A stretch of DNA of 64,000 nucleotides. Origin: Nitrospirota bacterium. Lineage in GTDB: Bacteria; Nitrospirota; Thermodesulfovibrionia; Thermodesulfovibrionales; JdFR-85. Positions within the stretch are counted from its first letter, which is position 1. Each line of letters starts with the position of its first letter. The notes under the pieces were generated by a model. The model saw only the letters and a program-made list of their open reading frames with translations. It was not told the DNA's origin and did not search any database. This document shows, piece by piece, positions 1-64,000 of the stretch. The position numbers were made by a program, and so were the translations under genes. Where the stretch lies: NCBI GenBank assembly GCA_015492645.1, contig WGER01000052.1, positions 9,974 to 73,973 on the forward strand, written 5' to 3'.

Positions 1-294
1 ATAAATGAATCTCACCTTCTGGATAAGATGTATGACATCGTATATGATGCAGAGAGGAATCCCCTTTTCCCTACCCTTATACTTCAGAGACTGCTTGCTG
101 TTGACCCGGAAAACGAGAGGTTTCTGTATGGACTCTCATCACTATATGTCGGACTCCTTGCTGCCAAGACCACACCTCAGCAGTGGAGGCCCAAATTGCT
201 GGAGAGGTTAAATGAGGTGGAGGCTGACCTGAAGGAGATCTCAGAGGCAGGCTACAAAAGATTGAGGCGTTTGAGGGAGCACTACAATGTATAA
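1..294 (+). CDS. hypothetical protein, C-terminal fragment (gene starts upstream of window)
   Basis: Frame 1 is open from base 1 to TAA 292-294; ORF-track 28..294 is only its ATG-delimited part. The stop overlaps the mnmG ATG (287) by 8 nt. No motif recognised. Confidence 0.4.
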   Translation: MNESHLLDKMYDIVYDAERNPLFPTLILQRLLAVDPENERFLYGLSSLYVGLLAAKTTPQQWRPKLLERLNEVEADLKEISEAGYKRLRRLREHYNV

Positions 295-2179
295 GGAGGC
301 AGAGTTTGATGTAATAGTTATAGGGGCAGGCCATGCAGGCTGTGAGGCAGCCCTCACCACTGCCCGGATGGGACTTGAGACCTGCCTTTTCACGATAAAC
401 CTTGACACCATAGCCCAGATGTCCTGCAATCCAGCCATCGGGGGCCTTGCCAAGGGGCATCTCGTGAGGGAGATAGATGCCCTTGGTGGGGAGATGGCAA
501 GGGTTACAGACAGTTCAGGGATACAGTTCAGGATGCTCAACAGGAGTAAAGGGCCTGCAGTGTGGTCCCTCAGGGCCCAGTGTGATAGACTCCTGTACCG
601 ACTCAATATGAGGAGGGTTCTTGAGGAACAGCCTTCTCTCACAATCAAGCAGGCCCTTGTGGAGAGACTGGTGGTAAAGGATGGAAGGGTCCAGGGTGTG
701 GTCACCTCGCTCGGGACCTTTTACGGATGTAGGGCGGTTATTGTCACCACAGGGACATTCCTGAAGGGGCTGATACACATCGGCCTTGATAGTTTCCCTG
801 CCGGCAGGGCAGGAGAGTTCCCCTCAGTAGGGCTTGCTGATTCCCTTAGAGACCTGGGCCTTAAAATGGGAAGGCTCAAAACAGGCACGCCCCCGAGGCT
901 GGACTCCAAGACGATAGACTTTTCAAAGACGACAGAGCAGTGGGGCGATAATCCTCCACCGCCCTTTTCTCACAGCACCACCATGATCACAAATCCACAA
1001 CTACCCTGTTACATTACCTATACAAATGAGAGGACTCACCAGATCATAAGGCAGAATCTCGACCGGTCCCCTCTTTACAGCGGACGGATCAAGGGTATCG
1101 GGCCGAGGTACTGTCCATCCATCGAGGACAAGGTGGTCCGTTTTGCTGAAAAACCGAGACATCAGGTCTTCCTTGAACCTGAAGGACTGCAGACAAAGGA
1201 GTACTATGCTAACGGGATCTCAACCAGTTTGCCCTACGATGTACAGGTCTCACTGGTGAGGACCATCCCCGGACTTGAGGAGGCAGAGATCATGCGGCCG
1301 GGCTACGCCATAGAGTATGACTTCGTCTATCCGACCCAGTTGAGACACACCCTTGAGACGAAGGAGATTGAGGGGCTCTTTCTGGCAGGCCAGATCAATG
1401 GCACTTCAGGCTACGAAGAGGCTGCTGCACAGGGGCTCATGGCTGGAATAAACGCTGCCCTGAAACTGAAGGGGCAACCACCTCTAATACTCGGCCGGCA
1501 GGAGGCCTATATAGGGGTGCTGATTGACGATCTGGTCACCAAAGGGACATCTGAGCCCTACAGGATGTTTACATCAAGGGCCGAGTACAGGCTTCTGCTG
1601 AGGCATGACAATGCAGAGTTTCGCCTCAGGGAAAAGGGGTTCAGGGTGGGGCTTGTGAGAGAGGAGGAGTACGAGAGGTTCCTGAAGAAAAAGGCGATGT
1701 TTGAGAGAGAGATGAGGAGACTTGAGCAGAAAAGGGTCTCGCCTTCTGAGGTGAACCATATCCTCAGAGAGGCAGGATCATCAGAGATAACAGAAAGTAT
1801 CACCCTTGAACAACTCCTTAAGAGACCGGAGATAACCTATTCCATGATAAAGTCTGTCTGCCCTCCTGATGAACCCCTTACAGAAGAGTTGGAAAATCTT
1901 GTTACAACAGAGGTAAAATACAAGGGATATATAAAGAAGCAGATGGAGATGGTAGAAAGGATGAAGAAACTGGAGAACAGGAGGATCCCTGAGGATTTCA
2001 ACTATGATTTAGTGGCGGGCCTTTCAAGGGAGGTCCTCACAAAGTTAAAGGAGGTAAGACCTACAAGTATTGCACAGGCAAGCAGGATACCAGGCGTCAC
2101 CCCGGCAGCAATCTCGCTACTATTGGTAGCCCTTGAAAGACAGAGGAGGAGGGTTTCCCAGCAAACCGGTATCTCCTGA
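287..2179 (+). CDS. mnmG: tRNA uridine 5-carboxymethylaminomethyl modification enzyme MnmG (GidA)
   Basis: 630-aa ORF. N-terminal FAD-binding fingerprint DVIVIGAGHAGCEAA and full-length MnmG/GidA architecture recognised by eye. Confidence 0.95.
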   Translation: MYKEAEFDVIVIGAGHAGCEAALTTARMGLETCLFTINLDTIAQMSCNPAIGGLAKGHLVREIDALGGEMARVTDSSGIQFRMLNRSKGPAVWSLRAQCDRLLYRLNMRRVLEEQPSLTIKQALVERLVVKDGRVQGVVTSLGTFYGCRAVIVTTGTFLKGLIHIGLDSFPAGRAGEFPSVGLADSLRDLGLKMGRLKTGTPPRLDSKTIDFSKTTEQWGDNPPPPFSHSTTMITNPQLPCYITYTNERTHQIIRQNLDRSPLYSGRIKGIGPRYCPSIEDKVVRFAEKPRHQVFLEPEGLQTKEYYANGISTSLPYDVQVSLVRTIPGLEEAEIMRPGYAIEYDFVYPTQLRHTLETKEIEGLFLAGQINGTSGYEEAAAQGLMAGINAALKLKGQPPLILGRQEAYIGVLIDDLVTKGTSEPYRMFTSRAEYRLLLRHDNAEFRLREKGFRVGLVREEEYERFLKKKAMFEREMRRLEQKRVSPSEVNHILREAGSSEITESITLEQLLKRPEITYSMIKSVCPPDEPLTEELENLVTTEVKYKGYIKKQMEMVERMKKLENRRIPEDFNYDLVAGLSREVLTKLKEVRPTSIAQASRIPGVTPAAISLLLVALERQRRRVSQQTGIS

Positions 2180-2210
2180 GGAGAGTGTCAGGAGATCAAG
2201 GATTTAACAT

Positions 2211-3731
2211 ATGAAGAAGAGGAATCAACTGGCAGACCTTCGAAGGCTCATATCTCTTCCCCCGTCTCAGGTGAGAAGGTTCATACCTGAGTATCTCTAC
2301 GAGAGCCCCTCTACCCTGACAAAGTTGCTCTTTAAACTCATATATACAGAGAGGCTTACCAGGCAGAAGAGAGAGAACCTGGTTAATCTCACCAAATTTG
2401 TTCTTGACCAGTACTCCCCGAACCCGATACCAGAGTGGTTGCTCAGGGAACTGGAAGGGTTATTGCATACTGACAGACTGACAAAGGTTGACAAGGCGAT
2501 AATATTTTCGGCCTTTGACCCTGAGGAACTGCTACAGAAGGTGAAGGGGTTTGAGGAGTTCGTGAACGAGTTTATTGAGGTGAAGGGGTCCTTCAGAGAC
2601 TATCTTATTGAACAACTGGGTGAAAACCCATCATTGCTCAATGAGGTGTACCAGATTATAAAGGAGAAGTCTCATCCAGAGGGTGTCTTCTCCATGATTG
2701 AAGACCTTGCTGGCTCGGAGGAAACAAGCATCCTCAAGTTTCTTGAACTCTTTACGTACTATCCTGACAGGACCATAGCAGGTCACGCCCTCAGGGCGAT
2801 TGAGGCTGCTGCAAATCAGGAGGCTATAAAGAGACTGTATAGTATTTCCAGGCTAAACAGGAGATTTCAACAGGAGGCAGAGGAGGCATACATACACCTG
2901 ATGCATCAGTTGCCCATGCCAACGAGGGAGGAACTCAGCCTGCAGGGCAAATCTGATGGCAATTTCCTGGACCTGTGGGTCAGCCTTGTAGATGGAAATG
3001 GCGCTATGTCCACCTTTGTTGGGAAGAGGTTTGGTAGAAATAGATATTTTGCCTCATCAGTACTTATGAAGACGACCGACGGTGTGAAAGAGGTCCTTTT
3101 GATGTCAAACCTCCCCAGAGAGGGATACAGGGAACTGAAAGAGGCATATTTTTCAGATATCAACTTCTATCCTGTGAGTGAAGAGTATATGAAGAGGCTT
3201 TTAAAACACTTCCTGAAGATAAGCGAGAGAATGGGAAATCCTGTGCCTGTGGAGGTGGTGATCCTAAAAAACATCCTAAACTGGGACGACCTTGAACCTC
3301 AGGAATACACCTTTGGACTGCCTGAGACCCCAGATATCAAATACTATCCCAGGGACATCTTCCAGTTCCCGATTGATACATGGTGGATGCATGACGAGGT
3401 GATTTACGACATCCTCAGACCCTACAAGGGCAAGAAGGCATATGAAATACCGGACTCCGTCTTCTTCAGGGTGGTGGAGATATTTCTGGATTATGCCAGA
3501 GACCACCTGGTCCCCTTATGTGAACTCTGTGCAGACATAATAAGAAACTCCAACTACAGCAGACGGACACGCCTTTTCTCTCTGTTTCTCACCATCAAAA
3601 AGGAGATCCTCACCCTGCCTGTTACGGAGTATTACAGGTCACACTTCCTGAGTTATGGGGTGGTGGCGACCATTGAGAACACCCTGCATAATCTCAGTCT
3701 CGGAATAGGCACTCCGGAAGAGATTGAGTAA
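2211..3731 (+). CDS. hypothetical protein (506 aa, no recognisable domain)
   Basis: Long uninterrupted ORF starting 31 nt after the mnmG stop. Its 3' end overlaps the rsmG start by 8 nt. Predicted soluble, with no TM segment or catalytic motif recognised. Confidence 0.6.
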   Translation: MKKRNQLADLRRLISLPPSQVRRFIPEYLYESPSTLTKLLFKLIYTERLTRQKRENLVNLTKFVLDQYSPNPIPEWLLRELEGLLHTDRLTKVDKAIIFSAFDPEELLQKVKGFEEFVNEFIEVKGSFRDYLIEQLGENPSLLNEVYQIIKEKSHPEGVFSMIEDLAGSEETSILKFLELFTYYPDRTIAGHALRAIEAAANQEAIKRLYSISRLNRRFQQEAEEAYIHLMHQLPMPTREELSLQGKSDGNFLDLWVSLVDGNGAMSTFVGKRFGRNRYFASSVLMKTTDGVKEVLLMSNLPREGYRELKEAYFSDINFYPVSEEYMKRLLKHFLKISERMGNPVPVEVVILKNILNWDDLEPQEYTFGLPETPDIKYYPRDIFQFPIDTWWMHDEVIYDILRPYKGKKAYEIPDSVFFRVVEIFLDYARDHLVPLCELCADIIRNSNYSRRTRLFSLFLTIKKEILTLPVTEYYRSHFLSYGVVATIENTLHNLSLGIGTPEEIE

Positions 3732-4362
3732 GCAACTCAAATCCATTATCAGAGAGGCTGCAGAAGAGACCCCTATCGAGGTTTCTGAGGAGACGCTTCA
3801 ACTGTTTGAGAGATACTTCAATGAGATAAAGAGGTTCTCCAGGGCATATTCCCTTACTTCACTCGATACAGAGGAGGAATTTGCGATAAAAGGTATCCTG
3901 GACAGTCTACTGTATTTGATCTTCTTCCCTTCCTCTGCGGAGAAGGTCCTTGATGTGGGCAGTGGGGCAGGGCTACCTGGCCTTGTAATTAAGATAGCAC
4001 GTCCTGATTTGAAGGTCCATCTCATGGAACCCTCCAGAAAAAAGGCTGCATTTCTGAGACATATAATAACAAAGCTCCATCTCAGGGATGTGGATGTGAT
4101 AGAAGACACAATTGAGTCGTACAGCAAGACCTCTCCGGAGTGGTACGATATTCTGCTCACAAGGGCACTTTTCAGTGTAGGGGAGTTTATAAAAAAGGGA
4201 TTTCCCTTATTAAAAGAGGGAGGAATATTAATCATGAGTAAGGGGCCAGGGTATGAAAGGGAATTGAAAAGGCTGAAGACAGACAGACCTGTAGAGGTAC
4301 ATCCAGTGAGACTCCCAGTTGTTGGACTTCAGAGGTACTTTCTGATAGTACAAAATAATTAA
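3724..4362 (+). CDS. rsmG: 16S rRNA (guanine527-N7)-methyltransferase RsmG (GidB)
   Basis: 212-aa ORF with SAM-binding motif VLDVGSGAGLPGL and RsmG-like length. The start is a TTG at 3724 and is uncertain. Confidence 0.85.
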   Translation: MSKQLKSIIREAAEETPIEVSEETLQLFERYFNEIKRFSRAYSLTSLDTEEEFAIKGILDSLLYLIFFPSSAEKVLDVGSGAGLPGLVIKIARPDLKVHLMEPSRKKAAFLRHIITKLHLRDVDVIEDTIESYSKTSPEWYDILLTRALFSVGEFIKKGFPLLKEGGILIMSKGPGYERELKRLKTDRPVEVHPVRLPVVGLQRYFLIVQNN

Positions 4363-5588
4363 AACTCATATCTTATCTGAAGATAGAGATTGTCGTTTCT
4401 GTCGAGGCCTCCGAGCTGTCCCCATTCCTCCCCTCCTCCAAATACCATGGCACCGATGGAGGCCCAGATACGGTCAGAAAACCTGTATCTTATCTCTGGA
4501 TTGAGCAGGTAGTCTCCATCTGTGAGGCTCCAGAGGGAAAACCATCCGAGTTTCAGGTTCTGGTACATGAGCAACTGGGTGAGTCTTACCGCCAGGAGGT
4601 CAGAGTATCTCCTCGCCTCAGGCATTCCCTGAGGCAGGGTGCGGAGGTATTCAGAATAGTCATCCATATACTGTCCTGAGTACTGAATGGTGACAGTAAA
4701 GTCCCTCCAGAACTGCCTCTGATAGGTGAGAAGAAATCTGAGGGTGGAGTTCGGGATGAAGGGGTTGGTGCCAGCACGATCCTGCCTTGAGTCGTAATAG
4801 CCTGCCTCGATGCCTATCAGCCCGCCAAGTCCATTCAACTGCATAGAGGCACCGTACACATTGAGTTCAGGATAAAACAGGAGGAGGGATGTCCCCTCTG
4901 TCTTAACTGAGGGTGTCCTGTAAAAGCCCCTGTAGAGATAGAGCGCAATTTCAACTCCTGTGAGGTCCCTGTAAAACCTCAGGGCAAGTTCGGTGTTTTC
5001 AAGTGTTGCAGGTGGTTCCTCTTCCTTTATACCGGTCCCGCTAAGGGGATTGTAAAGGTGGAATCTTCTTGCTTCAGGCAGCCTGTTCGGTTCAAAAAAG
5101 GGTATTATGACAATATCCAGTGAGAAAGACTCAGGATAAACCCCTATCTTCAGGGCGTCCACCGGCCTTTTCATGTACTCCATGGGCCTGCCAGAGAAAA
5201 ATGCCTCATAGTCCTTCGGGAAGACGTCGTTAATAAAAACAAGGTCTCCGATCCCCCATGTGATTATCTGTCTTCCGGCCCTGAGGTCCCAGAGCATGGA
5301 TGAATAATCGATATAGGCCTCCCTGAACTCAACCTCTGCTTCTCTACAAATATGGTCATAATAGAGGTCTGTCTTTGAGAAGAACCTCAGGTCTGCTGAA
5401 AGGACCTCGATCTTCAGTTGCACCCTCTCCTCTGCCCATTTGAGGTCTCCACCGTCGGGATTACTGCCTGCCAGAGACATGGAATAATTGCCCTGCAGGA
5501 ACCCACCCAGAGAGAGGTCTATCTCCTCTGCTGTTGAGGTGAGTGGAGACAGCAGAATCAGGCACCCGATGATTAAAATCCTTAACAC
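4359..5588 (-). CDS. outer-membrane beta-barrel protein (porin-like), last gene of the sulfur/exporter cluster
   Basis: 409 aa with an N-terminal signal peptide (MLRILIIGCLILLSPLTSTA/EE) and an amphipathic beta-strand pattern. The C-terminal ...YLQIRYEF ends in Phe, a typical OMP signature. Its stop shares the palindromic TTAA with the convergent rsmG stop. Confidence 0.6.
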   Translation of the reverse strand: MLRILIIGCLILLSPLTSTAEEIDLSLGGFLQGNYSMSLAGSNPDGGDLKWAEERVQLKIEVLSADLRFFSKTDLYYDHICREAEVEFREAYIDYSSMLWDLRAGRQIITWGIGDLVFINDVFPKDYEAFFSGRPMEYMKRPVDALKIGVYPESFSLDIVIIPFFEPNRLPEARRFHLYNPLSGTGIKEEEPPATLENTELALRFYRDLTGVEIALYLYRGFYRTPSVKTEGTSLLLFYPELNVYGASMQLNGLGGLIGIEAGYYDSRQDRAGTNPFIPNSTLRFLLTYQRQFWRDFTVTIQYSGQYMDDYSEYLRTLPQGMPEARRYSDLLAVRLTQLLMYQNLKLGWFSLWSLTDGDYLLNPEIRYRFSDRIWASIGAMVFGGGEEWGQLGGLDRNDNLYLQIRYEF

Positions 5589-5604
5589 TTTCAGAAGGTT
5601 GAGA

Positions 5605-6390
5605 CTACCTCAGGAGACTTCTCGGAGGTCTCCGGAGGAACCTCTCTGTGAAGATGCCCTCTTCAAGTCCGATATTGTATTTGACCTCCTCGAAGGAGAC
5701 CTCTGTCCTGTGGCCGCTCTGGAGGTTTCTCATGGTCCTTCTCACCACTGTCGGGTAGCCCTGTATATTCTTTACCTCGTCAGCAGTGAATACCTTGTAG
5801 ACCTTACCGGTGTGGTTGTAGTACTCAATCTTAAGGGGGAGGTAGGTCTTCTCGGATATCCAGGAAATTCGATAGGAATAGGGCATATCCTCCTTCCTGG
5901 GGATGCTCTTTATCACAAGACAGTTCTCCCCTTTAAGGACCTCCTTTCTCAGGAGTTGGTGTTCGTCTTCATCAATATCCCTTCCGGAGACATCCTCATA
6001 GGTGAAGTCAGAACCCACAAAACTGGAGGCCCTGTCCCTTGCCGCAATCCTTTTGACCATATTAAGGGCAGGGATGAATAGCCATCGGTCATCGTCCCTG
6101 TCAGGGTACTTGTGGACCATAAAGGTCATACCCTTCACATCAGGTGGCTCATGAAAGTAGATGTAATAAAACTGTCTTCCACCATCCGTGACATCCCTTC
6201 TCAGCATCGTGAGGACCCTCCTTCTTTCGGCACCGGAAGATGAAATGAGACGCATTGTGACCTTCACCTTCATGTCATCCGCCTGATAGAGGAAGGCATT
6301 CTGTGACCTCCTCATGATCTCTTTTGCATCCTCGGAGTAGACATATGAAGACAGTGTGAGGACCATTAAAAGAACTACCAGGTGTTTCAT
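5605..6390 (-). CDS. LolA-like 'outer-membrane lipoprotein-sorting' family periplasmic protein
   Basis: 261 aa with a signal peptide (MKHLVVLLMVLTLSSYVYS). The FVGSDFTYEDV motif and size are typical of the LolA-fold partner of COG1033/MMPL exporters. ATGA overlap with the upstream MMPL stop. Confidence 0.75.
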   Translation of the reverse strand: MKHLVVLLMVLTLSSYVYSEDAKEIMRRSQNAFLYQADDMKVKVTMRLISSSGAERRRVLTMLRRDVTDGGRQFYYIYFHEPPDVKGMTFMVHKYPDRDDDRWLFIPALNMVKRIAARDRASSFVGSDFTYEDVSGRDIDEDEHQLLRKEVLKGENCLVIKSIPRKEDMPYSYRISWISEKTYLPLKIEYYNHTGKVYKVFTADEVKNIQGYPTVVRRTMRNLQSGHRTEVSFEEVKYNIGLEEGIFTERFLRRPPRSLLR

Positions 6391-8666
6391 GATTGACCTC
6401 CCCTGAAGAGTCTTTCCCTGAAGGTGACAATGAGTGCAGGCAGGAAGAAGAGTGTCGTCATGCCTGCAAAAAATGCAAGTGAACCGAAGAACAGCCCCAC
6501 AGTGACATAGGGGGTGAGGGTGGAGAGGACCAAGGGCAGAAATCCCAGTCCTACAACAATGGCGTTTCTGGCTATTGCCACAGAAGGCTCACCCTTTGTG
6601 ACCCACTGGATGGCCTGGTGGAAATCACCCCTCTGTTTCAGACCTCCCCTCAATCGCTGGCAGAAGTGTATGGCAAAGTCGATGCCAAGGCCAAGGGTGA
6701 GGGTTGAGCATACAGCAATCGGCATATCATAGTCTTTACCACCAAAACCTATCAGGCCGTAACTGAAGATTATGGAAAAACTGAGGGGCAGTATCGCCAC
6801 AACTGCCCACCAGACGGACCTGAATAGAACCACGAGCAACAGAAAGACCACCCAGTAGGAACCCACGGTAGCCTTTAGCATACCCTTTACCATCATATCC
6901 TGCCAGATGATGTTCAGATAGGGCAGTCCAGACCATTTCATTGTTATCCCTTCTGGCAGGGGGTTTTCCTCCACGAACTCCTCTACTGCCTTTACTACAG
7001 CAGACATGTCGCGATTGTCCCCTGAACGCATCTGGACCCAGAGGTTCGCCTTACGATAATCGTAGGTCACGAGGTTGTCCAGTTCATCAGGATCAGAGGA
7101 CATGAGGAAGAGGAAGAGGTACTGTCCAATGGTTCTTCTGTCATCAGGTATACTCTCAAATTGTGGATCCCCATCGTGCAGGACATAGTTTATCCTCTTA
7201 ACAACATCGGCCACTGAGGTGGTCTTTCCAACAAGATGATGACTCTCGAGATACCTCTGAAGGGAGTCAATGTATTTGAGGACCTCTGGAGATTTCATCC
7301 TCTCTGATTCGTTGCTCTCAAATACGAGATAAGAGATGTAGGTGCCTCCAATAATCCTGTTCAACACCCTGTCTGCCACTCTCAGGGGATGGTGTTCCTT
7401 GAACCACTTTACCGGGTTGTCGTTGACCCTTAACCGAAGGATCCCAAAGATTGCCACCAGAAGCAGAACCACTCCAATAACCACAACCGCCTTCCCCTTT
7501 GCAAGGGATACATCGGCCATCAGCGCAAGGACCCTGCTCCTGGAGGTCTTTGTTTCAATCCCCTTCAGACTCCTCTCTTTCAACAGGACCAGAAAGGCAG
7601 GGATGAAGGTTATGGTAAGGAGCCACGCAGCCATCACGCCAAAGGCCACAAAGAGACCGAATACCCTTACAGGTGGAATCTTTGCCCAGGCGAGGTTTGC
7701 AAATCCGACTGCGGTGGTCAGTGATGTGTAGAGCATGGGCTTGAAGAGTGAAGTGTAGACATCCTTTATAACAGAGTCTCTGTCATGTCCACGGTAGTTT
7801 TCATAGAAGTCACTTAATACATGCACACTATCACAGACAGCGATGGGCATGAGAAACACCGGTATCATTGAGGACATGATGTGTACCTTCAGTCCGAGCC
7901 ATATCATCGCCCCCATACTCCAGAGAACTGACAGCATGGCGACCACCATTGCTGGTACCACAAGCAGTACCCTCCGAAACAACAACCAGAGGAGGAGCAT
8001 CAGAAGGCCACCTGCCAGTGGTGCAACTACAGCCATCTCCTTGAACATCTCTGCACCGAAGGTATCTTCTGCAAGTGGAAGCCCTGCCATATAGAACCTT
8101 TCAGGGCCTTCCAGGGGCCTGTAGAGTTTCTTGATCCTTTCTGCCACCTCATGGGCTACATCCTTGTCCACAATGGGCACGTATATGGCAGTGCCTTTGC
8201 CATCAGAGGATACCAGTCTGTCCCTGAAGAGTGGATTGTCCATCACCTCTTTCTTGAGGAGGACAATCTCCTCTTCTTTTGAGGGGACCCTTTCAAGGGG
8301 CGGCCTTACCTCAAGGAGTCCTGCCCTGGATATCACATTGTTCGTTGCAGACAGACTCATTACATCCTCTGCAACCACTCCTTCTATTGTCATTATCTCA
8401 TCTGTAAGGGTCTTGATCTTTCTGAGGCTCCCTTTATTGAATATCCCCCTCTCATTGACCATACCAAGGACGATCATCTCCTCTATCCCGAACTCCTTTT
8501 TCACCTGTCTGTGGAATACCCTGACAGGTTCGTCCTGTGAGAGCATGTTTTCAGGGTCAGTGTCTATCTTCATTGTCGGCATGGATGAGACAAGAAGGAT
8601 GGTAAGGAAGATGGTGAGGGCAATCGTCAGTTTTGGATATCTGAGGGCCAGTCTTACAAGGCTCAT
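6387..8666 (-). CDS. MMPL/RND-superfamily exporter (COG1033-type, HpnN-like topology)
   Basis: 759 aa. Two repeats, each a large soluble loop followed by a cluster of hydrophobic helices, about 12 TM in total. The SD GAGGAG lies in the 8-nt spacer after the sqr-like stop. Confidence 0.85.
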   Translation of the reverse strand: MSLVRLALRYPKLTIALTIFLTILLVSSMPTMKIDTDPENMLSQDEPVRVFHRQVKKEFGIEEMIVLGMVNERGIFNKGSLRKIKTLTDEIMTIEGVVAEDVMSLSATNNVISRAGLLEVRPPLERVPSKEEEIVLLKKEVMDNPLFRDRLVSSDGKGTAIYVPIVDKDVAHEVAERIKKLYRPLEGPERFYMAGLPLAEDTFGAEMFKEMAVVAPLAGGLLMLLLWLLFRRVLLVVPAMVVAMLSVLWSMGAMIWLGLKVHIMSSMIPVFLMPIAVCDSVHVLSDFYENYRGHDRDSVIKDVYTSLFKPMLYTSLTTAVGFANLAWAKIPPVRVFGLFVAFGVMAAWLLTITFIPAFLVLLKERSLKGIETKTSRSRVLALMADVSLAKGKAVVVIGVVLLLVAIFGILRLRVNDNPVKWFKEHHPLRVADRVLNRIIGGTYISYLVFESNESERMKSPEVLKYIDSLQRYLESHHLVGKTTSVADVVKRINYVLHDGDPQFESIPDDRRTIGQYLFLFLMSSDPDELDNLVTYDYRKANLWVQMRSGDNRDMSAVVKAVEEFVEENPLPEGITMKWSGLPYLNIIWQDMMVKGMLKATVGSYWVVFLLLVVLFRSVWWAVVAILPLSFSIIFSYGLIGFGGKDYDMPIAVCSTLTLGLGIDFAIHFCQRLRGGLKQRGDFHQAIQWVTKGEPSVAIARNAIVVGLGFLPLVLSTLTPYVTVGLFFGSLAFFAGMTTLFFLPALIVTFRERLFRGGQS

Positions 8667-8674
8667 TGCTCCTC

Positions 8675-9868
8675 CTATGGCAGTTGCGTCAGGCCATGTC
8701 TGATCTTCCAGAGGTAATACCTCTCAAAGGCCGCCTTGAGCCATCGATACTGGATGCCTGCCTTGAGAAGGGCCTTCTGTCTTGGTGGAACCACTGGCTT
8801 TGCAACCATCAATGCAGCCGTGTTGCCCATGTCCATGAGACATACAGCACCGAGGGGTTCCGGTTCAGGAGGGCTCTTTCCGAGGACCTCTGAGGCTATC
8901 GTCTTTGCCGCCACCTTTGCCATCTCCACTGTCATATAGCCCGTCTTTGGCAGACCTGTGGGCACGGGTGTCTTCTCCGGAGGTGCCATTGCTACAGCCA
9001 CTCCAACTGAGAAGATATTTTTATGCACTATGTGCCTGTAATGCTGGTCAACCGGTATAAAGCCCTTTTCATTGCCGAGGTGGGCCACAGCCTTCACCCC
9101 TGCCATCGGAGGTGCAAACATGGCCAGCCTGAAGGGTAACCTTGTGCCGTCCTTGAGCCTCACCTCCTCCGGGGTGAACTCCTCAACCGCAACATTCGGT
9201 ATCGCCTTGATATCTCTGGCGGCAAACTCATCCTCCATGATCCGTCTTGATCTGCCGAGCCCTCCGATGCCGAAGTGGCCAATATAGGGTTCAGAGGTTA
9301 TGAATATGATGGGGACTTTATGCCTCATTTTTCTCCTCCTGAGTTCTGCATCCACCTCAAAGGCATACTCGTAGGGAGGACCAAAACAACTCACCCCCTG
9401 CACAGAGCCCACCAGCAATGGGCCGGGTTCTTCAAGGAACCTCTGCCATGCCTTATGACACCTGATCGCCTGCTCAAGGGTAAAGATACATTCTGTGTGG
9501 CCCTTCTCAGGTCCAAACCCTGGTACAGCATCAAAGACAAGGGCAGGGCCCGTGGCGATAACCAGATAATCGTAACCAATCTCTGTGCCATCCCTGAGTG
9601 CCACCCTCGATGAGTCAGGATCAACACCTACTGCCTCCTGATTTACAAATCCTATCCCCCTCTTCCTCAATATCCCTTCAAGGGGAAGGGTTATCTCCTC
9701 TGGCCTCTTCCATCCCATCGAAACCCATGGCAGGGAGGGGATAAAGACAAACCTGTTCTGGTCGCACACAACGGTTATATCTGCCCCCTGTCCAAGGTGT
9801 CTGCGGAGTTCAAAGGCAGTGGTAAGCCCTCCAAAGGACCCCCCGAGGATCACAACCCTGGTTGCCAT
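8675..9868 (-). CDS. sqr: sulfide:quinone oxidoreductase-like FAD-dependent pyridine nucleotide-disulfide oxidoreductase
   Basis: 397 aa. N-terminal Rossmann motif VVILGGSFGG. Cys residues in GVSCFGPPYE and GAVCLMDMG sit near the positions of the conserved SQR redox cysteines (about 160 and 356). Confidence 0.8.
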   Translation of the reverse strand: MATRVVILGGSFGGLTTAFELRRHLGQGADITVVCDQNRFVFIPSLPWVSMGWKRPEEITLPLEGILRKRGIGFVNQEAVGVDPDSSRVALRDGTEIGYDYLVIATGPALVFDAVPGFGPEKGHTECIFTLEQAIRCHKAWQRFLEEPGPLLVGSVQGVSCFGPPYEYAFEVDAELRRRKMRHKVPIIFITSEPYIGHFGIGGLGRSRRIMEDEFAARDIKAIPNVAVEEFTPEEVRLKDGTRLPFRLAMFAPPMAGVKAVAHLGNEKGFIPVDQHYRHIVHKNIFSVGVAVAMAPPEKTPVPTGLPKTGYMTVEMAKVAAKTIASEVLGKSPPEPEPLGAVCLMDMGNTAALMVAKPVVPPRQKALLKAGIQYRWLKAAFERYYLWKIRHGLTQLP

Positions 9869-9896
9869 CGTTACCTCCCCTTACTCATTCATTTAT

Positions 9897-10178
9897 TTAG
9901 AACAGGCCCACAACCTGATCCTCGTCCACCATCAGGTCAACCAGATCCATATAGTCTATCTCTTTTATATCCCTGGCGATATCAGCCTCTTTTAACCCCC
10001 TCATACGGGCATCTTCTCTAAGTAGATAGACTGTGCCACAGAAGCCTTCAAGCCTTTCTGGTTGTGCAAAATACACACCGTTCTGTAGCAGGCATATATC
10101 AGCAGCCATATCCCTTGCGAGTTTGAACCCCCTCCTGCCTTCAGGCGTATCAGGTGCGCTCTTTATAAGTACCAGCAT
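9897..10178 (-). CDS. dsrH: DsrH/TusB-like sulfur-relay protein
   Basis: 93 aa. Motifs LLQNGV, VYLLREDARMRGL and IDYMDLVDL...VVGLF parallel E. coli TusB (LLQDGV, VYALNEDLIARGL, IDYTDFV). Stop-SD-start junction with dsrF (TGA GGAGGT CAGA ATG). Confidence 0.75.
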   Translation of the reverse strand: MLVLIKSAPDTPEGRRGFKLARDMAADICLLQNGVYFAQPERLEGFCGTVYLLREDARMRGLKEADIARDIKEIDYMDLVDLMVDEDQVVGLF

Positions 10179-10188
10179 TCTGACCTCC

Positions 10189-10542
10189 TCAGAATATCAT
10201 TACGGTATCAGAGTCTTTGATAATCTCTGCGACCTCGTAACTGTTGGCGATGCTAACGCCTTCAATCAACTCCTCTGTCTCCAGGTGTTCCTCCTTCATT
10301 GAGGACTTATCCACCACCACCTCTACCCCCATCTCTATACAGTCCCTTATCCCATTTTCGATACTCTGATACTCCGTTCCCTCAACATCCTGCCCTTTCC
10401 TGGCTGCCTGAATACCTCCATCCACCAGTACAAGCCTTACGGTCATATCCTCCGTCACCCCTCCGAGGGCATGGCGGATCGCCTCTGCTGCATCTACAGT
10501 CCCGTAGGGAGGTCGCCTCAGTATTATGCTTATACTTCCCAT
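10189..10542 (-). CDS. dsrF: DsrF/TusC-like sulfur-relay protein
   Basis: 117 aa. PPYGT...EA..HALGG, LVLVDGGI and the C-terminal ...DTVMIF are typical of the DsrF/TusC family. It is preceded by TAA AGGAGGG CACC ATG, where TAA is the stop of the read-through dsrE frame. Confidence 0.75.
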   Translation of the reverse strand: MGSISIILRRPPYGTVDAAEAIRHALGGVTEDMTVRLVLVDGGIQAARKGQDVEGTEYQSIENGIRDCIEMGVEVVVDKSSMKEEHLETEELIEGVSIANSYEVAEIIKDSDTVMIF

Positions 10543-10553
10543 GGTGCCCTCCT

Positions 10554-10895
10554 TTATGTACCAAAGTTTAAAAAGATGGGCCCTGTCTTGATCACATTGT
10601 AAAGTCCTTTAAGGGAACTCATCTCACCTGCCAGGGCGTCCTCAGCCGCAAGACCGCGGCTCTTCATGCATCCAGTTCATATGTCAACCTTGAGTCCCCT
10701 TGATACAAGGTCCTCCAGGGCCTCTTCTGACTGAGGGACCTGACCCTTTACAATGGTGAACACACCGTCTCCTGACGCCACGAGCCTCACCCTGTGTCCC
10801 TTTTTCAGGGCAGCATCAGCCAGTTTAATAATGGTGTGAGTATTCTCGAAACTATAGGGAGTGGTTGTCAGAAACATTACAATCTCCCTTTCCAT
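10554..10895 (-). CDS. dsrE: DsrE/TusD-like sulfurtransferase, predicted selenoprotein (UGA at 10679-10677 read as Sec; U-x-x-C)
   Basis: Start ATG at 10895 with SD GGGGGAGGTG 4 nt upstream. The ORF-track product stops at TGA 10677-10679, but the frame stays open for 40 more codons to TAA 10554-10556. The read-through protein (113 aa) contains ...KVDI-U-TGCMKSRGL..., which aligns with the TusD/DsrE active-site box (NICVAAALRRGV). A SECIS-like hairpin lies 15 nt downstream of the UGA. Confidence 0.7.
10644..10661 (-). promoter_or_regulatory. candidate bacterial SECIS hairpin (AGCCGC-GGUCUU-GCGGCU)
   Basis: Perfect 6-bp stem with a GGUCUU loop, starting 15 nt 3' of the in-frame UGA. The GGUCU loop resembles the E. 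coli fdhF SECIS apical loop. Confidence 0.55.
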
Positions 10896-10927
10896 GAGAC
10901 ACCTCCCCCAAGAAAATTTCAAGAAGG

Positions 10928-11269
10928 TCAATGCCTTCTTTTACCGGGATATCTTCCCTTCTTGGTAACAGGACAGCAGGCAGGTGGTGGAAGTTGCTCT
11001 GGATAATCTCTCTTCAATACATGCAGAAGATCTGGTATAATTGGGTCCACAAGGTAATAGCACCTGAGCCGTCCATCCATGTAATAATCTATTAGACCGT
11101 AACGCCTTAACAGTGAGAGATGCTGTGATACGTTGGACTGCGGTATCTCCAAGAACTCCTCCAGATCGCTCACACACTTCACACCCTTTGTGAGTTCCTC
11201 AAGTATCTGGAGCCTCACTGGATGGCCCAGCACCCTGAGAAGTTCTGCCTGCGCACCTAATGGTCTCAT
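10928..11269 (-). CDS. ArsR/SmtB-family transcriptional regulator (possible SqrR/BigR-like persulfide sensor)
   Basis: 113 aa with a winged-helix signature HPVRLQILEEL...VKCVSDLEEFLEIPQSNVSQHLSLLRRYGLI. Cysteines at 32, 70, 98 and 99. First gene of the sulfur cluster. Confidence 0.85.
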   Translation of the reverse strand: MRPLGAQAELLRVLGHPVRLQILEELTKGVKCVSDLEEFLEIPQSNVSQHLSLLRRYGLIDYYMDGRLRCYYLVDPIIPDLLHVLKRDYPEQLPPPACCPVTKKGRYPGKRRH

Positions 11270-11277
11270 ATATTAGA

Positions 11278-11306
11278 ATATTATCATATTTTAATCTAAA
11301 TGTCAA
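11278..11306 (-). promoter_or_regulatory. candidate sigma70 promoter of the ArsR-led operon (TTGACA-17-TAATAT), apparently leaderless
   Basis: On the minus strand, TTGACA (11306-11301), a 17-nt spacer, then TAATAT (11283-11278). The ATG at 11269 lies only 8 nt after the -10 and no SD is present. An AT-rich imperfect inverted repeat TAGA-N17-TCTA overlaps the promoter. Confidence 0.35.
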
Positions 11307-11438
11307 GTCTAACTGAAAAAACCCAGATTTGCCGATAGAAATAGTTGTTTTTGGGGAGGAACTCCATGTTTTACGGACGAGATTTTGATCTAAAATGGAA
11401 ACTGTGAAGAAGGTCTAAAATTCGATACTTCCCGACAG

Positions 11439-11468
11439 TTGACATGACAAATGGGTATATTGTTAAAT
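11439..11468 (+). promoter_or_regulatory. candidate promoter for tRNA-Ala (TTGACA-18-TTAAAT)
   Basis: TTGACA at 11439-11444 and TTAAAT at 11463-11468, 12 nt before the mature tRNA 5' end. Confidence 0.3.
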
Positions 11469-11480
11469 AAGAAACAGGTA

Positions 11481-11556
11481 GGGGCTGTAGCTCAGATGGG
11501 AGAGCGCGTGAATGGCATTCACGAGGTCGGGGGTTCGACTCCCCTCAGCTCCACCA
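11481..11556 (+). tRNA. tRNA-Ala (anticodon GGC), CCA encoded
   Basis: Hand-folded cloverleaf. Acceptor GGGGCUG/CAGCUCC contains the G3:U70 alanine identity pair. D arm GCUC-AGAUGGGA-GAGC. Anticodon stem CGUGA/UCACG with loop AU-GGC-AU. T arm GGGGG-UUCGACU-CCCCU. 3' ACCA. Confidence 0.95.
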
Positions 11557-12655
11557 TCTCTCTGAATCTCCTGAACAGATGCCTTGAGTCATTGGGGCCT
11601 GGTCCCGCTTCAGGATGATATTGTACTGAAAAGATAGGTAACTCCACATGTCTCATCCCCTCTTCGGTTCCATCATACAGGTTTCTATGGGTCAAGACTA
11701 CCTGTCCCTTCAGACTTTCGATATCCACACAGTAATTATGGTTCTGAGAGGTGATCTCCACATGCCCTGTTTCCAGATCCATTACAGGGTGGTTTCCACC
11801 ATGATGGCCAAACTTTAGCTTGTATGTCCTGCCTCCCATGGCAAGTCCGAGTATCTGATGCCCTAAACAGATCCCGAACAGTGGTACCTTTCCGATGAGT
11901 CTCTTTGTGTTTTCAATTCCGTATCTCACCGCCTCGGGATTCCCTGGACCATTACTGAGAAGTACTCCATCCGGCTGTATCTCAAGTACTGCCTCTGCTG
12001 GGGTGGTGGCAGGCAGTACAGTCACCCTGAATCCAGCGTCCCTCAAACACCTGAGGATACTCAGTTTCACTCCAAAATCATATACCACCACATGGGGGGC
12101 CTCTATGCTGGTCTCTTCTGGTTCAGGCCACCTCCATAGCCCCTCAACCCAGTGAAAGGGGCTCTGGGTGGTCACCTCACTGACAAGATCCATCTCACCT
12201 ATGCCTGGATGGTCCTTTATCTTGCTGTAGAGACTCTCAACAGAAAGGTCTACAGTGGATAGTATACCCATCTGAGAACCAAAGGTCCTCAGATGCCTGG
12301 TAAGTGCTCTTGTGTCAATGCCCTGTATGGCGGGGATACCGTATTCCTTGAGATATTCTCCAAGGGGCCTTTCAGACCTCCAGTTGCTTGGATACTCCGT
12401 GTACTCCTTCACAATAAACCCTTCAACCTTCGGACCACCTCTTGACTCTATGTCCTCTTCATTCACCCCATAATTGCCTATCTCTGTATAGGTCATTACC
12501 ACCATCTGGCCCTTGTAGGAGGGGTCGGTCAGGATCTCCTGGTAGCCCGTGATGGAGGTGTTGAAGACAACTTCACCGATCCTCTCTCCCTCTGCTCCGA
12601 AGGACGTTCCCTCAAAGACAAGACCGTCCTGTAAAACAAGAATCGCTTTCTTCAT
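11519..12655 (-). CDS. carA: carbamoyl-phosphate synthase small (glutaminase) subunit
   Basis: 378 aa. N-terminus [21 protein letters not shown]...[24 protein letters not shown]. Glutamine amidotransferase triad region GICLGHQ. The last 38 nt run antisense through tRNA-Ala. Confidence 0.9.
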
Positions 12656-12664
12656 CTCGGGGTT

Positions 12665-12673
12665 ATTATATCA
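12665..12673 (-). promoter_or_regulatory. candidate extended -10 promoter (TGATATAAT) of carA, apparently leaderless
   Basis: The minus strand reads TGATATAAT-AACCCCGAG-ATG. Only 9 nt separate the -10 hexamer from the start codon, and there is no SD. Confidence 0.35.
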
Positions 12674-12680
12674 TATCTGT

Positions 12681-12710
12681 CTCCGCAATTTGCCGAGTTT
12701 AAATCAAAAC
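12681..12710 (+). repeat. dispersed-repeat terminal module (CTCCGCAATTTGCCGAG...AATCAAAAC)
   Basis: Closely resembles 20367-20398 (CCCCAAGTTGCCGATAGAATTTCAATCAAAAC) and the CCCCAGATTTGCCGATAGAAAT-type motif seen in other intergenic gaps. Confidence 0.5.
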
Positions 12711-12832
12711 AAGAGTTGTCGAACCTTTTACATAAGATTGATCACCCCAACTGCAGTGCCCAATGTAAGAAGTTAGAGGTTCCTCTCCAATTTAGTTGGT
12801 TTCAGGAAAGTATTTTTGATCACCCTCACCCC

Positions 12833-12855
12833 TGCCCTCTCCCTCTGAGGGAGAG
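12833..12855. repeat. 23-nt perfect palindrome CCCTCTCCCTC-T-GAGGGAGAGGG
   Basis: Read directly from the sequence; sits inside the 584-bp non-coding gap. No adjacent U-tract on either strand, so it is not an obvious terminator. Confidence 0.6.
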
Positions 12856-13068
12856 GGAGTTTCACCTGTTGAGATTGTTTTTGCTTCAGTTGCCCTGTTA
12901 GAGGTGGCCGTGGTTTGTCCTCCTTCCTGTTGGATTCTTCTTTTGTCTTCAATCAGATAAGGATAACGAGGGCCCACCCTTCTTGTTAATACTTGCCAGC
13001 CAAATTGGAGAAGAACCATATTTGAGAAGGGCAGTGCTGCCTATTGCCCATTGCCTTCTCTGTCCGAA

Positions 13069-13237
13069 CCAGCACTGCCCGCCTGACAAATCTGTTGCAT
13101 AAATCCTGGTTTAAGACAAAAATCTCTCTGAAAAATCCCAGATCTTTCATCACCCGAGGGTCCCCACAAAATCTCTGATTTTGTGAGACCCCCAGCCGTA
13201 AAAACCATTATTTCTATATGGTAAATCTGGGATAATC
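13069..13237 (-). repeat. dispersed intergenic repeat copy (BIME/MITE-like), homologous to 62602-62735
   Basis: Hand alignment to 62602-62735 gives 37/49 matches over the first 49 nt and about 70-75% over the last 42 nt. Contains hairpin GGGTC-CC-CACAAAATC-TCT-GATTTTGTG-A-GACCC (13158-13191) and terminal module ATTTCTATATGGTAAATCTGGGATAATC. Confidence 0.6.
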
Positions 13238-13239
13238 AG

Positions 13240-14358
13240 TTAAGCCATACCCGCTACCTCATACAGAAAGGCCTCATATTGCTCTGCAATCCTCTGCCAG
13301 GTGAAGGCATGGCAGTACTGTCTACCCCTCTGTCCCATCTGTCTCCTCTTCAAGGGGTCCTTCAGTAAAGACATTATCGCCTCTGCAAGGGAGGGCCCAC
13401 TGAAGCCCTCAAAGGCCTCACCACTGCCTGCCTCCAGCACAAACTGCAGTTCTCTGATTGGGCTGACCACTACAGGCTTCTGAAGGGCCATCGCCTCAAG
13501 TACGGAGATTGGCTGGATCTCATGGCGTGAGGGGAACACACAGAGGATCGCCCCTCTCAGGAGTTCTGTCTTCTCCGGACCTTCCACCCACCCGAGCAGT
13601 TCTATTGAACCCCTCACATCTTCTGTTAATCCACTGAGCATCCTTTTGAACCTCTGCATCCCCCTTCCATCTCCTGCTATAAGGAGCCTGAGCAAGGGAT
13701 GCTCTCTTCTGATGAGGCTGAAGGCGTCAAGCAGCAGATCAAGTCCTTTGGGATACACATCAATTCTTCCGAGATACAGGATGTAATCCCTCTCCAGGGG
13801 CTCGACCACAAGCATCTCAGGGGGAATCGCATTTGGTATAATTGCGATCCTGCCCTTTCGTTTTCTTTTCCAAAGATATCGTTTCATAGAGACCTCATTT
13901 ATAAAGATGAAATTGGTGTAAAGGGGTGGTCTCAGCCTCTCGAGCAGGTAAAGGACAAGGGCGTAGAGGGGATTGTACTTTCTAAAATAGTGTAGACCTG
14001 TGTGACCCTGTACCTGCAGGACAAGAGGTCTGCCTGTGTATGAGTGGAGAAATGTAGGAATGGCAGGGGAAAATTCCTCCACTATCACATCATATTTCTC
14101 TCCATATCTCCTCACAAAACGGGATGCCCTGGCAGCGTAAGAGAGGAATGTAACAGTGAGGCTCCTGCTTTCGCTACCCAGGAAGATGTGCCTCAGTCCG
14201 TTGATATACCTGTCTACTGCTCCGGGGTATCTCTTACAGAGAAGGGTGATCTCATGGCGTTCCTGTAGTCTGGAGTATATCTCATATGCCCTTGTGGCGA
14301 CCCCTCCTGTGCCAAAATAGTCTCCCCTGCTCTCATAAAGCAGATGCAGTATCCTCAT
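13240..14358 (-). CDS. glycosyltransferase, GT4 (GT-B fold) family
   Basis: 372 aa. C-terminal GT4 signature ...CVFPSRHEIQPISVLEAMALQKPVVVSP... A 5-nt spacer follows the upstream radical-SAM gene. Confidence 0.8.
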   Translation of the reverse strand: MRILHLLYESRGDYFGTGGVATRAYEIYSRLQERHEITLLCKRYPGAVDRYINGLRHIFLGSESRSLTVTFLSYAARASRFVRRYGEKYDVIVEEFSPAIPTFLHSYTGRPLVLQVQGHTGLHYFRKYNPLYALVLYLLERLRPPLYTNFIFINEVSMKRYLWKRKRKGRIAIIPNAIPPEMLVVEPLERDYILYLGRIDVYPKGLDLLLDAFSLIRREHPLLRLLIAGDGRGMQRFKRMLSGLTEDVRGSIELLGWVEGPEKTELLRGAILCVFPSRHEIQPISVLEAMALQKPVVVSPIRELQFVLEAGSGEAFEGFSGPSLAEAIMSLLKDPLKRRQMGQRGRQYCHAFTWQRIAEQYEAFLYEVAGMA

Positions 14359-14363
14359 AGTCG

Positions 14364-15500
14364 TTATTGCCTGGATACCCCAAGGGCAAAGCAGCGGTAT
14401 AGGTCAGGCCCATTCCTGCCTGTGCACCTCTCTGCCCTGTAACGACAACCTCCCCGACACTGCTTCACCTCAGGACAGTCCCTGCAGGAGAGAGAATCGA
14501 GGCAGACGGGTTTTAGTCTCTGCCAGCATACCCTGAGACCCTCTGATAGGTGACCCAGAGGCTCAGAGGTGTAGAAACCGCACTTTGCCACTGTTGCATC
14601 GGGCATTATCGCGACAAGATGGGCCCCACAGCCGTACCCCTCCTCTGCCCCGTGCATCCCACCACCAAATCCATATTTGAGATAATCACCAGCGACCTCA
14701 GGAGGTGGTGTAAGATGAGGGTGTTCCATTAGCCTCCCCTCAGGCACCGGCACATCCACATTCCACTCCCTTACCCCCAGCCCCTGCAACAAATCCTGAA
14801 GTGGCTCAAAGTCCTTCAGGTTGGCACTGTGAATCATGGTTGCCACAGAGACATCAAAACCCATCGCCTTTGCCCTTTTCAGGGCATCAATGGTCTTGCG
14901 GAAGGTGCCTTCTCCACGGATGATGTCATGGGAGTGCTCAAGCCCGTCAATACTGAACTGTATCTCCTGGAAATTGAGTCTCATGAGCCTTTTTTCAGTA
15001 AGGAGAAGCCCGTTTGTGAGGAGGACCTTTCTGAGAGGGTATGTCTTCAATGCTTCGTTGAGTTCATCAAAGTACCGGTACATAAGGGGTTCTCCCCCTG
15101 AAAAGAGGACCCTTAACCCCTGCATCTCATTGAACTCCTCCAGTGCACCCATCAACTGTTCGAGAGGTATGTCCTTCTCTTCGGGTTCTCCTATATAGCA
15201 GTGCCGACAACGGAGGTTGCACCTGTAGGTGAGCAGGACCTCCAGGTATCTGAGTGAGGGGATGGGAGAGGGCATATCAGGGTAGTGTCTTTCTGGTTGA
15301 GGCAATTCTGTAAGGAGCCCCTCTGACAGACAGTACTCCAAGAACTCCTTATCATCAGTTTCTGCTCCACCCTTTGCAGCCGTGAGAAAGAACTGGTAAG
15401 ACCTTTCGTCGAGTTCGTAAAGTTCGTCCCTGTGAACATCGTACAGGGCCGGGAACTCCAGTCTCCTTGGTATACAGTATGGGCTCAGATATACTCTCAT
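14364..15500 (-). CDS. radical SAM/SPASM-domain enzyme with N-terminal PqqD/RRE-like domain
   Basis: 378 aa. CX3CX2C motif CNLRCRHC at about residue 93. GGEPL motif (FSGGEPLMY). Cys-rich C-terminus CGAHL...AKCGF...CLDSLSCRDCPEVKQCRGGCRYRAERC. Confidence 0.85.
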   Translation of the reverse strand: MRVYLSPYCIPRRLEFPALYDVHRDELYELDERSYQFFLTAAKGGAETDDKEFLEYCLSEGLLTELPQPERHYPDMPSPIPSLRYLEVLLTYRCNLRCRHCYIGEPEEKDIPLEQLMGALEEFNEMQGLRVLFSGGEPLMYRYFDELNEALKTYPLRKVLLTNGLLLTEKRLMRLNFQEIQFSIDGLEHSHDIIRGEGTFRKTIDALKRAKAMGFDVSVATMIHSANLKDFEPLQDLLQGLGVREWNVDVPVPEGRLMEHPHLTPPPEVAGDYLKYGFGGGMHGAEEGYGCGAHLVAIMPDATVAKCGFYTSEPLGHLSEGLRVCWQRLKPVCLDSLSCRDCPEVKQCRGGCRYRAERCTGRNGPDLYRCFALGVSRQ

Positions 15501-16489
15501 GCAAATTCTTCTTTTAGTGTACGGCTCATCAGACTCTGCAGGGCCTCCTCTGGTGGTTTATCCTCATACAGGACGCTGTAGACCTCCTGCACAATTGGCA
15601 TCTCCACTGAGTATTTCTCTGCAAGTGCCCTGGCGCTCACAGCAGTCTCGACCCCTTCAGCCACTTCCCTCATTTCTCCAAGGATCTCTCTCAGTTTCAT
15701 CCCCTGCCCCAGTTTGTATCCCACTGTATAGTTCCTGGAAAGGGGGCCTGTACAGGTGAGCACCAGGTCTCCCATACCACTCAAACCTGAGAAGGTCTTC
15801 TCTGATGCCCCCATTGCCACCCCGAGACGGACCATTTCTGCCAGTCCTCTGGTTATCAGGGCTGCCCTTGCATTGTAACCAAGTCCCAGACCATCGGCTA
15901 CACCTGACGCTATAGCAATCACGTTTTTGAGGGCACCACCAAGTTCGACGCCAAGAACATCATCATGGGTATAGACCCTTAATTGAGAAGTATTGAATAC
16001 CTCCTGCAGGAGGAGTCCCAAGGAGGGCTCCTCTACTGCAAGTGTCATAGCAGTGGGTAACCCCCTTGCCACCTCCTTTGCAAAACTGGGACCTGACAGG
16101 ACCGCCACCGGGTTCTTGACAAGTTGTTTGATCACCTGAGAGACCGTCAAGAGCGAACCCTTTTCTATCCCCTTCGAGAGGGAAACCACTATTGCCTCAG
16201 GCTCTATACTCTCTGATACCTCAGTGAAGACACTCCTCACGAACTGGCTCGGAACGGCACAGAGTACATGTCTCGCCCTGTAGAGGGCCTCTGCTATTGA
16301 GTCTGTCGCCTTCAGGGTATCAGGAAGTGTAACTCCCGGTAAAAATTGACCATTGGTGCCCTGCTCATTTATCTCCTTAGCCACCTCTGGTTCCCGTGCC
16401 CAGAGTGTGACATCATAGCCCTTATTTGCGAGAAGGGCTGCCATGGCAGTCCCCCAACTACCGGCACCTATCACTGCGATATAACTCAT
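15497..16489 (-). CDS. gpsA: NAD(P)H-dependent glycerol-3-phosphate dehydrogenase
   Basis: NAD-binding motif [12 protein letters not shown]. The start is placed at ATG 16489, which forms an ATGA overlap with the glnS stop, rather than at the upstream ATG 16519. Confidence 0.9.
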
Positions 16490-18153
16490 AACCTGATCTT
16501 CTGCCTGATCTTTGCCCATTCATCCTTGAGGGTTACTGCCCTGTTAAAAACAGGCATACCCCTTTTAGAGTCAGGGTCCACACAGAAGTACCCAACCCTG
16601 AGGAACTGGAATACATCACCAACCCCTGCATCGGCAAGGGATGGTTCAACCCTGCAGCCCCTCAGGACCTCAAGGCTGTTCGGGTTGAGGCACTCTATGA
16701 AATCCTCACACTCTTCGGGATTGGGTTCTCTGAATAACCTTTCATAAAGCCTTACCTCTGCCTCTATAGAATGGGATACAGATATCCAGTGGATTGTCGC
16801 TTTTGTCTTCCTGGTGGAGGTCCCACTCCTTGAATCAGGGTCATATCGACAATGGATGGTCTTTATCTCGCCTGTTTGAGGGTCCTTTTCTATCCTCTCA
16901 CACCTGACAATGTATGCCCCTTTGAGCCTGACTTCCCTGCCAGGGGCGAGCCTGTAGAACTTTGGTGGAGGTTCCTCCATAAAGTCGTCCCTGTCGATAT
17001 ACAACTCCCTTGTAAAAGGGACCTTCCTTTTTCCTGCCTCAGGGTCTTCAGGATTGTTCTCCAGTTCTACCTCTTCTATATAGCCTTCAGGCAGATTGTC
17101 TATGACCACCCTGAGGGGTCTGAGGACAGCCATCCTGCGGGGTGCCCTTCTGTTAAGGTCCTCCCTGAGACAGTGCTCAAGGAGTTCTATATCAACCAGA
17201 CTCTGGGCCTTTGAGACACCTATCATCTGGCAAAAATTCCTGATCGCCTCAGGGGTATACCCCCTCCGCCTCAATCCTGCGAGGGTGGGCATCCTTGGGT
17301 CGTCCCAGCCTGAGACATGACCCTCCTCTACTAAGCGGGTGAGTTTTCTCTTGCTCAGGACCATGTAGGTTATATTCAGCCTGGCAAACTCTATCTGGCG
17401 GGGCTTTGTGGGACCAAGTCTCTCTATAAACCACTCATAAAGGGGTCTGTGATCCTCAAACTCAAGGGTGCAGAGGGAATGGGTGATGCCTTCAATGGCA
17501 TCAGAAAGGGGATGGGCAAAGTCATAGGTTGGGTAGATACACCACCTGTCGCCTGTCCTGTAATGGGAGGCCTTTATTATGCGATATATTACAGGGTCGC
17601 GCATGTTCAGGTTTGGCGAGGCCATGTCAATCTTTGCACGAAGGACCTTCTGCCCCTCCTCAAACTCTCCATTTTTCATCCTCTCAAAGAGTTCAAGGTT
17701 TTCTTCAACAGAGCGGTTTCTGTATGGGCTTTCTCTGCCAGGCTCTGTGAGGGTTCCTCTGTATTGTCTTATCTCCTCTGGTGAGAGGTCATCCACATAG
17801 GCAAGCCCCTTTTTTATCAGTTCCTTTGCAAACTCGTAGAGTTTCTCAAAGTAATCAGAGGCATAATACAGGCGGTCACCCCAGTCGTAGCCGAGCCATC
17901 GGACATCCCTGATGGCCGCATCTACATATTCCTGTTTCTCAGTCAAAGGGTTTGTATCGTCCATACGGAGGTTACAGAGACCTCCATATTTTTCTGCTAT
18001 AGAGAAGTTCAGGACGATGGCCTTGGCATGGCCTATATGGAGATAGCCGTTTGGCTCGGGAGGGAATCGGGTATGGACCCTGGTGTACCTGCCACTTGCC
18101 AGGTCCTCTTCAATAAGTTTTTCTATAAAGTTTTTTGGTTCTTTTGGTTGCAT
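16486..18153 (-). CDS. glnS: glutaminyl-tRNA synthetase
   Basis: 555 aa. Class I HIGH motif ([13 protein letters not shown]) and a KMSKS-type loop (MVLSKRKL). GlnRS-type C-terminal anticodon-binding beta-barrels. Confidence 0.93.
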
Positions 18154-18154
18154 C

Positions 18155-18343
18155 TCAGGGAATAAATCTCTTGACCTTTAGTCCTTTTATGTGCTTGAAG
18201 TGTTTATAATTGCCAGTTAACAACGTCAATCCATAAGAGATTGCCGTAGCCACCACAGAGGCATCAGCAAGATACAATGCGTAACTCAGAAAGTATTCGT
18301 CCATCAAAAACATCGCCCTCAGAGAAATCTCTTCGTTAATAAA
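18155..18343 (-). pseudogene. VapC/PIN-domain toxin remnant (C-terminal half only; N-terminal part frameshifted and degenerate)
   Basis: The minus frame reads ...[59 protein letters not shown], which is a PIN C-terminal half. An upstream stop at 18344-18346 closes this frame. A different frame (18347-18440) carries ...GFSISVINYMRGSATKENA..., a degraded LDTSVLIxYLRG-like N-terminus lacking the catalytic Asp. The stop lies 1 nt from the glnS ATG. Confidence 0.5.
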
Positions 18344-18434
18344 TTATTTGAGGCTTCCAGATGGCAAAGGCCCTTCTAAAGGCATTGCATTCTCTTTTGT
18401 TGCGGAGCCCCTCATATAGTTTATAACCGAAATG

Positions 18435-18641
18435 CTAAATCCATAATGCCTCTCGATGGTCTTCTTTATGGTCCTTCCAGATACCAAAGAGTTCATCTTC
18501 TTCCGATCGAGGTTCCTCTCTATAGGGAACAAGTCTGACACAGGGCCTGCCACTGTATGTGATGGTCATCTCTTCTGGTCTTTTCACGGCCTCAAGGATC
18601 TGTTTTGAATAGAATCTTAAATCCTTTGCAGTTGTCTTCAT
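18435..18641 (-). CDS. Phd/YefM-family type II antitoxin
   Basis: 68 aa. MKTTAKDLRFYSKQILEAVKRPEEMTITYSGRPCVRLVPY... plus an ...LFGIWKD... tail, typical of antitoxins paired with VapC. Confidence 0.7.
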   Translation of the reverse strand: MKTTAKDLRFYSKQILEAVKRPEEMTITYSGRPCVRLVPYREEPRSEEDELFGIWKDHKEDHREALWI

Positions 18642-18663
18642 AGGTTTTCCTTATAAACAAAGA

Positions 18664-18684
18664 TTTACACTTTATTATTGTAAA
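18664..18684. promoter_or_regulatory. inverted repeat TTTACA-N9-TGTAAA upstream of the antitoxin (possible autoregulatory operator)
   Basis: Perfect 6-bp half-sites seen 23-43 nt upstream of the antitoxin ATG. Confidence 0.3.
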
Positions 18685-18770
18685 CTTAATCTAAGACCGA
18701 GGTCAAACCGTCCATGTATGCCCCCGCGACACCTCGAGTGCCGTTGCCAATGTAACACGGGCATGGACGG

Positions 18771-18866
18771 GCGGTGCTGGTGAGGCATCAAATTCAGGGG
18801 CATCAGAGATTTTCAAAGTCCCCCCATTTTGAGACAACCCCCGCCGCTTATCAACCGTATTCTATC
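18771..18866 (-). repeat. dispersed intergenic repeat copy (partial)
   Basis: GAGGCATCAAATTCAGGGGCATCAGAGATTTTCAAAG...CGTATTCTATC parallels 62648-62716 (GAGGCAGGGCATCCTGAAAATCAGAGAATTTTGTG...CATTCTATTTCGG). It is preceded by the long hairpin CCGTCCATG...CATGGACGG (18709-18770). Confidence 0.45.
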
Positions 18867-18879
18867 TACAAAGGACCTC

Positions 18880-20289
18880 TCACTTACCCTCTGCCACCTC
18901 AATGGCCCTCTGAAGACGCCTCAGTGTCCTTTCTCTTCCTATGAGGTAGATGACCTCAAATATCCCGGGGCTCGCAGTACCGCCAGTGAGGGCAACCCTT
19001 ACAGGTTGTGCAACATGTTTGAGTTTCGTCTGGTGGCGATCCACCACCTCTTTGAACAGTGCCTCAAGGGCCTCTTCGGTAAACTCTGCCATCTTTTCGA
19101 TCCCTTCCTTGATATCCTTCAGATAGGGCAGGTACTTTTCATTAAGGAATTTTTCCCTCGCCTTTTCATCAAATTCAACCTCTTCTGTAAAGTAGTATCT
19201 CATAGAAGTGGCAAATTCCTTCAGTGTCTTTACCCTTGGCTTGTATGACTCTATCGCCTTTTGAAGCCACTGTCTGTCTGGCATCCTGTCATCAGGTAAG
19301 AGTCCCTCTCTTTTCAGGAATGGCAGTACCAGATCAACCAGTTCTTCAGTGGCTGTCCGCATTATATACTGGCTATTAAGCCAGAGGAGTTTTTCAGGGT
19401 TAAATACGGCAGCAGACTTGCTCACTCCCTCCAGGGTGAACTTCTCGATAAGTTCCTCACGGCTGAATATCTCCTGGTCACCGCATGACCAGCCGAGTCT
19501 TGCGAGATAATTTACAAGGGCGTCAGGCAGGTAGCCCTCCTCCCTGTAGGCCTGCACAGAGGTTGCACCGTGCCTTTTACTGAGCCTTGTCCTGTCAGGC
19601 CCGAGGATCATAGGCAGATGGGCAAACCTTGGAGGTTCAACGCCAAGGGCCCTGTAGATATGGATCTGCTTCGGGGTGTTGTTAAGGTGGTCATCACCCC
19701 TGATCACATGGGTCACCCTCATCTCCACATCGTCTACCACAACCACAAAGTTGTATGTAGGTGTTCCATCAGAACGGACAATTATAAAGTCATCAAACAT
19801 CTCATTGGGGTAGGCCACTTTACCACGGATTAGGTCATCCACAAATGTCTGTCCAGCCTCTGGCATCATGAACCTGATTGCCGATGGTCTTCCCTGAGGA
19901 GGATTTTTGATCTCCCTACACCTGCCATCGTACCTCGGGGTAAGGCCTTTCTGTATTGCTGCCTGTCGCCTCTGTTCCAGTTCCTCTGGGGTACAATAAC
20001 ACCGGTAAGCCTTCCCCTCCCCTATCAGCCTCTCGGCATAACTCCTGTAGATCTCGAGTCTGTCTGTCTGCCTGTACGGTCCTTCATCCCAGTCCAACTT
20101 CAACCACCTCAATCCATCGATGATCGCCTCTATATATTCCTCTGTACTGCGGCTCCGATCTGTGTCCTCTATCCTCAGAATGAACACACCACCATGATGA
20201 CGTGCAAAGAGGTAGTTGAAGAGGGCCGTCCTTGCCCCGCCTATATGCAGGTAGCCTGTTGGACTTGGTGCAAACCTGACCCTCACCAT
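18880..20289 (-). CDS. gltX: glutamyl-tRNA synthetase
   Basis: 469 aa. HIGH motif ([14 protein letters not shown]) and KMSKS-type loop (RLSKRHG). Confidence 0.95.
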
Positions 20290-20366
20290 AATTCAGTTAC
20301 TCTTTGAAGGATTTCAGAAGACAATTTTATCAAAAAGAGCCCCTTTAAGACAAAAATCGCTATAAT

Positions 20367-20598
20367 ACCCCAAGTTGCCGATAGAATTTCAATCAAAACT
20401 TTGGAAGGTGGCAGGGGGTCCCCACAAGATCAGAAGATCTTGTGGGGCAGAGGAACTCAGCCCAGGAAAATTCACGATTTTCCTGGGGACCCTTGCCGAA
20501 AAAATCAGGATTTCAGCGACACCACAAGTGCCGTGTCTAATTTAATGACGTTTCACCCATTAGGTGAAAAAGCACCCACCTCATCGGCAAATTCGGGG
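20367..20598. mobile_element. MITE/BIME-like element bounded by imperfect terminal inverted repeats
   Basis: Left end ACCCCAAGTTGCCGATAG. Right end CATCGGCAAATTCGGGG, the reverse complement of CCCCGAATTTGCCGATG. Inside are two perfect hairpins, CCCCACAAGATC-AGAA-GATCTTGTGGGG (20420-20447) and CCCAGGAAAAT-TCACG-ATTTTCCTGGG (20461-20487). Confidence 0.55.
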
Positions 20599-20641
20599 CC
20601 TTTTGCTTGCATAATTCCTGGAAAGGTTTTATTATAAAAGT

Positions 20642-22786
20642 ATGAAAGGTATAAGAGAAAAAAGGAAACTCCTCACCTTAGATGAATTAACAGAGAAGAT
20701 AAAGGTCTATAATCCCAAGGCTGACACACAATTACTGAGGAAGGCCTACTACTTCTCACATGAGGCCCATTGTTCACAGAAGCGGATAGAGGGGACACCT
20801 TATATAGACCATCCACTTCAGGTCGCTTCAATCCTTGCTGACATGAGGATGGATACCACCACAATAGTGGCAGGTCTCCTCCACGACACCTTAGAGGATA
20901 CCGAGACATCTCTTCAGGATATAGAGGGGCTCTTCGGCAAAGAGGTGGCCTTCTTAGTGAGCGCCCTCACAAAGTTGAGCAGGATGGAGTTCAGGACCAA
21001 GGAGGATGCCCAGGCAGAGAACTTCAGGAGGATGTTCCTTGCGATGGCCGAGGACATAAGGGTAATACTGATAAAGTTTGCTGACAGGCTCCATAATATG
21101 AGAACCCTGGAGTTTCTGCCACCGAGTAAACAACGGAGGATAGCACAGGAGACACTGGAGATATATGCTCCCCTTGCCAACAGACTCGGTATTGGATGGA
21201 TGAGGACCGAGTTCGAAGATCTCAGTTTTAAGTACCTCTATCCAGATATATACAAGTCCCTGTTAAAAAAGGTGGCCAGGAGGAAGGAAGAGCAGGAGGG
21301 TTATATCAATGAGGTGGCAGAGATCGTGAGACAGAAGTTGAGGGAAAACCAGATACCAGGAGAGGTCACTGGAAGGGTAAAACACCTTTACGGGATCTAC
21401 AGAAAGATGCAACAACAGAGGATACCCTTTGAGGAGGTCTACGATGTGCTTGGCCTGAGAATAATTACTGATACAGAGAGGAGATGCTATGAGATTCTGG
21501 GGTTGATACACTCCCTCTGGAGACCCATACCAGGTCGCTTTAAGGACTACATCGCTCTGCCCAAGTCGAACATGTATCAGTCCCTGCACACCTCTGTGGT
21601 GGGTCCAAAGGGTGAGAGGGTGGAGTTCCAGATAAGGACCAGGGAGATGCACAGGATAGCCGAGGAGGGAATAGCAGCCCACTGGATGTACAAAGAGGGC
21701 GGTAAGGTAATGGACAAGGATGCCAGATATATAAAGTGGCTCAGGGAACTGATTCATTCCCAGCAGGAACTGAAGGATGCAAAGGAGTTCTTGGAGATGG
21801 TAAAGGGAGAGGTGGTCCCTGAGGTGGTCTATGTCTTTACCCCAAAGGGTGACATCAAGGAACTGCCAGCCGGCTCCACCCCTGTGGACTTTGCATATTC
21901 GATACATACAGAGGTTGGTCACAGGTGTATCGGTGCGAGGGTGAATGGAAGGATCGTGCCACTGAGGTATCAACTCCAGAGTGGTGATACTGTTGAGATA
22001 ATCACCTCCCCAAACCATGGGCCCAGCAGAGACTGGCTCAGTTTTGTTGTGACCCAGAGGGCAAAAGCGAGGATAAAACAGTGGATAAGGGCGGAGGAAA
22101 GGAAACAGAGTTATGAACTTGGTTACAGGATGCTTGAGGAAGAACTGAGAAAGAGGCATCTGGGCACAACAGTTATGAAGAGCCCGAAGATGGAGGAGGT
22201 GGCACACTCTTTCAGCCTCAAGGGTGTGGAAGACCTCCTCGTCTCTATAGGCTATGGTAAGGTATCGGCACAGCAGGTGGTGAACAGGCTCTTTCCAGAA
22301 CAGAAGGAAGAAGAACTAAAACCGAGACCTATACGGAAACAGGAAGAGGTAAAAGGGGTAAGAATCAAAGGGATTGATGACATCCTGTACCACACTGCAA
22401 AGTGCTGTTTCCCTGTACCAGGAGATGCCCTTGTGGGGTTTGTAACCAGGGGAAAGGGGGTTACGATACACAGGAAGGACTGTCCAAATCTGCAGAGGAT
22501 AGCAGTTGATGACGAGAGGCTCATTGAGGTTGACTGGGTATCTGATGAGAATATAACTGCCCCTGCAAGGGTGTTTGTGGAGACAGTGGACAGGCCCGGC
22601 ATACTGGCGAGCCTCAGTTCTGTGATATCCTCAATGAATGTGAATATATCCCAACTACAGGCAACAACCACTCACGACAGAAGGGCCCACCTGAGCATCA
22701 TACTCGAGGTAAAGGATAGAAACCAGTTACATACCTTAGTGCAGAAACTCGCTTCCACTGATGGTGTGCTCAGTGTGAAGAGATAG
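20642..22786 (+). CDS. rel: bifunctional (p)ppGpp synthetase/hydrolase (Rel/SpoT homologue)
   Basis: 714 aa. HD hydrolase motifs (YIDHPLQVA...LLHDTLEDT), a synthetase domain (RVKHLYGIYRKM), and TGS and C-terminal ACT regions. Confidence 0.95.
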   Translation: MKGIREKRKLLTLDELTEKIKVYNPKADTQLLRKAYYFSHEAHCSQKRIEGTPYIDHPLQVASILADMRMDTTTIVAGLLHDTLEDTETSLQDIEGLFGKEVAFLVSALTKLSRMEFRTKEDAQAENFRRMFLAMAEDIRVILIKFADRLHNMRTLEFLPPSKQRRIAQETLEIYAPLANRLGIGWMRTEFEDLSFKYLYPDIYKSLLKKVARRKEEQEGYINEVAEIVRQKLRENQIPGEVTGRVKHLYGIYRKMQQQRIPFEEVYDVLGLRIITDTERRCYEILGLIHSLWRPIPGRFKDYIALPKSNMYQSLHTSVVGPKGERVEFQIRTREMHRIAEEGIAAHWMYKEGGKVMDKDARYIKWLRELIHSQQELKDAKEFLEMVKGEVVPEVVYVFTPKGDIKELPAGSTPVDFAYSIHTEVGHRCIGARVNGRIVPLRYQLQSGDTVEIITSPNHGPSRDWLSFVVTQRAKARIKQWIRAEERKQSYELGYRMLEEELRKRHLGTTVMKSPKMEEVAHSFSLKGVEDLLVSIGYGKVSAQQVVNRLFPEQKEEELKPRPIRKQEEVKGVRIKGIDDILYHTAKCCFPVPGDALVGFVTRGKGVTIHRKDCPNLQRIAVDDERLIEVDWVSDENITAPARVFVETVDRPGILASLSSVISSMNVNISQLQATTTHDRRAHLSIILEVKDRNQLHTLVQKLASTDGVLSVKR

Positions 22787-22798
22787 CACCTGTAAAGG

Positions 22799-23605
22799 CT
22801 ATCTTTTATGGAGCCAGTCCTCTGTGGAGTACTTCTCTTTACAGAGTGTTCTGGCAAGAGAGTATTCCCAATCAGTGAGTCCAGAATCCTCCATTTTTAC
22901 TGAGAAGGTCTCCTCAAAGGCCCTCCTGAGGGATTCCTTCAAATCCTCGATCCTGATCGATGGATAGACATCAAGGAGGCCGATCATGCTCTCAATAGTT
23001 TTCTCTTCTTTAAATATCCTCCTATTGGTGGAATTGTCGTTGTATAGCAGGAGGGTCCCCTGTTGAAGAAAACCATCAGACCATCGTCTCTGTGCAGAGC
23101 CAATCAACTTCTTTCCAAAGAGTGTGAGTTCCGCATAAGAGACGGACTGGAAACAGAGAGCAGAGCCTGTGAGGACCCTTCCCCTTTCTCTTCTGGTCTT
23201 CATCTCCAGAGGGACCCCGAGCCTTGAAAGGGCATCCTGAAAGACCCTGCTTATAAGGTAGTATGTCTTTAAAAGTCCTGATGGTCCATTCAATCGGGAC
23301 CCTTCAGAGAGTGATAAATCAATGCCTGAGGACGCAGAAAAACTGTAGGTGAGGTCATTGCCGTGGAGGATGGCCCTCCCCCCTGTTGGCCTTCTCACAA
23401 TGGCTATCCCTTCCAGTCTACAAAGAGAGAGGTCTATATCACCTACCCTCTGAAACAGTCCGATACTGACCGAAGGGCTTGACCACTGATAGAGCCTGAG
23501 GGTTGGCTGGACAAGGCCCTGTCTGACTGCTATGGATATCGCCTCGTCAATCGCCATATTCATAAAGGCATCAGAGGCACCTGTGTCTATGAACCGCCAG
23601 TACAT
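22799..23605 (-). CDS. lipoate-protein ligase / octanoyltransferase family protein (BPL/LPL catalytic domain)
   Basis: 268 aa. Motifs RRPTGGRAILHG and GKKLIGSAQRR (catalytic Lys) are typical of the LplA/LipM family. Confidence 0.8.
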   Translation of the reverse strand: MYWRFIDTGASDAFMNMAIDEAISIAVRQGLVQPTLRLYQWSSPSVSIGLFQRVGDIDLSLCRLEGIAIVRRPTGGRAILHGNDLTYSFSASSGIDLSLSEGSRLNGPSGLLKTYYLISRVFQDALSRLGVPLEMKTRRERGRVLTGSALCFQSVSYAELTLFGKKLIGSAQRRWSDGFLQQGTLLLYNDNSTNRRIFKEEKTIESMIGLLDVYPSIRIEDLKESLRRAFEETFSVKMEDSGLTDWEYSLARTLCKEKYSTEDWLHKR

Positions 23606-23817
23606 ATTGATTCACTCCTTCAGGAATATCCAGAGTGTCTAACATGGCCGAGACCTTGGAGATGATATTACCTCAAAAAGAAAGAGAAAATAAAGATCTA
23701 CACCTTCCGAATTTTCTTGTTAACTTTGCCCATATCTGTCCAAATATTATACAGGCGGTATGAAGGACGTCAGGAGAAATTCATAATTTTTTCACAATCC
23801 TCGGGTAACTTTAAAAT

Positions 23818-24240
23818 ATGGAAGAGGTCGGTGTGGTAAAAAGTGTTGATGGTGTTACTGCAAGGGTGGTGATCAAGAAGTCCAGCGCCTGTGATCACTG
23901 TGTGAAGGATCACTGTGAAATGGAAACTACAAACTTTGAAGTTGAGGCGATAAATGCTGCCGGAGCAGAGGTGGGGCAGACGGTAAAGGTGGTCATGAAG
24001 GCCGAGACCTATATCAAGGGAGCCCTTCTGCTTTATGCCCTCCCTGTACTTGCCCTGTTTATTGGTGCGATTTCTGGCTCTATCTATTTCCCTGATGTGC
24101 TGTCTATTGGTCCGGAGACCGGAGCAGTGATAGGTGGGTTTGGGTTGATGCTCCTTTCCTTTATTGTGATAAAGATCGCCTCTTCAAAAATGGAGAAAAA
24201 GACAGAGTACAGGTCAGTCATTGAAGAGGTCCTAAATTAA
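23818..24240 (+). CDS. RseC/MucC-family (SoxR-reducing system) membrane protein
   Basis: 140 aa. N-terminal soluble domain with CDHCVKDHC, followed by two hydrophobic helices. Confidence 0.6.
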   Translation: MEEVGVVKSVDGVTARVVIKKSSACDHCVKDHCEMETTNFEVEAINAAGAEVGQTVKVVMKAETYIKGALLLYALPVLALFIGAISGSIYFPDVLSIGPETGAVIGGFGLMLLSFIVIKIASSKMEKKTEYRSVIEEVLN

Positions 24241-24323
24241 CATTTGATTCGTTAATCAGTCTATCCGCTTTAGATTCCAACCAGAGTCCTTTCATCTCGA
24301 GGAGGTCTCCTGAGCCTTACATT

Positions 24324-25403
24324 ATGTGTATAATAAAACTGATGTATGACTCCAGGAAGGATATGAGGTGGAGCGGACTGAAGGTGGGTATCATTATATC
24401 CTCAGCGCTGGGGATACTCTTTCTGACTGTGATGTTTGCAGGTGGCCTTGAGGAGTTGTTTGTAAAGAGATCGGATGTCTATGCGATCTTTGATGATGTG
24501 AGGGGATTGAGAGAGGGTGCCCCTGTGTGGTTTGCCGGCCTTGAGGTGGGCTCAGTCAAGTCCATAACCCTTACAGCCGACCAGGGGGTCATAGTAAGGA
24601 TGAGTATAAAAGAGGAGTACATGAAGTTCCTGAAGGAGGACTCAGAGGCGACAATCCTCACCCTCGGTCTGCTTGGTGACAAGTATGTGGAACTGTCGGG
24701 TGGTTCTGCCTCTGGTAAACCCCTCATGGCCGGGGCAACGATAAGGGGGACTGTTCAGGCTGAGTTCAAGGACCTGGCAGAGACATCGCAGGCATCTCTT
24801 CAACGGTTGACAGAATTCATAAAGCACCTTGAGAGATTTATCAGGGATCTGGAAGAGGGAGAGGGGACGCTGGCCATGCTCATAAAGGACCCCGCGGTTT
24901 ACAGAAACCTCAAGTCAGGATCTGAGGCGTTTTCAGAGGCCCTTCAATCAATCAACAGGGGAGAGGGCTCCCTTGGTAAGGCACTGAAGGATGACAGGCT
25001 GTATCAACAACTCCTTGAAGGCACCCAGAAATTGAAGGCATTTGCGGATAGACTGAACACCTCAGAGGGGACCCTCCATCTACTCATAGAGGAAAGGGGC
25101 CTATATGACAGGCTTGATAGAACAGCCCGGTCCTTAGAGGAGTTTACAGAGAAACTGAATACATCAGAGGGGACCCTCAGGCAACTGGTTGAGGACAGGA
25201 CACTCTATGATAACCTGAACCTCAGTCTAAAGCAACTCTCTCTCACATTAGAAGAGATAAACTCCGGTAAGGGGCTCTTGGGTGCCCTCGTTAAGGATGC
25301 ACAACTGAGGGCAGAACTCCAGGAGACGATCAGGCAGTTAAATTCCCTGATTGAAGATATAAAGGAGAATCCAAAGAAGTATTTTAAATTCAGTCTATTC
25401 TGA
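24324..25403 (+). CDS. MlaD/MCE-family protein
   Basis: N-terminal TM anchor and MCE domain (VYAIFDDVRGLREGAPVWFAGLEVGSV). Five tandem ~30-aa repeats follow (GEGTLAMLIKD, GEGSLGKALKD, SEGTLHLLIEE, SEGTLRQLVED, GKGLLGALVKD). The start is uncertain; ATG 24342 is possible. Confidence 0.75.
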   Translation: MCIIKLMYDSRKDMRWSGLKVGIIISSALGILFLTVMFAGGLEELFVKRSDVYAIFDDVRGLREGAPVWFAGLEVGSVKSITLTADQGVIVRMSIKEEYMKFLKEDSEATILTLGLLGDKYVELSGGSASGKPLMAGATIRGTVQAEFKDLAETSQASLQRLTEFIKHLERFIRDLEEGEGTLAMLIKDPAVYRNLKSGSEAFSEALQSINRGEGSLGKALKDDRLYQQLLEGTQKLKAFADRLNTSEGTLHLLIEERGLYDRLDRTARSLEEFTEKLNTSEGTLRQLVEDRTLYDNLNLSLKQLSLTLEEINSGKGLLGALVKDAQLRAELQETIRQLNSLIEDIKENPKKYFKFSLF

Positions 25404-25413
25404 AGGAGGTTAT

Positions 25414-26619
25414 ATGGCTAAGGTACTCGCCTTTGTGCTGGCTGGAGGGAAGGGAGAGAGACTCTTTCCATTAACCGCATTCCGTTCCAAGCCTGCTGTA
25501 CCCTTTGGTGGCAGGTACAGGATTGTGGATTTTGTACTCAGTAATCTGGTGAACTCAGGCATCTTCTCCATCTATCTCCTGGTCCAGTATAAGTCCCAGT
25601 CCCTGATAGAACATATAAGACAGCACTGGGTGCTGTCTCCGATATTAAAGGACCACTTTATCGCAGTGGTTCCGCCACAGATGAGAATGGGGCCTGAGTG
25701 GTTTCAAGGGACAGCAGATGCGGTATTCCAGAATATCAACCTGATCAGTGCACACAGGCCTGATCTTGTTGTGGTCTTCGGTGCTGACCATATATACAGA
25801 ATGGACCTCCGACAGATGATAGACTTTCACCTGAGGAACTCGGCAGATGTCACGGTGGCGGCAAGACCGGTACCGATCGAGGAGGCCACACACTTCGGGG
25901 TGATCCAGACAGACCAGGCACAGCAGATAGTGGGATTTCAGGAGAAGCCCGAACATCCCACACCGATGCCCGCTGATCCCACAAAGGCATATGTCTCCAT
26001 GGGGAACTACATCTTTAATTCAGATTTCCTGGTGAAGGTCCTGACGGAGGCACAGGAGAGGAAGTTCCATGACTTTGGTGCCCATATACTGCCTTCCCTG
26101 GTCGGTAAGGCGAGGATGTATGCCTATGACTTTGGCACAAATCAGGTGCCAGGGACAAAGCCCTATGAGGAGAAGGGGTACTGGAGAGATGTGGGTACAA
26201 TAAAGGCATACTATGAGGCACACATGGATATGCTCGGTGAGGAGCCGAAGTTTGAACTCGACAACAGGGACTGGCCTATTTACCCCTCAGGGCAGAAGGC
26301 CCCTGCCTCCAAGTTTCTCAAGGTACAGATAGATGACAGCATAATTGCAGAGGGGGTAAGGGTACAGGATGCGACAATAAGGCGGTCAATCGTCAGAACA
26401 GGGGTGGTGATAGAAAGCGGCACAGTGGTAGAAGACTCCATACTGATGGAAGGCACGACAGTTCAGAGGGGGTGTCATCTTAAGGGAGTGATTGTGGACA
26501 AACACAATGTGATAAAAGCGGGTACACGGATCGGCTTTGAACCCGAAGAAGAGCGGTTTGGACTCCATATTGACCCCTCTGGTATAAGGGTGATACCAAG
26601 AAAGGGATGGAGAGGGTAG
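25414..26619 (+). CDS. glgC: glucose-1-phosphate adenylyltransferase
   Basis: 401 aa. N-terminus VLAGGKGERLFPLT...SKPAVPFGGRYRIVDF and a C-terminal left-handed beta-helix repeat region. Confidence 0.9.
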   Translation: MAKVLAFVLAGGKGERLFPLTAFRSKPAVPFGGRYRIVDFVLSNLVNSGIFSIYLLVQYKSQSLIEHIRQHWVLSPILKDHFIAVVPPQMRMGPEWFQGTADAVFQNINLISAHRPDLVVVFGADHIYRMDLRQMIDFHLRNSADVTVAARPVPIEEATHFGVIQTDQAQQIVGFQEKPEHPTPMPADPTKAYVSMGNYIFNSDFLVKVLTEAQERKFHDFGAHILPSLVGKARMYAYDFGTNQVPGTKPYEEKGYWRDVGTIKAYYEAHMDMLGEEPKFELDNRDWPIYPSGQKAPASKFLKVQIDDSIIAEGVRVQDATIRRSIVRTGVVIESGTVVEDSILMEGTTVQRGCHLKGVIVDKHNVIKAGTRIGFEPEEERFGLHIDPSGIRVIPRKGWRG

Positions 26620-26639
26620 AGGCCCATAGAAGGGCCCCT

Positions 26640-27098
26640 TTAAGAGACCTCCACCTTTATCTCCTTCGGCTTTGCCTCCTCCTTCTTTGGTAACACTATC
26701 TCCAGAACACCGTCCTTGAAGGTGGCCTTCGCCTTTTCGGAGTCAATCTCTATAGGCAGGGGTATTGTCCTTGAAAAACTGCCATATCTTATCTCGGAGA
26801 CATAGTAGTCTTCTTCCTTTATCTCCTCCTTCCTCTTCACCTCACCCTTTATGGTGAGATTGTTCTCAGTGATGGTGAGATCAATATCCTTTTTGTCCAC
26901 ACCCGGCAGTTCTGCCCTCAAAACCAACTCGTTTTTTCGGTCATAGAGTTCGATATTCGGCACAATCACACCTTCTTCCAACCCTCTCCACCATCTCCTT
27001 CTCCTCCGGAAGGGTTCAAAGAACTCCTCAAAGAGTCTCTCCATATCTCTACGCATCTCTTCCAGTTCTTTCATCGGTGACCACCTTGCCACTGACAT
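26640..27098 (-). CDS. Hsp20/alpha-crystallin family small heat-shock protein
   Basis: 152 aa. Alpha-crystallin core (...LVLRAELPGVDKKDIDLTITENNLTIKGE...FSRTIPLP...A.FKDGVLEIVLPK). Confidence 0.9.
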   Translation of the reverse strand: MSVARWSPMKELEEMRRDMERLFEEFFEPFRRRRRWWRGLEEGVIVPNIELYDRKNELVLRAELPGVDKKDIDLTITENNLTIKGEVKRKEEIKEEDYYVSEIRYGSFSRTIPLPIEIDSEKAKATFKDGVLEIVLPKKEEAKPKEIKVEVS

Positions 27099-27139
27099 CT
27101 CTAATCACCTCCTAACCCGGACTGCTCCGGGGTAGATAA

Positions 27140-27158
27140 AGAGGGGCGAGGCCCCTCT
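27140..27158 (-). terminator. hairpin directly after the clpB stop (AGAGGGGC-CUC-GCCCCUCU + UUAUCU), weak intrinsic terminator or attenuator
   Basis: 8-bp GC-rich stem overlapping the TAG stop. The U-tract is short (UUAU), so termination is probably only partial. Confidence 0.35.
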
Positions 27159-29805
27159 ATACTGTTACGGTCTCTGCATCAAGGACCCTCTCAAAGACGA
27201 TCCTGCCCCCTCTGTAATCCACCTGGACGGTGTCACCCTCTTTGAAGGTGCCTGCGAGGAGTTCCTTCGCAAGGGGGTTAAGGACCTCCTTCTGGAGCAC
27301 CCTCCTGAGGGGTCTGGCACCATAGACCGGGTCGTAACCAAGTGTTGCGAGGTGCTCCTTGGCCTCTTCTGTCAACTGTATATCTATCCTCTTCTGCTTC
27401 AGATACCTCTTCATCCTGTTTATCTGGATCTCCACGATCTCCTTCATCAGATCTCTGCTCAGAGGATTGAAGATGATAATCTCGTCTATCCTGTTCAGGA
27501 ACTCCGGCCTGAAGAAGGCCTTCAAGTCCTCCATCACCTTCTCTTTCAGTTCTTTTGAGTTTGAATTATCCCAGTGTTCGCCTGAGTACTTCTCTCTTTC
27601 TTCAAGTATCTGCTGGATATGGTGACTGCCGATGTTTGAGGTCATTATCACAACGGTGTTACGGAAGTCCACGGTCCTGCCCTTTCCATCTGTGAGCCTG
27701 CCATCGTCAAGGAGTTGGAGCAGTACATTGAATACCTCCGGATGGGCCTTTTCAACCTCATCAAAGAGTATGACGGAATATGGCCTTCTCCTGACAGCCT
27801 CTGTCAACTGTCCACCCTCTTCGTATCCTACATAACCGGGTGGGGCACCTATCAGCCTGGAGACAGTATGCCTCTCCTGATACTCAGACATATCTATCCT
27901 GATCAGGGCATTCTCATCGTCAAAGAGGAACTCTGCAAGTGCCTTTGCGAGTTCTGTCTTGCCGACACCAGTGGGACCGAGGAACAGGAATGAGCCAATT
28001 GGTCTGTTCGGATCCTGGATACCTGCCCTTGCCCTCCTTACGGCATCAGACACTGCCCTTATAGCCTCGTCCTGACCAACCACCCTTGACCTGAGTCTCT
28101 CCTCCATCTTCAGGAGTTTCTCTGTTTCACCCTCAAGGAGTTTTGTTACCGGGATACCAGTCCATTTAGAGACGATCTCTGCAATATCCTCCTCATCCAC
28201 CTCTTCCTTCAGGAGCCTCCTCTTGTATTTGAACTCCTCCAGTTTCTTATTCTCTTCCTCAAGGGCCTTCTGAAGTTCGATCAGTCTGCCGTAACGGAGT
28301 TCAGCAGCCCTGTTGAGGTCACCTTCCCTTTCTGCCTTCTGTGCCTCGATCTTTGTCTGTTCTATCTGTTCCTTCAGTTGTCTGATCTTCTGTATAACCT
28401 CCTTTTCTGCGAGCCACTGGGCCTTAAGGGCAGAGAGCCTCTCCTGTAGTTCTCCGATCTCCCTGTTCAGTTTCTCCAGTTTCTCTTTCGCATCCGGTGA
28501 GTCCTCCTTCATCACCGCCTGTCTTTCTATCTCCAACTGTCTCAGCCGCCTGTCTATCTCGTCTATCTCCACTGGCATACTATCTATCTCCATCCTCAGT
28601 TTTGCTGCGGCCTCGTCTATCAGGTCTATCGCCTTGTCAGGCAGATACCTGTCAGTTATATACCTGTGGGACAGGACCGCTGCCGCTACAAGGGCAGAGT
28701 CCTTTATCTTCACACCATGGTGGACCTCATACCTCTCCTTCAATCCCCTGAGTATAGAGATGGTGTCCTCCACGGAGGGTTCTCCCACATACACGGGCTG
28801 GAACCTCCTCTCAAGGGCAGGGTCCTTTTCTATGTACTTCCGGTACTCATCCACCGTGGTCGCACCTATACACCGCAGTTCACCCCTTGCCAGAGGGGGC
28901 TTCAGCATATTTGAGGCATCAATCGCACCCTCTGCTGCGCCCGCACCAACAAGGGTGTGTAGTTCGTCGATAAAGAGGATTATCTTACCCTCTGCCTGTT
29001 GTATCTCCTTCAGTATCGCCTTCATCCTCTCCTCAAACTCTCCCCTGTACTTTGAGCCTGCAACAAGGGCACCAATGTCAAGGGCAATGATCCTCTTGTC
29101 CTTCAGTGGCTCAGGCACATCCCCTGCCACTATCCTCTGGGCCAGCCCCTCCACTATTGCTGTCTTACCCACGCCAGGGTCACCTATCAGGACAGGATTG
29201 TTCTTTGTCCTCCTGGCAAGCACCTGCATCACCCTTCTTATCTCTTCATCACGACCGATTACAGGATCGAGTTTACCCTTCCGTGCAAGTTCTGTAAGGT
29301 CACGTGCATACCTCTTGAGGGCCTGATACTTATCCTCAGGGTTGGGATCAGTGACCCTCTGTGCACCCCTGATCTCTCTCATATGCTGCAGGACTGCCTG
29401 CTCTGTCACATTGTATCTTCCGAGTACCTCCGATGCTGGACCGCCCTCCCTCAGGATACCTATGAGCAGGTGCTCTGTACTCACGTACTCATCCTGCAGG
29501 TGCTGTGCCTCCCTGAAGGCCTCTTCAAAGACCCTCTTCAGTCTGGGCGAGACATAGACCTGACCGAGGGGGGTTGCACCCATCACCTTGGGGAAACGGT
29601 CTATCTCACTGTCCAGGTCCGCCTTCAGCATATCGATGTCAAAGCCGAACCTCTGAAGTATTTGTACAACGATACCCTCCTCATCCTCCAGGAGCGCCCT
29701 CAGCAGGTGCTCCGGCTGGAGTTCCTGGTTGCCCTTCTGATCAGCAATCCTCTGGGCCTCCTGCAGGGCCTCCTGTGATTTTATGGTGAGTCTGTCCATT
29801 CTCAT
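27157..29805 (-). CDS. clpB: ATP-dependent chaperone/disaggregase ClpB
   Basis: Two AAA+ modules (Walker A GDPGVGKT and GPTGVGKT) flank a long coiled-coil M-domain. The start is moved to ATG 29805 (SD AAAGGAGGT); the ORF-track GTG at 29811 lies immediately next to the SD. Confidence 0.95.
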
Positions 29806-29818
29806 GGCCACACCTCCT

Positions 29819-30163
29819 TTACTCCTGTAGTATTTCTCTTATTCTCTCCTGAAACCGCCTCCTGAGGTCTCCCTCTAAGCACTCGAGCATCGCCTCTGCC
29901 TCCCTCTGCAGGGCTATCAACCTCTCCCGCATCCTGAGGATGATGTCCACACCGGCCTTGTTCACACCAAGCCCTCTGGTCAACTCTATTATGAGGTGTA
30001 GTCTCTCAATATCCTCATCAGAGTATAGCCTCTGATTGCCCACCCGTTTCGGTTTTATAAGACCCTCTCTCTCGTAGAGCCTCAGTGTCTGGGGATGGAC
30101 ACCCAGCATCTGGGCCACCACACCTATCATGTACATCGGTCTCTTTCTGTCCCTTACTACCAT
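29819..30163 (-). CDS. hspR: MerR-family heat-shock repressor HspR
   Basis: 114 aa. MerR HTH motif [30 protein letters not shown]. Located between dnaJ and clpB, as in HspR regulons. 7-nt overlap with the dnaJ stop. Confidence 0.8.
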
Positions 30164-31248
30164 CTCCTGTTCACCAGATGCACTCTGGGATTCTCTCTGT
30201 ATAGACCTTCAAGGGCCTTGATCATCTCTCTGTCCCTTTCTGTGACCGCCTCCGGTACCACCACCTTCACTATCACGTACTGGTCTCCCCTTTCCGTACC
30301 ACCAGGTTTGACAAACCCCTTACCCTTCAGCCTGAATTTCTGACCACTCTGGGTACCGGGCGGTATCTTCATCATGGCGACACCATCTATAGTGGGCACC
30401 TCTATCTTCGCACCGAGTGTCGCCTCGGGTACTGTAATGGGTACCTCAACGTATATGTCACTGCCCTCTCTTCTGAACAGAGGATGGGGCAGTATCTCAA
30501 TCTCTATGTAGAGATCACCCGGGGGACCGCCCCTTCCGGCCTCTCCCATCCCCTTCACCCTCACCCTGGAACCGCTGTCCACACCAGGGGGAATTCTCAC
30601 CTTTACGGTATCCGTCTTCAATACCGTGCCTGACCCATGACAATCGGGGCAGGGATTGGTCGCCTGCTGACCTGTGCCACCGCAGACGGGACATGTCTGG
30701 CTGATGCTGAAGAATGCCTTTCTGGTGGAGACCCGTCCGGTACCACCACAACGGCTACAACTCTGTAATCTCTCCGCGCCCCTGCCACCGCATCGACTGC
30801 AGGGGACATGATGGGTGACGGTGATGGGCCGTGTGGTGCCACTAAAGGCCTCTTCAAGGGTGAGGGTGACCCTTGTTACAAGGTCCGCACCCTTATGGAG
30901 GGTCTCCTTAAAGGTCGTTCTTCCGCCAAAGAAGTCAGAGAAGACGTCACCAAAGCCGAAGTCAAAGAGGTCACGGAAGTCAAAGTCCCTGAATGCCTCC
31001 TCAAAGTTGTAACTTGAGGTGAATGCCTGATGACCCATCCTGTCATACTCTGCCCTCTTCTTGGGATCGCCAAGTACACTGTATGCCTCATTTATCTCCT
31101 TGAATCTCTGCTCTGCCTCTTTGTTTCCGGGGTTGAGGTCAGGATGGTATTTCCTTGCAAGCCTCCTGTAGGCCTTCTTTATCTCCTCCTGGGAGGCGTT
31201 CTTAGGAACCCCCAGTATCTCGTAGTAGTCCTTTACCCCTGTCGCCAT
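30157..31248 (-). CDS. dnaJ: molecular chaperone DnaJ (type I: J-domain, G/F region, zinc finger)
   Basis: J-domain with HPD (KYHPDLNP). G/F segment [13 protein letters not shown]. Four CxxCxGxG motifs ([32 protein letters not shown]). Confidence 0.85.
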
Positions 31249-31276
31249 CCCTTCCTCCAGCCTTGCTTTTGTTTAT

Positions 31277-31306
31277 ATTATATCACTTGATAAGATTTTT
31301 GTCAAG
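31277..31306 (-). promoter_or_regulatory. sigma70 promoter (TTGACA-17-TATAAT) overlapped by a HAIR-like HspR operator (CTTGACA-N7-TATCAAG)
   Basis: The minus strand reads CTTGACAAAAATCTTATCAAGTGATATAAT. The -35 is at 31305-31300 and the -10 at 31282-31277. The inverted repeat at 31306-31286 matches the HAIR consensus CTTGAGT-N7-ACTCAAG in 5 of 7 positions per half-site. Confidence 0.55.
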
Positions 31307-31410
31307 TCTTTTTACAAGAATTTTCTGGGGGCAAGACCGGCAAATCCGGCCCCTATTAACCCGTTTTGGACAGGTCTGTGATCACTTGAAGAATACATAA
31401 TCGTGAAGCA

Positions 31411-32685
31411 TTAACGAAGGGGTGGATTGAAGTAGCCCAGTCTTACCTCAGGGAATCTCTTCTTAAGGAGCCTCAGCCACTTAATTATCCCAATCGGTCT
31501 GGAAAGTCCTGTTGGGGCCATCACATCAATGTAGAATTCAGGGTCTATGTTCAGGTTTCTCAACTGGATCATGTCAGGATGGAGGTCTTCAAGGAGACCA
31601 AAAAAAGCCTCTGATTCAGAGGGGTCATCTGTGACCCCAGGGAAGACGAAATAGTTAAGAGAGACGAACTTGGAGTGCTTTTTGGTTATGGCTATGGAGG
31701 TCTTTACTTCCTCAAAGGAGTACCCCTTTGGTCTGTAATAGATATTGTATCGTTCAGGTATTGGACTGTTGAGGCTTATCCTTACCGAGTCGAGGCCCGC
31801 CTTAAGGAGCCTCTCCAGACCAACAGGTCTGCTCCCGTTTGTATTCATATTGATGGTCCCCCTGGTGGTTGCCTCTCTGATCCTCTTTATCGCCCTCTCT
31901 ATCACCGGAGACTGAAGCAGAGGTTCTCCCTCACAGCCCTGCCCAAAACTGACTATCGCCCTGGGTGCCTTCTTCAGATGAGGCACTGCGACCTCGCATA
32001 TCTCCTCCTCAGTGGGGACGAAGGTTATCCTTTCCTGGGGCGGTGTACAGGAATCAGAGGTCTGCAAGGAGATGCAACCTATACAGGCTGCATTACAGGT
32101 GGGAGATGTCGGCAGGGGGGCCTCCCATCTCTGGAGGAAATAGTTCCTGGCAGCAGGGCAGCCGTAACGGAGACAGCATCTTCCGAGGTGCTGTATGAGT
32201 CTGTTGTCTCTGTGATCTCTAAGTGCCCTTTCAGTCCTCTGGAGAATCTTCGCATGATCAAACAGATCAGGGTCCTGCCTCCGGTCGGGATCGGACCTGA
32301 AGGCTGCAACCCAGAACCTGCCCCTCCACCATCCCACGGCTGTATAGGCGAATAAGGGCAACATGGGGGCACCAGGGTTGCTCTTATAGGCAGAGAGCAA
32401 TGTAGTGGTGTGGGCAGGACTCACAAAGGCTGCCACTGCAACCACCCCTGGCTCGTCATACACCAGAGGGGTCCCATTCTCAGGGTCCACCCCTATCGGC
32501 AGCCTTTCAGGCAGAAGAAACAGTTCAGTGCCCTCTGGCATGGGGATCAGTTCCTCGGGTTCCGGTGCTCTGATGATGTGTCCTGCCCTGCCGGCCATAA
32601 GCAGACCAGGATGTTCAAAGACCTCCCCCCTCTGATTAGCGTATACCATCAGGGGGATAGAGCCTGGATGAACTCCATCAGGCAT
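31411..32685 (-). CDS. radical SAM protein with ~190-aa N-terminal domain of unknown function
   Basis: 424 aa. CX3CX2C motif CNAACIGC at about residue 198. It lies 32 nt downstream of rnfB on the same strand. Confidence 0.75.
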   Translation of the reverse strand: MPDGVHPGSIPLMVYANQRGEVFEHPGLLMAGRAGHIIRAPEPEELIPMPEGTELFLLPERLPIGVDPENGTPLVYDEPGVVAVAAFVSPAHTTTLLSAYKSNPGAPMLPLFAYTAVGWWRGRFWVAAFRSDPDRRQDPDLFDHAKILQRTERALRDHRDNRLIQHLGRCCLRYGCPAARNYFLQRWEAPLPTSPTCNAACIGCISLQTSDSCTPPQERITFVPTEEEICEVAVPHLKKAPRAIVSFGQGCEGEPLLQSPVIERAIKRIREATTRGTINMNTNGSRPVGLERLLKAGLDSVRISLNSPIPERYNIYYRPKGYSFEEVKTSIAITKKHSKFVSLNYFVFPGVTDDPSESEAFFGLLEDLHPDMIQLRNLNIDPEFYIDVMAPTGLSRPIGIIKWLRLLKKRFPEVRLGYFNPPLR

Positions 32686-32717
32686 GAGTCAGAAGTGAGA
32701 AAGTAAGGGTGCAGGAC

Positions 32718-33866
32718 TCAGGCTGCCTTCTTCGCCTTCTTCTTTGCAGCGGCCTCGAAGACCTCCTTTGCGTTGAAGGTCCCGTCAATCGCCTGTGTGG
32801 GGCATTTGGCAGTACAGATACCACAGCCGATGCACCTGTCCGGGTCTATGGTGTGGGGCTTTTTCATCTCACCATAGGCAGCATTAACAGGACAGACCTT
32901 CATACAGATGTTGCACCCGATGCATCTGTCCTCTACAACGAATGCCTTTGGCCTGGTGGGCATGTGATCCACTATCGCCTTTGTTGGACACTTCCTAACA
33001 CAGAGCCCGCATACACGGCACTTGTCCAGATTGATCCTGGAGAGGTTATCTTCCAGTGTGACGGCCTCAAAGGGACAGACCTTCACACAGGCACCACAGG
33101 CTATACAACCGATCTGACACTTCTTTCTCGTCTCTGGTCCCCTGTCCTTACTGTGACAGGCCACAACTACTGCCTTGCTGCCGGGTAACACCTCTATCAC
33201 CTTCTTCGGACATGCCATCTCGCATTTCCTGCATCCAGTGCATTTGCTCACATCCACCACAGGCAGATTATTCTCATTCATATGTATGGCATCAAAGGGG
33301 CAGACCTTTGCGCAGGTTCCATAACCGAGGCATCCGTAGACACATGCCTTGTCACCACCACCCGCCAGGACAGCCGCCCTACAGTCATGAACCCCTTCAT
33401 ATTTGAACCTCTTCAGAGACTTGGACCAGTCTCCCTGACACATGATCCTTGAGAACTTGGGCTCAGCAGCCACAGGCTCCTTTCCTGTAATAAGGGCCAC
33501 TATTCTGGCTGTCCTCTCACCACCAGGGGTGCAGAGATTGGGTGCCACCTCTGGCTTTGTTACCACCGCCTCTGCATACTGCTCACAACCGGCAAACCCA
33601 CAGGCCCCACAGTGTGCCCCTGCAAGATACTCCCTCACCTGGTCTATCCTCGGGTCCCTCTTCACTGAGAACCTCTTTGCTGCAAAGGCAAGACCAAGAC
33701 CGAAGACCGCCCCAACTCCAAAGACAAATACAAAGGTGAAGGTGATTGTCTGGACAAAGTCAACCGACTCCTTTGCCTCTATCCCACCTCCGACACCTGC
33801 CTGAGGGAGCGGGAAATGGTTTATTATACTGAGCAGGGAGTTTATTATCTCTACCAACTCATGCAT
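32718..33866 (-). CDS. rnfB: Rnf complex subunit B, polyferredoxin-extended form
   Basis: 382 aa. N-terminal TM helix and CGACGFAGC cluster, a CX3CX5CX3CP variant, and five CxxCxxCxxxCP motifs (CTGCRKCEMACP, CIACGACVKVCP, CRVCGLCVRKCP, CIGCNICMKVCP, CIGCGICTAKCP). Confidence 0.85.
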   Translation of the reverse strand: MHELVEIINSLLSIINHFPLPQAGVGGGIEAKESVDFVQTITFTFVFVFGVGAVFGLGLAFAAKRFSVKRDPRIDQVREYLAGAHCGACGFAGCEQYAEAVVTKPEVAPNLCTPGGERTARIVALITGKEPVAAEPKFSRIMCQGDWSKSLKRFKYEGVHDCRAAVLAGGGDKACVYGCLGYGTCAKVCPFDAIHMNENNLPVVDVSKCTGCRKCEMACPKKVIEVLPGSKAVVVACHSKDRGPETRKKCQIGCIACGACVKVCPFEAVTLEDNLSRINLDKCRVCGLCVRKCPTKAIVDHMPTRPKAFVVEDRCIGCNICMKVCPVNAAYGEMKKPHTIDPDRCIGCGICTAKCPTQAIDGTFNAKEVFEAAAKKKAKKAA

Positions 33867-33879
33867 CCTGGCCTCCTTT

Positions 33880-34473
33880 TTAAAGGGTTATGATCCCTGA
33901 GAAGCCGGTAAAGGCAAGGGCTATCAGGGCTGTAGTAATCCAGGCTATTGGCATCCCCCTGAAGGGTCTTGGCACATCGGCCAACTCGAGTTTCTCGCGT
34001 ATACTGGCCATGAGCACAAGGGCAATAGCAAAGCCGATGCCTGAGCCGAGGCCAAAGGAGAGACTCTCCAGAAAGTTGTAGTTCTCTCCAGCATTTATCA
34101 GGGGAACCGCTATTATGATACAATTGGTTGAGATAAGTGCAAGGTACACACCCAGTTTATAGTAAAGCCCGGGGCTCACCTTTCTCATTATGGTGTCGGA
34201 TGCCTGCACAAAGGCGGCCACTATCCCGATGAAGATGACAATCTTCAGGAAGGTGACCTCCAGAGGGACCATCACATAATGAAAGGCGAGCCAACTCAGC
34301 GCGGCTGCGATCACCATCACTGAGGTGAAGGTGATGCTCATCCCTACTGCGGTCTCCATCTTCTTTGATACCCCGAAGAAGATACAAAGCCCGAGAAATC
34401 TGGTGAAGACAAAGTTATTTATTATAGAGGCGGCTATAAAGAGTTCGAAAAGTTTGGTGAATTCACTACTCAT
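33880..34473 (-). CDS. rnfA: Rnf complex subunit A
   Basis: 197-aa polytopic membrane protein; N-terminus ...NNFVFTRFLGLCIFFGVSKK... is typical of RnfA/NqrE. Confidence 0.9.
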   Translation of the reverse strand: MSSEFTKLFELFIAASIINNFVFTRFLGLCIFFGVSKKMETAVGMSITFTSVMVIAAALSWLAFHYVMVPLEVTFLKIVIFIGIVAAFVQASDTIMRKVSPGLYYKLGVYLALISTNCIIIAVPLINAGENYNFLESLSFGLGSGIGFAIALVLMASIREKLELADVPRPFRGMPIAWITTALIALAFTGFSGIITL

Positions 34474-34525
34474 CGAAGACCTCCATTCTTAATCATAAAA
34501 ATTCAACACCACAGAATGCAACCCC

Positions 34526-35167
34526 TCAGTGACCTCCTGCTCCACCGGCACCCTTGCCTCCATAGAACCTTATGTCTATCCAGTTAAAAAACCCCATCAG
34601 GAGTCCTACAACAAGAAACCCACCTGTGGGCATCACCATTATGAGAAGGGGCTTGGCATGCACAATCGGATAACCAAGAAGGGTGCCCCTGCCGAGGAGT
34701 TCCCTGAAGAAACTGATTATTACTAAGGCTATCAGGAATCCGAGTCCTGAGCCGAGACCGTCGAAGAAGGAATAGTCCACCCTGTGCTTACTTGCGAACA
34801 TCTCTGCCCTTGCAAGGATCGAGGCAAAGGCCACAATGATCTGTATGTAAAGGCCTATCTCCTTGTAGGCCTCTCTCGCATAGGCTGCCATCAACATGTC
34901 AACCACACTAACCCATCCTGAGATTATCAACATAAATATGGGTATCCTGATACGTGGATGGATAAAGTGCCTCAGCAGCCCCACAGTGGTATTAACCATG
35001 GTCTGGACAAAGAGGACCGCCACACCGAGCAGGAAACCGTTTCTTATGCTATTCGTCACCGCAATGGAAGGGCAGAGACTTATGACAAGCCTGAAGATTG
35101 TGTTCTCTTTAAAGATACCGTTCTTGATTAACTGGAGATAACTTATCTTCTCCTCAGGCAGTTCCAT
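34526..35167 (-). CDS. rnfE: Rnf complex subunit E
   Basis: 213-aa membrane protein; ...NGIFKENTIFRLVISLCPSIAVT... is typical of RnfE/NqrD. Confidence 0.9.
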   Translation of the reverse strand: MELPEEKISYLQLIKNGIFKENTIFRLVISLCPSIAVTNSIRNGFLLGVAVLFVQTMVNTTVGLLRHFIHPRIRIPIFMLIISGWVSVVDMLMAAYAREAYKEIGLYIQIIVAFASILARAEMFASKHRVDYSFFDGLGSGLGFLIALVIISFFRELLGRGTLLGYPIVHAKPLLIMVMPTGGFLVVGLLMGFFNWIDIRFYGGKGAGGAGGH

Positions 35168-35933
35168 GTTTCACCTCTCCTTTAAGTACTTTCTGCAAAA
35201 AGAGGATGCCGTTCTTCACCCCATCCTCGGCGACCGCCCTTGTGGATATGGTGGCTCCTGTGATCGCCTGGATGTATTCCTTCTTCGTGCCTGTCTTGTC
35301 CACCTTAAGGTGTTCAATGTCCTTACCCTTAAACTGGTTCTTGAACCAGTCCATCTCTATCTCGTCACCGAGACCGGGTGTCTCTGCGTGGTGCAGTATG
35401 TTTATCCTCTGGACAATGAAGTTTGTATCCACCGCAAAGAGTATATCAATATAACTTGAGTAACCCTTACCAAAGGTCTGTACAATGTAGCCTATCACCT
35501 GTCCACCCTTTTTTGCCACAAAGTACTCTGCATGTTTGCCGTGAGGGAACCACTCATTCACCTGTAGGGCCTTTGTCAACTCCGGCTTGTACTCCTCCAC
35601 TTCCGCCTCAGACAGGTACTGTTTCAGTGTCTGTACGAAGGTATCCTTTGGTTGTATGAATCTGCTACCCTTCAGTTGCTCAAGTTTTCCTATTATGCTT
35701 TCAGGCACACCCTTTTTTTTCAGTTTCTCTAATGTCTCATCATTCACCTCATAGATATAACATATCTCATCAGCCTCTGGCATCATCTCCTGCAGAGCCT
35801 GTGCCTTTGCGAGTTCATTGTTCCTGTAGATTATTGGCGAGGTCTTGGCGTAAACAGCGGCAAGCAGAAGCCCTCCCGCCAGATACAGGACAACAAGGTT
35901 CAGGGTGATCTTAAGGATGTCCTTTGGTGTCAC
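35154..35933 (-). CDS. rnfG: Rnf complex subunit G (FMN-binding), with an internal ~60-aa insertion
   Basis: N-terminal anchor. FMN-attachment motif AITGATISTRAV. At 259 aa it is longer than the usual ~200 aa. Confidence 0.8.
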   Translation of the reverse strand: MTPKDILKITLNLVVLYLAGGLLLAAVYAKTSPIIYRNNELAKAQALQEMMPEADEICYIYEVNDETLEKLKKKGVPESIIGKLEQLKGSRFIQPKDTFVQTLKQYLSEAEVEEYKPELTKALQVNEWFPHGKHAEYFVAKKGGQVIGYIVQTFGKGYSSYIDILFAVDTNFIVQRINILHHAETPGLGDEIEMDWFKNQFKGKDIEHLKVDKTGTKKEYIQAITGATISTRAVAEDGVKNGILFLQKVLKGEVKHGTA

Positions 35934-36940
35934 TTCTTCGCCTCCTTTCTCTCGCCAAATACCCTGCTCTTCAGGTTTCTGTCAATCAGTGGTGTGAGAC
36001 AGTTCATCAGCAGTATCGCAAACATAACACCCTCGGGGTACCCCGCCTTGAGCCTTATTAACATGGTGAGAAAGCCACAGCCTATGCCGAAGAGGATCTG
36101 CCCCTTCCTGACAGACGGACAGGTCACATAGTCAGTTGCCATGTACCATGCCCCAAGCATCAGACCCCCACTCAACAGATGTACAAGAGGATCGCCTGTA
36201 AAGAGACCCTCCTTCCCACCGAAGACCCATGCCAGTACCGCTACTGTAGCCAGATAGGAGACAGGGATATGCCAGGTGATGTATCTCTTTATAAGCAAAA
36301 AGCCTGCACCCAGGAGTATTGCTATTACAGAGACCTCTCCTAAGGAACCTGCCCTGTGGCCAATGAGTAGTTGTGTGTAGAGGGTGATCCTGTCTCCAAA
36401 GACCTCCAGCAGGCGGTTCATTCCTTCCTCCTTCAGTAAACCGAGAGGTGTTGCTGTGGTCTTTGCATCCATCCCTACAAAGGCAGCCGAAGGCTCAATC
36501 CATGTCGTCATCGCCCTGGGCCATGTGATCAGGGCAAAGGCCCTGCCTACAAGGGCAGGATTGAAGATGTTATAACCGAGGCCCCCGAACAGTTGCTTTG
36601 CGATCGCAACCGCCACAAATGAACTGACCAGGGGGATGTAAAATGGCGCTGTGGCAGGCATATTCATCCCGAGCAGCAGCCCTGTCAGGAAGGCGCTACC
36701 GTCAGAGATGGTGACTGGGCGGGATGTCATCTTCTGGACGAGCCATTCACTGAAGAGGGACCCCACAATGCAGAGCGCGGTCACAAAGATGGCCCTGGGG
36801 CCAAAGTAGTACACACCCATCACAAAGGCGGGCAGAAGACTCAGAGAGACGGTCCACATTATCCTTGCGACGGTCTCCTCACTCCTTATATGAGGAGATA
36901 CCGAAACGACCAGTTCCTGTTCTTTTCTTGCTACTGCCAT
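35930..36940 (-). CDS. rnfD: Rnf complex subunit D
   Basis: 336-aa polytopic membrane protein, RnfD/NqrB-like (...SGGLMLGAWYMATDYVT...). Confidence 0.9.
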   Translation of the reverse strand: MAVARKEQELVVSVSPHIRSEETVARIMWTVSLSLLPAFVMGVYYFGPRAIFVTALCIVGSLFSEWLVQKMTSRPVTISDGSAFLTGLLLGMNMPATAPFYIPLVSSFVAVAIAKQLFGGLGYNIFNPALVGRAFALITWPRAMTTWIEPSAAFVGMDAKTTATPLGLLKEEGMNRLLEVFGDRITLYTQLLIGHRAGSLGEVSVIAILLGAGFLLIKRYITWHIPVSYLATVAVLAWVFGGKEGLFTGDPLVHLLSGGLMLGAWYMATDYVTCPSVRKGQILFGIGCGFLTMLIRLKAGYPEGVMFAILLMNCLTPLIDRNLKSRVFGERKEAKK

Positions 36941-36952
36941 CTCACACTCCTT

Positions 36953-38257
36953 TTATCTCTTTACCAGCATCTTGGCAAGTCTTATCAACTGCACTATAGG
37001 CCTCTTGGCCGGACATACATATGTGCATGTACCGCACTCAAAACAGTCAAACAGGTTGTACTCCTTTGTATCCTCGTAGAAGCCCTTTTCAGAAAGGATA
37101 CTGAGCATAGAGGGTATCAACCCCATCGGACAGGCATCAATGCAACGACCACACCTGATGCACGCCCTGTAGGAGTCAGCAGATACATATTCAGCAGGAC
37201 TCAACACAAGGACACCTGAAGTCCCCTTTGTAACAGGCACATCAAGGCTGTACTGGGCAAAGCCCATCATTGGCCCACCCATCACGATCTTGACTGCCCT
37301 GTCGGCAAGACCACCCGCTGCCTCTATCAGTTCTCCTATAGGTGTCCCCACCCTTGTGAGGAAGTTGCCGGGTTCTTTTACTCCTCTGCCTGTCACCGTG
37401 ACCACCCTCTCTATAAGGGGCCTGCCGAATCTGCATGCCTCATAAATCGCATAGGAGGTGCCCACATTCTGTACAACTACACCCACATCCATGGGGAGCC
37501 CGCCTGCAGGTACCTCCCTGCCAGTTATAGCCTTGATCAGCATCTTTTCAGCACCCTGGGGATACTTCACCTGAAGGGCAACCACCTCTATCGGTTCCCC
37601 TTCGGCTGCCTCCCTCATTCTGTCAATCGCATCGGGCTTGTTGTTTTCAATCCCGATATATCCTTTCTCCACTCCAAGTATCCTCATTATGATCTTAAGA
37701 CCCTCAATAATCTCTCTGGGGCGTTCCACCATGAGTCTGTGGTCGGCTGTGAGATAGGGTTCACATTCTGCCCCATTAAGGATAACAACATCTATCGGTT
37801 TTTCCTTGGGAGGGGAGAGTTTTACATGGGTTGGGAAGGCTGCACCCCCCATGCCTACTATCCCTGCCCTCTGTATCCTCTCCTTCAGGACATCCGGAGG
37901 CCGGCTCAGGTACTCAGGGTCTTCCTCCAGTTCTATCCATTCATCCCTGCCATCGTTTTCTATCACAACTGCCGGTACAGGTCTGCCCATCGGATTTACA
38001 GTCTCAGATATCGAGAGGACCTTACCAGAGACAGAGGCATGCACTGCTGCCGAGACGAAACCGGTTGGCTCGGCTAATAACTGACCCCTTTTGACCTCCT
38101 GTCCTGCTGATACCACAGGCTTTGTGGGGGCACCGATATGCTGCACAAGTGGTATGGTCACCAGTTTTGGAGGTGTAAGGGGCTGGATCGGCTTTTTGTT
38201 GGAGAGTTCCTTGTGTTCTGGTGGATGAACGCCACCCCTGAAAGTCAAAAGTGCCAT
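36953..38257 (-). CDS. rnfC: Rnf complex subunit C
   Basis: The start is placed at the ATG 38257 (MALLTFRGGVHPPEHK...), preceded by AAGGAGGAAGA. Two ferredoxin motifs are present (CIRCGRCIDACP, CFECGTCTYVCP). The ORF-track extension to 38299 is encoded by the tandem repeat. Confidence 0.9.
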   Translation of the reverse strand: MALLTFRGGVHPPEHKELSNKKPIQPLTPPKLVTIPLVQHIGAPTKPVVSAGQEVKRGQLLAEPTGFVSAAVHASVSGKVLSISETVNPMGRPVPAVVIENDGRDEWIELEEDPEYLSRPPDVLKERIQRAGIVGMGGAAFPTHVKLSPPKEKPIDVVILNGAECEPYLTADHRLMVERPREIIEGLKIIMRILGVEKGYIGIENNKPDAIDRMREAAEGEPIEVVALQVKYPQGAEKMLIKAITGREVPAGGLPMDVGVVVQNVGTSYAIYEACRFGRPLIERVVTVTGRGVKEPGNFLTRVGTPIGELIEAAGGLADRAVKIVMGGPMMGFAQYSLDVPVTKGTSGVLVLSPAEYVSADSYRACIRCGRCIDACPMGLIPSMLSILSEKGFYEDTKEYNLFDCFECGTCTYVCPAKRPIVQLIRLAKMLVKR

Positions 38258-38266
38258 TCTTCCTCC

Positions 38267-38298
38267 TTCTGATACCGAAACATTCTGATACCGAAACA
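38267..38298. repeat. perfect 2 x 16-bp tandem direct repeat (TTCTGATACCGAAACA) abutting the rnfC SD
   Basis: Read directly: 38267-38282 is identical to 38283-38298. On the minus strand this reads TGTTTCGGTATCAGAA x2, followed by GGAGGAAGA-ATG. Confidence 0.9.
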
Positions 38299-38461
38299 AT
38301 AAGAGTGTAGTAACTTTAAACCTTCAGGTTTAAAAAGCCTATAAGTAATAACATTAAAGTTGAGCAAAAGTCAACCCCTAATTTGAGCCCCAAAATTGCC
38401 ATTCGACCGTAGTCAGTAGACAGTCATTCCTAAACGACAAATCCGGCTGTCCTAGATAAAT

Positions 38462-38491
38462 TTGACAACGTTTTTAAGTAAAGAATATAAT
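38462..38491 (+). promoter_or_regulatory. sigma70 promoter for trxA (TTGACA-18-TATAAT)
   Basis: Consensus hexamers at 38462-38467 and 38486-38491. The 5' UTR contains the palindrome GGCTGTC-T-GACAGCC (38518-38532) and the SD AGGAGG. Confidence 0.55.
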
Positions 38492-38557
38492 AAAATTTCT
38501 GCAAGCCTGGTTCCAATGGCTGTCTGACAGCCTGAAATAAAATACAGGAGGTATGAG

Positions 38558-38890
38558 ATGGCAGAGGGTATCGTTGAGGTGAACTCTTCAACCTGGGATC
38601 AGGAGGTGCTGAAGGCAGATGGACTGGTTATGGTGGACTTCTGGGCTGTATGGTGTGGGCCCTGCAGGATGATCGCCCCTACTGTTGAGGAGATAGCAAA
38701 GGAATATGCAGGTAAACTGAAGGTGTGCAAACTGAATACAGACGAAAATCCAGACGTAGCCAGTAGATATAAGATTATGGGTATTCCCACATTGATGTTC
38801 TTCAAGAATGGCCAGAAGGTTGACCAGATTGTAGGCGCTGTCCCAAAGTCTCAACTCAAGGCGAAGATAGACCAGTTACTCAGTTCATAG
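38558..38890 (+). CDS. trxA: thioredoxin
   Basis: 110 aa; active site WAVWCGPC. Confidence 0.92.
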
Positions 38891-38895
38891 AGATT

Positions 38896-39396
38896 ATGAA
38901 GAGGACCCTCTTAGTTCTTACACTGCTGATCACTCTTGTTTACTCCTGCGAGAGGGGTAACAGAGCGGCGGTAGAGGGAAAACCTGCTCCTGAGTTTACA
39001 TTACAGGACATAAGTGGAGATAGGATAAGCCTTTCAGATTTTAGGGGGAAGGTGGTCCTTGTGGAGTTCTGGGCTACATGGTGTCCTCCCTGTAGACTCT
39101 CTGTACCTGAACTACAACATCTACAGAAAGAGTTTTCTGGAAAGGACCTGGTAATACTCGGTATAAGCATGGACAACGGGGATGATGTTAGAGAAAGGCT
39201 TAAGGAATTTATAAATGAGTATAATGTGAGTTACAGGGTCCTTATTGATGATGGAGAGGTGAGCAGGAGGTATGGGATTGTGAGTATACCCACAATATTT
39301 CTACTCGACAGGGAACTGAGAGTGGCAAAGAAAGTAATGGGATACTACGAGGGTCTTGAGGACTCACTCAAAAAAGAGATAGAGGCACTGCTCTGA
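38896..39396 (+). CDS. TlpA/ResA-like periplasmic thiol:disulfide oxidoreductase lipoprotein
   Basis: 166 aa. Lipobox LVYSC and thioredoxin-fold motif FWATWCPPC. Confidence 0.8.
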   Translation: MKRTLLVLTLLITLVYSCERGNRAAVEGKPAPEFTLQDISGDRISLSDFRGKVVLVEFWATWCPPCRLSVPELQHLQKEFSGKDLVILGISMDNGDDVRERLKEFINEYNVSYRVLIDDGEVSRRYGIVSIPTIFLLDRELRVAKKVMGYYEGLEDSLKKEIEALL

Positions 39397-40721
39397 TGTT
39401 TGATGCATTAAGTGACAGATTAGAGGAAGTATTCAGGAAACTGAAGGGTAAGGGATACCTGAAAGAAGAGGACGTAGATGTTGCTCTGCGGGAGATAAGG
39501 CTTGCCCTGCTGGAGGCCGATGTACACTTCAGGGTTGTGAAGGGGTTCATCTCAAGGGTGAAAGAGAAGGCGATAGGCAGGGAAGTCCTGAAGAGTCTTA
39601 CCCCAGGACAACAGGTGGTAAAGATAGTGCACGAGGAGTTGATTGAACTTCTTGGAGGCAGTGCAGAAAAGATTCATCTCTCGCCAAATCCTCCTACGGT
39701 GATCATGATGGTGGGGCTACATGGCTCGGGTAAGACCACCACTGCTGCAAAACTCGCCTACTATTTTAACCGTCAGGGTAGAAGGCCCGCGCTTGTGGCA
39801 GCAGACCTGCAAAGGCCTGCTGCTGTAGAGCAATTAATTACCTTGGGGGCTCAAATTAACATACCGGTATTCACCAAAAAGGATACAAAGGACCCGGTAG
39901 TGGTCTCCAAGGAGGCGATTTCGTGGTCAAGGGAAAATGCCAGGGACATCCTGATACTTGATACAGCAGGCCGTCTCCATATCGATGAGTCCCTAATGGA
40001 GCAGTTGAAGAATATCAAGCAGGCAGTCAGTCCTACAGAGACACTCCTGGTGGCTGACGCCATGACAGGGCAGGATGCGGTGAATATAGCAAAGAGTTTC
40101 AACGAGGAGATAGGTATTGACGGGGTAATCCTCACAAAGATGGACGGTGATGCAAGGGGTGGTGCTGCCCTTTCTATCCGTTCAGTTACAGGAAAGCCCA
40201 TCAAGTTTATGGGTGTTGGAGAGAAGATCGATATGCTTGAACCCTTCCATCCTGACAGGGTGGCCTCCAGAATACTCGGGATGGGAGATGTACTCAGCCT
40301 GATTGAGAAGGCCCAGCAGACAGTCACAGAAACAGAAGCAGAAAAACTCCAGAAGAAGATCCTTGAGGAGAGTTTTGACCTGGAAGACCTTAGGGAGCAA
40401 CTGAGGAAAATAAGATCAATGGGGCCACTGGAAAACCTCCTCTCTATGATACCGGGCATAGGCAAACAGTTGAAGAATATCAAGGTAGACGAAAGAGAGT
40501 TTAAGAGAATAGAGGCTATCATAAATTCTATGACACCAAAGGAGAGGAAGTACCCCCATATTATAAATGGTAGTAGAAAGAAGAGGATCGCAAGAGGAAG
40601 TGGCACCTCAGTAGCAGATGTAAACAGGCTCCTTAAGCAGTATAAAGAGATGAAGAGGATGCTGAAGATGTTCAAAGGGGGGAAGGGGATGCCGAGACTA
40701 CCGAGGTTTATCCCCTTCTGA
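39396..40721 (+). CDS. ffh: signal recognition particle protein Ffh
   Basis: 441 aa. NG domain GTPase motifs GLHGSGKTTT, DTAGR and TKMDGD. Met-rich M domain. The ATG overlaps the preceding TGA (TGATG). Confidence 0.95.
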   Translation: MFDALSDRLEEVFRKLKGKGYLKEEDVDVALREIRLALLEADVHFRVVKGFISRVKEKAIGREVLKSLTPGQQVVKIVHEELIELLGGSAEKIHLSPNPPTVIMMVGLHGSGKTTTAAKLAYYFNRQGRRPALVAADLQRPAAVEQLITLGAQINIPVFTKKDTKDPVVVSKEAISWSRENARDILILDTAGRLHIDESLMEQLKNIKQAVSPTETLLVADAMTGQDAVNIAKSFNEEIGIDGVILTKMDGDARGGAALSIRSVTGKPIKFMGVGEKIDMLEPFHPDRVASRILGMGDVLSLIEKAQQTVTETEAEKLQKKILEESFDLEDLREQLRKIRSMGPLENLLSMIPGIGKQLKNIKVDEREFKRIEAIINSMTPKERKYPHIINGSRKKRIARGSGTSVADVNRLLKQYKEMKRMLKMFKGGKGMPRLPRFIPF

Positions 40722-40784
40722 GGTATTTGAAAAAAAAACAGATGAGGAATTATAATTTTAATATACTATTAGTGGAGGTAGATA

Positions 40785-41021
40785 GTGGTTAGGATCAGAC
40801 TTACTCGGATGGGTGCGAGAAACAGACCCTTCTACAGAGTGGTGGTAGCAGATTCAAGGGCAAGAAGAGATGGCCCCTTTATTGAGATGCTCGGTTATTA
40901 TGATCCATTGAAGGACCCCCCAGAGGTAAAGATTGACCCGGAGCGGGTTAAATACTGGCTGGAGCGAGGAGCCCAACCAAGTGATTCTGTCAAGAGGTTA
41001 CTGCAGAGGGCTGGCCTTTAG
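40785..41021 (+). CDS. rpsP: 30S ribosomal protein S16
   Basis: 78 aa; [30 protein letters not shown]... GTG start with SD GGAGGT. Confidence 0.95.
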
Positions 41022-41053
41022 GCAGCCGAATCAAATCTTATGGAGGTGGTTAA

Positions 41054-41284
41054 ATGAAAGAGTTGGTGGAAACGATGGTGAAAGCACTGGTGGACAGACC
41101 TGAAGAGGTTAATGTGAAAGAGGTGGATGGTGAGAGGACCACTGTCTTCGAGTTGAGGGTTGCACCCAGTGACCTCGGGAAGGTGATTGGCAAACAGGGT
41201 AAAACAGCAAGGGCCATGAGAACAATACTCTCCGCAGCGGGTACCAAGATAGGGAAACGCTGCGTTTTAGAGATACTTGAATAA
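41054..41284 (+). CDS. KH-domain RNA-binding protein (YlqC/KhpA family)
   Basis: 76 aa. KH GxxG loop in [20 protein letters not shown]. Canonical position after rpsP. Confidence 0.85.
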
Positions 41285-41406
41285 TTGAGCGCTGGGGACT
41301 CGGCTTGCCCCGGGTCCTTTCTCCCTTTTACATTCCCCAGTCCAGAAGATCTGTCCGCCTCCAATAAGTCTGCTATCTTCTTTCTAAGTCCTTTGATATT
41401 GTATTA

Positions 41407-42576
41407 TTGAGTTTAATGAGAGTGGCTATTGTGATCGTTTCTATGCTTGGGGTTTTTGCCAGTATCGGGCTCGGACGATTTGCCCTTGGTATGTTACTCC
41501 CATCCATGTCAAAATCACTTGGTCTGAGTTATTCACAGATGGGGCTGTTGAGTACACTTAATTTTTTTGGTTATTTACTTACCGCCCTGGCAAGTGGAAT
41601 GATCTTGAGGTATGGAGGAACTCAATTAACAGTCTTTTTATCTCTGCTGGTAGCCGGTCTATCCATGTACTTTATTGGTGAAACTGAGACCTTCCTGATA
41701 ATCTGCCTCCTGTACACCTTAACAGGGCTCGGAAGCGGCTCTTCAAATGTCCCCTTGATGGGCCTCGTGACACAGTGGTTCGAATCCAGGAAGAGAGGGA
41801 TGATAGCAGGTATTCTGGTTAGTGGAGGTGCCATGGGGATAGTCCTTAGCAGTATTGCCGTGCCTTACATGAATAAACTCAACCCTGTCTACGGGTGGAA
41901 GAGGGGGTGGCAATTTTTTGGACTCCTTGTAATCTTAGTCTCATTTCTTGCCTTTTTATTCATCAGAGACCGTGTTTCCTTAAGGAACGGGAACGTCAGA
42001 AGAATGACCAGAGAGGTATTCAATGGTGACGTCCTGCTTACCTTTGGTTTGTATTTCCTCTTCGGGTTCAGTTACGTGGTATACATAACCTTTCTCGTCT
42101 CTTTTCTTGTCAATGAATGTGGTATGTCAGAACCTGAAGCCGGTAAGTACTGGTTATGGGTCGGCCTTTTGAGTTTACTGGCCGGTCCTGTTTTTGGGAC
42201 AATGTCGGACAGGGTGGGAAGAGCCAGGACACTAATGATGGTCTTTTTCTCCCAAAGCATCGCCTATTCATTGATTGCATTGAAACTCCTTTTTCCATGG
42301 GGAATCATCCTCTCCATTGCTCTCTTTGGTCTTGTATCCCTCAGTATTCCATCTATAGTTGCGGCCTTAATTGGTGATATAGTGGGTTCTAAGATGGCTT
42401 CATCGGTATTTGGATTGGCAACATTTGTCTTCGGGCTGGGCCAGATTGGTGGACCTTTTATAGCAGGCATTGTATCAGACCTGATAGGTTCCTTAAGGGC
42501 TGGATTCAGTATAGCAACCATATCGGCACTGCTGGCAGTATCATGGAGTTTTATGTTGTGGCGAAGGGGATATTAG
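41407..42576 (+). CDS. MFS transporter
   Basis: 389 aa, about 12 hydrophobic helices with a central loop. The inter-helix motif ...MSDRVGRARTLMM... is MFS-like. Confidence 0.75.
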   Translation: MSLMRVAIVIVSMLGVFASIGLGRFALGMLLPSMSKSLGLSYSQMGLLSTLNFFGYLLTALASGMILRYGGTQLTVFLSLLVAGLSMYFIGETETFLIICLLYTLTGLGSGSSNVPLMGLVTQWFESRKRGMIAGILVSGGAMGIVLSSIAVPYMNKLNPVYGWKRGWQFFGLLVILVSFLAFLFIRDRVSLRNGNVRRMTREVFNGDVLLTFGLYFLFGFSYVVYITFLVSFLVNECGMSEPEAGKYWLWVGLLSLLAGPVFGTMSDRVGRARTLMMVFFSQSIAYSLIALKLLFPWGIILSIALFGLVSLSIPSIVAALIGDIVGSKMASSVFGLATFVFGLGQIGGPFIAGIVSDLIGSLRAGFSIATISALLAVSWSFMLWRRGY

Positions 42577-42719
42577 AGATATGGTGGGACAATAGATACC
42601 CTTTATCTGGTAGCATTATAACACTTCACGGAGATTATCCCTGATCCAACCTGAATTTGCCCGGATCCTTGTAAGTAGAGTATAATTAAAGGGTCTTCAC
42701 TCTACTATGTTGACCCCAC

Positions 42720-45152
42720 ATGGAAGACGGAGGTCCAATGCTCAATGTTATAAGCATAGAAGAGGAGATGAAGCATAGTTATCTTGACTATGCAATGAGC
42801 GTCATTATAGGCAGGGCACTTCCTGATGTGAGGGATGGTCTGAAACCCGTCCAGAGAAGAATACTCTATGCAATGTTTAGGGAAGGCCTTCTCCCCGGTC
42901 GTAGGTACTCCAAATGTGCAGGTGTTGTTGGGGAGGTCTTGAAGAAGTATCATCCACATGGTGATTCTGCCGTTTACGATGCCTTGGTTAGGCTTGCCCA
43001 GGATTTCAATATGAGATATCCCCTGATAGACGGCCAGGGCAACTTCGGGTCTGTAGATGGAGATCCCCCGGCCGCTTATCGTTATACCGAGGCACGTCTG
43101 GCCAGGATTGCAGAGGAGTTACTGAGAGATATAGACAAGGAGACTGTAGACTTTGTACCAAACTTTGATGAGACAACGACAGAGCCTGTTGTCCTCCCCA
43201 CAAGGGTCCCCAACCTGATTATTAACGGGGCCTCAGGTATAGCCGTTGGTATGGCGACAAACATTCCTCCCCACAACCTCTCAGAGGTAGTAGATGCCCT
43301 TTTGCTACTGATAGATAAACCTGATGCAACTGTTCATGAACTGATGGAGAAGGTGAAGGGGCCGGACTTCCCAACAGGTGGCGTTATCCACGGTGTAGAG
43401 GGTATCAAAGAGGCCTACACACATGGCAGAGGGACCATCAGGATAAGGGCAAAGGCGAGAATTGAGAGAACTCCTAAGGGTGCTGAGCAGATTATTATTA
43501 CAGAGATCCCCTTCCAGGTGAATAAGGCGAGGCTGATTGAGAAGATAGCATCACTGGTAAAGGAGAAGAAGATAGAGGGGATCAGCGAGATAAGGGATGA
43601 GTCCGACAGAGATGGTATAAGAGTGGTGTTGGAATTAAAAAGGGGGGAGATGCCCCAGGTGATACTCAACCAACTCTACAAGCACACCCATATGGAGACC
43701 ACCTTTGGGATCATTATGCTCGCCCTTGTAGGGGGACAACCCAGGATTATGAGTCTGAGGAGGATGCTGAACCACTTCCTGCAACACCGAAGAGAGGTCG
43801 TCCTCAGAAGGACGAGATTTGACCTGAGAAAGGCAGAAGAAAAGGCCCATATCCTTGAAGGACTAAAAATAGCCCTTGATTACTTAGATGAGATAATAAA
43901 TCTCATCAGGGCCTCTTCAACCCCTGAGGAGGCCAAACTCTCCCTCATAAGCCGTTACCCCCTTACAGAGATACAGGCTCAGGCAATCCTTGACATGAGG
44001 CTCCAGAGGCTTACCGGTCTTGAAAGAGAAAAGATAGTCAAGGATTACGAGGAGACCATAAAAGAGATCGAGCGTCTGAAAGAGATCCTTCAAAGCGAGA
44101 CACTGGTAAACCAGATCATCAGAGATGAACTTATAAATATAAAGCAACAATATGGAGACTCGAGGAGAACCGAGATTGTGGAAGAGGTGAAGGAGATCAC
44201 CATTGAAGACCTTATAACAGAGGAGGATATGGTCATAACGATTACACATTCAGGATATATAAAGAGGACCCCTCTCAGTGAATACAGAAGTCAAAGGAGG
44301 GGCGGGAAGGGCCTTTCAGGAATGGAGACAAAGGCAGAGGATTATGTGGAGAACCTCTTTATCGGCTCCACCCACGATTATATTCTACTCTTTACCAACA
44401 GGGGGAGACTTTACTGGCTGAAGGTCTATCAGATATCAGAAGCCGGCCGGTCCTCCAGGGGTAAGGCGATTGTGAATCTGCTCCCACTGCAAGAGGACGA
44501 AAAGGTGACCACAGCCTTCTCGGTGAAGGATTTTTCAGAGGGATATCTGGTGATGTTTACAAAGAATGGGATAGTAAAAAAGACACCCCTGAGCGATTTC
44601 GGAAATCCGAGGTCAAAGGGCATAATCGCCATAGGCTTAGATGAGGGTGATGAATTGATCGCGGTGAGGAGAACAACCGGTACAAACGACCTTCTGATTG
44701 GCACCAGTAAGGGGTTTGTGATAAGGTTCCGGGAGGAGGACGTAAGACCGATGGGAAGAACTGCAAAGGGAGTAAAAGGGATAACCCTGAGAGGTGATGA
44801 CAGGGTGGTCTCTGCTGAGGTCCTTCGTGAAGAGGCATCACTGCTTACTGTAACCGAGAAAGGGTATGGAAAGAGGACGCCAGTAAAGGAGTATCCCCTG
44901 CATGGCAGAGGGGGCAAGGGTGTGATCTCAATAAAGGTGAGTGAGAAGACGGGCAATGCCATCGGGATACTACAGGTGGATGAGGAAGATGAGGTGGTGC
45001 TCCTCTCCATGACCGGCAAACTGATAAGGATAAGGGCGTCAAATATACCCCAGATGGGGAGAAATACAAGGGGGGTAAAACTGATGGATATAGGTGAGGA
45101 TGACAGGTTGGTGAGCATAGGCAGAGTGGAGGAAAATGGGGCTGTTCAATGA
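42720..45152 (+). CDS. gyrA: DNA gyrase subunit A
   Basis: 810 aa. ...[33 protein letters not shown]..., active-site Tyr region [10 protein letters not shown], and C-terminal beta-pinwheel repeats. The start may be the ATG six codons downstream (MLNVISIEE...). Confidence 0.95.
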
Positions 45153-46089
45153 TGTGATAGGGCATGACAGACAGAAGGACCTGCTTTTAAAGGCACACAG
45201 GAGACGGAGACTCGCCAGCAGTTACCTCTTCAGCGGAGAGGAGGGGATAGGGAAGAAGAGGTTTGCGATCGAATTTATAAAATTCCTTTACTGTATAGAC
45301 AGAGGAGGAGATAACGGGACAGACTCCTGTGGACTCTGCAGGGTCTGCAGGAACCTCCAGAATCTCAATCATCCTGACCTCCTACTTATAGAACCAGAAG
45401 GCACTATATCAATAGAAAAGGTGAGAGAGGCACAGGATTTTCTGAAAATGAGACCCCTAGAGGCACCTCTGAAGACACTTGTGGTGGACGATGCCGAAAC
45501 AATGACCCTTCAGGCAGCCAATGCCTTCCTGAAGACACTTGAGGAACCACCTCCACACAGCCTTATAATACTCATAAGCAGTCGTCCCTTCATGCTTCCC
45601 TCTACAGTGAGGTCAAGGTGTCTGAATATCTCGTTTCAATTGCTGTCTCAAGAGCAGACCGAAGAGGTCTTGAAAAGGGTGTTCCCTGAACTGACAGAAT
45701 CTGAGAGAATCTCGCTCAGCAGGCTGGTGATGGGCAGACCCGGTCTTGCTATGAAGATGAAGCCCCATCTGGAGGTGACAGAAGGGCTCTTAAAAGGGGA
45801 TGGCATATCTTCAGGAAGACTGAATAGAGAAGAGATATCTGAAATGATCGAAATACTCCGCACAATACTCAGAGATTTGCTGGTATACAGATGTACTGGA
45901 GAAGAGAGGTTGCTATTAAATTTAAACAACAAGAGACTGGTCAGAAGAGGCTCAAATACCATCACTACAACAGATATAATAGATGTGTATAATAACCTCT
46001 CTTTTATTAAAGAGAATCTACATTATAATCCAAACACGGCCTTGGTGCAGAACGTGATAGAAGTAGAAATAAGGAGACTATTGAAATGA
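45136..46089 (+). CDS. holB: DNA polymerase III delta' subunit
   Basis: 317 aa. AAA+-like N-terminus ([11 protein letters not shown]...[15 protein letters not shown]), Zn-module-like CGLCRVC, and SRC motif (STVRSRC). Confidence 0.8.
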
Positions 46090-47105
46090 ACACCAAAGAA
46101 TCTACATGTACAAGAATCCTTGGGGTTAGATTCCGTCCCTGCGGTAAGGTCTTTTTCTTCAAGACAGAAGACCCGGATATAAAAGTGGGAGATAGGGTGG
46201 TAGTAGAGTCGATGTTTGGTCTGACCATCGGCACTGTGATCAAGGAAGTGGCTGATGAATCGGTGCAGGGCGAGATCAAGAGCATCATAAGGAAGGCATC
46301 AGAAGAAGACCTCAGGGCCGAAGCAGACAACAGAAACCTGGAGGAGGAGGCCTTTCGATTCTGTCTTGAGAGGATAAAGGCAAGGGGACTACCCATGAAA
46401 CTGGTCTCTACAGAGGTGATGCTCGACAGGAGAAGAATCGTCTTCTATTTCACTGCCGATGGAAGAATAGACTTTCGTGAACTTGTCAAGGACCTTGCAG
46501 CAAAGTACAAGACAAGGATAGAGATGAGGCAGATAGGGGTGAGGGATGAGGCAAAGGTGCTTGGAGGCCTTGGTGTCTGTGGAAGGCCCCTCTGTTGTTG
46601 TAGTTTCCTGGACAGTTTTGTTCCGATCTCCGTCAGGATGGCAAAGGAACAGCAGATCGTTCTAAACACTGCAAAATTGACAGGGGTATGTGGAAGGTTG
46701 ATGTGTTGTCTGAGTTATGAGTATGAAGGGACGATAGAGGGAGAAGACGAAATTGTAGTAGAATCAGAAGAGGGTGTCTTCTGTGAAGAATGTCCCTCTG
46801 ATACAGTCTCTTCTCTGCTTGACCAGGTGGTTGAGGAAACGGAGGAAGGGTCCGATACTGAGGTTCTTACCAGCTCGGATACTACCGATGTCCGAGAGAC
46901 CTCTACCCAGGTGGAGAGAGAGTTGCCAGAGGGGTCTCAACCTCATGAACCCTTAGGCCCCCAGCAGGAGCCACAAAGGGACAACAGGCAGCACGGACCA
47001 AAAACGGGTGGAGACACCCATGACGAGCACAGGAATAGAAAGGCCAGGTCAGAGAAGAGGAGACGAAGGAGAAAGAGAAAAAAGCACAAGAGGAGGAGGC
47101 ACTGA
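46086..47105 (+). CDS. PSP1/RicT (YaaT)-family protein with long acidic-then-polybasic C-terminal tail
   Basis: 339 aa. PSP1 core (...RIVFYFTADGRIDFRELVKDLAAKYKTRIEMRQIGVRDEAK...CGRPLCC...CGRLMCCLSYE). The tail ends RNRKARSEKRRRRRKRKKHKRRRH. Confidence 0.8.
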   Translation: MNTKESTCTRILGVRFRPCGKVFFFKTEDPDIKVGDRVVVESMFGLTIGTVIKEVADESVQGEIKSIIRKASEEDLRAEADNRNLEEEAFRFCLERIKARGLPMKLVSTEVMLDRRRIVFYFTADGRIDFRELVKDLAAKYKTRIEMRQIGVRDEAKVLGGLGVCGRPLCCCSFLDSFVPISVRMAKEQQIVLNTAKLTGVCGRLMCCLSYEYEGTIEGEDEIVVESEEGVFCEECPSDTVSSLLDQVVEETEEGSDTEVLTSSDTTDVRETSTQVERELPEGSQPHEPLGPQQEPQRDNRQHGPKTGGDTHDEHRNRKARSEKRRRRRKRKKHKRRRH

Positions 47106-47107
47106 GG

Positions 47108-49006
47108 ATGGAGAAGTTCTATGTGACCACGCCGATTTACTATGTAAATGATCTGCCACACATTGGTCATGCCTATACAACAATCGCCGCAGATATACTT
47201 GCAAGGTTTAACAGGCTGATGGGCAGAAGGGTCTTCTTTCTCACCGGCACTGACGAACATGGCCAGAAGGTCCAGAAGGCTGCTGAAAGCAGGGGTCTTT
47301 CGCCAAAGGAGCATGCTGACAGGATGGTCCTCAACTTCAAAAGACTGTGGAAGACCTTAAACATCTCAAATGATGCCTTCATAAGGACCACCGATGAGGC
47401 ACATAAGGCAGTGGTACAGGAAGTCCTGCAGAAACTCTACGAAAAAGGAGAAATAGTTAAGAGACCCTATAAGGGGTGGTACTGTACACCTGATGAGAGA
47501 TTCTGGACCACCAAGGAATTAGAAGATGGCAAGTGTCCTGAATGTGGCAGACCTGTTGAGGAACTCGAGGAGGAGAACTACTTTTTTCTAATGTCCAGGT
47601 ATCAGGAGCCACTTATTGATTATATCAGGAAGAATCCCGAGTATATACTACCTGAGACGAGGAGGAATGAAGTACTCGGGTTTCTCACCTCAAGACCCCT
47701 CGGTGACCTTTGCATCTCGAGACCAAGGAAGAGACTGCCATGGGGTATACCTCTACCCTTTGATGATGGGTTTGTTACATACGTATGGTTTGATGCCCTG
47801 ATAAATTACTACTCAGCCACCCGATACCTGGCCCCTGACAGGGATGTACAGTGGTGGCCTGCTGACCACCATATCGTTGGTAAGGACATCCTCACCACTC
47901 ATGCGGTTTACTGGTCTACTATGCTGATGGCCTTAGATATGCCGCTACCGAGAAACATCTTTGCCCACGGGTGGTGGACGGTCGAAGGCAGGAAGATGTC
48001 GAAATCCTTCGGGAATGTGGTTGACCCTGAGAAGGTGGTTGAAGAGTATGGGGTTGACCCCTTCAGGTATTTTCTCTTTAGAGAGGTGCCCTTTGGCAGT
48101 GATGGGGATTTCTCCGAAAAGGCACTCGTGGGGAGGATAAACAGTGACCTTGCCAATGACCTCGGCAATCTTGTGAGCAGGACCCTCACAATGCTCCAGA
48201 GATACACAGACTCTGTTGTGCCTGAGCCATCGGGGGTAGAGGAAGAGGCGAAAAGGCTATCCGAGGGCATACTGCCGATGCTCCAGGAACACCTAAATAA
48301 ACTCTCCTTCCAGAGGGCGATTGATGAGATATGGAGACTGATTGACTATCTGAACAAATATATAGACACAAACCAGCCATGGGCATTAGCAAAGAGACCG
48401 GAAGACAGGGATAGACTTTCTACGGTCCTTTATACTGCGGTGGAAGGGCTCAGGTTTATAGCCATCTACCTCTGGCCTTTTATACCACAGACGGCCGAAA
48501 GGCTCTACAGGATGCTCGGATATGAGAGATTTGAGGCAACTCTCAGGGAAATGGCGCAATGGGGAGGTATGAGGCCAGGCACTAAGGTTTCAGGTCCAGA
48601 ACAACTCTTTCCAAGGATTGTTCCTAAGAGGGGTGAGGCCAAAGTTGAAAAGAGTGGAGAACGAAAAGAGGAGACAGGGGGTGAAGGGATTATAGAATTT
48701 GAGGATTTTTCAAAGGTGAAGATGAAGGTGGGCAGGGTGGTAGAGGCCGAAAGAGTGAAGGGCTCAAAGAAACTCCTCAGGTTGGTGGTTGATGTGGGGC
48801 AGAGGGTCCAGGTGGTGGCAGGAATAGGGACCACATATACACCTGAATCACTCATCGGCAAGGAGGTGGTTGTGGTGGTGAACCTCAGGCCTGTCACCCT
48901 CATGGGTGTTGAGTCTCAGGGGATGATACTGGCCACAGGACAGGACAGGGACATAGTGCTTATCACGCCTGAGAGGGATGTGCCTCCAGGCAGTACTGTC
49001 AGGTAG
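47108..49006 (+). CDS. metG: methionyl-tRNA synthetase with C-terminal tRNA-binding (Trbp111/EMAP-like) domain
   Basis: 632 aa. HIGH motif (DLPHIGHAYT), KMSKS (RKMSKSFGN), zinc knuckle CPECGRP, and a C-terminal OB-fold (...VGRVVEAERVKGSKKLLRLVVDVG...). Confidence 0.95.
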   Translation: MEKFYVTTPIYYVNDLPHIGHAYTTIAADILARFNRLMGRRVFFLTGTDEHGQKVQKAAESRGLSPKEHADRMVLNFKRLWKTLNISNDAFIRTTDEAHKAVVQEVLQKLYEKGEIVKRPYKGWYCTPDERFWTTKELEDGKCPECGRPVEELEEENYFFLMSRYQEPLIDYIRKNPEYILPETRRNEVLGFLTSRPLGDLCISRPRKRLPWGIPLPFDDGFVTYVWFDALINYYSATRYLAPDRDVQWWPADHHIVGKDILTTHAVYWSTMLMALDMPLPRNIFAHGWWTVEGRKMSKSFGNVVDPEKVVEEYGVDPFRYFLFREVPFGSDGDFSEKALVGRINSDLANDLGNLVSRTLTMLQRYTDSVVPEPSGVEEEAKRLSEGILPMLQEHLNKLSFQRAIDEIWRLIDYLNKYIDTNQPWALAKRPEDRDRLSTVLYTAVEGLRFIAIYLWPFIPQTAERLYRMLGYERFEATLREMAQWGGMRPGTKVSGPEQLFPRIVPKRGEAKVEKSGERKEETGGEGIIEFEDFSKVKMKVGRVVEAERVKGSKKLLRLVVDVGQRVQVVAGIGTTYTPESLIGKEVVVVVNLRPVTLMGVESQGMILATGQDRDIVLITPERDVPPGSTVR

Positions 49007-49011
49007 GCCTT

Positions 49012-49644
49012 TCACCGAGAGGTCATTATCTTGACCACTAAGGGGGGCAGTTCTATCTCTTCCTCTCTGTACTTAATTTTCAGGTTGATCCTTATTGCAG
49101 AGGGCAGGGTATCCCTCTCTTCAGATGACCAGGAACTCACCCATTCCCCCTCAGGCTCCTCTGATGTATCCAGATACTGGATACTCAATTCGGTGACATC
49201 CTTCAAGAGAGTATATTCATTTGCAGGCTCTCTGTCCTCTACATCTTCCAAGAAGAAGTAATTCTCTTTCACCATCAGTTTATCAGATTCGAGATACAAT
49301 CTCACCCACTTCATACCTGACTGTTCAAGAAGCGAGTCATCCTGTGTTATGGTACTTGTTGTAACAAACTCCACGCCCTCACTGGTTCCATTGAAGTACA
49401 ATTCGGAACCTGAAGGAGACCGCCTCCTGAAGGGATATATCCCCTTCAGGAGCCATCTCAACTTCTCTGAGGTCGTCCGGTAAATCATCGCCCTTTCCGT
49501 CCTTTCACTGGCCTTCTCCTCTGAACGATAACCGAGCAACATGGCACCTCCAATTATGAGAAGCAACAATGCACCGATGCTGAGGGATATAATTAACTCA
49601 ACTAAAGTGAAACCTGTTTCACCTCTTCTCATTAAAAACCACAC
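49012..49644 (-). CDS. type II secretion/type IV pilus-like minor pseudopilin (GspJ-like)
   Basis: Prepilin-type N-terminus ...RRGETGFTLVELIISLSIGALLLL. The probable start is the fifth-codon ATG (49632). Assignment as GspJ-like rests on position and size. Confidence 0.55.
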   Translation of the reverse strand: MWFLMRRGETGFTLVELIISLSIGALLLLIIGGAMLLGYRSEEKASERTERAMIYRTTSEKLRWLLKGIYPFRRRSPSGSELYFNGTSEGVEFVTTSTITQDDSLLEQSGMKWVRLYLESDKLMVKENYFFLEDVEDREPANEYTLLKDVTELSIQYLDTSEEPEGEWVSSWSSEERDTLPSAIRINLKIKYREEEIELPPLVVKIMTSR

Positions 49645-50029
49645 GGGTCGACTGCAGGGTAAGCAGTCCCCCTGGAGGCCATCTTACTCGGATCTTTGTC
49701 TCGTACTCCTTAAAGGGTGTGGGCTCCTCCTGAGGGATCTCAATAATTGTCCTTGTGGCCACTATCTCCTGATACTGGAAGGTCCTCTCCCCCTCCTCGA
49801 GGTCCTTCATCCCGTAGACCTCATCAAGCATGGACTCGGCAATTATAAGGGCCTCTGAATAGTATTCGCTCTTTTTAACTCCCCTCATCCCCATTGAAAA
49901 GAGTTGAAAGAGAGATACCACCGTCAGCCCCAGGATGGCAAGGGCCACGGTGACCTCAAGAAGACTGAACCCCCCTTCAGCGGGTCCCGAGGCGGATCTC
50001 ACCTGTGGTTGGCTCAAGCAGTATCTCAT
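49619..50029 (-). CDS. minor pseudopilin (GspI-like)
   Basis: Prepilin-type N-terminus ...GGFSLLEVTVALAILGL; about 120 aa mature. The start is uncertain because it overlaps the upstream gene. Confidence 0.55.
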   Translation of the reverse strand: MRYCLSQPQVRSASGPAEGGFSLLEVTVALAILGLTVVSLFQLFSMGMRGVKKSEYYSEALIIAESMLDEVYGMKDLEEGERTFQYQEIVATRTIIEIPQEEPTPFKEYETKIRVRWPPGGLLTLQSTRVVFNEKR

Positions 50030-50465
50030 AGGCTCGACCTTCCATGTCCATTAAAAGGACCCTTCCTCCAGTGGAGTTGCCAAAGGGGAAAAAGGTGACC
50101 TCCTCTGCCTCTAAGGTAAAGCCTTCAGGGAGAGAGTATGAAGCAATGGTGGTTCCTGTAACATCTGTCAGGTTGAACCCAGAGTGGTCTTCCAGGGGTT
50201 CAAACCTGACGGGTCTCTTCTCCATCACAGAGACCTCTCTGGCATGCCTCAGGAGAAGAAATGTCTCTCTTGCCGCCCTTCTGAGCACTGTCTTTTTATT
50301 GGCAACCCCTATTGAGATAACAACAACTGAGGACGCCACCGAGATGATCAGCAGTACTATAAGGAGTTCTATGAGGGTAAAGCCCCTACTGCTCCCAACT
50401 CGTGATGTCTCTATCCTCACCTTCACCACCTGGGGCACCATCCCTGCCATAGGAGAAGAGATCAT
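49977..50465 (-). CDS. minor pseudopilin (GspH-like)
   Basis: Prepilin-type N-terminus ...SSRGFTLIELLIVLLIISV. The real start is probably an internal GTG (about 50426/50420), given the overlap with gspG. Confidence 0.55.
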   Translation of the reverse strand: MISSPMAGMVPQVVKVRIETSRVGSSRGFTLIELLIVLLIISVASSVVVISIGVANKKTVLRRAARETFLLLRHAREVSVMEKRPVRFEPLEDHSGFNLTDVTGTTIASYSLPEGFTLEAEEVTFFPFGNSTGGRVLLMDMEGRAYEILLEPTTGEIRLGTR

Positions 50466-50811
50466 ACTCCCCGTGGGTGCCGGGAGATTGGTATTGATAT
50501 TCCCTCCCCCAGGGGTCCTTGGGTATCACCTTCTTCTTTAAGTAGGGGCCATCCCAGCCCTCTATGCCAGGGTCCTCAATCAGTGCCCTGAGCCCTTCTG
50601 ATGTGGTTGGATACCTCCCAACATCGAGCCTGAACTGATCAAGGGCCTCCTCAATAAGGGCTATCTGGGTCTTTGCTGCAGCCTGTTTCCCCTTACCGAG
50701 TTTCGGAAAGAGTTTTGGGCCCACCAGTGCTGCAAGCATACCCAGAATCACCATGACCACGAGGAGTTCAATCAATGTGAATCCTCTACGATCGACTGTC
50801 CTTTCCAGCAT
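50386..50811 (-). CDS. gspG: type II secretion system major pseudopilin GspG
   Basis: 141 aa. RRGFTLIELLVVMVILGMLAALV..., the conserved ...GRYPTTSEGLRALI... and ...DPWGREYQY...DLFSYGRDG... regions. Confidence 0.85.
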   Translation of the reverse strand: MLERTVDRRGFTLIELLVVMVILGMLAALVGPKLFPKLGKGKQAAAKTQIALIEEALDQFRLDVGRYPTTSEGLRALIEDPGIEGWDGPYLKKKVIPKDPWGREYQYQSPGTHGEYDLFSYGRDGAPGGEGEDRDITSWEQ

Positions 50812-50832
50812 CTGTCCTCCTTTCTGTGTGTC

Positions 50833-50923
50833 TGGCGGAGGGGGTGGGATTCGAACCCACGGTGGGGAGTTACCCCACAGCGATTTTCAAGACCGCCGCC
50901 TTAAACCACTCGGCCACCCCTCC
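50833..50923 (-). tRNA. tRNA-Ser (anticodon UGA), CCA encoded
   Basis: Hand-folded, 91 nt. Acceptor GGAGGGG/CCCCUCC. Anticodon stem GCGGU/AUCGC with loop CU-UGA-AA. Long variable arm UGUGGGGUAACUCCCCACC. T arm GUGGG-UUCGAAU-CCCAC. Discriminator G followed by CCA. Confidence 0.95.
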
Positions 50924-50925
50924 AC

Positions 50926-51888
50926 TTATTTTATTATAACCTTTTGCTCCTCCTCTTTTAACTCTATCTCAAACTTCAGATGGGTCTTGCCTCCCCTTCC
51001 ATCGTCTACCTCCACCTCAACCGGATATATACCAGGAGCAATATCTTTCACATTCCAGGAGATATTTCCGGAGTCGTCAACAGACATACCCTCTGGGGCC
51101 TTTTTCAGTATAAACCTTATAGGGTCTCCATCGGGGTCCTCTGCAGTTATATGGCCTTTAATGGTATCTTCCTGCAGTGAAAGGTTTATGTCCGGTTCCA
51201 CAATGGGTGGAGAGTTTATTATTGTAATTGTTCTGGTTATGGAAGGGCCTGTCTCCTCACCATCGGAAGGGACCACCTTCAGTGTAACCCTGTCTCCCCC
51301 CTTTAAAGAGGCTGTTAAAGTTGGGAAGGGGTTGTCAATCTTTTTACCATTAATCATCCATTCATACTGGAATATCACCGGATCCCCATCAGGGTCCTCT
51401 CCCTCCACCTCAGCCTCCACGGTTGTCTCGGTACCTGTCATTTCTGTGATTGCGAGAGTCAGAGTCTTTACCGAGGGAGGGGAGTTCTCTATTAATGCCT
51501 CTGTGGTCTCCACCTTCCTGTCACCACTAATGATGACCGCCTTTACAACATCACCCTTTGACAGTTCTGCAGTCTCTAAGAAGGGGACCTTGGTACTTCT
51601 GTAGGGGCTTCCGTTCACATACCATTGATATGTGACAGGTCCCCCAATTGATGGATAAACCGTGAGTTTTGTCCCTTTACTTGCCCTCTCCGGGAGGAGT
51701 CTGAAGGAGATTTCCTCTATCCTGCTGGTGGCATCCGCCACCATCTCTTCATCCTCACTTACTGAAGGCTCTTTAGATTGAATCCCAGGACCTCTCTGGT
51801 CCTCTGGAGACTCCTGTCTCCCTTTGCATCCCCAGGGCATTGTAATTAAAACCAGAAGAAGGGCCGTAACAACTCTTAAAGTTACCAT
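50926..51888 (-). CDS. lipoprotein with tandem Ig-like (cadherin-like/He_PIG-type) domains
   Basis: The start is placed at ATG 51888 (MVTLRVVTALLLVLITMPWGC, containing a lipobox). Repeated modules carry (E/A)EDPDGDP...(F/Y)...W motifs and NSPP(S/I)V linkers. The stop lies 2 nt from tRNA-Ser. Confidence 0.6.
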   Translation of the reverse strand: MVTLRVVTALLLVLITMPWGCKGRQESPEDQRGPGIQSKEPSVSEDEEMVADATSRIEEISFRLLPERASKGTKLTVYPSIGGPVTYQWYVNGSPYRSTKVPFLETAELSKGDVVKAVIISGDRKVETTEALIENSPPSVKTLTLAITEMTGTETTVEAEVEGEDPDGDPVIFQYEWMINGKKIDNPFPTLTASLKGGDRVTLKVVPSDGEETGPSITRTITIINSPPIVEPDINLSLQEDTIKGHITAEDPDGDPIRFILKKAPEGMSVDDSGNISWNVKDIAPGIYPVEVEVDDGRGGKTHLKFEIELKEEEQKVIIK

Positions 51889-51974
51889 CACAGGATCTCT
51901 CCTTTCCCTAAATGGCACCACAAGACCGTGTTTTGGTCTGAAATCGTACACAGTAATTTTATATAATTGCAACT

Positions 51975-53516
51975 ATGTCTGCCAAGGGTATAGGAAGGGC
52001 TGTAAGGGCCTTCTCCTCCGCCACCCTTTTGAGTAGGATACTGGGGTTCCTGAGGGATATGGTAATAGCCAACTTTCTGGGAGCAACAGGATTCTCTGAC
52101 GCCTTCTTTGTTGCCTTCAGGATACCCAATCTCCTGAGGGAACTATTTGCTGAAGGCTCCATATCCTCTGCATTCGTACCAGTCCTGTCAGAAGTGAGGG
52201 TCCTTCATGGAGACGAAGGCTCCAGAAGGATTGCATCAAGGATATTCACCTTTCTTCTTCTGTCAGTCACAGGGGTGGTCTTGCTCGGTGAAATCTTCAC
52301 CCCCCTTATAGTGAAGACGATAGCACCCGGCTTTGAAGAGGAGAGGTTTTCCATTACTGTAAACCTCGCAAGGGTGATGTTGCCATTTTTGCTGTTTGTC
52401 TCTCTGGCAGCCTTTGTGATGGGTGCACTGAATGTACGGAGGGTCTTCTTTGTCCCCGCCCTCTCCTCTGCTTGGTTTAATGTCACGGTTATATCCACAT
52501 TGATCATCCTTTTCTATTTTGGCATTAGTCCACTTATCGCTGCTGCAGTGGGTGTAACCCTCGGAGGTCTCATGCAGTTTCTCACGCAGGTTCCATCCTA
52601 TCTCAGAGAGGGTTATTCCTTCAGATTGGAACTAAACCTTCGTGATCCCTGGCTCCGGAAGATGTTGAAACTGCTGGGTCCGGTGGTCCTTGGTCTTGCA
52701 GTCTCCCAACTCAATATCTTTATCGGTACCATTGTTGCATCCTTTCTGCCTCATGGAAGTGTCACCTATCTATACTATGCGATGAGACTCATTCAGTTGC
52801 CAGTAGGTGTCTTTGGTGTGGCAATGGCAATGGCAGTGCTGCCAGGTCTTTCAGAACAGGCCTCCAGAGGGGACAGACAGTCTCTGATAGAGGACTTTTC
52901 CTATGCCCTGAGGGTCCTTTTCACCATCACGGTGCCTGCCAGCGTCGGGTTGTTAGTCCTGAGGGTCCCCATAATCGGGGTGCTCTTTCAAAGGGGAGAG
53001 TTTGACAGGGCGGCCACAGAGGGCACCGCCTTTGCCCTCCTGTTCTATAGTCTCGGGATATGTGCAATAGTTGGTGTGAGGCTCACTGCCTCTGTGTTCT
53101 ACGCGATGCAGGATACAAAGACACCTGTGAAGACAGCCTCTCTGTCGCTTATCTTAAACCTGCTGTTAAGTGTTCTGCTTATGAGGTACCTCGGCCATGG
53201 AGGTATCGCCCTTGCTATGGCGGTCTCCTCATGGATAAACTTCTCTATGCTCATTCTGCTGTTGAGGAGGAGGCTTGAAAGGATAGATGGCAGAAGGATT
53301 GTCATGACGGTGATGAAGGTTCTGGTCGCCTCATCGCTGATGTCAATCTTCTGTTTTGCAGGTGCAGGGATTGAGGCCTTCAACACTGGACGGTTTCTAT
53401 TGAGGGCGATTCTTCTTATTGGTCTCATAGGGGGTGCTGTGATTGTCTATTTATCAACTGCCCTTGTTCTCCGTGTGCAGGAGGCGAAGGAGATCCTGAA
53501 CTGGTTCAGGAGATAG
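51975..53516 (+). CDS. murJ: lipid II flippase MurJ
   Basis: 513 aa, about 14 TM. N-terminus ...TLLSRILGFLRDMVIANFLGATGFSDAFFVAFRIPNLLRELFAEGSISSAFVPV... Confidence 0.9.
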   Translation: MSAKGIGRAVRAFSSATLLSRILGFLRDMVIANFLGATGFSDAFFVAFRIPNLLRELFAEGSISSAFVPVLSEVRVLHGDEGSRRIASRIFTFLLLSVTGVVLLGEIFTPLIVKTIAPGFEEERFSITVNLARVMLPFLLFVSLAAFVMGALNVRRVFFVPALSSAWFNVTVISTLIILFYFGISPLIAAAVGVTLGGLMQFLTQVPSYLREGYSFRLELNLRDPWLRKMLKLLGPVVLGLAVSQLNIFIGTIVASFLPHGSVTYLYYAMRLIQLPVGVFGVAMAMAVLPGLSEQASRGDRQSLIEDFSYALRVLFTITVPASVGLLVLRVPIIGVLFQRGEFDRAATEGTAFALLFYSLGICAIVGVRLTASVFYAMQDTKTPVKTASLSLILNLLLSVLLMRYLGHGGIALAMAVSSWINFSMLILLLRRRLERIDGRRIVMTVMKVLVASSLMSIFCFAGAGIEAFNTGRFLLRAILLIGLIGGAVIVYLSTALVLRVQEAKEILNWFRR

Positions 53517-55530
53517 GGGTACATATATCTTCAGAAAGCACTATCCTGTCCCTACCCCTTTCTTTAGCCGTATAAAGGGCCTCGTCTGCCCTCTCTATCA
53601 GGGCATCCTTTGTTGTAGCATCATGAGGGTAAGTGGCCACACCGATGCTGACCGTGATGTGAAACTCCATACCCTGGGCTGAGAACTTCTCTGCCTTTAT
53701 CCTTTTCCTGAGCCTACTGGCAGTTCTGTAGGCCTCCTTGGAGGATGCTCCGATCAGGATAATACCGAACTCTTCTCCTCCGTACCTGGCCGGTATATCG
53801 ACCTCTCTTACAGTTGATCTGATGAGAGAGGCCACTCTCTTCAAGACGAGATCACCCACTGGATGTCCATAGGTATCATTTATCTTTTTGAAGTGATCTA
53901 TGTCCAACAGTAATAGGGCAAGCCTTTCACCAAACCTTGATGCCCTCTTTACATTTTCTTCCAGCCTCTCCTGGAAGTGGCGGTGATTGAATAGTCCAGT
54001 GAGGCCATCGGTCAGCGCTCTCTTTTTCATCTGTTCATGGAGCATCGACCTCGATATGCTCTCGGAGGCGTGATTTGCAAAGACCTCAACGAGACTCACC
54101 TGATAGGGGCTGAAGGCAGAGGGTCTCTCAGAATATACGATCGCAAACCCCTCAATCCTGGAGCCCTGTATGAAGGGAAAACAGATCAAACTTCTTACAC
54201 CCTGCAGGGGAAGTCCTGTGAAGGGCCTTTTAAAGTCCCGTAGATCTTCAAAATACAGGGGACCTCTGTTTGATTTGGCTATCTCAAGCAATGCGTCCTT
54301 GTGGATCTCCCATTTTTCGGATTCCTTTACCCCAAAGACCCTGTAATGCCTTCCCTCTCTCAATAAGAGTAGGGCATTCCCACCAGACAGCCTCTCAATA
54401 CTCTGGATCACCCTCTGGATGACATCACCCAGTTCAAGTGTCTGGACGAGTTTCGTGCTCTCCTCGTGTAATGCACGCAATCCCCTCTGGCTGAGACTCA
54501 TCTCTGCAAGCACCCTCTCTCTCCTTATCACAAGGCCTATCTGTGAGGCGACCCTTTCTGCAACCCCCAGGTCCTGCTGATCAAAGGCCCTAAAACGGCA
54601 ACTCTCCGCCACGAGTAGCCCCAGGCAAAAACTGTCATCTATTACGGGACAGAGGAGTATACTTGATGCCCTGTCCAGGGGAGTAAATCCGAGCCCCGCT
54701 CTGGAGATCTTACTGTCAAGGTTCAGTATTCTCGGTCTCTTCTCCTCATACACATCTTTCAGTATGCCCTCAGGGGAGTCGACCTTCTGGATCAAGACAG
54801 ACCCTGAATCGGCCTCCCCATCTCCGGTCAGGGGTTCCACTTCCCAGGGTACAAAGAGCCTGACCATATCTGCAACAAGTGCCTCTTCCAGGATTCTCAG
54901 CAGGTTCTTTATCTCCCTCAGTATCTGATTCTTATATTCCATGTAGCCGCCTATAATAACTTCTTCAGATATTCGGTCATGAGAGAGTTCTTCGGCCTGT
55001 CTTTTAAGCCCTTCATACAGAGACCTGAACCGACTTACGGCCCTCTCTCTATTGTAGAGATAGATGTAGGGTATAGCAGTACTGATATATATAATGAATA
55101 AAAATAGCGGCCCTCTTATACCTTTCCATGGAAAGAACTCCCCCAGGTGCAGAGGCAACTGTAATAAGAGGAGCAGAACTATCCCTTTTATTGAGTATTT
55201 TGGCAAAAGGGATATCAATAGCGGGATCTCTGCTACATGGATGAGACCCTCACCTGTTGATAAATAAAGGGCCTCCATAGCCACCTGGCAGAGGAGTACC
55301 CCGAAGGCCGGGTCCTTGTAGAACCTTCGGAAATAGGAATAGGAGGTACCAACCAGATTGGCTATCAATAGTGTTAAGAAGAGATATGTCTTCCAGCCTG
55401 TTAAACCGATATAGAGGAGTGCAACCAGACAGCCAAGCAGCAGATAGAAGGAGAGATGTATCAGGTGCTGACCAAGCCCCTCCTTTTTTCTTCCTCTTCT
55501 TTGAAGAATTTCCTGTAGAGTACCTCCCAC
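53506..55530 (-). CDS. membrane-anchored GAF-domain diguanylate cyclase (GGDEF)
   Basis: 674 aa. N-terminal hydrophobic helices, central GAF-like regions, and a C-terminal GGDEF domain (RYGGEEFGIIL). GTG start; its 5' 70 nt overlap the upstream DUF507 gene, so the start is uncertain. Confidence 0.85.
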   Translation of the reverse strand: MGGTLQEILQRRGRKKEGLGQHLIHLSFYLLLGCLVALLYIGLTGWKTYLFLTLLIANLVGTSYSYFRRFYKDPAFGVLLCQVAMEALYLSTGEGLIHVAEIPLLISLLPKYSIKGIVLLLLLQLPLHLGEFFPWKGIRGPLFLFIIYISTAIPYIYLYNRERAVSRFRSLYEGLKRQAEELSHDRISEEVIIGGYMEYKNQILREIKNLLRILEEALVADMVRLFVPWEVEPLTGDGEADSGSVLIQKVDSPEGILKDVYEEKRPRILNLDSKISRAGLGFTPLDRASSILLCPVIDDSFCLGLLVAESCRFRAFDQQDLGVAERVASQIGLVIRRERVLAEMSLSQRGLRALHEESTKLVQTLELGDVIQRVIQSIERLSGGNALLLLREGRHYRVFGVKESEKWEIHKDALLEIAKSNRGPLYFEDLRDFKRPFTGLPLQGVRSLICFPFIQGSRIEGFAIVYSERPSAFSPYQVSLVEVFANHASESISRSMLHEQMKKRALTDGLTGLFNHRHFQERLEENVKRASRFGERLALLLLDIDHFKKINDTYGHPVGDLVLKRVASLIRSTVREVDIPARYGGEEFGIILIGASSKEAYRTASRLRKRIKAEKFSAQGMEFHITVSIGVATYPHDATTKDALIERADEALYTAKERGRDRIVLSEDICTPIS

Positions 55531-55748
55531 TCCTGTGAACCTTCCACAATCTTTTTTGAATAAGAAAGCAGTTTATTCCTCACAATTTCATCGATCTCAT
55601 CGGCAAATTTGAGTTCCTCAATAATAGACCTCCGAATCTGTTTTCTGATCTTTCCCTCGTCCTCAAGGCATTCAATTATCCCTCTCTCTTTCAGTCCTTT
55701 AAGGACCATATGGCTCATATGGGTTATCTTTTCATCTGTGAGTCTCAT
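55461..55748 (-). CDS. DUF507-family protein
   Basis: 95 aa; paralogous in pattern to the adjacent gene (...KGLKERGIIE...IIEELKFADEIDEIVRNKL...). Confidence 0.6.
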   Translation of the reverse strand: MRLTDEKITHMSHMVLKGLKERGIIECLEDEGKIRKQIRRSIIEELKFADEIDEIVRNKLLSYSKKIVEGSQEWEVLYRKFFKEEEEKRRGLVST

Positions 55749-56026
55749 AGGATTAGATTCCTCTCTCTTACCAGTTTCTGCTTCGTCATCTCAAAGAGTT
55801 TTCTATAATCGAGCCGTTTTGCCTCGATCTCTGCCTCATATTGCTTCAGTATCTCTCTTACCTCTTCGTTCAATCTGTCTTCAACCGTTAATTCTTCAAG
55901 TAGTAATTGATGGGTTACCTCAATCAGTTCCTCCTCCTTCACCCTGCTTTTTATATAGCCCTTCTGCAAGAGGTCATTGATTATCCTCTTTGCCATGGGC
56001 ATAACCCATGACTTCGGGATCCTCAT
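55745..56026 (-). CDS. DUF507-family protein
   Basis: 93 aa; ...LLQKGYIKS...LLLEELTVEDRLNEEVREILKQY... 4-nt overlap with the downstream paralogue. Confidence 0.6.
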   Translation of the reverse strand: MRIPKSWVMPMAKRIINDLLQKGYIKSRVKEEELIEVTHQLLLEELTVEDRLNEEVREILKQYEAEIEAKRLDYRKLFEMTKQKLVRERNLIL

Positions 56027-56027
56027 C

Positions 56028-56246
56028 CTATTTCTCCATAAATGGGAGGAGTGCTATGTTTCTTGCCCTCTTTATTGCGGTAGTAAGTTGGTGCTGATGT
56101 TTGTGGCATGTGCCTGTAATCCTCCTGGGAAGTATCTTTCCCCTCTCTGTCATATATGACCTCAGCATCTGGTAGTCTTTATAATCGATGTATCGGACCT
56201 TCTCAGCACAAAACTTACAGTATTTTCTCTGGAATCTCCTTATCAT
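56028..56246 (-). CDS. rpsR: 30S ribosomal protein S18
   Basis: 72 aa; ...[60 protein letters not shown]. Confidence 0.95.
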
Positions 56247-56258
56247 CTCTTCCTCCTT

Positions 56259-56648
56259 TTAAAATGGTTCAAGGTCTGTTATCTCTTCAGGTGGTTCTAT
56301 ATCCTGAACTGCCTCTGAAGAGGCATCTTCTCTTCTTGGTAGAAATCTGACGGTGCTGGCTATCACCTCAAACTTGCTCCTCTGCTGTCCCTCGTATTCC
56401 CATCTTCTCTCCCTGAGTCTCCCTTCCACGAGCACTCCTCGCCCCTTTGATAGGTACTGTGTAACCGTTTCTGCCTGTCTCCCGAACACTATAGTATCAA
56501 TAAACAGTGTCTCATCACGAAATTCTTCACCCTGTTTGACTCTTGAATTCACTGCAATCCTCATTGTGGCAACAGGTGTGCCCTGGGGTGAATATCTCAA
56601 CTCAGGGTCCTTCGTAAGGTTGCCCACCAAGATAATCCTGTTAAACAT
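56259..56648 (-). CDS. ssb: single-stranded DNA-binding protein
   Basis: 129 aa. OB-fold N-terminus MFNRIILVGNLTKDPELRY and acidic tip ...DLEPF. Confidence 0.9.
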   Translation of the reverse strand: MFNRIILVGNLTKDPELRYSPQGTPVATMRIAVNSRVKQGEEFRDETLFIDTIVFGRQAETVTQYLSKGRGVLVEGRLRERRWEYEGQQRSKFEVIASTVRFLPRREDASSEAVQDIEPPEEITDLEPF

Positions 56649-57006
56649 TCAGGGACTCCTCTTTCTCTTCCTGGACTCCTCTCAACTCCTCCATTAGTGC
56701 CTCTATCTCGGCCTTCTTCTTCAACTTCACAGTCATAAACTTGAAGACAGGTTCATATAGCCTGTAGAAGTCTTCCAGTTTTTTGATAAGAGTTGGGGGG
56801 GCCTTTATGGTGAAAAATACATAGTACCCTTCTGTTCTCTTGTTCAGTTCATAGGCGAGTTTCCTCCGGCCCCAGGAGTCTTCTTTCAGAATTTCCCCTC
56901 CTTCTGTGGCAATCTTGTCACGTATCTTCTGGAGGGCCTCATTCAGGGCCTCCTCACTCAGTGTGGGTTCAATAATCACCACGCTCTCGTAATAGTTATA
57001 ACTCAT
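56641..57006 (-). CDS. rpsF: 30S ribosomal protein S6
   Basis: 121 aa; MSYNYYESVVIIEPTLSEE...WGRRKLAYE...GYYVFF. Confidence 0.9.
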   Translation of the reverse strand: MSYNYYESVVIIEPTLSEEALNEALQKIRDKIATEGGEILKEDSWGRRKLAYELNKRTEGYYVFFTIKAPPTLIKKLEDFYRLYEPVFKFMTVKLKKKAEIEALMEELRGVQEEKEESLNV

Positions 57007-57043
57007 ATATACCTCCTCTCGGATATTTAGCCCTCTTTCTCAT

Positions 57044-57065
57044 CCTGGAATGCTCCAGTTCCAGG
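57044..57065 (-). promoter_or_regulatory. hairpin in the rpsF 5' UTR (CCUGGAA-CUGGAGCA-UUCCAGG), possible S6:S18 autoregulatory leader
   Basis: 7-bp perfect stem seen 38-59 nt upstream of the rpsF ATG. Structured rpsF leaders bound by S6:S18 are known in many bacteria. Confidence 0.3.
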
Positions 57066-57126
57066 TTGAAGAGAGCAAGGAGTATATAATTAAAACAGAT
57101 AAACAACGAAATAGTCAATATTCCTC

Positions 57127-57385
57127 AGATTCCCCGTAGATTGCCGTTAGATCAAAAGACATCTTTAATCACTGCTGTCCAAAATAACCTGCAATAGTAT
57201 ACACAGGCGGTGTGCCGAATAGCAGAGGTCGGATATCAGAGGTCAGAAGTCGGAATTTTCCTTAGTCTTCTGACCCCTGACTTCAGACTTCTGACCTCTG
57301 TTTTTTGGCATACCGCCTCTGCCTCAATCCTGTTTTGGACAGATATGATCTTTAATCGTATTTCTATCGGCAGATCTGGGGATCT
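57127..57385. mobile_element. ~260-bp long imperfect palindrome (MITE-like) of the dispersed repeat family
   Basis: The left arm (57127-57261) aligns with the reverse complement of the right arm (57262-57385). Shared blocks: CCCC(G)TAGATTGCCGTTAGA / CCCCAGATCTGCCGATAGA termini, CTGTCCAAAA, AGGCGGT(G/A)TGCC, and CAGAGGTC(G/A)GA sub-repeats. Confidence 0.6.
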
Positions 57386-57478
57386 AATGCGTTTCTGGTG
57401 TCAGTGGCAGGATTTTTGCTATATTATTGAGTGACTCTCTTTTACATTGCCTCAAAATATGTCTCAAAGGAGGCGGAC

Positions 57479-57844
57479 ATGAAGAAGATACTTGTTGTGG
57501 ATGACGCAAAGATATTCCAGGACATCTACAAGAACCTCCTTATACCCGAGGGTTATTCTGTAAAGGTTGCATCTAATGGGATGGAGGCATTGAAGATGAT
57601 CAAAGAAGACAGACCTGATCTTGTCCTTCTGGACCTCAATATGCCAGTTATGGATGGATTTAAAGTCCTCCAGGCTGTGAAGTCAGATCCGGAAACCTCC
57701 TCTATAAAGGTAGTGGTGCTCACCTCCCGAGGCATACCTGATGAGATTGAGAAGGCCCATAATCTGGGGGCTGACAGTTATCTCGTTAAGGCCACAGCAA
57801 AACCCAAGGAGGTAATCCAGAAGATAAAGGATATGCTGAAGTAA
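57479..57844 (+). CDS. single-domain response regulator (CheY-like receiver)
   Basis: The start is at ATG 57479 (SD AAGGAGG 5 nt upstream). Receiver motifs KILVVDD, DLVLLDLNMPVMDG, VVVLTSRG and ...YLVKA. Confidence 0.85.
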   Translation: MKKILVVDDAKIFQDIYKNLLIPEGYSVKVASNGMEALKMIKEDRPDLVLLDLNMPVMDGFKVLQAVKSDPETSSIKVVVLTSRGIPDEIEKAHNLGADSYLVKATAKPKEVIQKIKDMLK

Positions 57845-57846
57845 GT

Positions 57847-58794
57847 ATGAAGGTGATCCGTAGTCTCAACAGCACCGAGTTGCCCCTGAATAAGGCCGTT
57901 GCAACTGTTGGCAATTTTGACGGTGTCCATATAGGACATAGAAAGATCTTCCAGAAAGTGGTGGAGAGGGCTTCTGAGACAGGTGGAACATCCCTTGTAA
58001 TCACCTTTCACCCTCATCCTCTAAGGGTCCTTGCCCCTGACAGGGGGGTAAAGATGCTTACCCCGCTTGACGATAAACTCACTCTCATAGAGGCGTCAGG
58101 TATCGATGTTGTGGTAGTGATTAATTTCAACAGGGACTTTGCCAGTTTAGAGCCTGAGGAGTTCGTTCGGAGGATACTGCTCGAAGGTCTCGGAGTGGTA
58201 CATCTATTTGTGGGCCATAACTACAGGTTTGGCAGAGACAAAAGAGGTGACACGATCTTGCTCAGAAGACTGAGTAAGAAATATGGATTTAAGGTGAATG
58301 TGGTAAGAAATCTCAAGGTGGCAGGGGTGCCTGTCAGCAGCAGTCGGATAAGACACCTGTTGGGGTGGGGCAGGGTGTATGAGGCCGCATCACTTCTCGG
58401 AAGGGCTTATTCGATAAAGGGCAGGGTGATAAAGGGCAGTGGCAGAGGGGCTGATCTGCTTGGGGTGCCCACCGCGAACCTTCAGACAGAGTATGAGGTT
58501 ATACCAAAGGAGGGTGTCTATGCAGTAAAGGTGAGGGTGGGGCGACAGATATATGACGGAGTGGCAAATATAGGTAAAAATCCTACCTTTGGCCTCCAGG
58601 AACCCAGTTACGAGGTCCATATCCTGGACTTCAGCAAAGACCTGCTGGGAGAAGAGATAAGGGTGTATTTCATCGAGAGGTTGCGAGGGGAAAGGAGATT
58701 TAAAGGTCCTGAACAACTCCGGACCCAGATACTGCTGGATATTGAAAGGGCCAGAGGTATATTAAAAACCAAGAGGATCAACATCTATCCTTAA
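57847..58794 (+). CDS. ribF: bifunctional riboflavin kinase / FMN adenylyltransferase
   Basis: 315 aa. N-terminus ATVGNFDGVHIGHRKI, FTase HxGH-type motif; C-terminal kinase domain ...GRVIKGSGRGADLLGVPTANL... Confidence 0.9.
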   Translation: MKVIRSLNSTELPLNKAVATVGNFDGVHIGHRKIFQKVVERASETGGTSLVITFHPHPLRVLAPDRGVKMLTPLDDKLTLIEASGIDVVVVINFNRDFASLEPEEFVRRILLEGLGVVHLFVGHNYRFGRDKRGDTILLRRLSKKYGFKVNVVRNLKVAGVPVSSSRIRHLLGWGRVYEAASLLGRAYSIKGRVIKGSGRGADLLGVPTANLQTEYEVIPKEGVYAVKVRVGRQIYDGVANIGKNPTFGLQEPSYEVHILDFSKDLLGEEIRVYFIERLRGERRFKGPEQLRTQILLDIERARGILKTKRINIYP

Positions 58795-60606
58795 AACTGC
58801 CTTCCCCGCGACAGCCTTTATTGAGTCCTCTAACTGTAGTGCCTTCTCTCTTCCGAGGATGGTAATCCTTACGAGATATCTGTAGGTCTTCAGATATGAA
58901 CCGGTTAAGACAGGGCCAACCACCTTTGCACCCTTCAACAGTCCCTTTAAAGAGTGCATAAATTCCTCCTTTACAGGCTCTTTAAAATGGAGGTCAAAGG
59001 TCACCGCCTTTTCATATGGAGGCAATGAGAGTTTCTTCCGGAGGTTGAGTTCATTCAGGAGGAAACCCATATAGTCCCATCGCCTTACATATCGGAAGAC
59101 CTCATGCCAGGGCATGGAACTGAGCAATATCATCCTCCCTCCTTCAGCAAGCAACTCCTTCAAGTAACAGATTCCCTGCATGAGTCTCTCTGTTGCCCTG
59201 TACTCTGGGAGATTGATAAAGAGGTCTGGATTGAGAAGGACAATCATATCAAACTTCCTTTCTCCATGGGTCTTCCTCCTCAGGGTGCTCAAGACAAGAC
59301 CCACTGCCTCACCCCTTGTCACCTCCTCCAGGCCCCTCGGGTTGACACCCAATTTCTGTCTCAGTTTATCCCTGAGCAATTCCAGGCCTGCCCCATACTC
59401 TGTTAACCTTATCCCCCCACACCTGCTACATACAAGGGGGATCTCCTCTCTTGAACCGCAGAGGTGGCAGACGAGGGCCTCACCCCTGTGGAGAACAAGG
59501 GGCTTACTGCAGTAAGTACATGAGAAGAGGTGTTCACATTCCTGGCACCTCAGCATGCTATATCCCACCCTGTGATGAACCACCATCACCTGTTTGCCCA
59601 TCTGTAGCGCCCTGCTTATCTCTTGCAGAGTCCCTGCTGTCAGAGGCCCCTTCGATGGCAATACCCTTTTTACCTCAACGGAATACCTCCTCTGTCTCTG
59701 CCTGAATTCATAAAAGGTGATCTTTCCCTTTAAGACCCCATAGTAGGCATCGGTAGAAGGGCATGGGGTCAGTAGCACCACAGGGCATCTCTCGAGATAG
59801 GCCCTCATGATAGAGACATCTCTGCTGTGATATCCAGGCGCCCCTTCTGCTTTATATGAAGGGCTGTGTTCATCTGAAACAACAATAAGGGATAGCCTCG
59901 GCAATGGTGCGAAGACTGCACTCCGCGTGCCCACCAGCACCTTACACATTCCAGAAGCCAGGTGCCTCAGTGTCCTGCTCCTCTGTGCACGGGTCATCTC
60001 ACCGTGTAAGATACAGACCCCCTCTCCTATGCAACTCCTTAAAAGGGCATAGATTCTGTCGGCCTCTTCAACCTCTGAGGAAAGGATCAGGATTCCATGC
60101 CCGGCCTGTACCTCCTTTACTATCTTGAGTATGATCCCCCTCTGGATGATATGGTCATCTGTCTTCAGTAAAAATGCCCTGTATCTGCCCTCCCTTGTGA
60201 GGGTCATGATCTCGTTCAGGATAGAAGGAGACCCCTGTGGCTCTTCCCATAGAGGTATATCTATGAGGTGTCTTTCCTTTGGTTCTCTCTTTGTCTGGAG
60301 TGTAAACTCGGGGAAGTGCATTGCTCTCAGGATCAGCCCCTCTTTAGACCTGTAATACCCTGAGGCCCATCTCATCAGTTGAAGGAGGCTGCCAGGCAGA
60401 GGCGGCAGGTCATCTCTTAAACTGGAGACCTCCTTTAAACCCTCCCCCTGTCCTTCATAAATCCTCACCACAAGGGCCGGTCTGATCCGGTTTTTCAGCG
60501 GAGCCTCTACAGTATAACCGGTCCTTATCGCGCCCTTCAGGTGTTCAGGCACTCTATAGGTGAGATGTGGTAGATTGAGGGGAAAGAGGAGGTCACAGAG
60601 GGTCAT
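58762..60606 (-). CDS. priA: primosomal protein N' (PriA) homologue with degenerate ATPase motifs
   Basis: 614 aa. Retains motif II/III-like SDEH and GTRSAVF, plus the Cys4-Cys4 zinc region ([45 protein letters not shown]). The Walker A position reads [14 protein letters not shown], with no GxxxxGK[TS] anywhere. The 3' end overlaps convergent ribF by 33 nt. Confidence 0.8.
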
Positions 60607-61067
60607 TTCTGTCTTTTTTCAATGAAGAGTCTACTTATCTCGTCTACAAACTCCTTTACATCCCTGAATTCACGATAAACAGAGGCAAATCTCACATATG
60701 CAACCTTGTCAAGTTCTCTGAGATACTGCATAACCTGCTCGCCAATCCATACGCTTGTTATCTCAGGTTCATTAATCTCCATCGCCTTCTTCTCAATACT
60801 ATCCACTATGCCCTGCAACCTCTCCATAGATATTGGTCTCTTTTCACATGCCTTTTTGAGACCGGTGAGTATCTTCATTCTGTCAAAGGCCTCTCTTCTG
60901 CCATCCTTTTTTATTACAACAGGTAGTGACTCCTCTATCCTTTCATAGGATGTAAACCTCCTGTTACACTCCAAACAGAGCCTTCTCCTCCTTATCACCA
61001 TCCCATCTCTGCTCTGCCGCGAGTCTGTTACCCTGTCCTTGAGGCTTCCACAATAGGGACATCTCAT
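60603..61067 (-). CDS. nrdR: transcriptional repressor NrdR
   Basis: 154 aa. Zinc ribbon MRCPYCGS...[12 protein letters not shown], followed by an ATP-cone. Confidence 0.95.
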
Positions 61068-61229
61068 GGATAATATTATACTCCAAATAGGTCAGCCCGT
61101 AGTCTGAACTCATAGAAACTGTTCTTAGGCATATGGATTCCTTCTGAGAACCTCTTTCAAGTAAAGAACTCTACAGAATTGTCCGATTCTCTAATATAGA
61201 GATTCTTAAATCGGGGAAGGCGAACAGAG

Positions 61230-62522
61230 ATGTCCGGAGTATATGGAGACCTCAGTTTAATGGGGGTATCTGACATACTTCAGTGGTGTGAGATGAGTCA
61301 GAAGACAGGTACTCTCAGTGTTAAAAAGGAAGATGTAAAGAAACGGTTTTATATCCAGAATGGGAAGATAATATATGTCTCATCAAACAAAGATGAAGAG
61401 TGCTTAGAAAGACAACTGGTTCAATGCAATATTGTTAGTTCATCAGAAATTGATAACCTTCTTAGAGTATGTCATAGAATGGGGCTCCCTCTCACAGGAT
61501 ATATCATTTCAAAAAAGATCGCTACCTTTGAGGCAATTGAATCAATTCTCCGCCAGATTGTTGAAAAGGCTTTGCTGGATGTATTGAAGTGGACTGAAGG
61601 AGTCTTTCAATTTGTAGACGAGGTTCCTGATGAGATAATTGACAGTCCTGTAAAACTCGATGTTTCTTTTATGCTCTTACAGTCACTAAAAGTCCTGGAC
61701 GAGTCCAGAAAGAACGATTCGGACGATGAGACAGAGAGGGTTCAAAAACTGCTGGACAAAATATCTGATGGTAAGATAAACCTACCTCCGGTACCAGACA
61801 TTGTCATCAAATTAAGGGAGGCATTGGACAGAGACGATGTATCTCTCTCTGAAGTGGTAAAGACAATAATGTCAGACCAGATACTGACATTAAAAATCCT
61901 TAAAATCGCAAACAGTGCCCTGTATGCCAAACATGAGAAGATAACATCTCTACAGCAGGCCGTAGTCTATTTTGGACTAAACTCACTGATCAGTATCGCA
62001 ACAATTCATGCACTTAGTAACATAGTCCCGAAGAATGCATCCAGGGTAAAGATGGTCCTTAACCACTGCCTTTTAACTGGACTCATCGCCCGCCTGCTTG
62101 CTCCTTACTGTGCTGAAGACCCTGAAGAGGCTTTTGTCTGTGGTCTACTCCATGATGTAGGGAAAACAGTTTTATTAGAAAATCTCACACCTCTCAGATT
62201 AAACGAAAGCCACTTTGAAAAGATTATAGATGAATATCATCCTGTGGCCGGTCTCAGGCTTGCAGAGAGATGGAACTTCTCCGAAGTGATAAAGAGCGTG
62301 ATAAGGTTCCATCATGCACCTGACACAGATAAGACACATTTTAAGATTCTTAACCTTATCAGCCTGGCAGACAGAATAGCCCATAACCTGCACAGGCAGG
62401 AGGTGATTGAAGAAGAACTCTCCAAGATAGAGACATCTTCACTTTGTAGTAAGAGGTTTAACAGAGAGAACCTATTGAAGGAACTAAAGAGACTGGAGCA
62501 GGAGACCTCCCTGTTTGCCTGA
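61230..62522 (+). CDS. DUF4388 (PatA-N-like) + HDOD domain signalling protein
   Basis: 430 aa. N-terminus GDLSLMGVSDILQWCEMSQKTGTLSV...FYIQNGKIIYV. The C-terminal HDOD-like region has LPPVPDIVIKLREAL...LTLKILKIANSALYA...GLLHDVGK. Confidence 0.75.
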   Translation: MSGVYGDLSLMGVSDILQWCEMSQKTGTLSVKKEDVKKRFYIQNGKIIYVSSNKDEECLERQLVQCNIVSSSEIDNLLRVCHRMGLPLTGYIISKKIATFEAIESILRQIVEKALLDVLKWTEGVFQFVDEVPDEIIDSPVKLDVSFMLLQSLKVLDESRKNDSDDETERVQKLLDKISDGKINLPPVPDIVIKLREALDRDDVSLSEVVKTIMSDQILTLKILKIANSALYAKHEKITSLQQAVVYFGLNSLISIATIHALSNIVPKNASRVKMVLNHCLLTGLIARLLAPYCAEDPEEAFVCGLLHDVGKTVLLENLTPLRLNESHFEKIIDEYHPVAGLRLAERWNFSEVIKSVIRFHHAPDTDKTHFKILNLISLADRIAHNLHRQEVIEEELSKIETSSLCSKRFNRENLLKELKRLEQETSLFA

Positions 62523-62601
62523 AAAGAGATCCGGTTTTCTATTTCATATACTCATGGCAATCCTTACACAGATCCGGAGATTGTCTTTTGCCTCTTTATG
62601 T

Positions 62602-62735
62602 CCAGCACTGCCTGCCTGAAAAATCTTCACATTAAATCATGTTTTGAGGCAGGGCATCCTGAAAATCAGAGAATTTTGTGTGGATCCTCCATGCCATAAA
62701 CACATTCATTCTATTTCGGTAAATTAGGGATTATC
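62602..62735 (-). repeat. dispersed intergenic repeat copy, homologous to 13069-13237
   Basis: See 13069-13237. Shares CCAGCACTGCC(C/T)GCCTGA(C/A)AAATCT..., an AAAATC/GATTTT-type hairpin core (CTGAAAATCAGAGAATTTTGTG), and terminal ATTCTATTTCGGTAAATTAGGGATTATC. Confidence 0.6.
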
Positions 62736-62795
62736 ATGAAAATTTCTCTAACACATCGTGTTATAATGTAAGAGACAACTTAGAAGGGGGATCAG

Positions 62796-63437
62796 ATGAG
62801 AGAGTTCTCATACCGCCCCTTTGAGATACTCAGGGAACTGAGGGGAAAACTGAAGCACAAGAGTGCCCCTGCACGGAAGAGCCCGGCAGACACATCGGAA
62901 GATGAGGAAGAACTCTTCAGGAAGGCGATGGAGGGTGTCAGAGAGATAAAGGAGTTCAGAGAGATTCCATATAAATCACCCGTGAGAAGACCGCAGCGGA
63001 TACCGACCACCGATAACCAGTATCTTCAGATCCTGGCTGATATAGTCAGTGGTAGAAGATCCATTGAGATATCAAAGACCCAGGAGTACAGAGAATGGGT
63101 CAATCCTGATTATCAGGACCTGTTCCTTGAGCCAGAGAACATCTCCCGACTCCTGCATCAGGGTAGATTCTCTGTCCAGGACTCCATTGACCTGCACGGG
63201 CTTACCACACCCGAGGCAAAAGATGCTGTAGAAGCCTTTCTCAGACACTGCCGGAAAGAGGGCCTGAGGTGTGTAAAGATCATCCATGGAAGAGGGCTCA
63301 GGTCTCCGCGGGGACCAGTGCTGAAGGAGGCCGTGCTGTACTGGCTGAGGAGGGACTTCAGGAAGTGGATTATCGCCTATGCCACAGCAAAGGCAGTTGA
63401 TGGTGGCCTGGGGGCCACTTACATACTGCTCAAATAA
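62796..63437 (+). CDS. Smr-domain protein (MutS2-C-terminal-like nuclease family)
   Basis: 213 aa. C-terminal Smr core IDLHGLTTPEAKDAVEAFL...VKIIHGRGLRSPRGPVLK. Confidence 0.75.
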   Translation: MREFSYRPFEILRELRGKLKHKSAPARKSPADTSEDEEELFRKAMEGVREIKEFREIPYKSPVRRPQRIPTTDNQYLQILADIVSGRRSIEISKTQEYREWVNPDYQDLFLEPENISRLLHQGRFSVQDSIDLHGLTTPEAKDAVEAFLRHCRKEGLRCVKIIHGRGLRSPRGPVLKEAVLYWLRRDFRKWIIAYATAKAVDGGLGATYILLK

Positions 63438-63833
63438 TCACTCCACCTCAGCAGGGGTCACCACTGCCATCACTACAAGCCTCACACCATGAGAGGCCCT
63501 GAATCCGTGTGGGACCATTGGCTCACAGAGGATGGCGGTCTTTTCATCAGCCACTATCTCCTCTTCTCCCACCTGAAAGGTCCCCTTGCCTTCTACACAG
63601 TACATCATAAGCCTGAGAGGGGCCCTGTGGGGCTTCAACTCCTGACCTGGTTCAAGACACATGAGGGCTACCCTCATCTCTGGTGTGTCAGCAAGCATCT
63701 GTCTGCTGATCGTGTCCTCTTTAAAGTTGATGAACTTCTTGAGATCAATAACCTCTGGCATAACATCCTCCCTCACTAAATCTGTTGTATTATCATAACA
63801 GTTCTGTGCAACTGGAGGTATGATCTCCATCAT
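63438..63833 (-). CDS. cupin-domain protein
   Basis: 131 aa. Cupin beta-barrel motifs (...LEPGQELKPHRAP...MYCVEGKG...PHGFRA...). Confidence 0.7.
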   Translation of the reverse strand: MMEIIPPVAQNCYDNTTDLVREDVMPEVIDLKKFINFKEDTISRQMLADTPEMRVALMCLEPGQELKPHRAPLRLMMYCVEGKGTFQVGEEEIVADEKTAILCEPMVPHGFRASHGVRLVVMAVVTPAEVE

Positions 63834-64000
63834 AATTCCTCCTCTTTCTTTCTTAAATTACCAAATATCAACTCATAAAACTCATCACTGCTGGCGAGCC
63901 TTTCAGATGGCCTATCCACCACAACAGTTCTTATGTTTACAGAATAGATCCTTTCCCTGAGAGGGCCTTCCAGTATTGGGTCAAGTTTGACCATGTCTTT
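63830..64000 (-). CDS. hypothetical protein, C-terminal fragment (gene starts beyond window end)
   Basis: The minus frame is open from 64000 to TGA 63832-63830 (...KDMVKLDPILEGPLRERIYSVNIRTVVVDRPSERLASSDEFYELIFGNLRKKEEEL*). The stop overlaps the cupin ATGATG start. Confidence 0.4.
   Translation of the reverse strand, partial: KDMVKLDPILEGPLRERIYSVNIRTVVVDRPSERLASSDEFYELIFGNLRKKEEEL

Follow-up and report, generated by a model that had tools for sequence, protein, structure and literature searches.

Why should genes for an envelope exporter stand in one cluster with genes for sulfide oxidation and sulfur relay? The question is raised by eight genes packed on the minus strand of a 64-kb stretch of Nitrospirota DNA (the window), which encode an ArsR-family regulator, DsrE (a selenoprotein), DsrF, DsrH, a sulfide:quinone oxidoreductase (SQR), an MMPL pump, a LolA-like protein and an outer-membrane barrel, in that order.

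An eight-gene operon and its regulator

Re-reading of the ORFs and spacers reproduced the gene coordinates and junctions given in an earlier note on this DNA: +32, +11, +10, +28, +8, -4 and +16 nt in 5′ to 3′ order along the operon, the -4 junction being an ATGA overlap between the MMPL and LolA-like genes. Shine-Dalgarno-like runs occur in five spacers (GGGGGAGG, AGGAGG, GGAGG, GGGGAGG and GAGGAG); none was found in the spacer between the LolA-like and barrel genes, the latter of which starts with GTG. The cluster is limited at its 3′ side by the convergent rsmG gene (3724-4362, plus strand), and a tRNA-Ala gene lies upstream of the operon promoter. This sigma-70-type promoter (11278..11306, minus strand; 10 of 12 matches, with a TG extension) consists of a -35 TTGACA (11306-11301), a 17-nt spacer and an extended -10 TG-TAATAT (11283-11278). 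It had been noticed before and proved to be the only 10-of-12 match within 3900-11700, a scan in which the total of nine promoter-like sites is not above chance (7.3 ± 2.9). The arsR ATG lies 9 nt past the -10, so that the transcript would be leaderless or almost so, and orthologous arsR upstream regions show the same layout of TTGACA and an AT-rich -10. Family profile matches, junctions and promoter together uphold the gene identities and the single-operon layout.

The first gene (10928..11269, minus strand) encodes an ArsR/SmtB-family repressor of 113 aa (HTH_5; NF033788 76.8 bits, cut-off 55) with four cysteines that are 100% conserved in 59 orthologues: one in the first HTH helix (C32), one in the wing (C70) and two in a C-terminal pair (C98-C99). 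The earlier note had correctly pointed out C32 (in VKCVSDL) and the C-terminal pair; a likeness to the persulfide sensors SqrR and BigR, which it named as background, is not supported. The regulator lacks the SqrR/BigR cysteine arrangement, and the BigR equivalog model gives it 42.6 bits where 155 would be required. The models for CmtR, PagR and TsoR likewise score far below cut-off, and similarity to SqrR, BigR and ArsR structures is weak.

Sulfur proteins and envelope proteins

The second gene (10554..10895, minus strand) yields a DsrE/YchN-like protein of 113 aa (DsrE 52.1 bits) when read through a TGA codon at 10677..10679 (minus strand, residue 73). Sec73 lies in the motif U-T-G-C-x3-R-G and aligns with the first Cys of the CKTC motif of YchN. 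Of 76 homologues read, 74 have TGA at this site together with the U[TG]GC motif, and in two an in-frame stop stands there; protein conservation runs on past the in-frame stop codon. TGA is also the true stop of arsR, dsrF and the MMPL gene within the same operon. Downstream of the codon there is a SECIS-like hairpin with a 7-bp stem and the loop GUCU (10644..10661, minus strand; +19 to +36 from the U of UGA), the stem of which is kept in both DsrE subtypes through compensatory changes (pair 20-35 is GC 13 times and CG 11 times, pair 24-31 is CG, TA or AT), while the loop starts with GU in nearly all sequences. A search of Rfam with the hairpin gave no family match, and the NCBIfam selenoprotein models gave none with the protein. 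The TGA in homologues, the continued conservation and the covarying hairpin bear out the selenocysteine assignment made in the earlier note. At least 120 database entries exist for this gene; all matches listed end at or just before the TGA, with 72-aa products making up 108 of the 120 listed, and among these entries the selenocysteine-containing DsrE of this conserved Nitrospirota operon is unannotated in public databases.

The two following genes encode a DsrF/TusC-like subunit (10189..10542, minus strand, 117 aa; PF02635 57.9 bits), with 34.7 bits on TIGR03010 (cut-off 94), and a DsrH/TusB-like subunit (9897..10178, minus strand, 93 aa; PF04077 40.2 bits), with 43.2 bits on TIGR03011 (cut-off 49.2), both equivalog scores thus lying below threshold. 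The fifth gene (8675..9868, minus strand) encodes a type-I-like SQR of 397 aa (Pyr_redox_2 66.8 bits) that aligns over its full length, C-terminal amphipathic (membrane-binding) region included, with the SQRs of Aquifex (3HYV, E=5.8e-104) and A. ferrooxidans (~1e-93). Its clade, known so far nearly exclusively from MAGs labelled Nitrospirota, keeps C127, C161 and C343 without exception. In the alignment, the catalytic cysteines C156 and C347 of the Aquifex enzyme fall on C161 and C343, and C127 stands two residues before Aquifex C124, that is, displaced from the FAD-linking cysteine. In the crystal structure obtained by Marcia and colleagues in 2009, the active site of the Aquifex enzyme reportedly holds polysulfur or S8.

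The last three genes form the exporter trio. The RND-superfamily inner-membrane transporter (6387..8666, minus strand, 759 aa) is MMPL/HAE3-like, with 126.9 bits on PF03176 and 228 bits on the HAE3 model TIGR00921 (below the cut-off of 352), and in the PDB shows no more than weak similarity to MmpL4/5 and SecD. It is followed by a periplasmic LolA-like protein (5605..6390, minus strand, 261 aa; LolA_like PF17131 213.8 bits), which also matches a DUF1329 segment (37.1 bits), begins with a signal peptide without lipobox cysteine (MKHLVVLLMVLTLSSYVYSED) and finds 9TP6 (1.6e-39), 3BK5 (1.2e-34) and 4Z48 (3.3e-27) in the PDB. The DUF1302 outer-membrane beta-barrel (4359..5588, minus strand, 409 aa; PF06980 27.9 bits, cut-off 23.2) has a signal peptide and the C-terminus ...RYEF. 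Its all-beta AlphaFold2 model (pLDDT 75, pTM 0.70) gave the porins OmpM1, OmpC and OmpF as top Foldseek matches in the PDB, with probability 1.00 at ~10% identity and TM scores of 0.43-0.49 normalised to the query and 0.50-0.58 normalised to the target.

The composition of the trio is as first described, whereas the suggested likeness to hopanoid and mycobacterial lipid exporters was not sustained: the pump scores 103.8 bits as HpnN (cut-off 751.85), 35.4 as BstA (cut-off 1400) and 134 as actII/MMPL (cut-off 875). The exporter is more aptly placed with the DUF1302/DUF1329/RND (AmeABCD-type) HAE3 systems, as a compact relative.

Recurrence and a shared operator

The gene neighbourhoods of SQR-anchored loci were compared in species-representative genomes, nearly all labelled Nitrospirota. 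Where enough upstream DNA was available, dsrE, dsrF and dsrH accompany sqr in 62 of 66 loci and an arsR orthologue does so in 61 of 66. An MMPL gene follows sqr on the same strand in 33 of the 63 loci with at least 3 kb of downstream DNA, the full trio is present in 19 of 45, and in three further loci trio genes (the LolA-like one, the barrel one or both) precede arsR or sqr; roughly one in two SQR/dsrEFH loci has no trio. Other flavoproteins have the trio at their side as well: an A. ferrooxidans-type SQR (E=1e-166), an SQR of a third lineage (45% identity; loci L094 and L095) and one of FCSD/SQR-like type. In MMPL-anchored metagenome loci, sulfur-trafficking genes lie no more than three ORFs away in 26 of 59, and an ArsR-type regulator is present in 21 of 59. 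Neighbours of the trio belong to the DsrE family (including DrsE_2), ArsR-rhodanese fusions, YeeE, TauE, cysteine desulfurase, HdrD-like, YgaP-like, DsrC and DsbD-Trx families. The sqr/dsrEFH module thus recurs beside the trio well beyond this genome, and elsewhere too the annotated neighbours of the trio are sulfur-trafficking rather than lipid genes. With the trio absent from about half of the loci, and sulfur genes near 26 of 59 pumps, its link with sulfide is frequent, not obligate.

The regulatory sequences connect the same genes. A 22-bp operator-like dyad (11273..11294; TTAAAATAT-GATA-ATATTCTAA, family consensus TGCAAATAT-N4-ATATTTGCA) overlaps the arsR -10 and is found once in the window, where 0.01 would be expected. 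Across loci there are 55 such sites against ~1 in shuffles, 52 of them at most 160 nt upstream of arsR, dsrE or MMPL, and their arms covary (e.g. ACAT/ATGT vs. ATAT/ATAT). Of the 55 sites, 35 precede arsR, 7 dsrE and 9 MMPL. Wherever dsrE and MMPL form units of their own, the dyad turns up in front of them, and their 7 and 9 sites come from such loci. Since one dyad is common to all three genes, it argues for a single regulon in which arsR, dsrE and MMPL would be co-regulated through a shared putative operator.

That two unrelated operons merely happen to adjoin in this genome might be suspected from the many relatives in which the halves lie 0.4-1.3 kb apart and the gap at times contains other genes or a further paralogue of arsR. 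This reading is already contradicted by the comparative data, namely the same-strand adjacency and the three rearranged loci, the other SQR lineages beside the trio, the operator common to both halves with its excess in front of MMPL (P = 1.4e-10) and, in the window, an SQR/MMPL spacer of 8 nt with a Shine-Dalgarno sequence; we consider it scarcely credible.

Harder to dismiss, though on the whole doubtful, is a co-regulated trio with a cargo other than sulfur, serving envelope maintenance or general hydrophobe efflux within a reactive-sulfur or envelope stress response, so that outer-membrane lipid, quinone-like compounds or toxic apolar organics would be exported upon joint induction with SQR. 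Every characterised relative carries organic hydrophobes or an envelope component (monoterpenes for AmeABCD), DUF1302/DUF1329/BNR/RND genes cofit, for which 'export of a cell wall component' has been proposed, and many trio loci have no sulfur gene within three ORFs. Eight MMPL-anchored loci are headed by ECF sigma/anti-sigma pairs, typical of envelope stress, and FA_hydroxylase genes recur near the trio. Such a cargo sits less easily with the repeated and independent placement of the trio beside at least three lineages of sulfide-oxidising flavoproteins and DsrE-family carriers, or with an operator shared with dsrE and arsR. Moreover, in loci without the trio behind sqr, its place is often filled by YeeE/TauE-type transporters of sulfur compounds, and no lipid-biosynthesis genes were seen among its annotated neighbours.

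As(III)-sensing ArsRs are recognised by two vicinal cysteines accompanied by a third, and the regulator, too, has such a pair. The operon might accordingly deal with selenium or metalloids instead of sulfide. With As(III), Se or Te as the signal for ArsR, the flavoprotein and the Sec-DsrE complex would act on selenide, selenopersulfide or thio-arsenic species, and the exporter, joined in some genomes by a methyltransferase, would rid the cell of hydrophobic metalloid products in methylated or elemental form. In ~15 loci selD (TIGR00476, 335 bits) and a TauE permease lie inside or beside the cluster, YeeE/YedE relatives recur with weak matches to the selenium YedE/FdhT and thiosulfate TsuA models, SAM methyltransferases give ArsM matches below threshold, and one cluster (L166) adjoins arsR-LMWPc-SBF genes and a czc-type RND system. 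The U-x-x-C of the DsrE-like protein also resembles the CGxC of the SelD-linked YedF DsrE domain (PMC5322559). The SelD/TauE insertions and DVU_1556/ArsM-like methyltransferases may leave room for this reading, yet we regard it as unlikely: the flavoprotein is closely homologous, over its full length, to SQRs with biochemical proof of function, the neighbours are mostly of sulfur-relay families, and ars genes are absent from the window and from most loci. Adjacency of selD is the minority case, and a simple account of it is that the Sec pathway is expressed along with a protein that depends on it.

Proposed function and known systems

We give an even chance to the reading that the cluster is one repressor-controlled transcription unit, and in relatives one regulon, which handles sulfide and the zero-valent sulfur derived from it. 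On the sequence evidence, a dimer of the Cys-rich repressor would bind the dyad over the -10 of the strong promoter and shut off the operon, arsR itself included; persulfide or polysulfide formed from sulfide may then modify C32, C70 and C98-C99 and release it. SQR, a monotopic membrane flavoprotein by strong homology, would oxidise HS- and pass the electrons to the quinone pool while its Cys pair grows a sulfane chain, to be released as polysulfide or S8. DsrE(Sec)-DsrF-DsrH could take up sulfane sulfur on U-x-x-C and feed cytoplasmic sulfur trafficking; selenocysteine surpasses cysteine both as a nucleophile and as a leaving group, and the Se-S adduct could be resolved by the Cys close by. 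The proton-driven pump would collect the hydrophobic product from the inner membrane or periplasm and hand it to the soluble LolA-like carrier, from which it would pass through the DUF1302 barrel to the outside of the cell. The predicted signal peptides, the structure matches of the LolA-like protein and the porin-like barrel model fit such an envelope-spanning design. Gene context makes S8 or polysulfanes a plausible cargo (long polysulfanes among them, or methylated polysulfides where genomes add a SAM methyltransferase), and their export would prevent sulfur from building up in the envelope. The cytoplasmic DsrEFH-like complex and the exporter of membrane and periplasm may serve different pools.

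To our knowledge, all RND-superfamily pumps characterised so far are exporters driven by protons. This speaks against an inward route, in which barrel and LolA-like protein would deliver external elemental sulfur to the inner membrane, where it would be disproportionated or reduced, and SQR and DsrEFH would act on the imported sulfur. The porin-like barrel model would suit uptake, and the fitness effects of Pseudomonas DUF1302/DUF1329 genes on fatty-ester substrates have led some authors to a catabolic or uptake role; S0, however, is the product of SQR and not its substrate, AmeABCD acts as an exporter, and we find import very unlikely. Under the export reading, and with the same combination present in dozens of relatives, the pump becomes a candidate, open to test, for a route of elemental sulfur across the bacterial envelope.

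Among known systems, SqrR of Rhodobacter capsulatus and BigR of Xylella are likewise ArsR/SmtB winged-helix repressors heading sqr operons, with a dyad operator over the promoter and conserved cysteines; in the window the cysteines occupy other positions (C32, C70, C98-C99), and the regulon extends to a Sec-DsrEFH-like complex and to an exporter of the envelope. The SQR shares two catalytic Cys and the C-terminal membrane-binding region with the enzymes of Aquifex aeolicus (3HYV) and Acidithiobacillus ferrooxidans (3T2Y), and differs from type I SQRs (FAD-linking Cys124/128) in the placement of C127 two residues upstream.

HpnN (hopanoid), BstABC (sterol) and mycobacterial MmpL are also RND-superfamily pumps that move very hydrophobic cargo towards the outer envelope, although the window pump falls far below the cut-off of each of these families. 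A HAE3-type pump with DUF1302 and LolA-superfamily proteins is what the trio has in common with AmeABCD and with the DUF1302/DUF1329/BNR/COG1033-RND sets of Pseudomonas and Shewanella. AmeABCD of Castellaniella defragrans (HAE3, DUF1302 and DUF1329) exports apolar monoterpenes (PMC6394551), so that export of apolar compounds is shown for Ame. The trio differs in lacking a COG4447/BNR partner, in its short PF17131 periplasmic protein (261 vs. 451 aa) and barrel (409 vs. ~600 aa), and in a context of sulfide oxidation rather than terpene or fatty-ester metabolism.

Like DsrEFH and TusBCD, the complex is encoded by three small genes in a row, whose products carry the Pfam domains DsrE, DsrE and DsrH; the position of the active site, shared also with E. 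coli YchN, is conserved, and some genomes show yeeE-type synteny. Unlike TusD, TusC and TusB, all three subunits score under the equivalog cut-offs, the active site is selenocysteine in U-x-x-C, and the association is with sqr, not with dsrAB or tusA. The 2026 account of DsrEFH type II reports a conserved cysteine and makes no mention of selenocysteine (PMC13293266). A DsrE-like UXXC selenoprotein family was described by Zhang, Fomenko and Gladyshev in 2005 from two Sargasso Sea sequences, without context (PMC1088965). It has the same DsrE fold, the Sec in UXXC and a bacterial SECIS hairpin downstream, whereas here selenocysteine is universal in two Nitrospirota subtypes and lies inside a conserved operon.

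A probable single transcription unit under a putative operator

The cluster consists of eight consecutive ORFs at 4359-11269, all on the minus strand, in the order arsR, dsrE, dsrF, dsrH, sqr, MMPL, the gene of a LolA-like protein and that of an outer-membrane barrel, with junctions of +32, +11, +10, +28, +8, -4 and +16 nt along the cluster. Shine-Dalgarno-like purine runs are found in five of the spacers, and the 8-nt spacer between sqr and MMPL contains GAGGAG. The sole strong promoter-like site within 3900-11700 is TTGACA-17-(TG)TAATAT at 11306-11278 (minus strand); the scan of this interval for internal promoters otherwise gave just 9/12 matches, at the rate expected by chance. ORF, spacer and promoter scans thereby bore out all particulars of the arrangement described in the earlier note, and tight coupling of the eight genes behind one predicted promoter with an overlapping dyad is strongly supported. 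Since the arsR ATG starts nine bases past the -10 element, the arsR message would be leaderless or nearly so. An ATG directly after the -10/operator is seen in the window (11269-11283) and in about a dozen orthologues, and the remaining arsR orthologues have leaders of 40-90 nt with GGAGG.

The cluster is bordered by a plus-strand tRNA-Ala gene upstream and a convergent rsmG downstream. The tRNA-Ala(GGC) gene, 11481-11556 (+), overlaps in antisense the last dozen codons of a carA-like ORF, 11519-12655 (-), which is a mechanical ORF call. Two tRNAs were the only matches in an Rfam search of the window, in which no SECIS family was matched. Judged from N-terminal sequences only, the window outside the cluster carries housekeeping genes (tRNA synthetases, Rnf-like membrane genes, gyrA-like, clpB-like), and this reading revealed no island signature.

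The regulator encoded by arsR (10928-11269) belongs to the ArsR/SmtB family (PF01022, 51.4 bits, cut-off 22; NF033788, 76.8 bits, cut-off 55) and scores far below the cut-off of every named equivalog in NCBIfam (BigR, CmtR, PagR, TsoR). Of the earlier idea of a persulfide sensor resembling SqrR and BigR, the family assignment held, whereas the SqrR/BigR pattern was not recovered: the NF040642 score, 42.6 bits, falls far short of the 155-bit cut-off and the cysteines lie elsewhere. In SqrR and BigR, cysteines of helices alpha2 and alpha5 form a pair that is joined by a di- or tetrasulfide link; the window regulator lacks that pair, and its HPVRLQILEEL helix has no invariant Cys among the 59 orthologues. 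Four other cysteines are invariant in 59/59: C32 (GVKCVSD), C70 (RLxCY) and C98-C99 (P-x-C-C-P). This arrangement places the regulator outside the SqrR/BigR subfamily, although it is still reasonable, given the genes under its control, that it works like these sensors. As(III)-sensing ArsRs bind through three cysteines, in an arrangement of the C32/C34/C37 type or with a vicinal Cys pair plus a third Cys. The window regulator possesses the vicinal pair C98-C99, not alignable to the A. ferrooxidans ArsR site, and C32 with Ser at the C34 position (PRK10141, 24.4 against a cut-off of 97).

Promoters of arsR orthologues share TTGACA followed by a dyad with the consensus TGCAAATAT-N4-ATATTTGCA, which spans the spacer and the -10 and whose arms covary (GCAAACAT/ATGTTTGC vs. 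GCAAATAT/ATATTTGC). The putative operator of the window, TTAAAATAT-GATA-ATATTCTAA at 11273-11294, overlaps the -10 and is present as a single copy in 64 kb. The 2.19 Mb of fetched related loci contain 55 dyads, compared with about one in locally shuffled sequence, and 52/55 lie no more than 160 nt upstream of a start. An arsR orthologue follows 35 of these sites and an arsR paralogue one; seven precede dsrE where selD/tauE separates it from arsR, and nine precede MMPL in genomes with MMPL separated from sqr (P = 1.4e-10 for the excess before MMPL). Each part of a split operon keeps the operator; the fused operon of the window has one copy at its head. This is sequence-level evidence that the arsR, dsrE and MMPL parts are co-regulated as one regulon, with a regulator that is probably autoregulated via the dyad over its own promoter.

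A second ArsR paralogue, 30-48% identical to that of the window, is often located directly upstream of DrsE_2/MMPL, both in SQR-anchored loci from species-level genomes (L018, L024, L025, L053, L056, L073) and in many MMPL-anchored loci from metagenome contigs (L099, L111, L121, L122, L128, L130, L137, L142, L158). Some of these paralogues share a Cys pattern that differs from that of the window regulator, with conserved Cys in helix alpha1 and close to the C-terminal end. The paralogous ArsR often near MMPL could share the dyad site.

A selenocysteine codon in dsrE

The dsrE ORF (10554-10895) contains an in-frame TGA at 10679-10677, beyond which the translation goes on (...GLKVDI*TGCMKSRGL...FGT) as far as a TAA at 10556-10554. 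Together with the two genes that follow, it forms a set of three with matches to PF02635 (52.1 and 57.9 bits) and PF04077 (40.2 bits). All three products differ from TusD/C/B in scoring below the equivalog cut-offs (TusD/DsrE 18.9 against 89, TusC/DsrF 34.7 against 94, TusB/DsrH 43.2 against 49). Among PDB matches of the DsrE-like protein, DsrE itself (2HY5) has an E value of about 1 and YchN one of 0.009-0.05. The top matches were designer PPR repeats, dismissed as spurious, which leaves YchN and DsrE (E=0.009-1) as the meaningful ones. U73 aligns with the first Cys of CKTC-x3-RG in E. coli YchN and is followed by C76, and the position of the persulfide-carrying Cys of DsrE would be occupied by selenocysteine.

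The dsrE homologues of every related locus share the position of this in-frame stop, and about 40 residues beyond it are conserved. The codon is TGA in 74/74 homologues with U[TG]GC, and two more have an in-frame stop there within U-G-[TS]-C. Two subtypes were recognized, VDI-U-TGCM..RG (71-81% identical to the window protein) and V[YD]L-U-GGC.N.R (36-47%). Both have a SECIS-like hairpin from +19/20 to +35/36 relative to the UGA, with GUCU or GUGC as the loop and compensatory changes in the stem, e.g. GC 13 and CG 11 at pair 20-35. TGA is a true stop in three other genes of the operon, and a tRNA search of the 64 kb found no tRNA-Sec. The universal TGA, the conservation downstream of it and the covarying hairpin uphold the Sec reading of dsrE in the earlier note, and the gene appears to be an obligate selenoprotein gene.

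Two marine sequences defined a family of DsrE-like selenoproteins with UXXC in 2005 (PMC1088965). The Nitrospirota family is not annotated as selenoprotein in databases: no NCBIfam selenoprotein model matches the window protein, and the best 120 database matches listed all stop at the TGA or shortly ahead of it and cover 62-64% of the query; 108 are 72-aa products. Thermodesulfovibrionia were reported in 2024 to ‘possess dsrFH, but no dsrE’ (PMC11033732). This is probably an annotation artefact arising from an unrecognized Sec-codon gene, the ‘missing dsrE’ being an overlooked selenoprotein gene (10554-10895 in the window; related loci L001-L160). For DsrEFH type II, the subject of a 2026 paper, a conserved cysteine is described and Sec goes unmentioned (PMC13293266), in contrast to the Sec predicted in the window protein. 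Metabolic reconstructions from MAGs take dsrEFH to indicate sulfur oxidation and are therefore affected by an overlooked Sec-dsrE.

In about 15 related genomes a true selD (TIGR00476, 335 bits) lies beside the cluster, between arsR and dsrE or after the barrel gene or sqr, and is usually followed by a gene for a TauE-family permease (L014, L016, L023, L031, L042, L047, L049, L053, L059, L062, L068, L069, L077, L080, L127 and L145). The inserted selD may do no more than co-express the Sec pathway with a Sec-dependent protein; alternatively, it may mark a selenium link. The latter would fit the alternative that the cluster handles selenium or a metalloid, which draws on the selD/TauE adjacency, a YedF-like motif, one ars-adjacent locus and the sub-threshold ArsM-like matches of an embedded methyltransferase described below; we consider it improbable.

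Recurrence of the sulfur genes and the exporter trio

An SQR-alignment scan of one genome per species (GTDB) yielded 80 loci, nearly all labelled Nitrospirota, which were typed by tblastn with the eight window proteins. Among the 66 loci with enough upstream DNA, 62 have dsrE, dsrF and dsrH upstream of sqr and 61 an arsR orthologue (at least 50% identity). MMPL follows sqr on the same strand in 33/63 loci with at least 3 kb downstream, and all three exporter genes are present in 19/45 with at least 9 kb; in three further loci the LolA-like and/or barrel gene is upstream of arsR or sqr. The neighbourhood analysis suggested in the earlier note thus finds sqr/dsrEFH beside MMPL or the full trio in other genomes, and chance adjacency of the two modules, contradicted by these comparative data, is scarcely credible.

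In an MMPL-anchored scan of metagenome contigs, MMPL, LolA-like and barrel genes form a conserved three-gene cassette (41-76% MMPL identity), only some copies of which adjoin window-type sqr/dsrEFH. Other copies lie beside a 45%-identical SQR (L094/L095) or an A. ferrooxidans-type SQR with canonical Cys (L160, L161-L163, L166; E=1e-166 to 3SZ0), and in L154 an FCSD/SQR-like protein is encoded downstream of the barrel gene. All ORFs of the loci were clustered and recurrent neighbours annotated. DrsE_2 is represented 27 times, as a rule between sqr and MMPL, and further neighbours with sulfur or thiol functions are TauE, YeeE/YedE-type ‘sulphur transport’ proteins, ArsR-rhodanese fusions, cysteine desulfurase, HdrD-like Fe-S/CCG, YgaP-like, OsmC, DsbD, C_GCAxxG_C_C and CoA-binding proteins; SelD (selenium) and a SAM methyltransferase also recur. 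In a Desulfobacterales MAG the trio adjoins arsR, rhodanese, DsbD-thioredoxin and dsrC. Sulfur-trafficking genes are no more than three ORFs away in 26/59 MMPL-anchored loci with enough context, an ArsR-type regulator is present in 21/59 and an ECF sigma/anti-sigma pair in 8/59. A background control labelled 0/656 distant ORFs, which gives no enrichment statistic because the labels were clusters found near the anchors and are biased accordingly. These counts indicate that the link between trio and sulfur genes is frequent and repeatedly made, yet not obligate.

Among the observations that the earlier note named as speaking against its proposal was adjacency in this genome only, with the trio associated with lipid genes elsewhere; the adjacency recurs, and no lipid-biosynthesis genes are among the annotated neighbours of the trio. 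A pump that is co-induced with the sulfur genes and transports some organic hydrophobe or envelope lipid, like its characterized relatives, seems to us rather unlikely. A recurrent cluster of ORF families after the barrel gene (c62-c65, with the ABC ATPase c11) was considered as an alternative exporter and rejected; those of its members that were annotated are transketolase halves, FtsX and M23 peptidase, which identifies it as ordinary chromosomal synteny.

Where the trio is absent, split YeeE/YedE genes and/or a long TauE-family gene often follow sqr, usually in the slot of the trio (L005, L026, L028, L035). Such replacement fits the idea that the slot after sqr is a place for a sulfur-compound transporter. 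A SAM methyltransferase is encoded between SQR and MMPL in L160-L163 and L166, and downstream of the LolA-like gene, preceding any barrel gene, in L052, L056, L064 and L132. It is DVU_1556-like, with sub-threshold matches to ArsM and UbiE, and its place inside the exporter cassette hints that the cargo is methylated in some lineages. In two deltaproteobacterial loci the SQR-methyltransferase-trio cassette adjoins phage-derived genes (L161, 1-1560 and 11699-12187) or arsR-LMWPc-SBF and czc-type RND resistance genes (L166, 866-2700 and 11380-18227). These surroundings suggest a cassette that is passed from genome to genome as a module for stress resistance.

A candidate route for zero-valent sulfur and its known relatives

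The flavoprotein encoded by sqr (8675-9868) has a Pyr_redox_2 domain (Pfam) and aligns over its full length with the SQRs of Aquifex aeolicus (3HYV, E=5.8e-104, residues 1-392) and A. ferrooxidans (about 1e-93), so that homology to characterized SQRs covers the C-terminal membrane-binding helices. C161 (SCFGPPYE) and C343 (CLMDMG) align with the catalytic pair C156 and C347 of Aquifex and, like C127, are invariant in 20 clade members. At the position of the FAD-linking Cys (Aquifex C124, A. ferrooxidans C128) the window protein has F129, with the invariant C127 two residues earlier; the A. ferrooxidans-like SQR adjoining the trio in L160/L161 has this Cys at the canonical position. The closest homologues are from Nitrospirota/Thermodesulfovibrionia MAGs. 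By these alignments the protein appears to be a genuine, type-I-like SQR relative.

The pump (6387-8666) passes Pfam MMPL (126.9 bits) and has HAE3 TIGR00921 as its best NCBIfam match (228 bits, below the cut-off of 351.9). Identity with HpnN (103.8 vs. 751.85 and 37.6 vs. 1100), BstA (35.4 vs. 1400) and mycobacterial MmpL (actII, 134.2 vs. 874.7) was rejected. The LolA-like protein (5605-6390) matches PF17131 (213.8 bits) and partially DUF1329 (37.1 bits), has a signal peptide and no lipobox cysteine, and finds ‘outer membrane lipoprotein-sorting’ structures in PDB (9TP6, 3BK5, 4Z48). The third protein (4359-5588) is a DUF1302 barrel (PF06980, 27.9 bits, cut-off 23.2) with a signal peptide and a C-terminal ...RYEF; its AlphaFold2 model is all-beta (pLDDT 75, pTM 0.70) and its best PDB matches are porins. 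It is strongly supported, from sequence and homology, that the inner-membrane RND pump, the soluble periplasmic LolA-like protein and the outer-membrane barrel together span the envelope. Two MMPL lineages occur on the same SQR lineage, one 58-76% (L013-L068 class) and one 41-46% (L001-L006/L081-L085 class) identical to the window pump, while the LolA-like and barrel partners of both are mostly 50-66% identical. It seems that the pump gene was exchanged, or that it evolves more rapidly than the two partner genes.

Taken together, we propose that reactive sulfur would release the repressor, that SQR would produce polysulfide or S8, that DsrE(Sec)FH would capture sulfane sulfur in the cytoplasm, and that the trio would expel the hydrophobic sulfur fraction, perhaps in methylated form where the extra methyltransferase is present. 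The Aquifex SQR structure reportedly contained polysulfide or S8 species. Envelope export of zero-valent sulfur, the proposal of the earlier note, is a hypothesis backed by comparative genomics, and for the full sulfur-export model we regard the chances as evenly balanced. A more specific version, with the trio as a dedicated exporter of S8, long polysulfanes or methylated forms, a new Cys4 reactive-sulfur sensor and an obligate-Sec DsrE relay, is put forward tentatively; here the SQR product would pass from the inner membrane through the LolA-like cavity across the periplasm to the outer-membrane barrel. Transport of S0 in the opposite direction, inward, we hold to be very improbable.

How sulfur passes the envelope matters for sulfur globules outside the cell, for the detoxification of sulfide and for S0 disproportionation, and the route of insoluble, membrane-philic elemental sulfur into or out of diderm bacteria is, to our knowledge, an old open question. 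As a candidate for S0 passage the cluster is concrete, small enough for genetic work and conserved in many genomes. If the more specific version is true, it would be the first description of a molecular path for elemental sulfur through a diderm envelope. The poorly understood HAE3/DUF1302/LolA-like pump family would gain a link to inorganic sulfur chemistry, and the Cys4 ArsR-family regulator with its putative operator can be used for regulon prediction in other genomes. In the searchable literature, mostly outside subscription journals, we found no description of a conserved, co-regulated union of SQR and exporter, of a Cys4 regulator with this operator or of universal Sec in this Nitrospirota DsrE family, and searches of the same scope for SQR with MMPL/DsrE, LolA-like with RND/HAE3, S0 export with RND, and TP0789 returned no described system.

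Each part of the cluster is nevertheless of a known kind: an ArsR/SmtB repressor, a type-I-like SQR, a DsrE-like selenoprotein and an HAE3-like RND system of the AmeABCD type. AmeABCD has a COG4447/BNR beta-propeller partner (AmeC), and no COG4447/BNR gene is present in the window cluster or among the recurrent neighbour families annotated; the DUF1302 and LolA-superfamily (DUF1329) partners of AmeABCD-type HAE3 pumps, in contrast, are both encoded in the cluster.

Follow-up and report, generated by a model that had tools for sequence, protein, structure and literature searches.

A DsrE-like gene with a probable selenocysteine UGA codon in a sulfide:quinone oxidoreductase operon of Thermodesulfovibrionia

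The DNA analyzed here (the window) comprises 64,000 nucleotides of contig WGER01000052.1 from a member of the Nitrospirota (GCA_015492645.1; Thermodesulfovibrionia). On its minus strand lies a cluster of genes that begins with a regulator of the ArsR/SmtB family, continues with three small genes resembling dsrE, dsrF, and dsrH, and goes on to a sulfide:quinone oxidoreductase (SQR) and a transporter. The genes and the features within the dsrE-like gene are, in the direction of transcription:

10928..11269, minus strand: ArsR/SmtB-family regulator, first gene of the conserved cluster (Pfam HTH_5, NCBIfam HTH_metalloreg)
10902..10909, minus strand: Shine-Dalgarno sequence GGGGGAGG, upstream of the ATG at 10895-10893, as read from the sequence
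10554..10895, minus strand: predicted CDS of the dsrE-like selenoprotein, with 113 codons, of which the 73rd is UGA-Sec, and a TAA stop
10677..10679, minus strand: in-frame TGA proposed to encode Sec73, with which the U-T-G-C motif opens
10668..10670, minus strand: codon TGC, encoding Cys76, with which the U-x-x-C motif ends
10644..10661, minus strand: SECIS-like hairpin AGCCGC-GGUCUU-GCGGCU, within the CDS (codons 79-84, S-R-G-L-A-A)
10189..10542, minus strand: dsrF/tusC-like gene, 117 aa, active-site position without Cys (Pfam DsrE)
9897..10178, minus strand: dsrH/tusB-like gene, 93 aa (Pfam DsrH; conserved synteny)
8675..9868, minus strand: SQR, 397 aa (compared with Aquifex aeolicus SQR, 3hyv)
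6387..8666, minus strand: MMPL/RND-type transporter, 759 aa, often closing the cluster (Pfam MMPL)

All gene callers end the dsrE-like gene at the TGA at 10679-10677. An earlier reading made from the letters only (the sequence-only reading) had described a frame halted there after ...GLKVDI, 134 nt ahead of the next ATG (10542), and a further 40 open codons reaching to the TAA at 10556-10554, directly before the Shine-Dalgarno sequence and ATG of the next gene; the sequence agrees on every one of these points. Read through the TGA, the tail is U-TGCMKSRGLAAEDALAGEMSSLKGLYNVIKTGPIFLNFGT, followed by the TAA and then by AGGAGGG-CACC-ATG. If the TGA were a genuine stop, as the gene callers have it, the gene would be a 72-aa fragment or a pseudogene, followed by a 134-nt non-coding spacer that contains a regulatory or terminator-like hairpin. 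The frequency of TGA as a stop fits this explanation: it ends 18 of the 38 long ORFs of the window, more than any other stop codon. The tail, however, has neither a start codon nor a Shine-Dalgarno sequence in front. Homologues share the start Met at 10895-10893. The apparent 72-codon gene, which becomes a 113-codon frame once the TGA is read through, is really a 113-codon gene for a DsrE-like sulfur carrier. Given this ordinary use of TGA, the genetic code is standard and the recoding specific to this site; an alternative code, with UGA read as Trp or Gly, was rejected on the same count. Other genes with an in-frame TGA were looked for in the window, none of them convincing.

The TGA is found at the same codon in 107 related loci (Nitrospirota/Thermodesulfovibrionia and some Desulfobacterota), 108 with the window. 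This set of TGA-type sequences is made up of 34 genome loci, 70 metagenome loci (from a scan with three close sequences), and the window and its source contigs. All 108 Sec-type sequences have TGA, and the 15 Cys-type homologues have TGT or TGC at this codon. The frame 3′ of the TGA is open throughout the related loci and conserved as protein across two phyla; the other two frames of the tail are full of stops. The Desulfobacterota TGA forms (L032, L036-38) share 31–36% identity with the window protein. Per codon position, divergence after the TGA is 0.20, 0.085, and 0.55, matching the pattern of the upstream part (0.14, 0.07, and 0.58), so that the 40 codons after the TGA evolve as coding sequence, which speaks against a non-coding spacer. 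The best 120 database homologues (identity down to 76%) are mostly 72-aa calls, the rest being slightly longer through alternative starts. A search for Cys homologues that run past the TGA, which the sequence-only reading had proposed as a check, returned full-length proteins of 117–118 aa from Nitrospirota, Coprothermobacter, Thermotogota, Dictyoglomus, and Thermoanaerobacter. These are continuous across the position of the TGA, again at odds with a genuine stop, and in the 15 full-length Cys-type loci C-G-x-C is aligned with U-x-x-C. The second residue of the motif, C76, is invariant both in the family alignment and in that of the Cys homologues.

The perfect hairpin AGCCGC/GGUCUU/GCGGCU had been placed at 10661-10644, 15 nt past the UGA, and its loop 3 nt further from the UGA than that of E. 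coli fdhF. Both statements are borne out: counted from the U of UGA, GGUC begins at +25 here, compared with +22 in fdhF. The hairpin has the layout of a bacterial SECIS element, that of a stem close behind the UGA whose small apical loop contains G. Taken alone, the hairpin is only mildly unusual, and its weight comes from comparison. At z = −0.19, the 50-nt segment folds no more stably than its composition leads one to expect, which lends no support by itself and is compatible with a genuine stop. Perfect hairpins of at least 6 bp at +10..+28 follow 4.1% of the 2747 TGA trinucleotides of the window, but only 0.36% when GGU is additionally required in the loop. A scan of the whole window with Rfam gathering thresholds did not find any SECIS family, nor did a permissive scan of 10540-10720 (E up to 10), in which the hairpin was matched by no Rfam family and all matches were noise; this says little either way, because bacterial SECIS elements are short and gene-specific.

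Comparison of the related loci is more telling. The hairpin, with its GGUCUU loop and its start 15 nt past the UGA, is present in the TGA forms checked (39 listed); in a few homologues, the stem has only 4–5 bp. Among the 85 unique 48-nt segments of the 108 TGA-type loci, 94.1% of the stem cells are paired, and stem pair 2 alternates between GC (41), CG (25), and UA (10). The 15 Cys-type loci have 51% pairing in the register of the hairpin and no GGUC loop. A control on 29 sequences gave 85.6% paired versus 72% in shuffles and 33–51% in slid registers; in the same 29 sequences, both sides had changed in four of the six stem pairs. In both arms, residues change along with the compensatory changes of the stem (S79T with A84G; S to L with A to E), and such covariation can be understood only for a region that is translated as well as structured. 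Third-codon-position divergence within the hairpin (codons 79-84) is 0.156, compared with 0.55 in the remaining tail; synonymous sites are frozen here. The hairpin also lacks a U-tract, which speaks against a terminator-like element.

In addition, the part of the protein encoded 3′ of the TGA is needed to complete its fold. Compared with Pfam DsrE (PF02635), the read-through product takes up profile positions 3-116 of 116 (E 8.6e-14; 52.1 bits vs a gathering cut-off of 22.7), and full-length coverage is reached only when the TGA is read through. As a structural proxy, a Cys homologue (P0122; 43% identical to the window protein) was modeled with AF2, at a pLDDT of 91.6. According to this model, which places the Cys at the junction of strand 3 and a helix, termination at the UGA would remove two of the five strands together with two helices. 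A genuine stop, which would leave a 72-aa product deprived of these elements, is regarded overall as extremely improbable, even though the genes of the Sec machinery are absent from the contig (see below).

Judged by profile comparison, the closest solved relative is E. coli YchN (1jx7), which the family profile matched over its full length at E = 8e-12, ahead of DsrE (2hy5_A; 1.5e-8) and TusD (2d1p_A; 2.9e-4). The P0122 model superposes on all three at TM 0.87–0.88; its TM of 0.88 to 2hy5_A goes along with 24% sequence identity. PDB matches of phmmer to designer pentatricopeptide proteins were dropped as repeat or compositional artifacts. The sequence-only reading had assigned the tail to the active-site box of DsrE/TusD. 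What holds of this is the position: the UGA aligns with the catalytic Cys78 of Allochromatium vinosum DsrE (2hy5_A; residue counted by hand on the family-profile alignment), and also with the first Cys of the C-K-T-C motif of YchN. The protein falls outside the DsrE/TusD equivalog, however, as its score for NCBIfam TIGR03012 (18.9 bits) lies below the cut-off of 89.25. The U-x-x-C motif is present as U73-T-G-C76.

Taken together, the in-frame UGA at the active site most likely encodes selenocysteine, a conclusion drawn from sequence comparison. Another amino acid might in principle be inserted at this codon, either Cys by a SelB/SECIS-dependent, Cys-charged tRNA, or some residue by leaky near-cognate read-through. 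Some anaerobes are reported to have tRNAs for Sec-to-Cys recoding, and the conserved UGA, the hairpin, and the Cys homologues fit Sec and SelB-like-delivered Cys equally well. Moreover, the 86.9-kb source contig yielded no selA, selB, selD, or tRNA-Sec, either within the window or in its flanks, which were reached through two edge proteins. Three SelD candidates for the source genome, picked from among SelD homologues, all came from other samples. When the window and all loci were searched by tblastn with SelA, SelB, and SelD from E. coli, only SelD was found, in L022, L103, L064, and L067, and ARAGORN, applied to the window and to 38 loci, did not find tRNA-Sec. In Nitrospirota, selC may overlap selB (PMC8124441). 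The SelD of close relatives, however, has the classic in-frame TGA at its active site, which is typical of true Sec users. In L022 and L103, such selD(U) genes adjoin the operon, 5 kb downstream in the former and as part of the series ArsR-dsrE(U)FH-SQR-TauE-selD(U)-TauE, all on one strand, in the latter. Furthermore, published listings give the family as one with Sec (UxxC), and a conserved hairpin at constant spacing is not something that leaky read-through would select for. Recoding to anything other than Sec is therefore considered very unlikely.

The gene neighborhood is conserved as well, in the order ArsR-dsrE(U)-dsrF-dsrH-SQR. The ArsR gene, whose product has relatives in the PDB that include SqrR and BigR, adjoins dsrE(U) in most related loci with enough flank. 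In nearly all related loci, dsrE(U), dsrF, and dsrH are adjacent, with the dsrF-like gene directly 3′ of dsrE(U). The SQR gene comes after dsrH in most loci with enough flank, and the MMPL gene after SQR in a subset. The dsrF-like and dsrH-like products both score below the cut-offs of the respective NCBIfam models (34.7 of 94.15 for TIGR03010 and 43.2 of 49.2 for TIGR03011); the nearest PDB entries of the latter are TM0979, TusB, and DsrH. SQR matches the Aquifex aeolicus enzyme (3hyv) over its full length at E = 5.8e-104, with both Cys motifs aligned. No gene for TusA or DsrC is present in the operon. Some Cys homologues are encoded in a similar operon, ArsR-dsrE(C)-dsrF-dsrH-SQR-like, and Cys-type operons also carry genes for rhodanese, YeeE-family proteins (near L033, L063, and L071), and molybdopterin oxidoreductase.

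From this arrangement, the following mechanism may be envisaged. The hairpin with the GGUCUU loop would act as a bacterial SECIS and recruit SelB with Sec-tRNA(Sec) to UGA73. The predicted Sec73 would then be situated at the end of β-strand 3 and the start of the next helix, the place of the sulfur-accepting Cys78 of DsrE/TusD, and could form the U-x-x-C motif with Cys76. DsrE(U) most likely assembles with the DsrF-like and DsrH-like proteins into a hetero-oligomer of the DsrEFH/TusBCD type, which the ArsR-controlled operon would couple to a type I-like SQR. The selenolate is proposed to take up the sulfane sulfur made by SQR (polysulfide or persulfide) as an Se-S(n) adduct, from which the sulfur may either be handed to acceptors of the TusA/DsrC type encoded elsewhere in the genome or be resolved by Cys76. 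For the related DsrEFH type II, sulfur relay through the Cys aligned with Cys78 of DsrE has been observed in vitro (PMC13293266). As a whole, the explanation of the locus as a gene for a 113-aa protein of the DsrE/YchN fold, with UGA73 decoded as Sec via the SECIS-like hairpin and a proposed role, deduced indirectly, in an SQR-linked sulfur relay, carries high confidence.

The module could also be a selenoprotein system that handles selenium instead of, or besides, sulfur. In L064 and L067, a Sec-type selD directly precedes Cys-type dsrE-dsrF-dsrH, with intervals of 10–30 nt (in L064, a LysR gene is present upstream as well); selD(U) is near the operon in L103 and L022; and the Cys forms share C-G-x-C with the DsrE-like domain of SelD-linked YedF (PMC5322559). 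This repeated adjacency of selD raises the possibility that the module also traffics selenium. SelD is nearby in only 4 of about 120 loci, though, and selenoprotein genes often have sel genes as neighbors for unrelated reasons. Besides, no match to the NCBIfam model for YedF (TIGR03527) was obtained with E values up to 0.01, the flavoprotein partner is closely homologous to genuine SQR, and the rhodanese, YeeE-family, and molybdopterin oxidoreductase genes of the Cys-type operons are typical sulfur genes. Selenium handling is thus unlikely, and sulfur relay remains the preferred function.

DsrEFH serves as a marker that separates sulfur oxidizers from sulfate reducers. When Sec-type dsrE is annotated in truncated form, genomes appear positive for dsrFH but devoid of dsrE. 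This is what a survey from 2024 reported for most Thermodesulfovibrionia (PMC11033732), and Sec-type dsrE probably explains that report. Whether it is the missing dsrE of the Thermodesulfovibrionia in a functional sense as well, that is, a Sec version of DsrEFH type II providing a selenium-sulfur-based entry of sulfur into the Dsr pathway, can be suggested only tentatively. The hard-wiring of dsrE(U) to SQR in one ArsR-controlled operon would mark such an entry. If true, sulfane sulfur derived from sulfide would enter via Se-S in organisms classed as sulfate reducers, and surveys relying on DsrEFH as a marker of sulfur oxidation would systematically miss the Sec-type module; truncated annotation may likewise have hidden this clade from the recent census of DsrEFH type II. 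For this gene, well over a hundred Nitrospirota database entries are cut off at 72 aa, NCBI records under the name "DsrE family protein" among them, and no NCBIfam model marks these entries as selenoproteins. By alignment, the predicted Sec sits at the position shown by mutagenesis to carry sulfur in DsrE-type proteins. With Sec and Cys forms occurring in the same operon type, a natural pair is at hand for testing what selenium adds to the chemistry of a persulfide relay.

The statement, in the sequence-only reading, that "DsrE-like" is listed among the predicted selenoprotein families proved correct (PMC1088965, PMC1794560, PMC1976440, PMC13188914). The family (PF02635, UxxC) has been predicted since 2005 (Zhang, Fomenko & Gladyshev, PMC1088965), with later reports for Desulfovibrio vulgaris (Zhang et al, 2006, PMC1794560) and the symbionts of Olavius (Zhang & Gladyshev, 2007, PMC1976440) and, in a review from 2026, WP_014524487.1 as its representative (PMC13188914); all of these predictions are computational. 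By its Pfam domain and UxxC motif, the window gene is assigned to this already published family, with which it shares the U-x-x-C, Cys homologues, and a SECIS-type hairpin with a G in the apical loop. The earlier reports concern marine metagenome reads and Deltaproteobacteria, whereas the window gene is from Nitrospirota. In the literature, no description was found of the Nitrospirota/Thermodesulfovibrionia clade, the dsrE(U)-dsrF-dsrH trio, or the ArsR/SQR operon. New here is the context, namely, a Thermodesulfovibrionia clade and an ArsR-dsrE(U)-dsrF-dsrH-SQR operon.

Judged by gene layout, low identity to type I, and active-site alignment, the trio resembles DsrEFH type II, the DsrE-like/Chp1/Chp2 proteins of the YTD cluster (Plum-Jensen et al, 2026, PMC13293266; also PMC13047784). 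Common to both are three small genes side by side, whose products are of the DsrE/F/H fold and have little identity with canonical DsrEFH, an active residue aligned with Cys78 of DsrE, and YeeE-family genes, here near the Cys-type relatives. Type II is usually syntenic with yeeE and tusA, whereas the Sec-type loci of Nitrospirota have ArsR and SQR instead. According to PMC13293266, which makes no mention of selenium, its functional cysteine is kept in 99.3% of cases; the position of Cys67 in the cable-bacterium DsrE is predicted to be Sec in the window and is Cys in the related Cys-type operons. Type II has been described, and its active residue proven, with Cys alone at this position, whereas the window protein has the predicted Sec there, followed by a second Cys (UxxC).

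YchN of E. coli (1jx7), the best solved relative both by profile and by fold (TM 0.88), has its C-K-T-C aligned with U-T-G-C, but is encoded alone and crystallized as a homo-oligomer, whereas the window gene is followed by the DsrF-like and DsrH-like genes. With canonical DsrEFH of A. vinosum (2hy5) and TusBCD of E. coli (2d1p), the window trio has the fold, the three-gene order, and the Cys78 position in common. Unlike it, type I has a single Cys rather than CxxC or UxxC, and the window gene lies outside a dsr cluster or a tRNA-thiolation context, with equivalog scores below the cut-offs. The hairpin has the GGUC(U) apical loop and the short GC-rich stem immediately 3′ of the UGA in common with the fdhF SECIS of E. 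coli, but differs in lacking the bulged U, in its shorter stem (6–8 bp), and in its flanks.

Persulfide-responsive operons that combine SQR with sulfurtransferases are known from the cst operon of Staphylococcus aureus (with the multidomain CstA) and from the SqrR/BigR regulons. Like the operon described here, these systems unite a repressor of the ArsR/CsoR type, SQR, and a sulfurtransferase with domains of the DsrE/TusA type. The window operon differs from them in that neither a persulfide dioxygenase nor a rhodanese is present in the window, that the host is an anaerobe, and that the carrier is a three-subunit, DsrEFH-like module with a predicted Sec.

The frame that opens at ATG 10895 is interrupted by an in-frame TGA and continues beyond it almost to the start of the next gene:

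10909-10902, minus strand: Shine-Dalgarno sequence GGGGGAGG, 5′ of ATG 10895
10679-10677, minus strand: in-frame TGA, directly after ...SRGLKVDI in the frame from ATG 10895
up to TAA 10556-10554, minus strand: open post-TGA tail TGCMKSRGLAAEDALAGEMSSLKGLYNVIKTGPIFLNFGT, 40 sense codons
10661-10644, minus strand: perfect hairpin AGCCGC/GGUCUU/GCGGCU, starting 15 nt 3′ of the TGA
directly 3′ of TAA 10556-10554, minus strand: AGGAGGG-CACC-ATG, start of the next gene (ATG 10542)

Reading the TGA as a stop leaves a gap of 134 nt, whereas the remaining junctions in this string of genes measure ∼10-30 nt. With Cys put for the stop, the 113-aa product matched the Pfam DsrE profile (PF02635) from position 3 to 116 of 116 (E 8.6e-14); the tail is, therefore, required for a complete DsrE domain. 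As TGA is also the commonest ordinary stop in the window (18 of 38 long ORFs), where the genetic code is standard, any recoding has to be local.

A homologue search covering 5.8 billion proteins returned 256 homologues. The best 120 of these (from Nitrospirota, Dissulfurispiraceae, Ca. Sulfobium, and Thermodesulfovibrionales; identity down to 76%) were mostly 72 aa long, the remainder being slightly longer calls, that is, gene callers end them at the same site as in the window. At the nucleotide level, 34 of 41 loci of species-representative genomes (30 from Nitrospirota and 4 from Desulfobacteraceae/Desulfotignum) carried TGA at exactly the same codon and, beyond it, an open frame that is conserved. 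Scanning metagenomes yielded a further 70 TGA-type loci and 12 with a Cys codon at this site (Cys-type), for totals of 108 TGA-type sequences (with the window and two contigs from its source population included) and 15 of the Cys type. Among 24 close homologues, pairwise divergence at codon positions 1, 2, and 3 was 0.20, 0.085, and 0.55 after the TGA and 0.14, 0.07, and 0.58 before it, and the remaining two frames of the tail contained stops throughout. Judged by this substitution pattern, the tail evolves as coding sequence. None of the NCBIfam selenoprotein models matches the full-length DsrE-like product, which makes the misannotation systematic; in practice, Sec-type dsrE has been entered in databases as 72-aa truncations. 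These are named “DsrE family protein” at NCBI and TusD or DsrF/TusC components at JGI (database proteins P0025, P0026, P0027, P0030, P0036, P0042, P0053, P0088, P0089, and P0172).

Taken on its own, the hairpin provides weak evidence: the 50-nt segment had an ordinary folding energy (z = -0.19), no Rfam family matched the hairpin, and 4.1% of the window's 2747 TGA trinucleotides are followed at +10 to +28 by a perfect hairpin with 6 bp or more (0.36% when GGU in the loop is also demanded). Compared across relatives, however, it argues strongly for a conserved element. The stem was present in the same register in all 39 TGA sequences listed and absent from all three Cys forms listed alongside. 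Its loop reads GGUCU(U/G/A/C), or GUGC in one subclade (in the loci L029-31, GUGC stands in place of GGUCUU). Over 85 unique 48-nt segments of the TGA type, 94.1% of the six core pairs were standard, with pair 2 occurring as G-C (41), C-G (25), and U-A (10), and pair 1 as A-U, G-U, U-A, and others. In an alignment of 29 sequences, 85.6% of cells were paired versus 72% in shuffles and 33-51% in slid registers, and both sides had changed in four of the six pairs; owing to their 5-nt loop, the four Desulfobacterota sequences fell out of register there. The compensatory changes are not silent but replace residues encoded by both arms (S79T with A84G; S to L with A to E). Third-position divergence was 0.156 in codons 79-84 versus 0.55 elsewhere in the tail, which reads as the signature of an RNA structure on top of coding sequence. 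In the 15 Cys-type genes, different codons specify the same R-G motif, pairing is at background level (51%), and there is no GGUC loop. GGUC is common to the hairpin and the SECIS element of E. coli fdhF (TGA = codon 140), but begins at +25 in the former and at +22 in the latter, the 3-nt offset that the sequence-only reading had given. That reading was correct in every coordinate and sequence for the frame, TGA, gap, and hairpin; its observation of a TGA-interrupted dsrE-like frame with a downstream hairpin is confirmed and its interpretation supported. The gene is very likely UGA-recoded in a SECIS-dependent manner and encodes a full-length DsrE-like protein.

A family profile search also recovered full-length proteins of 117-118 aa with Cys at the aligned site, always as C-G-x-C, from Nitrospirota (P0122, 43% identical), Coprothermobacter, Kosmotoga, Fervidobacterium, Mesotoga, Dictyoglomus, Thermoanaerobacter, and Caldisericum. 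Against solved structures, the family profile matched E. coli YchN (1jx7; E 8e-12) over its full length, with C-K-T-C aligned to U-T-G-C, A. vinosum DsrE (2hy5_A; E 1.5e-8), with the U/C column on ...DMVV-C-VAAAQRRGI, and E. coli TusD (2d1p_A; E 2.9e-4). Counting residues along the 2hy5_A alignment identifies this column as DsrE Cys78, so the earlier proposal that the UGA occupies the active-site Cys78 equivalent holds. In an AlphaFold2 model of P0122 (mean pLDDT 91.6), which superposes on YchN, DsrE, and TusD with TM 0.87-0.88, the Cys ends strand 3 (residues 73-77) at the start of helix 78-83; a stop at the UGA would delete two helices and two of five strands.

The residue inserted at the UGA is very probably Sec rather than another amino acid. 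No SelA, SelB, or SelD homologue was found in the window, where tRNA-Ala and tRNA-Ser are the only tRNA genes, and no sel gene in the remaining flanks of the 86,884-bp ENA scaffold that contains it, REYS20-1_SAMN12239314_METAG-scaffold_111 (also in MAG GCA_027053865.1). The tRNA-Ala(GGC) gene (11481-11556, plus strand) overlaps the 3′, stop-codon end of a carA-like ORF (11519-12655, minus strand). Relatives do use Sec, as their genes indicate: next to the operon in loci L022 (Nitrospiraceae bacterium Ngb-4, whose DsrE is 77% identical to the window's; selD 5 kb downstream) and L103 is a SelD gene that itself contains an in-frame TGA (SSCAG-U-AAKF). L103 carries, on one strand (20-5912), ArsR, dsrE(U) (the in-frame TGA form), dsrF, dsrH, SQR, a TauE/SafE-like gene, Sec-type selD, and a second TauE-like gene. 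SelD-TauE pairs recur in the Nitrospirota SelD loci L054-L062, with a DrsE_2-family gene after TauE in L058.

selD adjoins the dsrEFH-like module more often than by chance. In loci L064 (3924-6116) and L067 (19-1200), it lies directly upstream of Cys-type dsrE-dsrF-dsrH with gaps of 10-30 nt, which looks like selenophosphate synthetase and the module in one operon; the L064 SelD is itself of Sec type (LSHGAG-U-ACKIGP), with a LysR gene upstream. This adjacency in L064, L067, L103, and L022, together with the C-G-x-C motif that the Cys forms share with the DsrE-like domain of SelD-linked YedF (PMC5322559), would fit a role of the module in selenium trafficking. We consider such a role improbable because the neighboring genes are otherwise typical sulfur genes.

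Gene order is conserved across the Nitrospirota loci: an ArsR-family regulator gene is followed by dsrE(U), dsrF-like, dsrH-like, and SQR genes and, in many cases, by an MMPL transporter gene. The SQR is closely homologous to those of Aquifex (E 5.8e-104) and Acidithiobacillus (about 1e-93), with which both catalytic Cys motifs align. The DsrF-like protein lacks a Cys at the active-site position, and Thermotoga TM0979, TusB, and DsrH come closest to the DsrH-like protein. Among the structures nearest to the regulator are those of the persulfide sensors SqrR and BigR, with whose sensing cysteines its Cys residues do not simply align. In the window (10928-11269) and in L103 (20-361), it has a conserved C-terminal Cys-Cys tail (...PACCPVTKKG...), Cys32 (KCVSD), and Cys80 (L[RK]CY), possible persulfide- or metal-sensing residues. 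Downstream, three genes (4359-8666) may be cotranscribed with the SQR operon:

6387-8666, minus strand: MMPL/RND transporter
5605-6390, minus strand: DUF1329/TP_0789-like gene, after the transporter
4359-5588, minus strand: DUF1302 gene, after the DUF1329/TP_0789-like gene

In other Nitrospirota, relatives of the Cys type (L063, L065, L070, and L071) read ArsR-dsrE(C)-dsrF-dsrH-SQR-like, with rhodanese, YeeE-family, and molybdopterin oxidoreductase genes downstream in this group; Coprothermobacter has yeeE-dsrE(C)-dsrF-dsrH, and Desulfotignum dsrE(U)-dsrF-dsrH without SQR. In the Desulfotignum locus L037 (3218-8879), a Cys-rich CCG-type (HdrB/GlpC-like) protein precedes the trio and a multihaem cytochrome (∼508 aa, several CxxCH motifs) follows it, a context unlike the Nitrospirota SQR operon. 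One MAG, binchicken_co172_141 (CAZEYP01), contains two paralogous Sec-type operons, L027 and L029. The latter is 88% (ArsR), 76% (SQR), and 71% (MMPL) identical to the window, but only 49% (DsrE), 44% (DsrF), and 58% (DsrH); it seems that operon backbones have exchanged the dsrEFH cassette.

We lean toward a DsrEFH-like relay, coupled to SQR, in which DsrE(U) is the subunit that accepts the sulfur. The three proteins would form a DsrEFH/TusBCD-like hetero-oligomer in which Sec73, as the sole reactive residue, would take the sulfane sulfur made by SQR; the sulfur might then be passed on, or be resolved by Cys76.

The gene represents no new class, since a “DsrE-like protein, PF02635, UxxC” was predicted in 2005 from Sargasso Sea reads (PMC1088965), as the sequence-only reading had rightly stated. 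Members were reported from Desulfovibrio vulgaris (PMC1794560) and Olavius symbionts (PMC1976440), and reviews of 2022 and 2026 list the family (PMC9312934, PMC13188914), to which the window's dsrE(U) belongs. The operon context adds useful information, and no earlier description of it could be found. According to a 2024 survey, most Thermodesulfovibrionia “possess dsrFH, but no dsrE” (PMC11033732), which a dsrE cut at the Sec codon likely explains if these are the same genes. The window trio scored under the cut-off of all three NCBIfam equivalog models (TusD/DsrE, TusC/DsrF, and TusB/DsrH) and is, by this measure, not equivalogous to these proteins. Going by its published description, the closest functional analogue would be DsrEFH type II, the divergent DsrE-like/Chp1/Chp2 trio of the YTD cluster, which in vitro relays sulfur from TusA to DsrC via Cys67, aligned to DsrE Cys78 (PMC13293266). 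It occurs in 985 genomes, chiefly of Desulfobacterota and Nitrospirota with reductive dsrAB, and selenium is nowhere mentioned in its description (PMC13293266). Whereas the functional residue of type II is a cysteine in 99.3% of cases (PMC13293266), that of the window trio would be the UGA-encoded Sec73.
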